A stretch of 64,000 nt of DNA from NCBI GenBank assembly GCA_965655095.1, contig OZ296648.1, forward strand, positions 190,216,001 to 190,280,000, given 5' to 3'. The translations under genes and the position numbers were made by a program. The stretch comes from Haplodiscus bocki. Lineage: Eukaryota. The notes below the pieces were generated by a model. That model saw nothing but the letters and a program-made list of their open reading frames with translations, searched no databases and was not told the DNA's origin. Positions within the stretch are counted from its first letter, which is position 1. The number at the start of each line of letters is the position of its first letter. Below, one piece after another: positions 1-64,000 of this stretch.

Positions 1-183
1 ATACCGGCTATTGGTTTTGTTTATAAAGTCAGCCATATCTAATTTATCCAAACTAAAAGTATAGTTATTGCGTTTGACCACAGCTTTATTTGCTTCGTAA
101 GTTTTTCCAAGCAGGTTTGGCTCAATATTTTTCAGAAAAGTGTCAACTGTTCCTCGTTTTAACTTTTCGAAAGAAGTAGATAA

Positions 184-3100
184 AAGAATAAGAGTAAGAG
201 TAAGAATTTGTTTCTCTAATGGGGGGCAATTATAAAGTAACACAATTATAGACAACATTAAATATTCATACAACAAACAATACATGTAGATATACATTAT
301 AAATAGCACCATCCGAGGAGACCCTCCCAATTATGATGTTAAGACCCGAATACAGTAACAGCACAAGACAAGCAACTTCATTGAAAAAAGATTTTTGAAA
401 TTTGTTGTTTCATTATTACATGTTGCGTGTGTTTTAATGTTTTACGCTTGATTCTCATCGAAAAATGAACTGTACCCAAAGCTGTTTCCAAAAGGCACTT
501 GATAAGGTTTGCACCACTGTAACGCAGAGAATTATGACTGACAGAGCAGGATTCTTTTGGCAAAGAAAATAGGTTATGTTGAGCTCTTCTTGTTTGCATC
601 TCGGATAATTTGCGCTTTTATATCAAGTTGAGAAATTGAGTTGGTAGAACACCACAAACTGATTTTTAAAAAAAAGAGGCTCAAGGGTACAATAGTCATA
701 TACGTTTAATACATTTAATTCATCAAAAATTTCTACGGATGGGTATTAACCAGCCTGAAGTCAAATTTGTCTCAGTTGTTTTGTATTTTTAAATAGCTTT
801 TATCTGTTTTTTGAAGTGCAGCCTGTTTCAAGAGACCATATCCAATTATCAATTTATTTTAGTTACTATAAAACCGCAGAGGCACAGGCTTTTAAAGATA
901 GTTTCTTGATCCTGGCATTACTGAATATTGTTTTAATAGTTTTTTAAATACTTCAGCAATATGAAAACTAAATTTCATATGTTTATCGATTATATTGCCA
1001 AGATATTTTACACAATTAGTTTGCTTAATGACGGAATCTGACGAATGAATCACCTCTCCCTGATTTTTTGAGAAGTTTATGGCTTGAGTTTTATCGATGT
1101 TCAGAGCAAGTTTATAGACAGATAAACAATTCAGATTAATTTTAAGAAAAATTACAAAGCAAAAATTACTCATCCTGACTTTTGCGATAAATAAATCTCA
1201 TGTGGTCAGCAAAAAATTGAATCACGAATATCACAAGCACCTGGTAGATCACTGATGTATATTAAAAACAGTAGACGCCCAAGAATTGAGCCTTGCGGTA
1301 CTCCTTCCAGCAAGTACAAGAAATCCGAAAGTACATGATTTACCTGAACAAACTGACGTGGTTCTCTAAAATATGATTCAAACCACGTTAACGATTATCG
1401 GCTGACACCATATTTTTCCGGTTTAGCGAATAATTTTTCATGGTTGATGGAATCAAATGCTTTACGCAAACCAAGCAACATACATGTAAATGTATCAGCA
1501 CTCCTTTGCCTAATTTGTTCTGTAGTTTCAACAAGAGCGTCGAAAGTACTTCGTTTACAACGAAAACCAAACTGGTTCGAATAAGACACACTCTTCTTAA
1601 CGAAAAAAGAAAATAATCGTTCATACATGATTTTCTCGAACATTTGATTAATAGCTAGTAATATCGAAATGCATCTGTAGTTTTTGATAATCCTTATGTG
1701 ACTCAATTTCTGTAAAAGATATACTTTTGCTTCATTCAGACAATTCGGGGTTCAATCGCGTGACAATGGTAGATTTAGTGTTTCAATAAAAATGAAAAAA
1801 TCACCGGAAGTGAAGTTTTAAGCACTTCAGCTGAGGCACCATCATGTTCAACAGCTTTATTCTTTGTCAAATTACTTACCGTAATAGAAATCTGAGTTAT
1901 ATTGGTTGTGCAGGCAAACCTATTATCATCATTAGTATCATTATTTTTCATCCATTCTTTAGGTTCTTGTGTGGTTGGACATTCAACATTAGTTGCAAAA
2001 TTAACAATTTTTTTGTTGAGCCAACCCAAACTATAAGGAAAACTATAGGGGATTATATGGTATCTTTTTTGATCAAATGTATTCAGATTTGTTTTGACAG
2101 TTATTTCACCTGTCATTTCAATAAGTGGCTCAAAAAAATTTTCGGTTTATTCATTCAAAATGAAAAGACAGTTGAATATTGATAACATTCGGCTTATTTA
2201 ATAGTGACACTTGTCTTTTGGCTACTTTTCAGGAGTCTCAATTTAATCGAAGCCGTTTGTATATCTCTAAAGGGCTTCAATGCTTGTCTTTACTTATTGA
2301 TAGTTTTTTAAACTTCCTTTTCAAACCAAGGTGGTTTGATTTTTTTGTCTTTTTGCGGTGTTTTACAGAATTGCATAGTTCAATACTTTTTTGAATCAAT
2401 TCTAAAAAATGGTTGAATTTGCTCATCAGAGTCGTCAACAAGTTTGAGCACTTTCAGTTCATGAGAAAGTTATGCCAAAGAAATTTGTTTTGCATTTTCC
2501 CTATAATTAAATTGAAGAAATTTTAATGTAGTTCCAGTATCATCTTATTTCTTACAAGAGAATGGCAATTTCATGAAATTAGCACAGTGGCCAGTCAAAC
2601 CGGAATCAAGAATACCACAGTCAAGTTTTTCAAGGAATTGAATACGAATTATATGATCGATTAGAGATGCTGAATCTACGGTAATTCAGTCGTTGTTGCA
2701 GTCGTTAGTGATTGCGTCATTCCGTTATACTGCAATAAACTTGAAAAATCACCAGACAATATGTTTTGTTTCGGAAGATGAAAACTCAAATCGCCTAAAA
2801 TAAAAACTGGGGAGTCCACTGAATTAAAAATGTCATTTAGTGATAATCCAAACTCTCAATAGAGAATGTTTGAGGGGCGGAAAGCTGTACATGCAAACCA
2901 CAAAAAAAATTGGTTGTTCTTTTTGTTGCTTTAAATACTTTATGACATACGTTTGCTTTAGTGCATACGAACCCACATTTGATGGAATCGTGTACATAAA
3001 CCAGTACGCCGTCCTTTCTATTGAATGCAGGAGGAAATATCGGAGGCAAGTGTTTTTCCAAGTGCAACACTTGAAGCTCGGTTACAATTTGTATCCATGC

Positions 3101-4040
3101 TTCTCATAAACGAAAAGCAGAAGGGTTAATATTGCCAAAAGTTTCAAAAAAGATCTAAATTAACAAAATTTTTACTCAGTCAACAAAATTGACCTGTAAA
3201 ATCCATTTATTGCCCTTCCGACTGGTTTCAGTGTCTTTGATTAAATCTTTATCACTTTTAATTGTATATGTGGATGTGGTCGTTTCATTCGAAAAAGCCC
3301 TTGCCAAAAACGCACGTAGTCGCTCTGCAGAATCAACAATCTCTATGTCCCGTTTACGTAACGTAGATTTTTATAAAAGATTATATGCCCTTTAGCGTTG
3401 AACATTGTTAAAACTGCTTTTTCGTTAGAAATGTTAACATACTTTACGTCGGGCGCTGGCGAAGATTTCTTGCTAATTTTGCCCGCAGTAGTGTTTTATC
3501 GTCATCAATTGTTCTTTTTGGATGAGTTTTTTGAATTTTTTTTTGTATGTTAGAATGCGAATTGTAGTTTGACGTCAAACAAACTTTGCACTCAATGAGC
3601 GTGATCCTGGGTTTCTGGCGATGACACACACCGATATCTTGTTTGGATATAGTTACTCCGATATCGTTTGCCACCTCTACCTTACGCTGATCTACATCCT
3701 CATCATTAATCTCGGAAACAAAAATCCGTATGTTGTGACGTCGACCATACTGTTCATTTGAATCCGCACAAAACAAACTCGTAGTACCGGCGATATTTGA
3801 TGGTGGCGATGTTTTGCACTCTGCAAACCCCGAAGCAGCGCAAAATCCACATGAAAGGCGATCAATGAGGTTTCTGTGTAAACGTTTTTGCAACCATTTA
3901 GATATCTACGAAACACAATCTTTGCCGTCCGGTCCAGTCCCAGTGCATTGAATGAGATACATTGGCCAATATTTTTTGCTCTCTTTGTCTGTGACCGAAT
4001 TTCGCCGTGCTCTGATGGGCATACTTTATGAATCATATGA
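184..4040 (-). mobile_element. Degenerate CR1/L2-like non-LTR retrotransposon (ORF1 + APE + RT), fragmented by stops and frameshifts
   Basis: ORF1-type motif NEQYGRRHNIRIF (3444-3893). APE motifs DGVLVYVH and SASLIDHI (2650-3070). RT motifs YRCISILL, QFGFR, RKAFDSINH (1395-1706), GVPQGSILG (~1280-1305) and KYLGNIID (892-1173). A short AAGAGT-type repeat at 184-207 may be the tail. Boundaries approximate. Confidence 0.85.
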
Positions 4041-4340
4041 AACTATTTGATAAGTTTACGAAAACGAAATATGTTGTATAATCGACTTTATCATGAAGCG
4101 AACTCACAAAAATTCACTTGATTTACACATTGGATGGACTTGTAAACAGTTTTGTATTTGCTGATGACTTTGGGTGGACATGGCTTGTGAGATTTTTAAT
4201 TCGCTCGGATCCAAATTTTTGCTTTTCGGCAGCCTAGAACTTAGTGGCTAACAACAACTCAATCCAACGCCTAGTTTTACTTTTTTCTGCTATAAAATAC
4301 CCTTAAATCCCCCAAAACTCTCAACTTCAGAAAAAAACAT

Positions 4341-4400
4341 CTCAGATCGAAAACTTGACTGAAACGTTTTCAGTCTTATAGACCATCATCAGGATCTAAA
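4341..4400 (-). ncRNA. Candidate type I hammerhead ribozyme in the Penelope 3' region
   Basis: Minus strand reads tttagatc-CTGATGA-t-ggtc-tataa-gact-GAAA-acgtttcagtcaagtttTC-gatctgag. Core boxes are present, with stem II ggtc/gact and stem I tttagatc/gatctgag; stem III is weak. Hammerheads are an established feature of Penelope pLTRs. Confidence 0.6.
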
Positions 4401-4535
4401 AATATACAAATTGAAAAAGTTGTAGAAACTTTATATAAAAAGCACCATTAAGTGGAAAAAAAAGTTGAAACTGATAAGATATATAGACCGAGGAAAGTTT
4501 TATCAAGCCAAAGAATATTTTGGAACAATGATAAA

Positions 4536-6083
4536 TCACACTCTCAGTGTGAGCTCGCGCGTCCTGTACTCCTCCTTCTGGTTGATGGACGGCGCTCTCC
4601 TACAGATGTGAAGGGCTTCCAGAGTGAGCAGCTTGATATTGCTATTGGTCCTGTCGATGACGTTAATTTCGGCATCTTGCATCGTTTGGGAGCAGTTGCT
4701 CAGGTGACTTCCCACATGGCTGGCTGGTCTGGCGTGTTCCTGAGTTCTCGTCGTCAAGTGGCGGGTTGTTTGCCCAACGTAGCTGGATTGGCACCCAGGA
4801 CATGTAATTTGGTAGACGACATTACTCAGAAACGTCTTGGGGACTGGCGACTGCAGAGATGGAAGAGCGGTTTTGAGCTTTCGGGTTGTGAAAATAGTTG
4901 AGACTTCCACGGTTCTTCTCAACTTTTTTGCGAACTGATCGCTTTTATCGCCGCGGTATTGAAGAATAAGAGGCATGTTTTTTCCTCTTTCACAGGTTGA
5001 TCTTTCTGAATGGCTGATTGTTTTTTCAATGAGTATCTTATCTAATGTCTGACGGAGAATGGGTTTGTAGAATTGAGGTGGGTACTGATTCTCTTCCCAA
5101 GTCTCGGCTGCTCTTTTCATGCCTTCGGTGAAGTTTTCCCAGCTCGAGGTGGCATCGAAAATTCTATAGATTGTGCCCTCACTGATGTTCTTCTTGTACT
5201 TGACAGGCGCCAGTGCCCCGAGTTGGAGGATTAAACCTGTGTCAGTGGGTTTTTGGTACCACGAGGTGTCTATTTTCTCATTCAATAAGCGCACTTCCAT
5301 GTCCAGAAAAGGCATTGCGTTGTCTTTGAGGGTCTCAATGGTGAATTCCAAGTTTGGGTGCAGGTTGTTGCTGACCTCAAGAATGCGTTCAATGTTGGAT
5401 ACTTTGCCACTCCTCAGTATGTCGTCCACGTATCGTCCAAAGACTTTCGCATCAGGGGTCTCAATGGGGGTCGAGTCTTTCAACTGACACCCACATAGCC
5501 AATTCGTCTGCGATGGCAAGCTTTTTATCTCTGCTAATGTCAAACCTGCGCACTTTCTGTGGAACCAAGATCTACAAGTTGAGCATTGGATAGCATAACT
5601 GTTCTTGCTTACCATCTTTTCACACCCTCCACACCGATATCCCAAATTTTTCTGACGTGGCAGGCTGGGTGGTTGAGGTGCAGGATTTTCCACAGCAGTT
5701 TGGGCCTCATAATTTTTCAGCCAAACATTTGCGAGTATGACAGCAAGGGAAGCGCCCATAGCGACACCGTCTTTCTGGATGTACCAGTCTGACCCACTCA
5801 TGAACCACACATTGGTCACCGCAAATTCCATGAGCTTCTTGAAGGTGGGCTGTTGCAGTTCAGGGGGATTACTTGATGTGTAGAGTGCTTCGCAGGCCAA
5901 CTCGATTGCCTCGTGGACTGGCACACTCATGTAGAGGCTTTTTGCGTCCGTAGAGAAGATGGTTTTGTCCGACTCTAGTGCTAATTGTTCGAGTCTTTGC
6001 CTCATACCTTCAGTCGATGCCTCAATGTTGGTGGCCGGGACCTTATCAAAAAAACTTTGTGAGCCATTTATTGAGCCTGTCAT
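4536..6083 (-). CDS. Penelope RT/GIY-YIG polyprotein fragment containing an in-frame PHD-type zinc finger
   Basis: 515-aa open frame. The first ~10 aa are off-frame, and the true N-terminus lies upstream of a frameshift. YVDD is at 5421-5432 and the PHD-like block at 5487-5633. Confidence 0.88.
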   Translation of the reverse strand: MTGSINGSQSFFDKVPATNIEASTEGMRQRLEQLALESDKTIFSTDAKSLYMSVPVHEAIELACEALYTSSNPPELQQPTFKKLMEFAVTNVWFMSGSDWYIQKDGVAMGASLAVILANVWLKNYEAQTAVENPAPQPPSLPRQKNLGYRCGGCEKMVSKNSYAIQCSTCRSWFHRKCAGLTLAEIKSLPSQTNWLCGCQLKDSTPIETPDAKVFGRYVDDILRSGKVSNIERILEVSNNLHPNLEFTIETLKDNAMPFLDMEVRLLNEKIDTSWYQKPTDTGLILQLGALAPVKYKKNISEGTIYRIFDATSSWENFTEGMKRAAETWEENQYPPQFYKPILRQTLDKILIEKTISHSERSTCERGKNMPLILQYRGDKSDQFAKKLRRTVEVSTIFTTRKLKTALPSLQSPVPKTFLSNVVYQITCPGCQSSYVGQTTRHLTTRTQEHARPASHVGSHLSNCSQTMQDAEINVIDRTNSNIKLLTLEALHICRRAPSINQKEEYRTRELTLRV

Positions 6084-6322
6084 AGGCGCTTCCAGGCAAC
6101 GACAGAATAGGTCTCAGTGGGGTGTTAACTTTGTGTACTTTGGCTAATCCATAAAATCGGGCAGGTTGCGAATCATTACACTTTAATTTTTTGAAGAGGT
6201 CGTCATCTATTCCGCCATTTTTCAGCAGACTTCTCAGACTTTCATTCATATTATCCTATATTTCCAGTATGTTGTTCTTCTTGCTGGTTTTAGTCACTTT
6301 CTCAAATTGGTCACCGTTCAAA

Positions 6323-9085
6323 ATGTATGTATGTACGTATGTATGTATGTATGTAAGACTTTATTACTTTTCATAATGACTAAAAATTAAACAATATGGC
6401 AAACTAAAAATTATAAAACATATTCATCTAATGCAAATAAGCGTTTGAACAACTGTTTCACTCGAGGTTTGAAGATATTAGGCCCATCGAAAGAGTTGAG
6501 ATTGTGCTCCTTCATCAACCAGTTTGACAGGGGAACAATTCGCTGGAAAAAGTGATTGTCGGCCTGCTTTGTACGAGTTGAATTAACCTTGAGAACGGGC
6601 TTCAGGGTAGATCTGGTGTTGTAGTAAAAATTGTCACAGGGGTATGTGATCGATAAAAAGTTGTGAAAATCAAAATCGTACATGCCATTTAGGATTCGGT
6701 TGAGAAAAAGCAGATCATTTATTTTCAGGAGAAGATTTATAGGAAGTAAACCAGACGCGATTAATATAGTCTTGTATGTGGCACCCTTGCATGTCCACTT
6801 TGAGACGTTTTTCTGGAACTGTTCTAATTTAGATAGGTCTTTCTGGTTCGGGGACCAAACTTGTGACCCGTAAAATAATTTTGGCAAAATATAGGTCATA
6901 TACAATTTGATCTTGATTTGGCTATGTAAATGTGGCGGTAGACATCTTCTTAAGGATATAATTCTAATGTAACATGCTTTTGGACGATCAGATATGTGTT
7001 TTGGCCCAGCTAAGTTGCTTGAAAAAGATAGACCGAGACCAACCACGCTTTTTTGAAGAAAATTCTCATGGTCATCCAAGATAAGAATTGGAATATCTGA
7101 AATGTAATTTTGAGACCGAAAATCGAATGAAATGAGCTGTGTCTTTTTGGCATTGAATGATAATTTGTTTACCTGAGACCACTAAGAAAGTGCTAGTATA
7201 TCATTTTGCATTTCTAGAGGGTTGTTATGAATAAGTTTAAGATCATCGGCATTCAGGAAAGTTTTTGAGTGCGATACTTGGGTTGGCAGGTCATTGAAAA
7301 AAACCAAGAATAAGAGTAGACCCAGAATTGATCCCTGAGGCACACCACTGGTGACTGGTAATGACGCTGATATAATATTGTTGAGTTTAACACATTTAAC
7401 GCGATTTGTTAGGAAGCTCCATAGCAAACTTAGCAAAGATCCTCCAATACCAAAAAGGCGTAATTTTGCGAGAAGCGTCGCGTGAGATACGCTATCAAAT
7501 GCTTTTGAGAAATCAAGATAAAGTGCATTACAATCTGTATTTGTGTCAACGTTATTGTAGATAGCCTGCAAATAAATTATTAGTTGTAGCACCGTGGATT
7601 TGCGTCTCATAAAACCAAATTGGGAGCCGGATAGCTGGGCGGAGAAGAAATCATAAAACTTTTTGAACAGTAAGCGCTCAAATACTAAAGATAATTTTGA
7701 TAAACAAGAAATTGGTCTCTAAATACATATCGATTCGATATTACCAGATTTATGAAGGGGTGTTATTATAGCTTGCTTCCATTCGTTTGGCCAATATGAG
7801 TGAATTAACAAGTTCTTTATTAAATTATGGTAACGGATTCCCAGTGCATTAGAAGTCTATAAAATGAAATCACCACTATTAGCATATGTACTAGAACCAC
7901 GTTTTGTTTGTCGTAAGCCCTTTTCGACGTCTTGAATTGTGAATTCGATATTGTTTAAGGTATTTTCAGAGAAATCAGAAAATGGTAGACTATCTTTCTT
8001 GAAAACACTGCAAAAATATTTGTTGAAACCATTTGCTTTCTTAAGATCATCAACTAGGATTTCGTCGTTTAGAGTCATACAAGCTGGTAATGTATTGCTA
8101 CGTTGGAAAGAATTAATCAGTTTATAGCAGTCATTAACGTTCAGATTTGCGTCTACAATATTTTCAATGAATATATGGGTATCAAGAGCAACAGATTCTT
8201 GTACATTGGTGGTTAATATCTGAACTGATGGTCTGGGAATATACGTTGGTTGTCAATTGTTTCTTCTTTGTGTAGTATGGAGCTTGTTGAGCATATGAAT
8301 AGTGTGCGAACTGTAAAAGCTAGGAAATTGGGTTCTTCTTTGCCGCTTACGTTTGAAGAAGGGTTGAATAATGGAGGTTAATTCTCCAATCCAGTGGGAA
8401 TAATAAGCAGTCGTGTCACGTATAAAAAAAAGAAAATAAATTAGATCCGATACACTGATTTATTTTCGGGTAATCTGGTTTAAGGGATAGCATAGGCTGA
8501 GATGTAGATTCGCATGAAGAGTGTGTTCTTGGAATGTCGAACTCAACAAAATAGTGATCAGAAAATGAATTTTCATCTATAGTAAAGTGCGTTGACCCAT
8601 AATTTATAAGCACACAGTCGAAAATTTTTCGAGATTGATGGGTGGGTGAAGGAATAATTTGTTCATACCCGTTTTTAGTTAACATTTCGAGGAATAAGGG
8701 ATACTCTGAAGTAGTGCTTTCAGTCATGCTGTTCCAATCGATTTTTGACATGTTTAAATCACCACAAATAATAATGTTGTCACATTTGGCTTTGGAAGTA
8801 GTTTTATCGATATTATCTGTCAGAATAATATCTTTGATGCGAAAATCACTGGTAAATGGTGGATTGTATATGGTAATAATAAGTACATTGTTATAGATGA
8901 CTGAGCACATAAAATCGGCATTTAGAGATACTTTGCGCACTTCTAAACATTTTCTTGACAGAATTAATACACCGCCGTGTGAACCAGTATTTCTTTCCGA
9001 ACGATTTATAATTGAATAATTGTCGTCAGGAAAAAGGAAAAATTTTGTGTAAAATTTTCATCCAGCCAAGTTTCGGTGAACAAAC
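6323..9085 (-). mobile_element. CR1/L2-like LINE ORF2 (APE + RT), degenerate, with (ACAT)n tail
   Basis: TETWLDE (~9060-9080); IYNPP, IICGDLN and SDHY (8416-8940); LDFSKAFDSVSH, SGVPQGSILG and ADDLK (7182-7610); C-terminal region 6411-7079; (ATGT)n microsatellite at 6323-6354. Confidence 0.88.
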
Positions 9086-9829
9086 TGCAATTCTTCTTCC
9101 TGATTTGCCTATCAAAGTTACCCAACCGTTCCCTACTTCCTCTATATCTTTTTCATCACCGGAATGTAGAAAAACAAGGATATAATTATTTATATCGCTT
9201 AGGATTTGGGATCAATCAGTTAAATTTTTAAGAAAATGAGGTTTAAGATGTGTGAGGGTGAGTTGGTTTAGGGTTGATGTTAGCTACTATTCTCCAGGCT
9301 ATTTTTCCGAAACCTCCATAATAAAATCCGACCAATCAAGACCTGAAAAAAGGACCACTTCCACCAGTGTGGAAAGTATGCCGGTGCTAGCCGGCTGTCT
9401 TGTGTAATAAAATGTACTTATCATTAGCCTTCAAGTAAACTAGCATATTTTTCCGGTCTGTCGGATTAATTTTTCAATCTCTCAGAGACCTGATAAAGAT
9501 CCGCTGACGTTTTCTTCTGGATTCGGAGTCTCTATTATCACGTTGACAGATTAAAGCATGCAAGTGACTGTAGCGAACAACTTGATGAACTTACTTTCTT
9601 TCGGAATGATCATCATGGCGCCGTAAGCGAAACACAATGACCGATTTTCATTTACTCGCGTTTTATTGGCTCGGTACTTCCATTGGCTGTCTTCGTTTTT
9701 TCGGCAACAACGTCAGAAAAATTTTGATACTTTTGAAAAGCCGAGACACGGTTCACTATTTCCTTTCTTTGTTGGATGTTTCGAACTATAGCCAACTACT
9801 ACACTATCGAGACACTAAAGCCATCAATT

Positions 9830-9899
9830 AGAGCTGGAAGGATTCGAACCTATTCTGCCAAGTCGAGACCTAGTGTGCTGACCATCCCGCTGCAGCTCC
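9830..9899 (-). pseudogene. tRNA-like sequence (tRNA pseudogene or SINE head)
   Basis: 7-bp acceptor stem GGAGCTG/CAGCTCT and B box GGTTCGAATCC, but the T-stem and anticodon arm are imperfect. Confidence 0.5.
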
Positions 9900-10587
9900 A
9901 ATTTCCAAGCAATCCGTCTAAACCTTAGTACACACGTAGTTGTTGATATAGAGCCATTAAATGTGAAAGTTTCTTTTGGCAGCAATTTTGCTCGAGTGTA
10001 CTACTTTCCAGTCTTAGGAGCATACTGCAACGTTCAATGATCCCATTTCTATCATCTCTTTACTTGTCGCTGGTTATCCTTCAATTCTTTTGCCCTTCTT
10101 TGCGGGATCATTTTTAAACAATCTTGAACTTTTTCAAATGAATTTTGTGATACACTGTGTACAAATCCACTATAAAATTAATACATTTGGTCGGAAAATT
10201 TCATTATTGGTAATTTATTTTTGAAAAATTTCATTAACATTGAGTTGATGTAACTCTTTATTATTATACAGCTTCAGGACCTCATATTTTTCAATCAATG
10301 CTGTGACAATAATTACGATATTGATTTCCTGTCACTTGTATTCATGAAATCAGAATCTAAGTACCTTCTTCGAAATGCACAGACGTTCTCGATGCCCCTT
10401 ATAAACAAGGAGAAAACATATCATTTTTATTTTAATCGCGTAATTTTAATGGTAAATTAAATGGAAAGTATACATTGTGTAAACTTTTTCAATGATCCCA
10501 GTATAGTAAAGAAGAAGTTAAAACCCGTTATATGGAACTATTTTATAAATTCTTATGAGCGACAAACCTGAAAACGTTTCATTAAAT

Positions 10588-12400
10588 GTAGTAGTAGTAG
10601 TAGTAGTAGTAGACTTAATTACACTGAGTGCACTACAATTTGCAATCAAAGAAAGAAGTACATAATGGATGTTTACAAAAATGATCAAAAAATTCTCAAT
10701 TAACTTCAGTTTTAAATTGAATGGGGTTTGTAGTTATATCCATCGACGTCTTTTCTTGAATAAATTTGCATATTTGCTCGCTCGGAAGAAGAAATTTTGT
10801 TCACTCTTCTTTTTATTTGTATATGGAATATCAAATGTAATCAAATCGTTACGCCGCAGAGAATATATAGAAGGTAAATTAGCTGTAATATAGTCACTGA
10901 CAGGAAAGTCGAAGCCACAATTAATTAATTTGTTGAACATTACAACATCCTTGAGTTCTATGGCATGTTTAATAGGAAGCACTTTCATTATCAAGAAGCG
11001 ATTTTGGTAACCAGATGCAGAAACAGCATACCAGCGAGAAACGCGTTTTTGGAATCTTCCGAGTTTATCGAAATCGGTTTTTGACGGATACCAAGTTTCT
11101 GAGGCATAAAGAAGTACTGGTAAAATGAAAGTCTCACATAATTTTGATTTTAAGGAAATCTTAAGGTGACCTGGAAGATTAAGCTTCAGCTGATGAAAGG
11201 TTTTGCAACAGGTTTTTAACTTCTCTGTGACGTGATGAGACCAAGTGAGCTTGCAGGAAACATAAATTCCTAGATCTTTAACAAATTCAGATGAATTAAT
11301 TTCTCTTTCGTTAAAAAGTAGAGGTGAGTGTGGTTCTTTTCCAATAACCAAAAACTGAGTCTTAGCAGCATTAAATTGCATGAAATTTATTTTCCACCAC
11401 TCAATACAAGCTTTCAAATCAGATTGTAAGCTCGGCATGGAAGTACATATCATTTTACTGTCGTAAGCATACAAGAAAAATAACGACGTGTTACATACAT
11501 CTGGAAGATCGTTAATGAAGATCACAAATAATAGAGGCCATAATATAGAACTCTGCGGCACACCGCTTGCAACTGAAGCATATTCACTGTAAACATCACC
11601 AATTTTAACACATTGATGGCGGTCAGATAGGGAAGAAGAGAAGAGTTTTAATAGTCCACCACCAATACCAAACTTCCTCAATTTATCAAGCAAAATAGAA
11701 TGAAGGAATCTTGTCAGAATTGTACACCTTACTTTTCAATGCTTGTGAAAAACAAATCCTTTTATCCCATACGTTTTTGAAGGTAACTAGGATAGGGCGC
11801 GATTTGTCTTAGTCATATTTACCAAGGCGACGACACTCCGATATTTCGACCGAACTGCCAGTTTTTGTCAAAATGCTCTCAACATCTTTCTTTTCTTTCA
11901 ATTTCTTCTCATTGAGGAACTTGATGTCATTTTCTGGCATTCCAACAAACTTTAGCTGGAGTTCATGTTCATCGGTTTTCAAATTCAAATCATGTTTTGG
12001 TGCATTTACATGTACCGGTGCAGGGGAAACAAAGGAGCAAGACTGATTGGAAGCTGAGTCAAACTTTTCGGCTAAATTTTCAGTTGTTGCCTGAAGATCG
12101 TCAATTTTTTCATCAATCTTGGATAGCGAAGAAGAGAATGGTTGGGCTTCACAAAGGTGAACTACAGTATCTTTAAGAAGGCATAATAACCAATATTTTG
12201 TAAGTTTTTCGGTTAGAGCCTTGAATCGCTCGCAATCACTAACAGACTTCACCAACTCATCAACCGTAGTGTAATAACCTTTGCCCCCGGGAAGGTAGCT
12301 GGAAGAAGAATTTGCACGAGGTCGGTCTTCAGAGATTAATTAATCTTGTTGATCTCTGATGTGAAAGTAAATCCTTCACACGTAGAGTAAAGCGTAGATC
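10588..12400 (-). mobile_element. Internally deleted CR1/L2-like LINE (ORF1 joined to the RT C-terminal half), (CTA)n tail
   Basis: ORF1-like 11809-12255 (coiled coil, LKFVGMPE, CRRLGKY..RPILV). RT half 10734-11693 (SGVPQSSILWP, YAYD for YADD, KDLGI). (GTA)n at 10588-10612. Confidence 0.85.
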
Positions 12401-13162
12401 CTTCAGTAAGAGAGTTCCAACTTTGCGCCAGCCACCCAGAACAAGCGTTCACCAAACTGCTTATAAGATCAGGTAAATCATAAACATCACTGAAACTTTA
12501 ATAAGTTTATCACAACAATTAGGCTAATTAGGTGTAATTGCTGTTAATAATCATTGTCTATTCATTTTTCCACCCAGGCTCCATTTGGGTTTATTTTAGT
12601 GTTTATTCTTATAAATAAAATCTTATAAAATAATCTTATAAAATAATCTTATAAAATAAAATAAGTTTTTATAAAATCTTTTATAAATGAAATACAACTA
12701 CTACTATTGACATTACATTATTTCCCATACTTGGATTTGAAGTTACCTTTTTTCGACGTTTTTAGTATCGACATGTTTCTGAAGCGATGAATGGTCACCG
12801 TTTCGTTAGAGTATTGTTCGCGTTGTAAACGTTTCGTACGCCCCACGCATAATGACTATAATCTTCAAGAATCGAGCATGCTTAGGATGGATGAGGACAA
12901 TCATCGGCTGAATTTTTCTTAGCAAATTGATGCCTTTCGCTTTTAGGAGGTGATAATGTTGAAGCACGTTTTTCCATCTCTACTCTATGATATTAATTGT
13001 TTTGAACGGTCCTTTTTTCCGTATTTAAGATTTCTATATAAGCCTGTTCTACAGCTTCAAAAATTGACGGTATAATTACCACATATGTTATGTTATTACA
13101 AATAATTGCTGTTGGGAATTTATTAACTCGAAACGAATACTTTCCTGCCACGTTGCCGTTAT

Positions 13163-13888
13163 TATTTGCTGAAGCTGTAGCGTTATGTATTTACGCACTG
13201 TTAAAGTTACACCTTAGCCTTCAAGTGTTCTGTGTAAACCTTTATCATTTCCTGTTTTGAATGTAGTGCCATGCATTGGTATTTTTATCTGGAAAAAGTA
13301 TAAGAGTTACCATTGCTATTTTCAGTGGCAGCTCAAATTTAAATTGCTTCAACGCTGTTCAAACGTGTAAATATTTAAGCCACCGTGATTTTGACTCAAC
13401 ACGATGCTTCTGTACTGCTGTGGAAGTATTCTGCTTGTAAGTTTCGTTTTTGTCTTTACTGTTTACTTAATATTCATCGAACTCTCCTGTCAGGATTTTT
13501 GCGAACTGATCTGGAGTGCGCCCTGTCAGAAATTGACCAGTCCAAAAAACACTTTTGAGCGCGTAAGATCGAAATTCTCCGGAAGTGCTCAAAGTTCATT
13601 TTATTTTAGTAGCACAATGAATCTTTTTCGTACAATGGCGACGAGTACTTTTGTTGTTGTTTTCCCCGCTTGTTTAATATATGGGAGGCAAATCATTCGC
13701 TCACCATTCAGGTCTTTTTGCATAAAATTTGCCAATTGCGCAATCGTCTTGTGCACGATGACCGAGTGTATTGTTGCTATTATTATTTGCTGAAGGTGTA
13801 GCGTTATATGTATTTACGCACTGTTAAAGTTAAACCTTAGCCTTCAAGTGTTCTGTGTAAACCTTTATCATTTCCTGTTTTGAATGTA
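13163..13888 (+). repeat. ~100-bp direct repeat pair (13163-13264 and 13783-13888)
   Basis: Near-identical ttatttgctgaag..gtagcgtta...ccttcaagtgttctgtgtaaacctttatcatttcctgttttgaatgta in both copies. Confidence 0.85.
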
Positions 13889-14149
13889 TTACAATCAAAT
13901 AACATAAATAACATGATACAATCGAATTCTCCATTTTTGATTGGGCGGGACAAATTGGGCGCTCGGAAATATCAGCCTATAGAAATCGAGTATTCGAATC
14001 TTAATATCGACGCTTGGTGGCGACTGGATGACTTGGAGGTTAGTTTATGCAGTAGTACTTGTGCTACCCAGTGCAAAAGTGGTGAGTTCGACTCCCAGGA
14101 AGAAAAAAATCGATAATTTTACATTGGGAAAAAATGTCCTAGAGGTAGT

Positions 14150-15100
14150 CAGGGGTCTTGTTGATAAATCGATGACTTTCTTTCGAAAGAAATTGTCAAA
14201 CAAGAGGTGCAGTCGCACTGAGCTCTTTTCCGCCGAAAGGGTTTAGAATTGATTGATCGAACGTACAGTACAACAAATGATTTTCTCAAAATTTTTAGCT
14301 AAATGGAAAGTTGTTGAGACCTTGTTGAACGAATTCAAACCGAGAGCTTTGGAAAATATGTGTTTGAATATTGACAAATTAACAAGTCCGGGACCCGTCT
14401 ACATACAGATAGAAATCAGTTAATGCCTTAATGGAAGAAATCAAGCCAATTGTTACGAGAAATATGATTTTGAATATTGGGATTCATTGAAATTTTTCCT
14501 TTTTGGACTATCAGAATTCGCTCGCAATGATCAAAATGCATAACTGTTCTATTGAATGGCCCTCCACAAGTAGACAGCTGTCGATTGAGCCCTTGATGGA
14601 AAAATTCAAGCTTGTAGTTTCGGAGAACTAGGAGTTCGAAAACCGAGATCTGTAATTTTTGATGGCATTTTTGGCATTTTCGGTCTGCCAAGATCCGGAC
14701 GCGAAAAAAATTAAGATTCTTTTGAAAAGCCATCCCCAAGTAAATAGTTGTTGATCGAGAATTTTCCAGGCGAAGTGAAGCAGGTAGTGCTGAAGAAATA
14801 TGACTTTGAATGTGGAGACATGTCAATATTATCAGCACGTTTTCTGCATTTTCCGAGTACTAGGAGTGCGACAGAAACGGAAATCCGATAAAATTTCATT
14901 GTGATGGTCCTCCAGAAGTAGAAAGCTGATGGTTGACACTTTGATGGAAGAAGACCCACTAATTGAAAAAAATACGAATTAAAATACTGAGTTGTCAAAA
15001 CTAGTAGCACTTTTTGCAGTTGTTGCTCTCGGGATACCGACGGAACGAAGAACATTGAATATTTTTCTGTTAAACAATCCTCAAGTAGAGAGCTGCCGAC
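14150..15100 (+). repeat. Diverged ~175-bp tandem-unit family, related to 55150-57150
   Basis: Shares caagaggtgcagtcgcactg with ~55197. Anchors ttgatgga(a/g)gaa.tcaagc occur at ~14322, 14428, 14593 and 14941. Confidence 0.65.
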
Positions 15101-18100
15101 TGCATCCTGGATGCAGAAGTCAAGTAAATAATTTTAGTTAATTATGAGTTTGAAATCCCATATCTGTAATTGTTTATAGCATTCTTGGCATTTTCGACCT
15201 CTCGGGATTGGGACGCAAGGAAAAAATTGATTTTGAAATTGAAAAACGTCCAAGGAATTTATATATTTTTAGTTTTTCGAATTTTTCTTCTATTCTTCGG
15301 ACTGTGTAACATTGCATGTTATGTTGCAACTGAAGCAGGAAAGACCTATCTGAGGAATGTGCCCATCAAAACTGTTGGGAAATATGAACAAAACTTAAAC
15401 TTTGCACTTTCGGGAGTCTAACCGGCGCTATATTTAAGATAAACTACTCCCGCTTATCATTAGTTCAAACATTAATTTCATAAATAATCTATACTCTTTA
15501 ATATCTGACACAACCAGAGTTGAACGCTCTAGCGGAAAGTTGACTTGTTAGACTAACCAAATCTCTCTTCTTTGACGAGCTGTTGAGTTGAAACTTGTAG
15601 CAAGACCAATCCATCAGAAACATATTCTACCTCAAAGCTCAGAAGGAAGTTAAAAAACGCTCTGGCATAAAAGAAACAAACTAGAAGTAGATGTTACATA
15701 CATTAGAGACGGTGAGCGAAATACTTTTTCGGCTGTGTTGTCAAAACTGCTTTCCGGAGGAACATCTTGAGCGAACTATTTTTTGAATATTTCGCAGTTG
15801 ACGCAGCCATAATTGCAGAAAGAAGTCTACGTAGCGAGGGAATGATTTTGCTCTCGTATTATATATTGTTTCGGAAAATAAAAACTCAAAAGAAGTTATC
15901 GGATCAGTTCTTGCAATAAGAAAGCATACACTATTTTTTTTAAAAATCGCTTTCGAACATTGCTACTTGAATATTTAATTGAAATCTTTAATCATCGGGC
16001 AATGAACATATCATCTTTAATTGAAGTTTTGAAAGAATTTTTTCTGACTGGTTTTTGCTGCCTTGTAGTTCGTACTTAACCTGAAACAGATGTCTTCTGT
16101 ACTTCATTTCGACACTCCCCTACCTGGGGAACCTTTCCAGGTTTTTTTGCTAGGAACAAAAGTTACAAATTTTAGAGACGTTGTATTTTGACAATATGCC
16201 AATTCCAAATTCCACATTTCAATGGAATCCAAGGGGCTGACTTCAGCAAAGCGTATCTAATCTAGGCGACCATAAGTTTAAAATGATACGATTTGGTTAC
16301 GTCATATGCTCTTTTGTTATGCAATGGGAAAGCGAATTGTTGAATTCGTTTGAAAACAAAAACTTCTGAAAATAAATCGATGTCATTCACTGGCTAGCTA
16401 ACTCATACATCTGTTTGGCTATTCAAGAGGATATCGCGTAAAGGTTTAATTTCAGCTGTACAATTGCTTTTTTACTCAGTTTTCAGTCGATTGTACACTC
16501 TTGTTGAGTTATATAAAGTTTTGTCAATTCTGCCATCAGAAAGTTGGTTAGCATTATTGATGTGAGACTTTTTTGCCAACGTTAGCCTTTGGAATGGAAA
16601 AAAACATGTGTTTGACTATTACGATCAATTGTGTGACATTTCAAATTGAGTGTTAGAAAGAAGTTCTTTGTAGTTTGGATTCGAAGTGTTTTCCGTTTTA
16701 TGGAATAGTTTTCACAAATATTATCACTTATTTATTCGCCGAATTATTTTGACTCTGCCATTTTGGTGAGCTGAATCATCAATTTCTTCAAAATTGGTTA
16801 GTTTGTGACACAATCCAATGCCTATATTTTCGAATTGTAAATGTGTTGGTTCACTTTTTTGTTGGAATGCTCCGATTTGAAAAGAAAGCGTCTCTTATTT
16901 TCGGTGTCAATTTCTTGCGATTAAATTCCATGCAGAGTTTTCTCAATTAGCCTAATTGAAAAATTTCGAGCTCGCTTCATTATTGAATCTTGCACTTCCG
17001 GTCAAAATTATCATTTTTGAACATTAGGCTTGTTTCAACTTTTTCGCGTCTTCGCGCCTCTTCTTGCACATTTTCGCAAATGAATTCGTGAGTGGTCGGT
17101 TGAGCGATAAAGGGAAGCGGTAACTTCTACTTAGTTACTTTCTTTCATTTATGTTCACTTTTTTTCGCTCCGAAACAAATCAAAATGATAAAAGTAAATG
17201 AGGTGAAAGAAATGGTTTGCTTCATTTATCGGTATAGACATCACTTTTCACTCTTCGTTTTTTAGTACATTTGGAATCAATAAGCTGGCAAACCGCCAGC
17301 TTATTACGGTCGATGCGCGTTTTTATCGTCATGATGAAAACTCGCACAAAATGAGTTGGATGAACTTCCCTTTCAACTAACGAATCAGGTGCCTTTTGGT
17401 CTAGTGATTAATAAAGATGACCATGTGGTTACCACGACCACCCAGGTTCAAATCCCATCTGGCTTATTTTACTTGCGCGCGCAAGTGTTATAACACAGGC
17501 CAAAATTTCTTCAATCCTTTCACAGCTGACACAAGTTCCTCGATTTTGACCAAAGAGGAGGGATTGTCCTAGGCCGGAACCTGAGACCATTGGCTCCCGG
17601 TCGCATGCTCTATTGACAGCGCCATTTTCGCTTAAGAATCAATGCCTTGATTCAAAATATCAAGCGATTGATCTGTTATAGCGTTTCATACTTGTGTATA
17701 AATGTAAAAGAGTTAACTGAATTTTTGTACATTTGGTATCAGTAATGGATTTTGCGCACTTTTGACCTCCATATTAACATTAAAAACTGGGCCAAACTAG
17801 TACAATACGGAAACATAAGTATGACCCAATTAAACTGGAATTTCCAGAACTGGTCGTGATTGAGGTTTTCCAGTGGTTTACGGCAAACGATAAAAAGCAA
17901 GTTTTTGGTTGCTTGCGGATTTTACGGATGACTGCCTTCCGTGTCATTTTTCTAGTTACTAGGCTGAAGTAATACAATAGTGAAGCCTGAACAACTATAC
18001 TTTACAGAAGCTCAACTAATGCAAATCCGGGCTTTTGCAATAGGCAATTCCGAATTTGTACAATACTGAGGGTATTCAGTGGTTTTAGGGCGAAGTAAAA

Positions 18101-19791
18101 ATAGATTTTTTGGATGTTTGCACAATTTTTCGTTCTTTTCCCATGGAAATCTGCTGATGGTGCTTCGAGTGCAGAAAACATTGTATGTTTGGACATTTGA
18201 TTGCGAGTTTCCACAAAGTGTTATAAAGTGCAAGAGAAAAGTCGTTTCGCCATCTTCGCAATGGATGCTCTTCCAAACAACTTCGTGACTACACATCCAG
18301 CCTACTTGTATACAAAGTGTTGTTATATGAAAAGTTGCTCAATTTTTCGAGAATTTTTTAACTGGTGCATTCGCGGCTTCAGAGCCCGCCTAAAATTACC
18401 TAAACTGGTAATTTTTCATTGAAATTCAGTTCTTTTGCACTCAAGTTCAGGGGTGCTACAATTGCATCAGATAAGAACGGAAGTGCATGATCTCTGAGCA
18501 GGCTCTTCACCTTTTATTCTTGTACAACAATCTTCTTTCTGAGCCAAGATTAAGCCCCTTCTTGGCGTATTTGGCTACTTATGTTTCCTTTGGTTTTCGA
18601 GGATTGACCGAAACCTCATATGTGAAAATGTCGAATTTCCTCGAAATGTCGCAGTCTTCCAATCAAACGACTTTGCAATTTTCGTAAAAATATCGGAATT
18701 GACGTTTCCGGGGCAGTCTGTCAATTTCGGAGGTATAAATTCGCTTCGATGAGTTCGTAAAATTGCGCGTATTTTTCTAGTTTTGTTTCCGGTACTCATC
18801 GGTATTGCTGGTCCGAATCTTCTTGGACTTTCTTTTGCCAGGTAGCCGAAGTTGCGCATCGACTCTGTGTTATTTTCGTGACTAGCAAGTGGTAAGGAAT
18901 AAGATCGTGAACATTTTTTCCGGGCCGTTCAAACCTCATATCGGCTGTTCATCTGTTCTCTAATACGATACTGGAAATTTGAGAATTCACTTAGTTTGCT
19001 TTTTCACGCGCTGTGGAAGCACGTCATTTGAAACAAAAAAAAAACAATAATTAGTGAACTGTTATGCTGAGTTATTTTTATACCTTCACCGATTGTGTCG
19101 ACTAATTACTGAATTTCGATTCTAACGCCCTTCTTGATTGTTATCATAGACAGTTGTCCACCAGAATGAATTCTTCTACTGTTCATTCAATTTCGCATCT
19201 TATTCTTTCCACGCAAAATATAGTTGCGTTTTGATATTTGAATTTTTTACTTTCCTCTTTTTACCAAGTTGTTATTCTGGAAGACTACCGGTTGGTTTGC
19301 AGCCATCAAGTGCTAATTCAAAAGCCATCAAAGTGGTTTACCTGTTGAGAGGCCGCGATGTGTCTTTTGGTACATTCCACTCGAACTTTCTTGACTTGAT
19401 GCTGGAAAGGCGGAAGTTTTTTTTCGCGTCGTTTTCAAACTTGTATTCTTTGGAGGTATCGATTTTCTTGCGATCTTTCAATGCACTATTTGGATACTGA
19501 TGAATAAGGTTTGCTGCTGAAAACTGTCTCTTCTATGTGGTGTTCAATGCAACCAATTTTTCTGTAATTTAAGCGATCTTGAAAACTTCAAGAGAGTCAG
19601 TTGAACTGTTTTGATCGGCTGGCAAGTAGTCGATACCCTTCCTGACTTTTGCCGCACGTGTTTTCGGAGGGCAGCTTCACCTCTGTGTTCAAATAGCCGT
19701 TGCGTGTGAGAATGAGTTGTGATTGCAAAAATATTGAGGTTGTGTTCTGTTGGTATGTGAAGCTGAATGATAATTCTTGATGCCGGGACAA

Positions 19792-19883
19792 TTAGTGTAA
19801 TTATAGCACGTCTTGAAAGACGTGGGATCGATTCCTGTTAGTGTAATTATAGCACGTCTTGAAAAACGTGGGATCGATTCCTG
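19792..19883 (+). repeat. 46-bp tandem duplication of a tRNA-derived-looking unit
   Basis: ttagtgtaattatagcacgtcttgaaa(g/a)acgtgggatcgattcctg occurs twice, with A-box-like and B-box-like ends and an internal hairpin cacgtct..agacgtg. Confidence 0.75.
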
Positions 19884-22800
19884 CTTTGTCTGTTTTTCAC
19901 ATTGAAATCCTGCTTCGACAGTAAAATTTGTTCCGCTTCACTTGATGGCTGTTGACATCACTATTCAGTCTTCGTTGGCAAGTATATAGTGATTGTTTCG
20001 AATGTTTTCAAATCTGTCAATTGAGTTTGCAGAATATTTTCCGCCTTTCACACATTCTGAGTGAAATTAGGAATGTGTAATGTAACCGGCTTATGCTTAC
20101 AATTGTTGAGAGGTGATCGAGTGAAACGGGTAAGGCCTCTATTGTTTACTTTTTTGTCAGTTTTTAGACAGAGCGAGCGGAGCGAGTGAGTCCCTTATTA
20201 TTCTCATTTTCTGTCGTATTTTGTTTTTGTCAATTTTTAGGCCTAAAATGAACTAAACTTTACGAAGTAGTCGAGATCGTTACAAAGGTGTGTTGTTGCT
20301 AGTTTAAACGTTTTAGCTAGTGTAAATTGAAGAAAATTTCATAATTTTGTGATTTTTCGACGTGTTTTCGCTACCAAAAGTTTAAGCCTTTTGCTGGAGA
20401 AAGCTACAGTTTTTGTTCTTCAGGTTACGATTGTAGCTGAAGTTTCCGCTTATGAGAAGCTTTGCTCCGTTTCCTGGCGAATCCTTGTTTTAGCTACCTG
20501 TCCAGCATAAATCTATACCAACTCAGCTAAAATTTGAAATTGTTCTAGCAGATGACGTTTTTAGTCGCTCGTATTTTAACAGTGCCCAATTATAATTTGC
20601 TTTTGTTTTCTGTTTCGTGTTTACCTCTGAAATGGACAAATTTCTGAAAAAATTCTAGTTTAGCATTGGGACCTTAGGCCTTCGGAGTTTAACAATGCAA
20701 CATTCCGGAGGCCAAAAAATCCCTGTTTATTTTTCGAAACCAAGTACCGAAAAAGTTCGTAATACTTCCTAGCCTATATTGAGCCGTGCGGGCCGCGTCG
20801 AGCTCGGCCGTTCCCGTCTTGTTTTTTTGAAGTAAAACAAAAGCCGCTAATTTCGTCCTGCATATTTTTCGAACCTTTCCTGTCCTTATCAACTCTCTAG
20901 CGCCTGGCCCAAACTAATGCAATACTGAATCACTCGTTTAACAAATTACAACCGAATTTCAGTGATTGGTTTTATGAGGTTTCTCATTGTTCAAAGTGGT
21001 GTTTTTGATTCTGTGAAGTAAGGTCCAACTTAGTTCTTCTTGCAATTTTTCGGGAAGTTTTTCATTTTCGCGTTTCATATCATCCTTTCAGCTACCAATG
21101 CCAACTGATACGACATAAAAGCACAATTTAAGCCTAACTTAGCTCCTTTCTTGAATATTAGTATCAGTTTTTTCTGTTTTTTTAAACTATAAGAAAGATA
21201 GCTAAAATTTAATGATTTCGGATTTCTAGTTCCATGTTCTAGCTACAGTTGCCCCAAAAAATATTGGAAGAGTCATCTTTTGCAAACTACCGTGAAAACA
21301 GTTTTTTTATTAGAAAAAGGTCGTTTTTGTTCTAGAGTCGGCAAATATAGCGACTTTCCTGCCTTCCAATTCAACTTTTCAGCTGCAACTGCTTCTAATA
21401 CGCTGAAAACGCATAGGCTGCTACTCTGAAGAGGTTCTTCGAGCTGCATTTTTGACAGAGGTTGACTTCAGATTTTTTCAGCCAGGAGTGAGCCTCCTCG
21501 TGCCCTGGGCGTTTGTTTTTTTTCCCGCAACATACTTGAACTGAGTAAACTTACGTTCCGCCTATTTCAAAAGTTCCGACCAATTTGAGCATTTCTAATT
21601 TTTTAGTCTTTTCACTAATTTCACCATTTAATGTGAGAAATAATTTAAATCAATCGACAAACATTTTCTGCAAACTTTGACCCAATTTCGTGAGGCTAAA
21701 GCTGGGCAAAATTGCTAACTTGATTTATATGAACGTTTTTTTTTGCCTACCAAAACAACTCTTAGAGCAATAGTTACTCACTAAGTCTTTTCAATTAAAA
21801 AATGCATCCTGTTGTTGCGAAAAACTCAAGTTTTTGAGTTTTCAAATAGAAACCGGTAGTCTAACGATTTGCTCGAATCTCGAGATTTTCATAAAATTCT
21901 TCCTACCCCAGAAATCTTCCTTAATTTACTGACGTTAGGACAAACGTTTAGTTTCTGAAAATACTCACGTTTTAGTGATGTAAATCACACTTTCTATTTT
22001 TTGATTTACGGAAAGACCTGTTTTTTCAGCATTTCTAATTTTTTGTTTATGCAACCAGAACTTTTGTTTCCTATGCTACCCAACAATGGATACGGAGAAT
22101 GGCTCATTTTTAAGTCTTCTTCAGATGCTTGAAAATGTTCCCGAAGAAAGGTTGTTCTTAGTGTTTTACAGTTGGCCAGTAGCTAATTCCGCCATTTTCC
22201 CATAATTGTTGGACTTTTGACTCCTGAATCAACTTCCTAGCTACTAGTCCAAGCTAATACCAATCAGAAGCACTCAGATCAAAATTTTCTTATATCGAGA
22301 TCTGACAGTCGTTCAGTCGGAGTTTTTGATTCTTCAAAGTAAGTCAGACATAACTTTCCTGGTTTTCCCGAAGTTTTCGCTCTTGCCTTCAAAGTCAACC
22401 TTTTAGATACTACTGCTAGATAACACTGTGGTGGAGCAGAAAGCTTAATACAGTACAAATGCTCAAAATCTACTGTTTTTCCCAGTTTTTCTTAGGTTGA
22501 TAGTTAAGGGAGGATTGTTCGCTTTTGCCCTCAAACTTTTTTCTGGTAAGAATTGCAATAAACACTCTTAAACAGGACGTTTTTTGGGTAATTTTAATGG
22601 AAGCTAGGGATTCTACGAGAAATCAATTTCGTTTTGGTCGGCTGATTTTCGGTTATTGTCAAATCTTTTTGCCCCTTCGACATTCAAAACCAATATTTTG
22701 ACCACGAATCCAGCTGAAATATATGCGATATGAATATTTTCAAGAATTTCAATTATTTGAAAGTTTTGCCTCAAATGGTACTCCTCATGGTTTGAAATCA

Positions 22801-22899
22801 GGCGTAAAACAGAAGAAAATGACAGTTTTCCAGAAATTTTTGATCTCTTGCTTTCCAAATCAGCATTCGGCCACAATCTGATATTTTGTGTGTCGTCGT

Positions 22900-23800
22900 C
22901 TCATTTCCAACTTTTGGATTGCTAGCCATTGTGCTGTCGAAGGGTCGAGCTTCCTTATATCTCCTTTCCACGGGGCGGTTTTAATATTTTGCCAGGGGCC
23001 AATAAACGTTCTGTCTGTGGAGCTTCACCACTGGCTTACCTTGTGTCATTAATACAGCCCCACTTCTCGACGCAGCTTTTGGAAGGGCCATATCCCATGC
23101 GCGGCCTGTTAAGTTGACACCAGGCCCCTCTGGACACGTGGGCTTCTAAGGGGAGATTGACAATGAGGCTATCACCTGCAGTAACTTCGTCTGCAGGCTT
23201 TTTCGACATTCTGTATCTTAAGCAGCAGTGAGATCCACAAGGATAAGTCCAGCTTTTTCTTGTTGTTGGAAGGCTTTCTCGATTTTGCCAGTTGGGAAAC
23301 CAACCTACAGTAAATCTTCCGCGGCTCCCCGTTTCCAGTCGGCCTTGCGCAACTTTCATCGTTTTGCCATAGTTGCTGGGTTACCGGCCAAAAGGTTTGG
23401 ACTCGAAATACTGGATGGGCGATGCTGTGACTTGGGGTACGGATCAAAAGCGCTACTGGTGTCTTCAAGATTGGTAAAAACTCGATCAGGGTCGGCCTTG
23501 GTGCACCATCTTCCAAATCTGAACGACTTTGGCTCCTTCAAATCGTAAGGGAGTTCCAGCCCCATGTTGTAGACCCAATCTGCTGAAGTATTTCGATTTC
23601 TGTCCGTTTCTTGGTATCCATCCCCTTTCAATTCTATGACAGTTGGAATCACCAGTGAATGTACATCTTTGGGTAATGAGACGGAGTTTGTTAATTAGAA
23701 TAAGTGACTGTGGGGGTTTACTACGAGAACTCCATTGATTTCTTGGAAGTCCATTCTGGGGCCTTGGATGAGTTTTCACCGCACTTCTCGTAAAGAATAT
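22900..23800 (-). mobile_element. Internally deleted Ingi/I-group-like LINE remnant
   Basis: Read across frames: APE GDSNCH..GYQETD, YDLKEPKSFRFGRW...PD, PKSQHRP, RKADW; RT IEKAFQQ.EKAGLILVDLTAA*D; C-terminal W.QLNR.R.G.G.....KWG. Confidence 0.7.
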
Positions 23801-26001
23801 TGTCTCTCACATAAGTAGATAAACCATAAATGGGCTTTTCGTTGAGTTTGCTCGAGCAAAGGCGGTATTATTAATTTTTCAAGGTTCTCTGAATGATTTT
23901 CTTGAACTGAAATTGTGGATAATCTGTTTTCCTTGTATTTTTGAAGGATATCAGGCTTGTGAATCCTTCGACGTTTGATTGAAGAATATTAGCTCCAGGG
24001 TTAACGAGTTGATGAGACATTATAAGGGATAGAGACAGATATAGCAAACTGTTGGTAGTTATTCAAATCATGTAGAAGGGTGTACCGCGAGAATATCGTC
24101 TACTTTCACACCCCTTTAGCCACAAAAGAATCAAGTAGGACAAAAATGCATTTGCTGCTGCATTGAATAGGTTCTTGAGCTTCAGTCTTGACAAAGAATT
24201 TACTTTGAGTATGGAGCGAGCTTCCTCGTCCCTTGGGCGCCTGTTGTCATCCTGTCCAAAACTTGCAATTTGTGACGTCATCGGAGTCTAGTGGTGTTGT
24301 GAAAACGGTCCAAAATGTTCTCTCCGAGCCATATGGCTTCTAGTTTCTTTTTCCATTTCAAAAGAAAGCTAATTTCCAAACAGTAGTTTAAACAAAATTA
24401 ACAACAGCGTGCTTAAAGGTCTTTCTGGACATACCATTTTAAATTTCAAATGTGTGGTGCACGATCTTGTTATTTTTGACATTGCATGTTGTGTCTGGTT
24501 TTCATGAACATTGGGTTTTGAAATTGCGTGACTTGAAAAGGACATGACTGTGAGATCACATGTTTGAGTTTGAGGCATTTTCACAGGTACTTGTCTCAAG
24601 TCTACTTCGAACGAAGGCGTGATTGACGGCCAGTGTAGTGTTTCTAAAAGTGTAAATCATGTATCCAATCAACCTCAAATGTCTCTTTGGATCTGCGATA
24701 GGTTAAATTTGTTCTTGATATCAACTGACTAGTCAATGTGTTGCGAATTTCAGCTTTGCCTCTGTGATCAAAAATATCAATTTTTGGTAATTCGTTCAAT
24801 TCCAATTTGTTTTTACTTCTCTAATTTCTCAGTGCTCAATGCTTAGAATCCTTGATTCTATGATTACACTTGCGCAAGCAAGTGTTATGTCACAGGCTCC
24901 TTTTTCGATAAAAAAAATCTGTTCACAACTCGCATTTGTGCCTATTATTCTAATATTGCTTAGATTTTGTTCATGCGCTCTCGCTTTCTTGCAATTTTTT
25001 TCGCGCTGCCGCATATCTGCAAAAATTTGTTCACGAGGGCTTTTTTCCAGCGTGCGGGATTTTTTAAATACAAAGCGAAATGACTGCTATAGCCCTTTGT
25101 ACTTGTAACAATTGTATAAAAGGTTAGAAGAATTAACTGAGTTAACTAAATTTCTGTTCAATGGGTTATTTAGCAGTTTTCCTAGTACCGTGGCTCCTTG
25201 AAAATTCAGCTCTACTTGTTCGAATTGTTTAATAGTATTCAGCTGAAGCTAGTTTTGCGAAATGTTGTTCAAAATGAGAAATTCTCTTGCAGAACTGTAA
25301 TAATTTAAAACATCATTTAATATGTGTAATTTTTGTAAGAGGAACAATTTTCTTCGGCTATTTATTTAGATATGCAACGTTTGTGCTGATAATGTACTAA
25401 ATAGAATTGGGAGAAAATGAAGTATAGATTCTTTTATCAGTGGGACGTTTTTGGTCTTCGATCTGTTTTTTCCTTAATTTGCTGAATGAATCTTTCCGTT
25501 TATAATTTGTTTCACATGTTTATTACGTGAGAAAGTGTTCCATCAAGTCTAATAATGTAAACTGTTTCAATCATAAAAAACTGCCAAAATGTATGAAAAT
25601 AATGCTCTTCGAATAACTGTCTAAGCCACATCAACGTTTGTGGTATTTTTCTTTTTCTTACAAACCGCCATCATCCTACGTAGTTTTATTTATAATTAAA
25701 GACAATGCACGCAATTTTTCACGCCTACCAATCTAGTTTTGAAAATAACATCTAGATTGTATATAACATATATATATTTTTAATACCCATTTCGAATTGT
25801 GTGCTATTTTTGTTGTTTCCGTTGGAGGTTTTTGATATCCGATCAATTTTTTTTTCGTTGATTTGCAAAGAGAGACTTTCCTTTGTGTTATCGCTGAAAA
25901 ATGTTTTCTATTATGTGGTTTTTTTGTTTTTTCAGTGAGAGGTTTTGGTAGTGGTAGCATTAGTATTTATTGATCTGTGAGAGGGAGGAGGCTGCTTCAC
26001 G

Positions 26002-26222
26002 ATGAGGTGGACTAAAAAGGTCTGCAGTATTCGCTCTATGATCATCATCATCCTCCTGCTCTCTTTCACACTCTTCCTGGTAACTGTGTACCCTCCGGAC
26101 TGCAATTCCCCTAGTCCCTTGTTCGGAGAGAGGGGCAGCTTCCCTGTGAACGTGAACAAGGCCGGCTCCTCCAGAATATCCATGAACACCGTCGCTAAGT
26201 CGGGCAACAGAACTTTCACAAG
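26002..26222 (+). CDS. TPST: Tyrosylprotein sulfotransferase, coding exon 1 (type II membrane anchor + stem)
   Basis: ATG at 26002, a basic N-terminus, then hydrophobic MIIIILLLSFTLFLVTVY. Donor AG|gtgcag (phase 2) fits the next exon in frame. Confidence 0.8.
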
Positions 26223-27583
26223 GTGCAGCTAAGTTGCGATGAGACTATTGTGTAATTAAATGGGTCGAAAATGAGAATTAAATTGACTGTTTCTGTTTTG
26301 CGCCCGAATTGACACTATGAAAAATTGGAAATTTCAAGATAAAATGAATCCTTTTAATTGTGTTTCTTATTAAAATGAAAGCGTTTTTTAGTATATCTAA
26401 GCCTAAATTAAATTTTTACACATTCTTACTGAAAGGAAGATATGTATTGAAACCGGCTTGGCTTATGCATATTTATTTATCCTGCCCAAAACTTGCATTT
26501 TGACATCATCAGAACGTCTTTAAAAAATGGTGTAGAGTAAACAGTCAGAAATGCTCGACAGGCTTTTCTCTGTTTTTGTGCACGAAAAACTGCTATTTTC
26601 GTTGGAAGTGGTCTGAAAAAAATGAACAGGTCCTAAAATGTCATGTCTCATACATCAATTTTAACATGGGACATTGTGGCAGGCACTTGTTAATTTGCGC
26701 GTTGTAAAAAGGGCAAGCTTCGTAAACATTGGGCTGTAAAACGACGTAACCTATAAAGACGTGATTGTCAGATCAAATGCTTGAATGTGAGAAAGTGAGA
26801 CAGATATTTTCTCAATGGCTGGTGTTTGATTCTTTCGGACAATCGTTTGTTTGACAGCTGGTGTAAGTATTTTAAAAGTGCCAATCATGGTTTGAAATAA
26901 CTCCCGGGATCTTTGATCAATACTAACAAGTCAGAATGTGTTGCGAAGATCCGCTTCGATTCTGTGTGATGTTTTAACTGAAGATCGCAAAGCGAAAAAC
27001 TGTCAGAAAAAAAAAAATTAATGTGACACAAGATGAACTTTTCCTGAGTTTTTCATGATACATGAATGCAAAAACGATTCACGAAACTCCCCCCCCCCCC
27101 CCTAATACGCTATCGTGTACGATACAAGATAAGAACAAAAATACGCTATCAACACATTTGTTTGGAAAAACACATTACGGTGTTCCTCAGGGTTCAAAGA
27201 TTTTGTCTCATTATTAACTTTGACAATGACATTAATTTGAAAAGCAATGTGCTTTCCGGTACATTTTTTGAAATTCGAAAGAGGCGGAATATGTTTCATG
27301 TCGAAATTTTATTGAGACTTCGGAAAGTTTGAATTTTACTAAGTACTTATAGTGTTACTCGGTTTTTGTTTTGACGCTTTTTGGTACGGCATTTTGGGAC
27401 CTCGTCACAAATAAGGAATTTCGTGCGACATTTGAATTTTGTTCCAAAACACAGCAAAGCCACGTGAAGTACAGGAGGGACCATCATAGTAGCTGTGAGA
27501 GCATACAAATGAAAAAATTCAAAATTTTGCGAAGTCCTATCCGCCTTGGGCGGCTATGTTTCGTAATAATGTCTCATCCTTAG

Positions 27584-27993
27584 GCACAACCCTATCATTT
27601 TCGTGGGCGGTATGCCAAGAAGTGGTACCACCCTAATGCGAGTCATCTTAGACGCGCACCCTTACGTTTTGTGTGGCGAAGAAACCCGAGTAGTGCCCAG
27701 GATTCTGCAAATGCGGCAACAATGGTCCAAGTCTAAAGTAGAAAGCACGAGACTGCAGGAAGCCGGGTTGACGGACGATGTTCTAGACGCCGCTACAGCT
27801 GCCTTCATTATAGAGATTCTTGCCAAACACGCGTCTACGCACGCCAAGTCCATGCTGTGTGACAAAGACCCCTTCAACCTAAAACAGATCCTGTATCTCA
27901 AGCACCTCTTTCCCAACTCGAAGTTTCTGTTGATGATCAGAGACGGCAGAGCCACAGCGCATTCCATAATCACAAGAAAAGTCACCATTTCGG
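27584..27993 (+). CDS. TPST: Tyrosylprotein sulfotransferase, coding exon 2
   Basis: Acceptor cttag|[31 protein letters not shown] (5'-PSB loop), [30 protein letters not shown] (3'-PB). Donor G|gtaagt. Confidence 0.97.
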
Positions 27994-28293
27994 GTAAGTT
28001 TTTTTTTGCAAGAAAAGGTGTCCGACTATTGCAGTGACTTTTTTGTAAGACGCTTACCCAAAGTTTCTCTTAAAAACAAAAGGGTACCCGTACGGCACTG
28101 AGACAAAAAAATTCGACAGAAAGAATTGATATCTACTTTGTACAAACCGAAAATTCTCCAAAACGCACTCCTAAAGTCTCGTACGCGAAGGAGATATCCT
28201 TCGTACGCGAACACCATATTTTTGAAAATATCAAAACAAAACCAATATTTTTATGATACCCCCTCCACACATCACCAAACGTCAGAAAAACGA

Positions 28294-28458
28294 NNNNNNN
28301 NNNNNNNNNNNNNNNNNNNNNNNNNNNNNNNNNNNNNNNNNNNNNNNNNNNNNNNNNNNNNNNNNNNNNNNNNNNNNNNNNNNNNNNNNNNNNNNNNNNN
28401 NNNNNNNNNNNNNNNNNNNNNNNNNNNNNNNNNNNNNNNNNNNNNNNNNNNNNNNNNN
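28294..28458. other. Assembly gap (165 N) followed by a (TG)n microsatellite
   Basis: Run of N; (TG)n at ~28461-28502. Confidence 0.99.
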
Positions 28459-28837
28459 CCGTGTGTGTGTGTCTTTTTGTTTGTGTGTGTGTGTGTGTGT
28501 GTCCTTCTCTCTCCTCTTGTTCAGTATCTCAACATTTCTGAGGCGTATCGAAGTTTTGTGTCCCGCTGATAGGTTGCGCCGACTTTGAGCTGTGCCAGGC
28601 TTGTTCTACTGTAACAAAAGCCGGGAAAACCTTTTAATGATGGAGAAGAGCGTGACTTGTTTCTGAAATTCTTTTGGAATATGCAGAGGTGAGTGTCACG
28701 AAAAATTTTGGTATTAGCTGTTTCGCAGAATTTCTTGCAAAATCAAGAGGCTCCAAAAACTGGTGTTTGTTTGTGTTTTTGAAGGAAATATTTGGTGTCC
28801 TGAAGGAAATGGGGTGTTATATATGTGGTACGGAGCT

Positions 28838-29240
28838 TTCAAAGTAGTTGGCATTCGTGAATCTTAAACAAAGCATCGGAAATACCATAAAATCGTCTCA
28901 TCTCGTCTGCCATTTGTCAAAATTGACACCTCCAGAGCTAATTGTCAAAGTCTATCATTATAATTAAAATTCACGTTATCAAAAATGTCTAATTAAAATT
29001 CACGTTATCAAAAATGTCTAATTAAAATTCACGTTATCAAAAATGTCTAGACTTTTTCAATCAATAGGGACGTTTTTAAACATTTTGACTGAAAGGCAGA
29101 ATGTGGATTTAAAACCGGCCTGTGCTTAGTTTTTTATCCTGTCCAAAACTTACATTTTGTGACTTCATCTGAGAGTCTAGTCATCTAGTGCAAAGGGTCA
29201 AAAGGGGCGTGTTTTGAAACATTTTGACAGGTATTGGTTT
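28838..29240 (+). repeat. Dispersed repeat copy closely similar to ~49803-50150, with a 29-bp unit triplicated at 28961-29047
   Basis: ctttcaaagtagttggcattcgtgaatctta... occurs at both loci. taattaaaattcacgttatcaaaaatgtc is present x3 here and x1 at ~49923. Confidence 0.85.
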
Positions 29241-31677
29241 ATTTTCGCGTTCCGAGAGTGCAAAATTTTTTAGCATTGGTCTAAAAGCGTTCCAATATAA
29301 CAGCGTTCTAAAAGTTTACAGTGTTTTGAATATGAGTCGGTAACCAAGACGTCGGAACTTCTTCCAAATTGGCGCATAGCGCTTGCCAATCACCAAAAAT
29401 GACACATGCCCTGAATCTCAACTTTTGAAAATTTTGGTTCAGATTATGAAAGTTGTTTACACTTATTTGACCGAAATTATGCAACTTTGTTTTCGATATT
29501 TCAATCAAGAGTCACAAGTCATCATGGTTGACAAGTGAGATAGTAAATTTTTGAAGCTGTTTTGACGTCTTGTTGACAACTATTAGCCATTTTGAGAGTT
29601 CCGAATTTTGTAGAAGTAACGTTTTTCTTGAGACACCTAGATTTTTGCGTTCTTTAATGCGTGAATCTTTTAATCATTGGGCTGCAAAATGGAGAATCTA
29701 AAAATACATGATTGACAGTTCAACTTTTCGAATATTAGACACCGTGAGAAAGACTAATCTCAAATCGAATTTTGAGAACATTCTTTCGTTAGACATCTGT
29801 TGTAGTATTTCTAAAAGTGTATCCGATCAAACTTCAGATATCTCTGAGGACCTTTAATGTGTAAGTTTGATCTTTGATCTCAACTGAGAAGTGAGAATAT
29901 GTCACGAAGTTCTGCTTGGCCTCTGTGTAGCAACTGTCTTCCAATTCACGCCGAGTTTTGCTCAAAATGGTTATTCGACAGTTTCTTCTGGCCATCTCGA
30001 CTATACAAAATGCCATCTGATTTTTACAAAACTTCCTTCTGCTTTCCAAATCGACTTCTTAACTACAAATGCATCAAGTACGCTAAAAACGCTGGGCTCT
30101 TACTCTGATGAAGTTCTTCGAGCCTAGTTCATAACAGAGAATTTATTTTGAGTGTAGATGGTGCCTCTTCAATCCCAGGGTGCCTGTTTTTTTCTGTACA
30201 AATTTTGTTTTTTTTTTGTAACTTCATCAGAGTCTGGTGGTGTTGTGAGAATGGTCAACAATGACCTTTTTAAGATATATGGGAAGTACTGATTTCTGCA
30301 TTTTAAAAAAAGCTTTTTTTCCAAACACAAGCTTGATCAAAAATAACAACACCGTGCTAAAAGGTCTGGTTTGAAATAGGAATATTTTGAGTATCGAAAG
30401 TGTGGTGCGGGATCTTGTTCGTTTTGACTTGGCACACAGAGTCTCTATTTCATAAACTTTGATTTGTAAAATAGTAAAACTTGAAAAGGACATGACTATC
30501 AGATCACATGATTAATATGAGGCATTTTCACAGTTAGTTGTCTCAATTCAATTTCTTCGAACAAATGATTGATTGATGGCTGGTGTAGTTTTCCGAAGTG
30601 TAAGTCGGGTATCCGATCAATATTAAATGTCTTTCTGTATCTGCGATGGGTTGCGTTTGTTTTGATGTAAACTGGCAAGTGAATGTGTAGCGAAGTTCCG
30701 CTTTGCCTCTGTGCTCATGTCCTTAAATTGGCCACCCGCCAGCTTTTTACGCTGGACGAGCGTTTTCGTTACGTTCACAACTTGCGCAAGATGATAGTGA
30801 GCCTAATATTGCCAGTATAAAGGAATGGTCTAATGGTTAATAGCAAGGAGTTTTTGTTGATGAACTGCCATCCGTGGTTCCAATCCCATCGCTGCAAAAA
30901 AGTTTGTGATTGATTTCATCTTTCTCGTTTTTGGTGCTTTTTTCGGTCAAAAATGACTAATTTCTCAATTGGCAGACATCAATTTCTGGTGCGTTTGAGG
31001 ATTTTTTCAACTTCACTCAGAAGCGAAAATTTTCTTCATGTTTACCGATAATTCCTATTGTTCCGAAAAAAAACCTTTACGTTCTCGTGGAAATTGAGCT
31101 CAAAGTTCTCCCCCTATGGCTTTTTGCTTTTGATTTTTGTTTTCCTATCAGTTCAAATTTTTCGCGCGCAGTTTCGGGAAGCTGAAACCAAGTTTTAATT
31201 TTGAATTTCTTGGCAACTTTTGTGGGAAAAGTTGCATGTTTTCGTGTTTTTGAGTTTACAGTAATTTTACTGTTTTTTCCGCAACTTTCGCTTTTTTGAA
31301 TCACGTTTTTAACTAAGCATCCAGCATAATTCAATACGAAAAGTAAGTTGAGAACTCTTCACAAAAGCTCCCAGAAACTTACGTATTTGGTTTTAAAGCA
31401 GGCCAGAAGAAGCCAAGTTCCCGACTTTCCCAGAACTTTCAAGCTTTTTCCTTTGAGATCAATTTTCTAGCTACGAGACCAGGTTAGTTAATACAATTAC
31501 GGAACCACGAGAGTTGTTGAATATAGTGAGAAGTTCCAAAGTCGTTGGTTATTGAGTTATTTAGGCGGTTTACAGAAAACAGGAAATGTATTGTTCCGGT
31601 TTTCGCTGGATTTTCACTCTGTCTGCTGAGTATTTTTTTAGCTTCACGCTGGTCCGAAACCATCGTCAGCTGACATT

Positions 31678-32675
31678 AATAATATAGTAAACTCCGGCTT
31701 TGCCACTAACTTCGCTTCGCTCGCCTGGTAGCAAATCCGTAGTTTACCCGTTCCCTTCGCTTCGCTCCGGTCACTTATATTATTGTTCGACCCTACGGGT
31801 CTCATCTTTACTCGCTCCGCTCGTGGGATGCTCGACTAACGTCTCGCATAGTAAATAATATCTACGTATAACTTACCTTTGTTTAGTGATGTATACATAA
31901 CCATGCTCGTATTCGGTAAAATGTTTTTTTCTCATATATAACATATATTTCCACCTTTATGTGAACATATAATTAACAGAAAATTTTACACGTACACATT
32001 TACATTACAAGCGAGACTGCACTACCAGTTATGTCGACATAATACACGAGATTAAAAATACCACTACCAATTATCTCGACATAACGCATACACGAGATTG
32101 AAAGTTCACTACTACCAATTATGTCGACATAACGCATACACGAGACTGAAAAGTTCACCATTATCATCTATGTCGACATAACAGAATATGTGTATTTGTT
32201 TTTGTCTCTTTCTATTCTGTCTCCTATAGCAGATTGGCACTGTAGAAGGACATCGACAAAAGTGCAGGCTTGGCGGAGTGTTTGGGGGTTCACTCCTTGA
32301 TACGTATCCCCAGTCTTTGTCGTACAATCGCTATGATGCTATAGGAGGAACTTTCCATGTCTTGATGCTTGAAAAAGTTGACTAGATCGAGGGGAACTCT
32401 GCCAGGAATGCTCACTCGGATTTGCTAGAAATAGTAGATTACAGAGTTGGCCAGTGGAGTTTTTGCAAAACTTTTTCTCCAAGGAATACTTTCATGCGAA
32501 ATATTGTGAATTGTTTTCCGATATCCATTTACGACATGCAAAATGGAAATGATTGTTTAACTCATTACAATGAGTTTTTACATATTCTGGATTTTGAGAT
32601 AGTATTATAAAAAATTGTATTTGCATTATTGGTATAGGAAATTTTCAAAAGTAAGTTCTATTTATATTTGACAGA
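31678..32675 (+). repeat. Polinton left terminal inverted repeat
   Basis: Ungapped reverse complement of ~45026-46023; 31806-32441 is identical to 45260-45895. Confidence 0.97.
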
Positions 32676-32830
32676 TTACTATAAATTTTTTATTGTTAGT
32701 TTATGTGTAAAACCATTTTCTCGTATGTAATAAATAACATGTTGTTTCATTTTTTTATCGATAACAGTTTTATTTTTTATTATATAAAACTGTAAAGACA
32801 ATGAATGATAATTCAAATTTAATCTTCAAA

Positions 32831-33280
32831 CTAAATCACAATAGGTTTGACTATCCCGTTTTTCATTACTTTTCTATTAATACTTTTAATACATTTTATA
32901 ATATGTCGAGGAGCATTCTTATAATAAGATAAAGGTGCAGAATTCGTTAACGACAAATAAAATTCTTCATAGTTGTTATCAATATTTGGTAAATGGATAG
33001 GTTCTTCTATCACATGTTCAGGACTTTTTGTAGGTATAGTTCCATTTTCATATATCTCATTTCCATTCTCGATCCACACATGTAAGCAATAATATTTATT
33101 ATTTCTTATTGAAAAGTTTTTAATGATTTTAGACTCTGGAACATATTGATTGAATAAGTAATTTCCCAAAACACAAACACCACTAATGTTATTTTTCTGA
33201 AATTCTTTCATAAAGATTTCTATTAAATCTTCTAATATGTTTTTAAATATTACAATATTTTTACAATAAAAAAATGACAT
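32831..33280 (-). CDS. Polinton accessory ORF, possible transglutaminase-like (Cys-His) protein
   Basis: Uninterrupted 149-aa frame with GVCVLGN ... LHVWIE ... IYE.GT. Confidence 0.45.
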   Translation of the reverse strand: MSFFYCKNIVIFKNILEDLIEIFMKEFQKNNISGVCVLGNYLFNQYVPESKIIKNFSIRNNKYYCLHVWIENGNEIYENGTIPTKSPEHVIEEPIHLPNIDNNYEEFYLSLTNSAPLSYYKNAPRHIIKCIKSINRKVMKNGIVKPIVI

Positions 33281-33359
33281 ATTAATTTTTGTAACAATTT
33301 CACAAATACATTATTGATTACAGACTCTTGAATCATTTTCATTATAGTTGTCATATAAC

Positions 33360-36300
33360 ATGAATTATAATAAGGAAGCATATAACCAAATTCGTTTGGA
33401 GCTTCTCTTTTCAATAGATTTAAGTTAGCTTCGAATTCTTTATTTTCGTTAATTTGATTATTAAATTTATTACACCTTCTTTTTTCCTTACATTCATTAC
33501 AAAATCTCATTTTCGTACGTATAATTATTCCGCTATTAGGCGATTTTTTCCAGCTTTTAGGCAAGAAAGCAGATTTTTTTAGCTTCTATCATTTTAAGAT
33601 ATTGAGAACGATCCAATAATCGTTTACTATCATTGAATCCTTTGAAGGTTTTATGATCTTGTACAATACCAGATTTATCTATAGTTAAACAGTACTTTAT
33701 TTTTGGTGCTAGAAATAAACCATAAAATATTCCGCCTGTTTTATAATCATTTTTGCCTTGACATATCTCTTCTCCAACTAGTTTAGCTTTATCCAACACA
33801 TCCCAATATACTTTTCAATTTATAGTGAATCGGTATCTGAATAATATCTTTTATTTTTGTAGAATCCATCTTTTTCTCTGATAAATTTATTCATAATTCT
33901 TTTACTATTGCTTAAGATAAAAGCTCCGAGATGTGCAGGCAGATTGTTTTTAATGTCACAATCGTCATCTAATCTCTCATCTTTTCCCTTTTTCACAATA
34001 TAATTTTCATTAGGCAATTTCCAATAATGCAAAATATTTTCGTCAAATTCTGTTTTCATCCAAGTTTCTGACTTACAATAATATTATTCATTAATATCTT
34101 TTCGTATTTGAACTCCTTATAAACTGTTCAATAATAATTTAACTAACCCTTGCATTAAATCGTTTTTTTTTCGTCTTATATTTTTGTCTTTTCTATAACT
34201 TTTCTCAAAGGTGATATCTTTAAGTTTTCTCGATAAATAACACCTCCGTAAATTCGCATTACATTCCCACCTATTTTAACAATTTCTTGAATATCAACAC
34301 TAGTTAAAGAATCTATAATATTATCATTTCGCATTCTATTAACTTCTATGATTTTATTTTTTTCTTTGATCGGTAATTCTTGAACTATAAGATTTGGTGG
34401 ATTGTAATTTTTCATTTTTAAAATTGCGCTATCATTGCAATCTTGATTAAAAGATTGATCATTGAAATCGTTAACCAACACCTCGTTCATATAAGGTTTA
34501 AATGTATAACCAGTTCCTTTTTTTTAGGATAAACACTATCATTATCCCACATTGCAGAAGGATATAAACTAGTAGCGTCAAAATCCATTGGAGTTTTTCA
34601 AATCTAATTTTAACAACTCCTTATGAAATGGTAACATGTTAAGTTTTTTGTTAATATAATCAGTTTTTTTCCTTTCGGTTAATTTTTCTATAATCCTCAT
34701 ATTTTGAATCCAATTCTTTTGCATATAGTTTTTCATATTTGTTTAAAAATTCAAAATACCTCTTAGTAGATCACATATGTTACCGTTAACGTTTAATTTT
34801 TTTGAAATAATAATAAAAACCTCGTCGCTAGTTTTAGATTTATAATGTTCAATCAAAGAATTACATCTACCGCCCTTAATCGGATTACGTACAAAATTTC
34901 TCATAAAGGATCGGCGTATATAAAATTTGGTTGGTCGTTTTCATCTCTTAAATTATTGAAATATTTTTTTGCTGAAGAGGGTAATGTTAACGAGTTTTTC
35001 ATACTCAATTCTGTCAAATCTTCCATACCCATTGTATATCTAGCATAACAAAAAGCTGTTGATAATACGTCATTTTTAACATAAGGTAACCATTTGTTTT
35101 TCGTAGCTTCCCAAGTATCCTCATAATTTTTATCATGTTCCATTTCTTGTTTTAATAATGAAGGTTGTAATTCATAACTGATGCCTATTTTTTTCAAAAT
35201 TCTCTTATTATGAACTCTTTCACATCTAAAATGAACATATTGAAGTTTTTTTTTATTTTCATCTACATATCCATTAATTATTTGAAGTGAAATAATACCA
35301 GCTCCGTTTTTAATTAATTTAACAACGCTTCGCCATTGAGGTAGATTGTTTAATACTACATAACTATTAAAACCAGATCCATTATGCGCTATCATATATA
35401 GATTATATTCAAATATCTTATTTTTTACTTTTTAGCTTCTCCCTTTAATGATGAAACTTGATCTAACATATCATTAATACAACCACTTGGTTTAAAAACA
35501 AAACAATCATTTAAACCTTTTGATATTTTTTTTCTGATATACCTCGATTGTATTTACCTGATGTTTTACTTAGTTTATATATACAATTACAATACGGAAC
35601 AGCTCTATCTTTCTTATCAGTCTCTAAATCAAACACAATATTATTGCTTAATGGAGATTGAACTTCTTCAGGTTTGTATTCATGTTTAAAAAAACTTTTA
35701 ACGTGTTTGTCAGATATAACATTATCAATAACTTTAAAGTTTAATTTCAACTTCACTTCTATTGCTTGATTAAAACAAATACGATTTGATTTCCAAATTA
35801 AACAGAATTGATTATTATGTATGAACGATGATTTATTTCTTTGAGTTGTATTTCGCGATTTTATTCTCGTTCCAGCAAAACAACCAATGTTGATATTATA
35901 TTTTTTACAAAATGGTTGAATTCTAGCAGAGGTCATTACTCCTGATCGATATTTTTCATTTCTAATGAAATCCTTCTGTAAAATCTTTATTAGTGAAATA
36001 GTTGATACATTTTATAAAACCGAACACAGAAGTTGGTATATAACAGTTTTGTCCACGATATTCGAGAATCTCTTTCATGTAATTAGCACCTTAGCATAAG
36101 CACTTAGTTTAACAACTTTGAATTGGGGTGTGTTTAATTTGTAAACATAACAGTAAAAGTAACATTTTCGCTATCATAATCAATATCTATTGCATTTATA
36201 TAACTTTCAAAATCATCCATATTTCTAAATCTGATTTGTTTTTCGTTCAACGGGTCCTATAACCATCAATCCATTTAACTCAAACTTACACGTGTAATCT

Positions 36301-36590
36301 ATTAATTTTTCATTTTTAATTTCATGTGATTTTAAACCATTTACATATATTTTATTGCTTGTTGCTAATTCAAAAAATCTACCTGAATCAATGTCTTGTT
36401 CTATCATTTTTTCTCTTTTTTGCTTTCTTTCTTTTTGTTTTTTTAAATTAATTTCGTTTTGTTTTCTAATCAAAGCTCTTTTTTTATTTACTTCATATTG
36501 CTTTTTCTTTTGTAATTTTGTTTTTTGTGATTGATGATTGTCTCTATATCGTTTCACAGCTAATCGAGTTTTGTTCATTACACTGTTCAT
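33360..36590 (-). pseudogene. Protein-primed family B DNA polymerase (pPolB), disrupted
   Basis: Exo I VFDLET, Exo II AHNGSGFN, Exo III YVKND. Motif A DFDATSLYPSAM (~34550-34588), motif B KLLLNSL*G (~34115-34140), motif C YSDTDS (~33826-33843), then FLAPKIKYC. The N-terminal limit is uncertain. Confidence 0.93.
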
Positions 36591-36640
36591 TTATAAAAAT
36601 AAATTTTTTGAAAAATAGCTTTTCAATAAAAACGTAATAA

Positions 36641-47464: not shown

Positions 47465-50400
47465 GTAAGGCCAAAATCAGTACAGTTAATTAGAGTCGGC
47501 CGTTTTTTATGCAGCTCATCATGTAAATTTCATTACTTGTACTAGTAGTAAACCCAAACAGTGACACAAAATCGAGCAAGACGCCCGGCAAACAGTGGGA
47601 AATTTTCCTTCCGTTTTGGGGAACAAACTTTGAAAAAATCGTACTTCAAAGCACAAATTGTCAAAAAAGTTGTTCGAAATTTGCCCTAGAACTAAATTGA
47701 TGATTCTTCCGAGCGAAATTTAGGCAAAAACAATTTTATTGGAAAAGCGAATTTATTAGATGGATTTTTCGACAACTCTGCAACAATTTGGCGAAATAAA
47801 TTTTTGAAGGTGCATTGTATGCTGATTGCGCAGTTGGCAGATGTCTAAAAAAACCGAACATTGGATCAATGGTTCAACTTCCATGTATGAAACATGGGCG
47901 GAAAGTAAAAAGGATTTCTTGCCCTCACAAAGTCGACAATAACTCCTCAACTAGGTAGGCTGGCCTGCTTCCCGTACCTTTTTCCCCGAAGTCTTCTCGA
48001 GTTTTCAGTTTAAGTTCGACGTAATGAAAATCTCACTTCCGCACTGCTTCTTGCAATATGAAAAGTCAATTTCGATGATTGACAGGTAAAATTGAGGCTT
48101 TTCGTGGAGGTAACCAATATCAACTATCTTGCGACCTGAACTTGGTCATCATGCTTTTTAGCTTCAATTTTCTGTTGTCAGTGGTGTGACAATATTTGCC
48201 GACAACAAGCTTGTTCTTTATCTTTACGTCATCAACACCTGAGACAATGTCTAGACACATTTTTATAGCGCTCTGGTGATGATGTTCTCTTTATGAAAAA
48301 CGGGGAGTTTGTTTCGCAGTTCTATCCAAGACCAAGAAAAAAAATCGATAGCTCAAATTTATTTTTAGATAGACGCAGAAAAAGCTGTTAAATTTTTTAC
48401 CTTGCTACTTTCTCCGTGCTTGATGTTAGGAGATGCAAATTTGTAAGTGCTCATTGGATGTTCAAACAATAGCAATTTTTTTTTGAATTTTAACGACGTA
48501 CTCATGAAGTGAAAGTATTAATATAAAGATGCGTCTGATTTTACAATATTTAACAACTTTTTATCAGACAGTGAGTGATGAATTTGATAGTGTTATACAT
48601 AATTCAATAAATCTGTCTTGATTGTGAAAGCATTTTGATCAATCAAAAAAACCTTCCTGATGTTGAGGTTGAATTTTCGATTATGGGCAACTGATAATTG
48701 AAATTGGCTCGATTTTCAATCTGCGCAGATGTTTTTGAACATATCTTGCGAGCTTTCGAACCAGGGATTTAAAACTGGTTTGCTGGGGTGCAAATAATAT
48801 CTTCCCTCTTAGATGCAGTTGGGTGGGTATTTGAACGGAAATGAGCAGTTCCTTGAAAACATGTTGCTAAGTTTCCTAGCTGATGAAAGATGATCCTACT
48901 TCGAACATGAACAAACTCGACCTTATCTGTTGCATTGTCTCAAAAAAAGGGAAATGGTGAGAAAAAATTTATGAGTTATCATTCTGAGTTACCGACTGAT
49001 GATATCAATCTGTAAATAAAGCGAGATGTAGGTGGCATTTGGTTTTAAAGTAACCAGTTGGAAAAATTTTCGCAACAACTCCGAATTTAGATGTCTCAAT
49101 CTTGTTTATTTTACTCAGGCGAAAACCCGTACTATCATCCAAATTTCAAGTCTGTTTTTCCAAAAGTACGTGGCTTTACAGAGAATATTCCTTGACCTGC
49201 TTTGGAAGAGACTGTTCAATAAAATTATAATATTGCTAAAAGGTGCCTTACCCGCGGTTGCAAGTGGAGGAAGTACAGAACTACATCAAAGGTCCGTTTT
49301 GTTATAATGAACGTGGAGCTAAAAACTTGATTTTGAGTAATGTACCTAAAAATATGTTAAACTTTCACCTTTTCGTATAAAAGTTTCGGCAACTCAAGCC
49401 ATCGAACACCGAAATTTCAGCGTGTCAATGGGCATGCCCTATTCTGAGCGGCACTAGGTTTGTTCAATTCATGTAATTTTTAGCCATAAAAATGCTATTT
49501 TTGCTTCAAGAATTCTTTGAATGAGAAGGAGTACGTAAGATCAAAAATAGGCTGTACTCTGAAACTTCTGAAGGTCTCAAACGTAGAATGCGAAGGGATA
49601 GATAACATCAGAGGTACTTCACCATCAATCTATGCCATTTTTCAATCATCGATAATCGCAAATACGTTGGTTGAACTTCAAAGAAAAAAATGCGTTACTT
49701 CAATCGGTACGAAGTCTAGACGAATCTGCTAATTTGATCAAATTTACAATATTTCTCACTATCTGTCGACCCAAAAAAACATTAAATTCGAAGTTTTTGA
49801 ACTTTCAAAGTAGTTGGCATTCGTGAATCTTAACAAAACATCGGAAATACCTTAAAATTGTCTCGTCTCGTCTGCCATTCGTCAAAATTGACGCCTCCAG
49901 AGCTTATCAAAGTGTATCATGATAATTAAAATTCACGTTGTCAAAAATGTCTAGACTTTTTCAATCAATAGGGACGTTTCTTTAACATTTTGACTTAAAG
50001 GCAGAATGTGGATTGGAAACCGGCTTCTGCTTAGATTTTTTATCCGGTCCAAAATTTGCATTTTTTTGATGTCATCAGAGTCTAGTCATCTAGGGCAAAC
50101 CGGTCAAAAATGGCCTATTTTGGCAGGCATTTGTTCATTTTCGCGTTTTATTTACAAACCTTAAACATTGTGCAGCAAATGGGCGTAACCTGAAAAAGCA
50201 CGATTGACGTAAACTTTTCGTGTATGAGATCCTGTGACAGGTACTTGTCTCAATTTGACTTTTTCCAGCAAACTTTTAATCGACAGATGTAGTAGTATTT
50301 CTAAAAGTGTCAATCGCATCTCTGATCATGGTTTCAAATGGCTTTTGGGATCCGTGATCTCAACTGACAAGTCAGAATGTGTTGCGAAGTTCCGCTTCGT

Positions 50401-50525
50401 CTCTGTGTTTATATAGTCAAGCTTAAAATAGCTGATTACACTTGCGCAAGAAGGTGTTCACAGTCTGCGAATTCTTTTTTTCCCGATTCGTCCACATGTT
50501 CCTACTTTTTGACGAAAGAGAGGAG

Positions 50526-50597
50526 GGAGTGTCCAAGGCTCGAACCTGCGACCTTTGGCGTCACAGTCGCATGCTCTACTGACTGTGTCATTGCCGC
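50526..50597 (-). repeat. tRNA-derived (His-GTG-like) segment of a dispersed repeat; second copy ~17560-17630
   Basis: Minus strand has A-box-like TGACACAGTCAGTAGAGC, loop CTGTGAC and B box GGTTCGAGCC, but the stems do not close. Confidence 0.55.
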
Positions 50598-51335
50598 TTG
50601 AGAATTAGTATTTTTTCATTTAAAATATCAAGTGAATGAAATATTATAGCTTTTCTGACTTGTATGTAAATTTAGAAGAACGAACTGGGTTTCTGTACAC
50701 TTGTTATCTGTAGTAGTCGTAGTATCGTGGCCATTTCAAAAATCAGTTATATTTAGTCAATTTGTTCACTAGTACTCCGTTGGCGCAAGTGTTACGAAGC
50801 ACAGCGACGCCTCTGTGTAAAATTTGTGACTATTGACACGACAGTAGTGTTGAATGTAGGCAATTTTGACAGCTTTTAATTTTTTTATTCTTCGTAAATT
50901 GAGAAGTACTCCTCCCTTCGGAATGCCAACATTGGAAGGATATGGTGCAATATGTTGCTTTCTGCTCAAACTATTTACTTCTCTCATTTGTCGGCAAAGC
51001 AGCAAATGGGTCCATATGATGCATCTGCGGAAGGAAATGGAAAGTTTTGGGAATCTATTTTTTACATTAATCTACCACGTTTCTGAAATTGAGGGTATGT
51101 TTTGACGAGGAGTTTAAATAGATTTAGAGGATTGGGTAAAAGTTATTGAGTTGTGGTTTTCAAATAAAATACACCGAACAATGTCACTTGATGTTTTAAA
51201 GTGACATGGAAGCAAAGTGAATTGCCAGGGAACATTTGAAAACCATTGCTCTAACGCGTGAATGTGGTGCAATATTATTCAGAAGTTCTATGCGCCGCAA
51301 GCGTTTATTTTATGTTGTTACTTTTTGTGTTTCAG

Positions 51336-51666
51336 GGTCGAGAGGTCAACTGATCAAGTGGTGAAACCTGTGAACTTGGATGGTCTAAACAGTTGGGTCG
51401 GTCACATACCCATGAATGTGCTGAGCGAAGCAGACACGATAGCACCTATGCTGTTGAAACTGGGCTATGACCCCTACAACTACAACCCCAAGTACGGGGA
51501 GCCTGACGAAATTGTGAAAGCTAATCTGAAGCTACTAGAGAAGAACCCTGAAAGTTTTCAAGTGGAGACTTTCAGAATAGACCGCGACGGGTCAATACAG
51601 AAAGGGCAGCCAGGTCAAAATGAGATGGCTGCTTTGGCAGCAAAAGCAAAAGGATTCCAGGATTAA
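51336..51666 (+). CDS. TPST: Tyrosylprotein sulfotransferase, coding exon 4 (terminal)
   Basis: Acceptor ttcag|G. VERSTDQVVKPVN...WVGHIP....IAPML.KLGYDP...P.YG.PD. Stop TAA at 51664-51666. Spliced CDS is 1197 nt = 398 aa. Confidence 0.96.
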
Positions 51667-53939
51667 TTATCAACAGGTACCGGATTATTATCATGTATGA
51701 TAAGTAGAATATGTTGTCAAATATATAAACAAGACGGCCGGCGCTGGCGTTGAGTAGATTTTCCTTCCGTATTTAAATATGGACGGAAAATAATAATATT
51801 AGTTAAAAATGCTGCATTGAATGCCAGCTGAGAAATGGATTGTAGTATACGCAAAAACGGGTGTCATGACTTTTAAATTGGAATCACAAAAGAATTTTCA
51901 CCTTTTATAGAAGACATTCGGAATAAACCGAAATAGCAAAAATCTTGTAATTGCCAAAATATTTACGTTCCACTGTAAGTTTGCATTTGTTGTTGAAGGA
52001 AGTTTGAAGGAAGTTCGCCTTGAAATCTGAACTGACGAAAATGCTGTAAAAAGTAATTGACATTTCACCTTAAATTTATTCTGCGCATTTTCAAAATAGA
52101 ATTTTCGTTTTGATTTATAACAAAATCCGGTCCCTTATCAGATCAGATATTTGTTTGTTGATTTCATCTCTACACTAACTTGGTGCTCGAACTTCGATTT
52201 ATTCTGGCCTCAAATAGATAGTGGATGGAATGATAGATGCTGCTTCTTGTTGTGGTTACTTTGACGCTTCCCTGAAGAGTTAGATTTTTTGAAGAAATCT
52301 CAACTTGAGAAGTAAAACTATTGTTTTTGTTGTTCAAGTTGTCGAAACTTGAAAATGTTCCTCAATTGAGCTTTCCTGTTCGTAATTCGTTGAATGATTA
52401 ATAATAAATATCATTACAACTATTCAGCAATATTGCATAAAATAACTTGTTGAAATTCTGGTTTAACTATTTGAAATTCTGGTTTAACTATTTGGTCCAA
52501 AACTCCGAAGATGAAACGTTTAACAATTCTAGCGTTTAACAATTGTTTGCACCAATTCAGTTGGCTATAGCAATTTTTTAGTTGCAGCCGTTATCCTAGA
52601 GCTGTTGTTTTATACTATTGATTTTCATAATTTCAAAGACTTCGCAAACTTAAAACCAATAGTTAAAAATTCGTATTTAGATCCAAATTCCTCTGGCTAA
52701 GTGTTCGAGTTTTAGTTTTGAATGAACGTTATCTGGTATTTCTTTTAATCATTTGCTAAACTGGTTATGGTGGTTTTTCAAGTATTTAGAAAGTATTTGC
52801 CTTTTGAAAGTGGTTCAACTGAAATGGTTTGGTATCTTCGGTTTTTTATGACGAAAAAGTTATTCGATCTATTAACTGAGTAATTGCTGATTAGTGGAGT
52901 GAAATTATTTTATTCAAGTTGATTAATCAAATCTGTATTTCTTTTATTGTTTGTATCGCTTTTTATAGCAATTCAGCCTTCCTTGTTGGAGCAGCTTGTT
53001 AACTGCTCAAATTTTGGTTATTAACTGAATTGTAAATGATTTAATTATGACTAACTCCGTGCAGTAAGTTTATAATGTCCAAACTGGTACCGGCTGCTTA
53101 AAGGGACGGAACCCCTCCCATTGTAGAAAAATTCCCGCGAGAAATTGAATTATTTTACCCCGGGAAAGTTTGTTCCTCATTTTTGTAAATGTTCGTTACC
53201 GAGTGTTGAAAATTATACGTCGGAGTGTCTTAGATTTTTAAACTTTATACGTGTAATGATTTGAAATAGAACAGGATCATAAAGTTGAAACGCTTGCGTA
53301 ACTCCGGTACTTGCCATGGCTGCTTTTTTATTAAGTTTGTTTTTGTTTCCGTAAATTTATATTGTTTCGTCGAACGAAACATCTTTTGGGCTTATAGGTA
53401 ATCTCGACTATTTTTTTTGTTGTTTCCTAGGCAAGCTCCCAGAGAGCGCCGGTGATATTAATTACTGTGAGAAGTAGTGAGCCGGTAAATTATTAATGAT
53501 TTTCAGGACAAGAGACGTTCGCTATTTGTACTGGCTCCTTTTGAACTGAAAGCTTTATTCGTTTCGTTTCTGACTTCGTAATCTTTTTCGCAGTCTTCCT
53601 TGCTTCTAAAAGTTCAGCGAAGGATTCTTAATTCGCAGCTGAAGGTGTAATATAAAAATGTGGTGGTGTCTTTTCCAGACCTATCGATGTGGCTTCGTTT
53701 GCTCCTCGTTGTCCGCGGCTGTAATTAGAAATTCTCATTTTCAAATGGTTGTTGGTGATTAAGTTTTCCGGGACGTCTGACCTATAACTGGGATTTTTCG
53801 TTAAGCTAGCAAACTGCAGTCAACTCGCTTTTGTCATCCTAATGCTCACAATTCACATTTTCTGCGTAATTGCGCAATCCACTCGTTTAATTCGTTTCTG
53901 AATTGAAAATTCTTGCCTTTTTTCGTACAGATCTTCTTT

Positions 53940-54800
53940 TGACTTTTTTAACTGGTAGAATTCTGATAGGAGGGGTAGATTTCAAAAATTGCTCTTCCAG
54001 TGTTTTTTGCCGATTAGTGTATGAAAAATGGACATCCTTGGTTTTCTGCAGATTATTGGACCTACCAGTAGTTGAATTAAACTCAATAGACTGCAAATAA
54101 AACTAAATTGTTCAAGAAAATCACTTTCGAAAACATCTTTCTTAAAAAACCTAAATTTCAAAGTGAGATATGGAAGTTTTTCCCGAATATGCATGAAACT
54201 GGAGATTCTCGCCTCTCAGTTAATTTTTCGCAAATTGGAAGAGATATACTTGATAATGAGTGGTTGAATTCCAGCGAAATCGTTCAAAAAATCTTTCTCG
54301 GAAACATAGTTCTGCTTGGAAGAAATTTACGTTTCGAAGTCTAAATTGGCATCTTTTCTAGATAGATTATTAAAATTGTGATCCTTTGTTTACAGCAGAC
54401 TTCTTGAGCTGCGGATACTCGAAATACAATTGTTAGATTGCAATCAGGACAATAGTGTTAAAAAAATCACTTTTGAAAACATCATGCTGCTGTAAACTCA
54501 ATTTCGAAATTTATTATAGTATTTTCCGGATTGTGCATCGAAATAGATATCTTGGCTTTTCGCAGATTATCTGAACTACGAGTAGCTAAATTTAACTCAG
54601 TAGTTTGCAATGGGACAAAATTGTTCGAGAAATTCAATTCCGAAAACATCATTTTCCTAAAAAAACAGCATCTAAATTCCGAAGTTTAAATGGAATTGTT
54701 CTGGCGTAAAGTGTAAATTATCAGAATGGAGGTGCGTTGTTTCAGCAAACTTTTCGAACTGCCAGTAGTTGAGTTGAAAGGTGATGATTGTAATCCCATC
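53940..54800 (+). repeat. Diverged tandem repeat (~170-180-bp unit); further copies at ~57680-58200
   Basis: Recurring gtagttgaatt...tgtt(c)aagaaaatcactttcgaaaacatc-like anchors. Confidence 0.55.
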
Positions 54801-55149
54801 AACAGTTAATCAAAGTCGCGTCTGAAAAGCTCAGGTAAGTTAATTACAGGAGAAATCGATGTTAATTTATTTCAGAAGTCTTAACGATTGCGACTCCGTC
54901 TATGTTTGTACATTGAGAAGATGGCAAGAAGAGCTTTTAGTAGGTTTTCAAAACTTGCTCTGAGGGAATAAGCTTTTCCACCAGCGCAGTAAAACTACTT
55001 TGTAACCCAAAAACTAATTATTGTGATGATAAGGAGCGTTTCCATCTCAACTCAGGCGAAGGGGAATGTCGCGAAGGTAGCGACAAGATAGAAGCTTTGC
55101 TTAAATCTGTCATCAATTCGAAAACTGCAATTTGCTATCAGGAATTTAT

Positions 55150-57150
55150 CTGAATTTTCAAGTTAAAATTAAATATTACTCCGGATAATCTTTGAACAAG
55201 AGGTGCAGTCGCACTGGGATTTTTTCCGTCAAGGCGGCAGAAAAATCATAGATTGAACATTCAACGTTTGATTTTTAAAAAGAAACGCATTTTTTAGAGA
55301 AAAAAGTTGTCGATGGAGATCTTGATGGAAGAATTCAAGCCAATGTAAGGACTAAAACAGGAGATTTTTCAGTGTAAGAGTCCTATAGTATTAGGAAAGC
55401 GTCAATTCGGAACCTCATACAAGAATTCACAGCTGTAGTTTTCAAGAAAGACGAGTTGGAATTTCGAGATATGTCTCAACTAAAATAACTTTTGCCACTT
55501 CTGGCCTATCAGGATTCCATTTCCGATTTAGAGATCATATTTTGAGATGCTTAGGAACGAACAGTTTGCTTCAGGTATAAAGCTATCGAGATTGACACCT
55601 TGATAAGAAAAATGAAATAGGTAGAATTGAAGAAGAAGTTTGAATGCCGAGTTGTGTCAATACTAAATGCACTTTCTGGCAACTCTGGTCCATCAAGATT
55701 CCACAGAGCGGTACAAATTCAACGATTTCTTATTCAAGTTTTCAAGCTCAAGTGGGTACCATTAGATTGAGACTTTGAAGGAAGACATCAAGTTACTAGT
55801 TATGGGAAAACCTGGCTTTGAAAATCGGGAAGACTCCATATCAAAAAATATTTGAATTTTTTGGACTATCAGAAGTCAATTGCAAGGAACGGAAAGATAG
55901 TTATTACCACTAATACCCCTCAAAAGCTGAAACCACTTGATTGCGACCTTGGTGGAAGAAATGAAACCTGTAGTTGCGGTCAAAGATGACTTTGCATGTC
56001 GAGATAAATCAAAAGTAATGGCATGTTTTGGAATTTTTGGTTTATCAAGATTCTGATGCGAGAAAAAAAGCAATGGTTTGATTTTTCAATAGATTTCCAC
56101 AAGTTTCAAGTGTTCGGCAGAGACCAAGATGGAAGATACCAAGCCTTTAGTTACGTAGGATTAAGATTTCCAAGATCGAGATGAGACATTATAAATAACA
56201 TTATTTGGAATATCGGAAGGTCAGTATGCCAATACAAAGAACAAAATCGACAATATTACCATCGAGATTGTTTCCAACTGAAAAGCTTTTCGTTGAGACT
56301 TTAATAGAAGAAATGAAGCCTATAGTTAAGGGTGACAAAGGAGGATGAGTTTGAGTGTGGAGAAAAAGTATTCGTAAAAGTTTTTTTCTGCAAATTTTGG
56401 ACTATCCGGACTCTGATACAACAAACAAAATCAAAGTTTGACTATCGAGAAAAATTAAAATGTTTTCTCTGGAAGTTTTGTACTATCAAGATACTGATGC
56501 AAGAGAGGAAAGCAATGATTTTTTAGTTGAATACTCGTCTACAAGTGCTGTTTTCGATTGAGATTTTGATGGAGGAAATCGAGCTGGTGGTGGCTCAGAG
56601 CTGGTGGTGAATGTCGAGCGAAATCAAGATAAATAACACTTCTTGGAATATTTGGACTGTCACGAATCCGATACATGGATCAAAACAAAAGGCTTCTCGA
56701 TTGAAGCGTCCTCCACAAACGGAAAGATTTCGATGGAGACTTTGCTTGGAGGAATCATAGTTACTGCGAAATATGAGTTTGATTATCGAAACAAAACATT
56801 AATATTGAACATTTCTTAATTTTTCCGACTGCCGGGATTATGATGGAGGGGTCACAAATATTGATTTTTCAACCAAATCATCGTCTACAAATGTCAGGCT
56901 TTCGATTGGTGCCTTGATGGAACAAATCAAGCTTTTAGTTGTAGAGAAGTAAGTGTTTAAATATCGATAAAAATCATTATAAATTGCACTTTTTATAATT
57001 TTTTGCCAATCAAGATTCTGATGCGAGGAACACAATCGATACTTCTCTACTGAAACAGTTCACCACGAGTGGAAGCTATCCGATTTAGACATTGATTAGA
57101 AATTTAAACTTGTATTTTTGCAGAAAAGTGAGTTTTAAAATCAAGGAAAT
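55150..57150 (+). repeat. Diverged ~175-bp tandem array
   Basis: Anchor gagac(t)ttgatggaagaaatcaagc at ~55322, 55600, 55775, 55949, 56126, 56301, 56566, 56742, 56914 and 57092. Confidence 0.75.
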
Positions 57151-58552
57151 TCAATACTAATCAGTCTTTCTGGCGTTATCTTGATATCGATATCACAGAA
57201 CGATATGATGCAGCATACGTTATTCCGAAGGAAACTATGCATTTTTTGCCTTTGGATAATTAGGGTAAAGGAAAAACTAATACATAAAAACTGGAAAAGA
57301 TTAAAATTAGTTAGTTTTATAATTAAACTTTTTGACGGACCTATAACTAATAAACTAATAAATCTCAAGTTTTGAAAAAAATTCTGAAAAAGAACCATTT
57401 GTTTCAGTTACGTGGGAAAGGGGTAATTTTTGAGAACCGCAGTGACACCCGACACTTGTATTATACAAGACACCAACACTGCAGAGTTGAACTCTGCGCG
57501 TCATCGGCAATTTCAGGAAAAGAAAAAAACGCCGATTACTGATTTGAATATTTTCCTTGCGAAAAAAACTTTTCGACGGAAAATAAAAAAAGAAAATTAC
57601 TAATTACTGCACTCAGGTAGACCCTAGTCAGCAAGTATTGCATTTACTTGCATTAACAGCCTGGAATTACTGTCCAATCATCTGTGTTCAGAAAAATCAC
57701 ATTCGAAATCATCATTCTGCCAGAGAAATTTATCCAAATTTCGACATCAAAACAAAATTTTCGCGCTAGCGAAAGAAATTGGAGATCCATGGCTCTTAGT
57801 AAATTTTCCAAACTGCGAGTATTGAAGTTGAAAGAAACATCTTTTGGGATACGGCCAACATTTTAAAAACATAATTTTCCTGAAAGGTATTTTTTTTGTC
57901 GAGTCATAAACTTGACTTTTTTCCGGATAAGTTTCCACCAGAGTTTCCGAACTCCTCTTTCTTCAAAATCTGATTTGAAATTGGAACGTTTCTGTGAGGA
58001 TAATAGTGTTCAAGGAAATCTTTCTCTAAAGCATTATTATGCTAAAGAACATGTTTCTTACGAAGTTTAAATTGAAATGTATTCCGCCTAATGTATGAAA
58101 ACGGAAATCCCTGGATTCTAGCAATTTTTCCGAACTGAAGATTTTGTATAGTAGCTGAATTGAAAGCGCATGATTGCACTCTGATCAACAGTTAATTAAA
58201 AAACCGTGCTCATGAAAGGTCAGATTTGAGCGGTCGCATTTTCTCCTTGCTCTTTTCGCGTTTCCACCGACAGCAAGAAAACGGCGAAATGGATATTTTT
58301 ATCTGATTGCAGCCACGAAAGGTTGCCGTAGTGCCGACTTGGACCACTCTAACTGAAATGCACCACTGTACTTTAATGCATAAGTTTCAGATAAATCAAC
58401 GTATGTTTAATTGTTAAATCGGCTGTACCTGTAGAAGCGTGGCCCCTTTAATATTGAGTATTGCCAGTCAGTTTGTGCACTCTTTTTTCATCTCTGTGGG
58501 CGGAAGTGTTCCGAGGCACAGCTCTACTTTTCTGTAAAAGGTGTGTTGTAGC

Positions 58553-59021
58553 TAGGCATGTGCGATTCAGGGATTTTTTATTCAATTCCAATCCAATTCG
58601 AGGGCATAAATTGCAATTCAGTTCAAAATCAATTCAATGCTCGGCGTCTTGAAATTTCCAAAATAGTCACGTGGAAATCACGATTTTATGGAAATATTAG
58701 ATTTTACGATTTCGGCCGTAGTTTTTTGCGGTACTTTTTGATTCAAAATCTTAAGTTTTTGGATAGCAAATACTATTTTTACGTCGTCTAAATTGAGTCA
58801 AATCTGGAAACAGAAAAACTTGTGATACTTAACGACAATTTTGTTGCCAACAATAATGTTAGCGAATTGAATTGAAACTTTCAATTCGCAACAATTTAGT
58901 CAATTCAATCCAGGGGAAATAAATGAATTTCAATTCTTTTAAATTAATGAATTCATTGAAATTAATGAATTTCAATTTCAATAAAGAAATGAATTTCAAT
59001 TCAATGAACCGCACATGCCTA
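58553..59021. mobile_element. hAT-type MITE
   Basis: TIR TAGGCATGTGCG(A/G)TTCA; 8-bp TSD GTTGTAGC/GTTGAAGC (7/8 match); internal AATTC/GAATT repeats. Confidence 0.85.
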
Positions 59022-59042
59022 GTTGAAGCGTATGGTGATGAT

Positions 59043-60305
59043 GGTTACATGTCATTTCGTCCTACGCCATTTCAACCGCTGCAATTTTAACCGCTGCAAT
59101 TTCAACCGTTTACACTTTCAACCGCTTGCCTTTTCGACCGCTTGCAAATTCAACCGCCACAAATTCGACCTATTTAATTAAGTTCAAGGTTATTCAATTT
59201 TTTCAAGACGTTCAAAAACAAGTAAAGTAATTATAGAATCAATTAAACGTCATCAATAAGACAGTGTTACGTAATTTCCAAAGATCATATTGGACAACTA
59301 CCATATGTACCAAACTTGAAAATGATGTTTCTGAACGTCATTAGGAAGAAATCAGATGCAATTAGCATCTCACTAGGACAGCAAACGCGAAGGGACTTTG
59401 ATTTCTTGTCACCGACTTTGAACATTTTTCTAAAGGGTTAGCCAGCCCGTAGTCCAAATGTACTTCCGATCTCACAAGAGACAATGTCTCTTGGATTAAA
59501 CTGTACAGCCAGTCATGTTAATGTTCTGAGACGCACTCCGGGAGGCTGCAAGGAGGTGTCAAGACAAAAAATCAAATATTCCTTCACATAATGATTGTTT
59601 TTCTGCAAAAATAAACAAAAACGGAATCTTATTCAGAAAACAAAAAATATTTACAGAAAAAAACATACCAAAAATCTCTAAACGTTTTTTATCTAAATTT
59701 TGCTACTACTCTAAGATATGGCACAGCTTTTTCGAACTCATAAGTGCTTCGAATATTTTGCATCTGTTTTTTTATTTTTTCGTATCGGGGGCGCTTGGGC
59801 ACAATAATCCGGCAGTTTCTTGAACATATTTAAACTGTTATTACAGTGGATACAGTTATTAGTTGATTGTTTCTGGTTATATGAGTGGCCGTCGTGAAGT
59901 GCAATTTTTCCGCCTCGGTTTGATTCTATACTTTGAATTTGCATTTTGAAACGTCTGATAGGTGCTGCTACTGGAATACTGAATGGCTCAAAATTTTTAC
60001 ACAATTTCGATTACGATTAGGTGCGATCTGTGTTAATTTCCTGTTATCGGTGTGTTAATTGCTGAATCCGGTAAGTACGACGCTTTTAGATTCAAACCTT
60101 AATTATTACGTTTAAAAAGGATTAATCTTAATTACAATTAGTTACTGTAATTAATTGATTACTAGATAATTGAAACGGTTGAATTTGCGGTGGTTGAAAT
60201 TGCACGCGGTTGAAATGGCACGCGGTTGAAGGTGTGAACGGTTGAAAGTGTGAACGGTTCAAATTGCAGCGGTTGAAATGGCATAGGACTAAATGTCCTG
60301 ACACC
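59043..60305 (-). mobile_element. Non-autonomous Mutator-like element (MULE) with a FLYWCH-like remnant
   Basis: Perfect 9-bp TSD GGTGATGAT (59034-59042 and 60306-60314). TIRs of ~120 bp with TTCAACCG subterminal repeats. Internal ESNRGGKIALHDGHSY...IHC. Confidence 0.88.
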
Positions 60306-61207
60306 GGTGATGATATTTTTGGGCAGTAAACGCTGAGTTCAGGTCATATTAATTTCATTTTTGTCGTACATCGAAAAAAAGATTCGTGACTGAACGGTTT
60401 AGCGGTTAAGAAGTTAACTTGCACAGCGGAGAAAATTCATTCTAGTTCTAATTAGCGAATAAACTAACATCTGCTTTTACATTCGTTCGTTTTCAAGTGA
60501 TTGATTGTCCCAATTTTTTTGTGATGTTTGTCATTTTTTGGGCAGCCTATTTTGTTGCGTTAGCAAAATAACGTACCCATTGGCGTCAAGGTAGCTCAAT
60601 TCATTTTTTCACGCTGCTAATCTCTCAGTGTAAAGCCTAGCGTACTTGGTGCCTAAGCTGGAGTGGCTGAGGAACGAATCCGATTTCCACATAACAGCTA
60701 GTATCGGCAAAAGTTTTAGCAAAGTTATCGCTGTTTTCGCATCTCAAGTAGATGTGCTTTCTTTCAGACCGAACGGTTGAATGTGCATTGACGCTCTAGT
60801 TGGTGTCACATCGGTTTTTCTTGACCTATTCTAGATTGTTAGTTTAAAATTTGCATACTTTTCACGCTTTGCGGTGTTTTCAAATTTATCTTGTTTCAAC
60901 GAATGTGTGACAACAGTTTACTCAAGGAGAGTATTACGGAGCCGAGTTAACCCACTTTCAACTCTAGCCAATGTAGGTGTTTTTCAAACCACCCAGGCAT
61001 TCGAAACGAAGTATGTTATCTGGAGATTTCTCAGTAAATTTAGTTCTCAACGCATCCATGACAATTTTCCCCGAAAGTGCACTTTCCCAGTTCACGACCC
61101 TTTTAACCCGACAACTCAGTCTGATTCAACCTGAGAAGTGCAACTGTCCAAATTTTCTTGGCCTGGAAGAATTCCAAATGTAATGACGGAAGTTTCACAT
61201 ACAGAAC

Positions 61208-61820
61208 GTTGTTGTTGTTGTTGTTGTTACCGTTGAGAGGATTAGTTGTCTGGGATGAGATTGAGGAACTGGGCCGCTTCTATCAGGTTCTCCCACAAGC
61301 TGGTCGCCTCCAGTGCGGTCGGCCTTTGTGGGCAACTGAAGAGGTGAGCCGTGTCGTGAGGTTGGGATTCGCTGAGGGGGCACTCATTCTTGACACTCGG
61401 GTCCAGTCGGCTCATGTACGAGGTCAAAAGAGGACAGTAGCCACTTCGGAGCTGCGCCAGGGTTGTTCTGGTGCTTCGTGGTAGTCTCCGCTCGTCAGGG
61501 CTGATTACTGATGGTATCCTGTGCAAAACCTTGTTCGGTTCGTATCCGTTGATGGTGTTGCTCACTGCGGTTGTATGAATCAACTTGATGCCACTTTTGT
61601 ACCATCCTTCGGTGTTCGTCAGTAGTGGCTCGATTGAGTCTTGCTGGCAGCTGATTAGGGTCGGCTTCATGAGTCTTTGAGGTGGGTCCGTGTGGTTCCA
61701 TTGTCTGTTAGGGTGGTTCGTCTGGTGAGTTTGGAGAGGGAACTGTCTGGAGAGCATCGTATTGCGTTCTTTCACTGGTAGGAGTTTCGTCTCGCGGTGA
61801 AGCTCATCGATGTGTGTCAT
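61208..61820 (-). mobile_element. 5'-truncated non-LTR retrotransposon 3' end with (AAC)n tail
   Basis: Open frame with HIDELHRETKLLPV...RTTLAQLRSGYC.LL.SY...CP...PHDTAHLFSCP..PT.L....LW; (GTT)7 at 61208-61228. Clade not determined. Confidence 0.85.
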
Positions 61821-62953
61821 CTTGTCGCCGTCAACGCAGAAAGATGAAAACGACGAGAACGGTGTTTATGGAAGTTCAAGAAGAAACCGACGGAAAACCT
61901 TTTACCATGTATATACCTCTAAAATTGCTTGTGACGGAAGCAATGGCTAAAAACATTGCCATTACTAAACCAGGTATCTATATGAGCGTTGATCATACTT
62001 TTCGTTCAATTTGGAAGAAGTTTTCGTTTGGTTCCTTAGTGAAATTAAACGAGCCATCAGAATGCACGAAATTGTACTGCCAGGGCCTCAAACAAGGCTG
62101 CACATTCTTGGTAATCATAACTCAAGACTTGCAAAATCTTTTGGTCGTGCAAACACTAATTGACTGCCGTGAAAATGTCAGCCAAGCAGTTTACCAACAA
62201 AACAACAGACTCTTATCCAAAATAGTCGGAAAAATACAAAAACCTCACACGTGGTTGTAAAATATTTTTTTCCGATTTGGTACCAAACGAAGCTTTGGGA
62301 GACACTTAGACGGGACTGTTACCTGCCGTTCCTTCGAATGAATTCGAAACTGGTGGCAAGCAGCAGCAGCCGAATCATCGGTCTTTCGGCAATCTTCAAT
62401 GGAAGATTCACATCGTGAATTTTTAGTCTCAAGTCAATCACAGTTCCTGCGCTACGAAACTGGCAAGCTCTTTCTCTTTCTGATTTGGGGATGCACTGAT
62501 CCCACTATACAACTTCGCAAGCGCATTGAGCAATGAGGCCGAGAAAGTAATTTCATCATCATGTTCATTATGAGAAGAGATGCTTTATACGGGAATATAT
62601 GTGCGAAAAATGTACACAGCGTCCCTGAAGTCGAATACCGCTGAGTACGAGCCGTCTCATGGTTAATTTTAAACTTCTGGGAAGCTTTCAAGCACCATTT
62701 TCATGTACGAACCGAGGTGCTCAATTTGAACCTAATTTCCGCTCAAAATTTCTTCGCTCCAGTGAGAAAATTCCCCAATTATGAAAAAAATGGAGACTCT
62801 GCAGACTTCATGTGAGTGCGCTTTCACACCCCTAAAAACAAGACATGCGCTAACTTTCGAAGTTTAATACTTTCAAAGCGTTTATGCGTTCAACATTTAC
62901 AGTTTCGGGGCTTGGAGCGGATAGCAAATGCGTCTATCTAGCCAACCATCCCT

Positions 62954-63043
62954 GTTGGGATTCATCTGCTGCAACTCCTTGGACTTGGGATTCATCTGCT
63001 GTAACTCCTGGGACTTGGCATTTATCTGCTGCGACTTCTTGGA
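62954..63043. repeat. 30-bp minisatellite, 3 copies
   Basis: cttgggattcatctgctgcaactccttgga-like unit x3. Confidence 0.85.
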
Positions 63044-64000
63044 CCTCTTCCTAACTTTTCATATATCTGTCCCGTTTTTGAAGATAGGAAACATGAACAC
63101 CTAAAATGATCTTGCTCTCTTTTTGCAACGTGAATCAGAGAATAGGCTATTAATTTTGACAGTGTAAACTCTTACATTTCCATCATCATTGCAATTCAAT
63201 CCAATTCGAGAGACGCTACTATTGAAACGTTATCATATTTAGCTGAAATGGCAAAACACTATCTTCAAAATAATTATCTTCAAAAGCTCCTTTTTGGAGC
63301 GAATATCATCAGAAATTTACTGCAACTGGTTGAAGTTAACAGTCATTAACTGTATTGAATCGCTTTGTTCTTTCAATATAGTTCCCTAAAAGGGGGCAAC
63401 AAAAGGTTTCTTCTAAGTTGCAAGGGATACTTTCGGATGTCATTAGATACCGGTCAATGTAGGATATATTGTTAATTTTTTTCCTTTTACGCCTCAATTG
63501 CATTTTGGTGTCTCAGCTCTGGAAACTGTGTATGAAAACCCTGAGTCGGCAGTGTCCAGTCAACAGGCGAAATAGAAAAACTTTTCTCAATCTGTTAACC
63601 ATGGGAGGAAGTTGCCCTAATCTGCATGGAGGACTGCCAACTGACGAAAAGTAAAAGGCGCGAAAACGATCGAGCACTAATCTTATGTACGTGCTAGTAG
63701 CCCAGTTAAAATATATTTGCGGGTTTAATTTTTCGCCGCTTCCGGGAAACTTCTCGTATTTTGTGAAAATCGGAGACTGTACACTTGATTTGATTGCCTT
63801 TTCACGCCTATAAAAATGAGGCATGTGGGAATTTTCACACTTTCATAATTTTAAAGCGTCCCATGCATTTAACGTTCACAGTATCGTAGTTATAAACGCA
63901 TAGCCGACGCGTGTATCTATTGAATTGTTACGGAGCGTTGACTGTATACGCTTTTTACAGCAAAAGTTTCGCTAACATCAGTTAAGTCTCTCAAAATCAA

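What the first reader, a model, noticed from the sequence alone, without database searches (positions are those of the whole stretch)
5448..5696. PHD-type zinc finger inserted in frame inside the reverse transcriptase palm of a Penelope element
Seen: between RT motif GVAMGASL..ILAN and the catalytic RYVDD (normally a short stretch) there are ~80 extra residues, CGGC-x12-CSTC-x4-H-x2-C-x16-WLCGC. They are flanked by Pro-rich linkers (ENPAPQPPSLP, STPIETP) and have no stop or frameshift. Known: C4HC3 PHD fingers read histone H3 tails and occur in CR1/L2 ORF1 proteins. I do not know of one embedded within a PLE RT core. Inference: a domain captured into a surface loop that could tether the RT-endonuclease to specific chromatin, i.e. 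a candidate chromatin-targeted Penelope lineage. The last pair is CxC rather than CxxC.
Basis: partly seen in the sequence, partly recalled or inferred. Interest (0 to 1): 0.85.

Follow-up and report, generated by a model that had tools for sequence, protein, structure and literature searches.

The report
PHD finger inside a Penelope RT
A dead copy of a Penelope-type jumping gene carries a real, Pygopus-like PHD zinc finger spliced into the middle of its reverse transcriptase, and this odd layout is conserved under selection across a whole deep lineage of such elements in marine invertebrates, probably as a chromatin-docking module.

Summary
On the minus strand, 4329-6326 is a 5'-truncated, frame-broken copy of a Penelope/Poseidon-type retrotransposon (RT plus C-terminal GIY-YIG endonuclease). 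Its RT carries 81 extra residues between motif B and the catalytic RYVDD.

The core of the insert (5487-5633) is a PHD finger. It passes Pfam's PHD threshold, and its predicted fold is closest to the Pygopus PHD.

The insert is not private to this copy:
- Every close homolog that covers the site has it, down to about 40% identity, including intact 849-859 aa ORFs in multi-copy families.
- More than 75 more distant relatives have a fixed 33-35 residue loop there, with at most one Cys.
- On a tree built without the insert, PHD+ elements fall on one side of a single well-supported branch.
- The PHD core evolves as slowly as the enzyme domains (dN/dS 0.05), while its linkers evolve faster (0.21).
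- Contigs from independent sequencing runs bridge both junctions.

Chromatin reading is plausible but untested. The histone-pocket Trp and Val are invariant, whereas the Pygopus Asp is a Lys here.

There is a precedent: PHD insertions in Chlamys PLEs of green algae, at other positions. I file this as a new variant of a known kind. First-stage notes of this scan flagged the same feature at seven other places in this genome.

The parts
4329..6326 (-). 5'-truncated copy of a PHD-bearing Penelope/Poseidon-type element (about 2.0 kb, including about 205 nt of 3' UTR)
   Evidence: 95% nucleotide identity to L001:5291-7290 over 2003 nt, with the similarity ending at these coordinates. A 750-aa relative, P0338, shows that about 180 N-terminal residues are missing here.
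6046..6249 (-). Upstream ORF piece with RT motifs 1-2 (ARFYGLAKVHK...PLRPILSLPGS), in a different frame from the main ORF
   Evidence: It aligns to P0338 columns 181-247.
6046..6083 (-). Zone of the frame break between the two ORF pieces
   Evidence: The two frames overlap here. Contigs of runs X1, X2 and X6 differ from the window by a one-base indel at 6048.
4536..6083 (-). Main ORF (515 aa): RT motifs A-E, the PHD insert, the thumb/HTH region and the C-terminal GIY-YIG endonuclease
   Evidence: AF2 model with mean pLDDT 78. The whole model matches G2L4 RT, TERT and group II intron RT.
5919..5957 (-). RT motif A (FSTDAKSLYMSVP), catalytic Asp present
5727..5777 (-). RT motif B (QKDGVAMGASLAVILAN)
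   Evidence: Predicted helix 112-123 with pLDDT 84-87.
5634..5726 (-). End of the motif B helix (about 10 residues), then the N-terminal Pro-rich linker of the insert
   Evidence: pLDDT is below 50 at residues 139-147. The linker columns are poorly conserved and vary in length. Linker dN/dS is 0.21, against 0.05 for the core.
5487..5633 (-). PHD finger core (residues 151-199; C4HC3 with a CGC last pair)
   Evidence: Pfam PF00628. All eight Zn-ligand positions plus V, W and W are conserved in 15 lineages (seven ligands invariant, the last Cys at 90%). The Pygopus PHD is the best solved relative, at E 3e-12 and rmsd 1.2-1.6 A.
5436..5486 (-). C-terminal linker of the insert (QLKDSTPIETPDAKVFG)
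   Evidence: pLDDT is below 50 at residues 200-207..
5421..5435 (-). RT motif C (RYVDD), catalytic aspartates intact
   Evidence: R, Y and the second D are invariant and the first D is nearly invariant (at least 90%) across 25 sequences. Predicted beta-hairpin 215-227 with pLDDT 88-92.
4734..4820 (-). GIY-YIG core with the CCHH motif (VVYQITCPGCQSSYVGQTTRHLTTRTQEH)
   Evidence: Pfam GIY-YIG scores 17.8 bits, below the 22.6 cut-off. Homologs carry precomputed PF01541 hits. Y424, C428, C431, Y435, G437, R446, E449 and H460 are invariant.

Best explanation
Shown: the window holds a dead (5'-truncated, frame-broken) copy of a Penelope/Poseidon-type retrotransposon. It belongs to a deep lineage in which a Pygopus-like PHD zinc finger of about 50 residues, on two flexible linkers, is built into the loop between the RT motif B helix and the motif C catalytic hairpin.

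On the sampled tree the insert needs only one change, most simply a single gain. It has been kept through long diversification. It occurs in intact full-length ORFs of multi-copy families. Its core is under purifying selection as strong as that on the RT and endonuclease, so active elements need it and it does not harm polymerase function.

Inferred: the B-C turn lies on the outer underside of the palm, so the finger hangs outside the nucleic-acid cleft. There it most likely acts as a histone H3 tail reader, sensitive to the K4 methylation state. It would dock the RT-endonuclease RNP on nucleosomes of a particular chromatin state during target-primed reverse transcription, biasing where new copies land.

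The window's own copy cannot do this any more.
For: The PHD is real:
- Pfam PF00628 scores above threshold.
- In a profile search of PDB sequences the best hits are Pygopus PHDs at E 3e-12; the next families are around 1e-7.
- The AF2 model of the PHD alone (core pLDDT 87-92) superposes on Pygo PHDs at rmsd 1.2-1.6 A over 52-53 residues with 34-40% identity, followed by the H3K4me readers BPTF, TAF3, AL1/3, MLL1 and EBS.

It is lineage-wide:
- The insert is present in every one of the 26 best hits that covers the site, and in P0064, P0069 and P0115. The B-to-C spacing there is 95-118 residues with 7-10 Cys.
- More than 75 further homologs have 33-35 residues and at most one Cys.
- On a tree built without the insert columns, 13 PHD+ rows form one side of a branch with SH-aLRT 98, requiring one change.
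- Intact ORFs exist: P0014 has 859 aa in a cluster of 242 members, and the P0011 cluster holds four members of 849 aa.

It is under selection:
- All eight Zn-ligand positions plus V28, W43 and W65 are conserved (seven ligands invariant, the last Cys at 90%) although the inserts are only 19-35% identical.
- Between P0002 and P0003, dN/dS is 0.05 for the PHD core, 0.21 for the linkers, 0.03 for the RT and 0.09 for the thumb plus EN.
- In deeper pairs the PHD dN (0.22-0.29) is about that of the RT (0.19-0.23), while the linker dN is 0.9-1.2.

The palm is intact:
- pLDDT is 84-92 on both sides of the insert, 74-82 for the PHD and below 50 for the linkers.
- In P0014 the Pfam RVT_1 match stops at profile position 145 of 205, just before the PHD.

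It is not an artefact:
- Contigs of four runs from three studies bridge both junctions, and none skips the insert.

Reader hypothesis:
- In human Pygo1 the K4me2 pocket is formed by W366, Y341, D352, V350 and A356. The W366E mutation abolishes binding and V350E cuts it to below 3% (PMC2726290).
- The window PHD aligns W, Y, V and A to these residues, and W and V are invariant in the clade.
Against: - No binding, expression or insertion-site data exist for this lineage.
- The Pygo D352 lip residue is a Lys in the window copy and Arg in its nearest relatives.
- The Tyr wall is kept in only 4 of 15 lineages (a Phe in a fifth). Others have an aromatic residue at a different loop position, so the ligand preference, or even histone binding, may differ or be absent.
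- The tree sample was drawn by similarity to the query and is unrooted. 'Single gain' relies on all other RTs lacking an insert at this site.
- No RNA run holds the stretch.
Confidence: 0.55

Rival explanations
1. The finger is functional and selected, but it is not a histone-mark reader. It would bind a host protein (as the rear face of the Pygo PHD binds BCL9), the element's own RNA or RNP, or DNA. In that role it would help RNP assembly, nuclear import or strand handling rather than choose chromatin.
For: - Purifying selection shows only that the fold matters, not what it binds.
- The Pygo D352 equivalent is Lys or Arg in the window's sub-clade, and the Tyr wall is not conserved clade-wide.
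- This PHD type is a common accessory of unrelated mobile elements: it occurs in APE-type LINEs, Helitron-like proteins and multi-PHD proteins. None of these has a tested ligand.
Against: - The two residues most critical for H3K4me binding in Pygo (the Trp divider and the Val base) are invariant in all 15 lineages.
- All the best structural matches are H3K4me readers.
Confidence: 0.3
2. The insert is a selectively neutral passenger that happens to be tolerated in a surface loop.
For: - The linkers are variable in length and sequence.
- The window copy and its close paralog show dN/dS of 0.5-0.8.
Against: - The 0.5-0.8 ratio is the same across RT and EN, so it reflects decay of dead copies.
- Between lineages the PHD core has dN/dS 0.05, and all eight ligand positions are conserved (seven invariant, the last Cys at 90%) at 19-35% identity.
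- No PHD-less member lies inside the clade.
Confidence: 0.03
3. The insert is an assembly chimera or a copy-specific capture, present only at this locus.
For: None found.
Against: - Homologs from at least five other assemblies carry the insert at the same site.
- Contigs from runs of three studies bridge both junctions, with no joints.
- There are 23 members in the 90%-identity cluster.
Confidence: 0.01

Closest known systems
Chlamys Penelope-like elements of Chlamydomonas with PHD finger insertions (Craig, Yushenova, Rodriguez and Arkhipova 2021, PMC8557442)
   Same: A PLE whose single ORF has a PHD finger inserted in frame inside a catalytic domain. The authors propose it as a chromatin-related accessory domain.
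   Different: Chlamys elements have an N-terminal endonuclease and a CxC linker, and they live in green algae. Their PHD sits between RT2a and RT3(A), or inside the EN. They were reported as five families in one genus. Here the element is a canonical C-terminal-EN animal PLE, the finger sits between motifs B and C, and it marks a deep multi-family clade.
Canonical Penelope/Poseidon PLEs (RT plus C-terminal GIY-YIG with CCHH)
   Same: RT motifs, DKG motif in full-length relatives, GIY-YIG with CCHH, no extra Zn-finger linker, 5' truncation, and head-to-head and partial-tandem arrangements.
   Different: Canonical elements have a fixed 33-35 residue B-C connection with at most one cysteine. No hammerhead ribozyme was detected here.
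Pygopus PHD finger (PDB 2vpe, 2vpg, 3zpv, 4up0)
   Same: Best sequence and fold match. The YxCGxC start is identical, as are the spacing to the Val and Ala pocket-base residues and the WFHRxC motif with the Trp pocket divider.
   Different: The last ligand pair is CGC rather than CxxC in the window's sub-clade. The Asp lip (D352) is replaced by Lys or Arg. There is no evidence of a BCL9-like partner. The finger is embedded in an enzyme rather than lying at the C-terminus of a cofactor.
PHD fingers in CR1-like LINE ORF1 proteins (Kapitonov and Jurka 2003) and chromodomains of chromovirus integrases
   Same: A chromatin-reader-type domain carried by a retroelement, presumed (PHD) or shown (chromodomain) to link integration to chromatin.
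   Different: Those domains are terminal or sit in a separate ORF. Here the domain interrupts the polymerase core itself.

Membership tests
Penelope-like element, canonical C-terminal EN+ (Penelope/Poseidon type) | RT with motifs A, B and C (catalytic D, then the AMG...LAN helix, then YVDD) | tested here: met
   The fold matches TERT, G2L4 and group II intron RTs. RVT_1 is detected in the relative P0014.
Penelope-like element, canonical C-terminal EN+ (Penelope/Poseidon type) | C-terminal GIY-YIG endonuclease containing the CCHH motif | tested here: met
   The motif VVYQITCPGC..YVGQT..RxxEH...H is invariant across 25 sequences. Pfam GIY-YIG reaches only 17.8 bits, below the 22.6 cut-off. Homologs carry precomputed PF01541 hits.
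Penelope-like element, canonical C-terminal EN+ (Penelope/Poseidon type) | No CX2-5CxxC linker finger upstream of GIY-YIG (this separates the type from Neptune, Nematis and Hydra, by the criteria in PMC8557442) | tested here: met
   There is no Cys pair in the 60 residues before GIY-YIG in any PHD+ sequence. No reference-based phylogeny was possible.
Penelope-like element, canonical C-terminal EN+ (Penelope/Poseidon type) | N-terminal domain with the DKG motif | tested here: met
   AVPFDKG is present in P0338 (same family) and in P0014, P0011 and P0016. It is missing from the window copy because of the 5' truncation.
Penelope-like element, canonical C-terminal EN+ (Penelope/Poseidon type) | 5'-truncated copies, pseudo-LTR partial tandems and inverted adjacent copies | tested here: met
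   The window copy is truncated. L004 holds a head-to-head pair, a 113-nt direct repeat at the ORF start and end, and 273-nt flanking inverted repeats that are 97% complementary.
Penelope-like element, canonical C-terminal EN+ (Penelope/Poseidon type) | Hammerhead ribozyme in the pLTR | tested here: not met
   No Rfam hammerhead hit at gathering score or at E up to 1, in the window or in L001 and L003-L006. Flanks may be incomplete, and the feature is typical rather than obligatory.
PHD finger (PF00628, C4HC3) | Cys4-His-Cys3 ligand pattern with canonical spacing and the W-x-H and W-x-C aromatics | tested here: met
   The last pair is CGC in the window's sub-clade, CxxC in P0012, P0014, P0016 and P0020, and CxxH in P0011.
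PHD finger (PF00628, C4HC3) | Score above Pfam's gathering threshold | tested here: met
   25.0 bits in the whole ORF and 33.3 bits for the insert alone, against a cut-off of 24. The PF00628 and PF27108 (PHD_Pygo) hits on homologs are precomputed.
PHD finger (PF00628, C4HC3) | PHD fold | tested here: met
   The predicted model matches Pygo PHD crystal structures at rmsd 1.2-1.6 A over 52-53 residues with probability 1.00. This rests on a prediction only.
PHD finger (PF00628, C4HC3) | Binds two zinc ions | not testable with these tools
   Needs metal analysis of the recombinant domain.
H3K4me-reading PHD (Pygopus-like pocket) | Trp pocket divider (Pygo1 W366) and Val/Ala pocket base (V350, A356) | tested here: met
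   W and V are invariant in 15 lineages. W, V and A align to the Pygo residues in the window copy. The roles of these residues are taken from PMC2726290.
H3K4me-reading PHD (Pygopus-like pocket) | Tyr wall (Y341) and Asp lip (D352) | tested here: inconclusive
   The Tyr is present in the window, P0002, P0003 and P0019 (a Phe in P0010) but not clade-wide. The Asp is replaced by Lys or Arg, except in P0019. Other lineages have Y, F or W at the lip position.
H3K4me-reading PHD (Pygopus-like pocket) | Binds an H3 tail peptide in a methylation-dependent way | not testable with these tools
   Needs a peptide array, ITC or NMR.
Chlamys PLEs with PHD insertion | N-terminal GIY-YIG with a CxC linker; PHD between RT2a and RT3(A) or within the EN | tested here: not met
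   Here the EN is C-terminal and the PHD lies between motifs B and C. The Chlamys features are taken from PMC8557442.

The most novel reading that the evidence does not exclude
A whole clade of animal Penelope-like retrotransposons uses a histone-tail reader built into the polymerase palm to choose the chromatin state where target-primed reverse transcription starts. This would be the first chromatin-guided PLE lineage in animals. It would also be a natural demonstration that the RT B-C loop accepts a folded targeting domain without loss of activity.
Probability: 0.3. Interest if true: 0.72.

Novelty: new variant of a known kind. Interest (0 to 1): 0.55.

Why it matters
PLEs are the least understood class of eukaryotic retrotransposons, and little is known about how they select targets.

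A conserved reader-type domain inside the RT of a deep animal lineage gives a concrete, testable handle on chromatin-directed integration. One host, the acoel Symsagittifera roscoffensis, has a chromosome-scale reference.

The finding also identifies the motif B to motif C turn as a site where evolution has inserted a folded domain of about 50 residues, on flexible linkers, into a working reverse transcriptase. That is of practical interest for engineering RT fusions.

The concept is not new for PLEs, because of the Chlamys precedent. This limits the surprise.

Tried and rejected
- **Hammerhead ribozymes.** Rfam scans of the window and five related loci, at gathering score and at E up to 1, found none.
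- **Origin of the finger.** A profile search of 1.84 billion representatives gave 10,374 hits. The top ones are multi-PHD proteins, APE-type LINEs, a Helitron-like protein, an ORC3-domain protein and a TAF3-like protein (Bromo_TP domain plus PHDs). Only about 3 of the best 149 examined are in PLE context. The PHD type is therefore not PLE-specific, and the donor cannot be named. A tree of 50-residue fingers was judged too weak to try.
- **Host range.** ESM Atlas feature and shape searches returned only PHD-less PLE clusters from arthropods, nematodes and molluscs. A region-restricted word search found only 12 proteins, none with names. The only named hosts are two Symsagittifera roscoffensis proteins.
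- **dN/dS in deep pairs.** dS is saturated in these pairs, so only P0002 against P0003 gave a usable ratio.
- **Window copy against its closest paralog.** All regions give dN/dS of 0.5-0.8, as expected for dead copies, so this pair says nothing about selection.
- **Expression.** No RNA run holds the stretch.
- **Geometry of the finger relative to the active site.** Model coordinates are not exposed to scripts.
- **Rejected alternative domain calls.** C1, RING and Prok-RING all score below their thresholds and below PHD.
Full report
**1. What is in the sequence**

On the minus strand, an ORF of 515 aa (4536-6083) encodes, in order:
- RT motif A (FSTDAKSLY, 5919-5957);
- motif B (QKDGVAMGASLAVILAN, 5727-5777);
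- a 97-residue stretch;
- motif C (RYVDD, 5421-5435);
- the thumb/HTH region;
- a GIY-YIG endonuclease core with the CCHH motif (4734-4820).

The stretch between motifs B and C contains CGGC-x12-CSTC-x4-H-x2-C-x16-WLCGC at 5487-5633.

An upstream piece with RT motifs 1-2 (6046-6249) lies in another frame, so the frame is broken between 6046 and 6083.

Comparison with a 95%-identical copy (L001) puts the element at 4329-6326. A 750-aa ORF of the same family (P0338) shows that about 180 N-terminal residues are missing. The window copy is therefore a dead, 5'-truncated insertion, as is usual for Penelope-like elements (PLEs). Its PHD ligands are all still in place.

A decayed APE-plus-RT LINE lies 85 nt upstream.

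**2. Is the insert a PHD finger?**

- Pfam's PHD model scores 25.0 bits in the whole ORF and 33.3 bits (E 4.9e-8) on the insert alone; the cut-off is 24. C1, RING and other treble-clef models stay below their cut-offs.
- A PHD-shaped regex finds no other site in six frames of the window.
- A profile of 15 inserts finds Pygopus PHD fingers as the best solved relatives (E 3e-12), well ahead of other PHDs (about 1e-7).
- The precomputed Pfam hits on homologs include PF27108, whose name is PHD_Pygo.
- The AF2 model of the insert alone (core pLDDT 87-92) superposes on Pygo PHD crystal structures at rmsd 1.2-1.6 A over 52-53 residues with 34-40% identity. The next matches are the H3K4me readers BPTF, TAF3, ALFIN-like, MLL1 PHD3 and EBS.

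**3. Is it private to this copy or an artefact?**

No.

A word-seeded HMMER search returned 281 homologs. Each of the best 26 that covers the site has the insert, as do P0064, P0069 and P0115. In these the spacing from motif B to motif C is 95-118 residues with 7-10 cysteines. More than 75 further homologs have a fixed 33-35 residues and at most one cysteine.

PHD+ proteins go down to about 40% identity with the window ORF. They include intact full-length ORFs in multi-copy clusters:
- P0014 has 859 aa and 242 cluster members.
- The P0011 cluster has four members of exactly 849 aa.
- P0012 has 220 members and P0016 has 104.

Contigs of four public runs from three studies, two of them labelled coral or coral-reef metagenomes, bridge both junctions of the insert. 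None skips it. The same contigs differ from the window by a one-base indel at 6048, which coincides with the frame break.

First-stage notes of this scan flagged the same feature at seven other places in this genome. I did not check those copies.

**4. Evolution**

I built a tree of 88 sequences from which the insert columns were removed. All 13 PHD+ rows fall on one side of a branch (SH-aLRT 98), so one change of state suffices. Path lengths inside the PHD+ side (1.0-1.5 changes per site) are as deep as those among the PHD- elements.

The tree is unrooted, and the sample was drawn by similarity to the query. That the change was a gain rests on the absence of such an insert in other PLEs and RTs. 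This is general knowledge, plus the 33-35 residue loop seen.

Within the inserts, identity to the window is only 19-35%. Even so, the following are conserved:
- invariant: C21, C24, C37, C40, H45, C48 and C67;
- 90% conserved: C69;
- invariant: V28, W43 and W65.

Selection between P0002 and P0003:

| Region | dN/dS |
|---|---|
| PHD core (dN 0.054, dS 1.0) | 0.05 |
| Linkers | 0.21 |
| RT | 0.03 |
| Thumb plus EN | 0.09 |

In deeper pairs dS is saturated. There the PHD dN (0.22-0.29) matches the RT (0.19-0.23), while the linker dN is 0.9-1.2.

The window copy against P0001 gives 0.5-0.8 in every region, as expected for decaying dead copies.

The P0012, P0014, P0016 and P0020 sub-clade has the canonical CxxC, and P0011 has CxxH.

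**5. Does the palm survive?**

In the AF2 model of the whole ORF (mean pLDDT 78) the confidence pattern is as follows:
- The motif B helix (112-123) and the motif C hairpin (215-227) are confident, at pLDDT 84-92.
- The finger (148-199) has pLDDT 74-82.
- The two linkers (139-147 and 200-207) fall below 50.

This is the picture of an independent module on flexible tethers.

The whole model still matches G2L4 RT, telomerase RT and group II intron RT. In P0014 the Pfam RVT_1 match ends at profile position 145 of 205, immediately before the PHD.

I could not measure where the finger sits relative to the cleft, because coordinates are not exposed. From the general architecture of right-hand polymerases, the turn from the B helix to the C strand is on the outer underside of the palm. 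This is an inference.

**6. Most likely mechanism**

Fiedler et al. 2008 (PMC2726290) show that the K4me2 pocket of human Pygo1 has W366, Y341 and D352 as walls and V350 and A356 as base. W366E abolishes H3K4me binding, and V350E or A356E reduces it to below 3%.

The phmmer alignment of the window PHD to Pygo2 puts Y, V, A and W of the window on these positions, with identical spacing:
- window: YRCGGCEKMVSKNSYAIQC...SWFHRKC
- Pygo2: YPCGACRSEVNDDQDAILC...KWFHREC

W and V are invariant clade-wide. The Asp lip is a Lys here (Arg in P0002, P0003 and P0009, Asp in P0019). In the CxxC sub-clade and in P0007 and P0011 that position is Tyr, Phe or Trp. In P0014 it aligns with a Tyr of MLL1 PHD3; from memory, that Tyr is a cage residue in MLL1.

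So a methyl-lysine pocket is plausible in most lineages, but its preference cannot be read from sequence.

I therefore commit, at moderate confidence, to this model: the finger is an H3-tail reader that docks the RT-EN RNP on nucleosomes and biases integration.

The main rival is a non-histone adaptor role. Neutral-passenger and artefact readings are contradicted by the data.

**7. Comparison with what is known**

By the criteria summarised in Craig et al. 2021, the element has:
- a C-terminal GIY-YIG with CCHH;
- no CX2-5CxxC linker finger;
- a DKG motif in full-length relatives.

This is the Penelope/Poseidon architecture. I could not place it on a reference phylogeny.

Structural habits fit PLEs. 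They include 5' truncation, and in L004 a head-to-head pair of elements, a 113-nt direct repeat at the ORF start and end, and 97%-complementary outer inverted repeats. No hammerhead ribozyme was found.

Full-text searches found a single report of PHD fingers in PLEs. Five Chlamys families in Chlamydomonas carry the finger between RT2a and RT3(A), or inside the EN. I found no description of an animal C-terminal-EN PLE with a PHD, or of any insert between motifs B and C. Repbase and Dfam could not be consulted.

The PHD type itself is shared with many other mobile-element proteins (APE-type LINEs, Helitron-like proteins) and with host proteins (a TAF3-like protein). Its donor is therefore unresolved.

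**8. Hosts**

The 90%-identity clusters of P0012 and P0019 each contain an NCBI protein of the acoel Symsagittifera roscoffensis, annotated as uncharacterized.

The window's own stretch is held by runs of a coded 'organism A' and, in part, by coral and coral-reef metagenomes.

The large ESM Atlas PLE clusters from arthropods, nematodes and molluscs do not carry PHD. The PHD+ clade thus looks like a minority lineage of marine invertebrates.

**9. Verdict**

The novelty is real but incremental: a new insertion site, a new PLE clade and deep conservation, against the published Chlamys precedent. I rate it a new variant of a known kind, with interest 0.55.

Noticed in passing
window 6411-8940 (-): A decayed LINE lies 85 nt upstream of the PLE copy's truncated 5' end. 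It has an APE endonuclease (Exo_endo_phos_2, E 6e-12) and an RT (RVT_1, E 2.5e-14), split into several ORFs. Its 3' part (6356-6500) has k-mer depths of 18,000-54,000 in runs X1 and X2, so it is an extremely abundant repeat in that organism.
   Followed up: partly
window 4329-4366 (-): Contigs of runs X1, X2 and X6 diverge from the window at about 4360-4366, whereas the window and L001 copies stay similar down to 4329. This extra 34-37 nt at the 3' end resembles the 30-40 bp 'tail' described for PLE insertions in PMC8557442.
   Followed up: no
L004:427-6296: An intact 859-aa PHD+ PLE (3001-5580, +) sits head to head with a 729-aa ORF of a different PHD+ family (747-2936, -), which is 69% identical in the finger. 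The unit is bounded by 273-nt inverted repeats that are 97% complementary. A 113-nt direct repeat lies at the ORF start and end.
   Followed up: partly
P0338 (same family as the window copy): The longest ORF of the window's own family (750 aa) has two damaged finger positions: Cys to Tyr in HRKY, and Trp to Cys before CGC. Together with about 5% divergence between copies, this suggests the family is no longer active in this genome.
   Followed up: no
P0121-P0269 (representative search): Many short proteins carry two to six tandem fingers of this same PHD subtype. The subtype also occurs at the N-terminus of APE-type LINE proteins and in a Helitron-like (DUF6570) protein. This points to a pool of TE-associated, Pygo-like PHD fingers in invertebrate genomes.
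   Followed up: partly
window 31678-46023: Other first-stage notes place a Polinton/adintovirus-like element in this window. I did not examine it.
   Followed up: no

Follow-up and report, generated by a model that had tools for sequence, protein, structure and literature searches.

Two arms of a dead transposable element in Haplodiscus bocki are identical over 636 bp, and the sequence on either side of this stretch differs between the arms at a tenth or more of its positions. How could a perfect core come to lie between diverged flanks? The element is located in a 64,000-nucleotide stretch of the assembly (GCA_965655095.1, contig OZ296648.1, forward-strand positions 190,216,001 to 190,280,000), which we refer to as the window and whose positions, counted from its first letter, are used throughout. 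An earlier note on this DNA had described the identical core and had proposed several explanations for it, which are considered below together with the decay of the element and its place in a host gene.

The two arms and the identical core

The arms are terminal inverted repeats (TIRs), each composed of an outer flank, the core and an inner flank:

31678..31805, +, left arm outer flank; 13/128 differences, terminal stem with short hairpin tips
31806..32441, +, left arm identical core, 636 bp; exact reverse complement of 45260-45895
32020..32182, +, 48-bp tandem array inside the core; 3.5 copies, 84% matches
32442..32702, +, left arm inner flank; 37 differences in its first 247 bp
45003..45259, -, right arm inner flank, partner of the left inner flank
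45260..45895, -, right arm identical core, 636 bp
45896..46023, -, right arm outer flank

In the assembled sequence, as distinct from reads, the two cores showed no difference in 636 positions, as the earlier note had reported, and the match was maximal on both sides. An ungapped alignment of the whole arms (31678 to about 32702 and about 45003 to 46023) covers 1011 bp and contains 50 mismatches, i.e., 13/128 in the outer flank (10.2%), 0/636 in the core and 37/247 in the inner flank (15.0%). The outer count is the same as that given in the note, and the inner flank was found to be diverged as stated there, over 247 bp rather than about 230 bp; its mismatches comprised 24 of the 201 positions adjoining the core and 13 of the 46 at the eroded inner edge. 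When 50 mismatches were placed uniformly, a run of 636 bp was obtained in none of 200,000 trials (the longest was 263). The borders of the core were sharp, with 6 and 11 mismatches within 60 bp on its two sides and no shoulder.

In both arms, three units of the 48-bp array carry a perfect 12-14-bp palindrome and one unit does not. This imperfect unit common to both arms is a weak hint that the core may carry shared decay. A coding role for the core was rejected, as no match was found among the 394 fetched proteins compared. We also sought the DNA of other copies in genome contigs: 257 pattern matches were obtained, none of them confirmed, and the repeat motif gave 0 matches.

The terminal 150 nt of each arm (31678-31827 and 45874-46023) form a stem in which short hairpin-tip motifs occur at three positions (37, 82 and 137); this is possibly a replication origin structure. 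On the 3'-end strand, these outer 150 nt folded better than shuffled sequences (z -3.1 and -3.75), and on the other strand the z values were -1.3 to -1.4.

A decayed element in a host intron

The arms delimit an AT-rich element of 14,346 bp (its length after an internal deletion; interior GC 26-30%), which lies in an intron of a host gene together with an assembly gap. The following features were detected:

27994..47229, +, intron of the host tyrosylprotein sulfotransferase gene, GT-AG, 19.2 kb, containing the element
28294..28458, assembly gap of 165 bases beside a (GT)n run, 3.2 kb from the left arm
31672..31677, left target site duplication GACATT, perfect; boundary ambiguous by one base
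33367..36590, -, protein-primed DNA polymerase B pseudogene; 14 frameshifts, 3 in-frame stops
36923..37142, +, retroviral-type (rve) integrase, N-terminal ~73 codons; 2 stops, truncated by the internal deletion
37135..37497, -, probable double-jelly-roll major capsid protein, N-terminal piece; feature scores 0.95-0.97, stops at the integrase deletion
38573..38943, -, A32-like packaging ATPase remnant; PF04665, E 5.7e-6, above cut-off
42845..43042, -, possible cysteine protease remnant; label from motif
43999..44112, -, helix-turn-helix (HTH) remnant; PF13412, E 4e-5
46024..46029, right target site duplication GACATT, perfect match to the left copy

In the sections of PMC10748475 covered here, Mavericks/Polintons are described as elements of 13-25 kb with TIRs of 100-1500 bp and a 5-8-bp target duplication, which carry a protein-primed PolB, a retroviral-type integrase, a packaging ATPase and capsid genes. 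The length of the present element, its TIRs of ~1025 bp and its 6-bp target duplication (the typical value) fall within these ranges, and PolB, integrase and ATPase are likewise shared. Because its features match those given in the sections of PMC10748475 and PMC8097293 covered here, we regard it as being of Maverick/Polinton type and as an ordinary degraded fossil of this group. According to the part of PMC8097293 covered, Maverick loci are mostly eroded fossils (96% in vertebrates). The present element differs from vertebrate Mavericks in that its ends begin with AA, the AG/AGT-repeat end motifs described in that part being absent, and in that integrase and capsid gene are cut by one deletion.

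The polymerase pseudogene is 73-75% identical to intact relatives, one of which (P0017) matches PF03175 with E 1e-21. The direct Pfam match of the integrase piece was weak (E 0.066), and a PDB search with it returned just two chance matches (E 0.2-0.5); however, 8 of 10 longer integrase relatives tested match PF00665, one of them above the curated cut-off. For the capsid piece there was no Pfam match; the clusters behind its feature scores include capsid clusters, in which the Pfam share is 10-23% of members, with a recognition value below threshold. The integrase and the probable capsid remnants, which are on opposite strands, converge and both end at ~37140 (junction 37135-37142). As all alignments end abruptly at this point, a single deletion appears to have taken away the remainder of both genes. 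The remnant at 42845..43042 is possibly, by its motif, that of a cysteine protease; adenovirus-type protease and minor capsid protein had no Pfam match, and their best feature score was 0.79. A six-frame Pfam scan of the whole element yielded one weak HTH match only, and an Rfam scan of the 64-kb window yielded 0 matches. A second integrase remnant is located at the edge of the window (25-171, -), where two integrase relatives matched weakly (E about 1e-4).

The element is old and dead. In about 1049 aligned codons of the polymerase, 14 frameshifts and 3 in-frame stops were found, the same against each of three intact relatives (3/3). The earlier note had described the internal genes as full of stops; they are indeed broken, but in the polymerase mainly by frameshifts. 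It is unlikely that these frameshifts are read errors, as none occurred in 2.6 kb composed of three host exons and a 525-codon retroelement frame (P 1e-5 at the polymerase rate). Among the 120 polymerase matches listed, 8 are intact and at least 1000 aa long; they are mutually 84-89% identical, with one pair at 95%. Seven of them were used for an age test (P0082 was omitted as a near-duplicate). At columns invariant in these seven, the present copy was altered at 96/581 (16.5%), whereas each intact relative, when left out in turn, differed at 2.5-5.5%. By simulation, this excess corresponds to about 5-6% neutral substitution per lineage. The divergence of the flanks is 37/329, or 11.2% (95% interval 8-15%), with the eroded last 46 bp omitted, and 13.3% when these are included. 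The former value is about twice the polymerase estimate, which argues that the flanks give the true age of the element and that the core was overwritten later.

A repeat-embedded gene is represented in both inner flanks by its C-terminal 60 codons (32689-32510, -, and 45012-45191, +), with one in-frame stop in the left copy. The gene, of 157-191 aa, is whole in four relatives (4 matches among 87 candidates); its front part is missing in the right arm and at best weakly matched in the left. Between the arms, 22 of the 60 codons differ, and the 4 synonymous differences (18%) are close to the neutral expectation of 18.7%, which rules out purifying selection between the arms in the inner flank. 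Seven of the amino-acid changes are private to the left arm and another 5 to the right arm; at 5 more, both states are present among the four relatives, and at 1 neither is. Similarly, in the outer flank, just one arm keeps the pair at 5/5 stem positions that differ between the arms (left 3, right 2). The private changes and the split stem damage show that the arms decayed independently on either side of the core. They also rule out, as the main cause, a derivation of the arms from two subfamilies (12/18 amino-acid differences are private to a single arm), and the 5/18 differences that occur both ways in relatives leave room for a small older component.

It should be noted that the polymerase stops are low for this age, with 3 against 7-10 expected at 5-6% (P 0.01-0.1). 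Pooled over three genes, there are 6 against 9.3-11.8 expected (P 0.05-0.18), and the age from stops alone would be 0.4-5%. Indels are also scarce in the flanks, with 0 in 375 ungapped bases against 3.3 expected (P 0.04) and 1-2 at the inner boundary.

The exons bordering the host intron cover adjoining residues 31-164 and 165-237 of the solved TPST2 chain, which points to an animal as the host. Several other repeats were found in the window. A perfect 3 x 29-bp tandem repeat at 28961-29049, 500 bp from the gap, has a paralogous repeat at 49923 with one unit, and it may reflect either recent slippage or an assembly effect. An open 525-codon frame at 4536-6113 (-), which we take to be Penelope-like, gave weak reverse-transcriptase and weak C-terminal GIY-YIG matches and has a PHD finger (E 2e-5) inside the reverse-transcriptase region, immediately before the YVDD motif, which is an unusual insertion. 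Two decayed LINE-type retroelements (6411-9057, -, and 10734-12339, -) have reverse-transcriptase and endonuclease matches. A non-coding element of 1.26 kb at 59034-60314, presumably Mutator-like, has a perfect 9-bp target duplication, 16-bp subrepeats and arms that are 82% identical; an identical core was sought in these arms, which are too short for a strong control, and none was found (longest run 22 of 148 columns).

Gene conversion or assembly artefact

The observations to be explained are the identity and its sharp edges, the decay that affects the interior and, in each arm, both flanks, and the matching ages of polymerase and flanks. Recent arm-to-arm gene conversion, which the earlier note had listed first, is the best reading of these data, with about an even chance of being correct. 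A Maverick/Polinton-type element would have entered the host intron long ago and decayed neutrally, its terminal repeats drifting about 11% apart. Very recently, 636 bp of one arm would have been overwritten with the sequence of the other in a single event. The most likely biological route is host homologous recombination, in which the damaged arm (with a break or gap) would have been repaired on the template of its partner, inverted and 12.3 kb away; this would be gene conversion within the element, and the interior may or may not have been inverted in the process. We infer from the sequence such an overwrite in the animal, as well as its mechanism and timing.

Neutral decay after insertion should have affected the core too, as argued in the note: the lowest age estimate still predicts 4.6 substitutions and 5.5 frameshift-type indels between the arms in this stretch. 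The absence of any difference bounds its divergence at 0.47% (95%), so a real event would fall within the last 3.5-4.7% of the residence of the element. A one-off event at a uniformly random time leaves zero differences with a chance of 1.2-1.6%. As there is no shoulder at the edges, the core would have been overwritten late and in one step.

Two features used to recognize intra-element conversion, a tract identical beyond chance and repeats that had diverged independently beforehand, were both found here. Additional support comes from intra-element conversion of long terminal repeats (LTRs) in plants, where tracts are mostly 100-1000 bp, and in the part of that study covered here conversion is reported to be commoner within than between elements and to bias dating by terminal repeats (PMC7251063). 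In insertion sequences, conversion between TIRs accompanies inversion (PMC3004938, part covered). On the other hand, the covered part of PMC3924818 counts against this reading, since in yeast and rodents conversion needs about 200 bp of identity and is strongly reduced between diverged repeats, and human LTR conversion tracts are 14-450 bp at most in the covered part of PMC4921805, shorter than the present one. Among the papers listed on TIR conversion, in Mavericks/Polintons and in general, we found none that describes the process in Mavericks in its title or the opening of its abstract, which is weak evidence of absence. The word "conversion" does not occur in the searched parts of PMC10748475 and PMC8097293, and in the part of a preprint covered (10.64898/2026.10.13.758929) the term is used for phage genes only.

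An assembly artefact is nearly as likely as conversion, and the relative weight of these two readings is a matter of judgement. The true cores would then differ like the flanks, and the assembler would have merged the arms as alleles, or filled a gap in one arm or corrected that arm with reads of the other. The earlier note had named an artefact as the main alternative; it deserves more weight than it was given there, and bubble merging or gap filling fits a gapped assembly better than the polishing that the note suggested. Judging from the 165-base gap at a microsatellite, the assembly was probably scaffolded and built with short reads as part of its input. Merging is expected to leave sharp edges and exactly zero differences, and an artefact always leaves zero.

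Merging was simulated with a divergence limit of 10%. At 11.2% divergence and k of 27-41, a tract of at least 600 bp was obtained in 2-7% of trials, and at 9% divergence in 20-54%. However, the frequency was at most 0.3% at 13.3% divergence, or with k of 51 and above (at 11.2-13.3%). Beyond the core, 72 bp separate it from the next exact run (36 bp); they differ at 10.0-11.7%, just at or above such a limit, and were left unmerged, which fits this reading. In contrast, at k of 21-25 qualifying bubbles stay unmerged in the window (one in the 13152/13773 repeat pair, and two in the present arms at k 21), which argues against k of 25 or less, and an unmerged one-base difference between exact runs of 26 and 55 bp in a repeat pair of the window other than these arms contradicts merging at small k. 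A bubble-crush setting is described for Platanus (PMC7423139, part covered). With regard to read error, all 50 differences in the flanks are substitutions and none is an indel, which is not the pattern of raw long reads, and the frameshift-free host exons and retroelement frame described above indicate that the assembly is not generally error-ridden.

Other explanations and comparison with known systems

The remaining explanations are improbable. There is a small chance that an already dead element was recently re-mobilised in trans and that its arms were partly corrected in a panhandle intermediate, as the earlier note had also proposed. Panhandle replication should keep the outermost sequence matched; the outermost 128 bp are diverged, the mismatches beginning at position 3, and both arms have a damaged terminal stem. 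Moreover, no sister copy was seen: the best 120 of 485 polymerase-fragment matches consist of the element's own (a single member on a single contig) and 119 at 79% identity or less. These findings speak against panhandle correction, even though the intact polymerases among these matches are possible helpers and the low counts of stops and flank indels allow a more complex history. The note had taken the perfect target duplication (GACATT on both sides) as a sign of trans-mobilisation. The duplication is indeed perfect, but at this age 6 bp would still be unchanged in both copies with a probability of 0.42-0.53, so that this is uninformative.

Ongoing concerted evolution is less probable still. 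Repeated conversion would keep the core matched, perhaps seeded by the palindromic array, and the edges would have escaped long ago. The tandem array does lie inside the core, and repeated events would make a lucky recent timing unnecessary; yet by simple arithmetic on position, a tract of this length would include the array in about 87% of cases, the mismatches show no gradient toward the core in either flank (KS P 0.76 and 0.23), and the flanks carry the full age of the element. Selection on the duplex, which the note had also suggested, is the least probable. The core would be kept perfect through pairing of the arms in host pre-mRNA (with the element looped out of the intron, or small-RNA silencing), and both arms do lie in one intron with a calculated duplex of about -1704 kcal/mol. 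However, after random divergence of 13% the pairing of the core still amounts to about -888 kcal/mol (range -835 to -957, 20 trials), and that of the flanks, diverged as they are, to -1.2 to -1.65 kcal/mol per bp, so that no single mismatch would matter and selection would permit compensated or wobble changes.

Returning to arm-to-arm conversion, the closest parallel is that within LTR retrotransposons and endogenous retroviruses, where the same identical patch of 100-1000 bp lies between older flanks (PMC7251063, part covered). The present case differs in that the repeats are inverted, so that a crossover inverts rather than deletes, in that the background divergence is high (11-13%), and in that the tract is long compared with the 450 bp or less of human LTRs (PMC4921805, part covered). 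ISWpi1 of Wolbachia shows the same recombination between its own TIRs, which erases arm differences and is able to invert the interior (PMC3004938, part covered); however, its repeats are 23 bp with one mismatch in a bacterium, whereas here they are of 1 kb in an animal intron and about 70-85 expected differences would have been erased. Collapsed or merged repeats of draft assemblies share with the present arms the perfect identity, the sharp ends and a gapped scaffold, but the merged copies are usually nearly identical, and at 11-13% divergence particular settings were needed in the simulation.

A much broader reading is that dead Mavericks recombine repeatedly between their own kilobase TIRs even when these differ by more than 10%, and do so at a site characteristic of the family, such as the palindromic tandem array or a point where the arms are joined by fold-back of host pre-mRNA, with identical cores and flipped intronic interiors recurring genome-wide. 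We consider this unlikely.

Neither conversion nor artefact would amount to a new kind of system, as the process is already known in LTR elements and insertion sequences. If the core is an artefact, then perfect repeat cores in draft assemblies are no sign of recent activity. If it is real, it would be a clean single case in which inverted repeats that had diverged by about 11% underwent conversion over a long tract. In that event, the ages of Mavericks estimated from repeat identity can be too young (94.7% over the whole arm against about 87-89% in the flanks), and an invertible segment of 12 kb would be predicted within the host intron.
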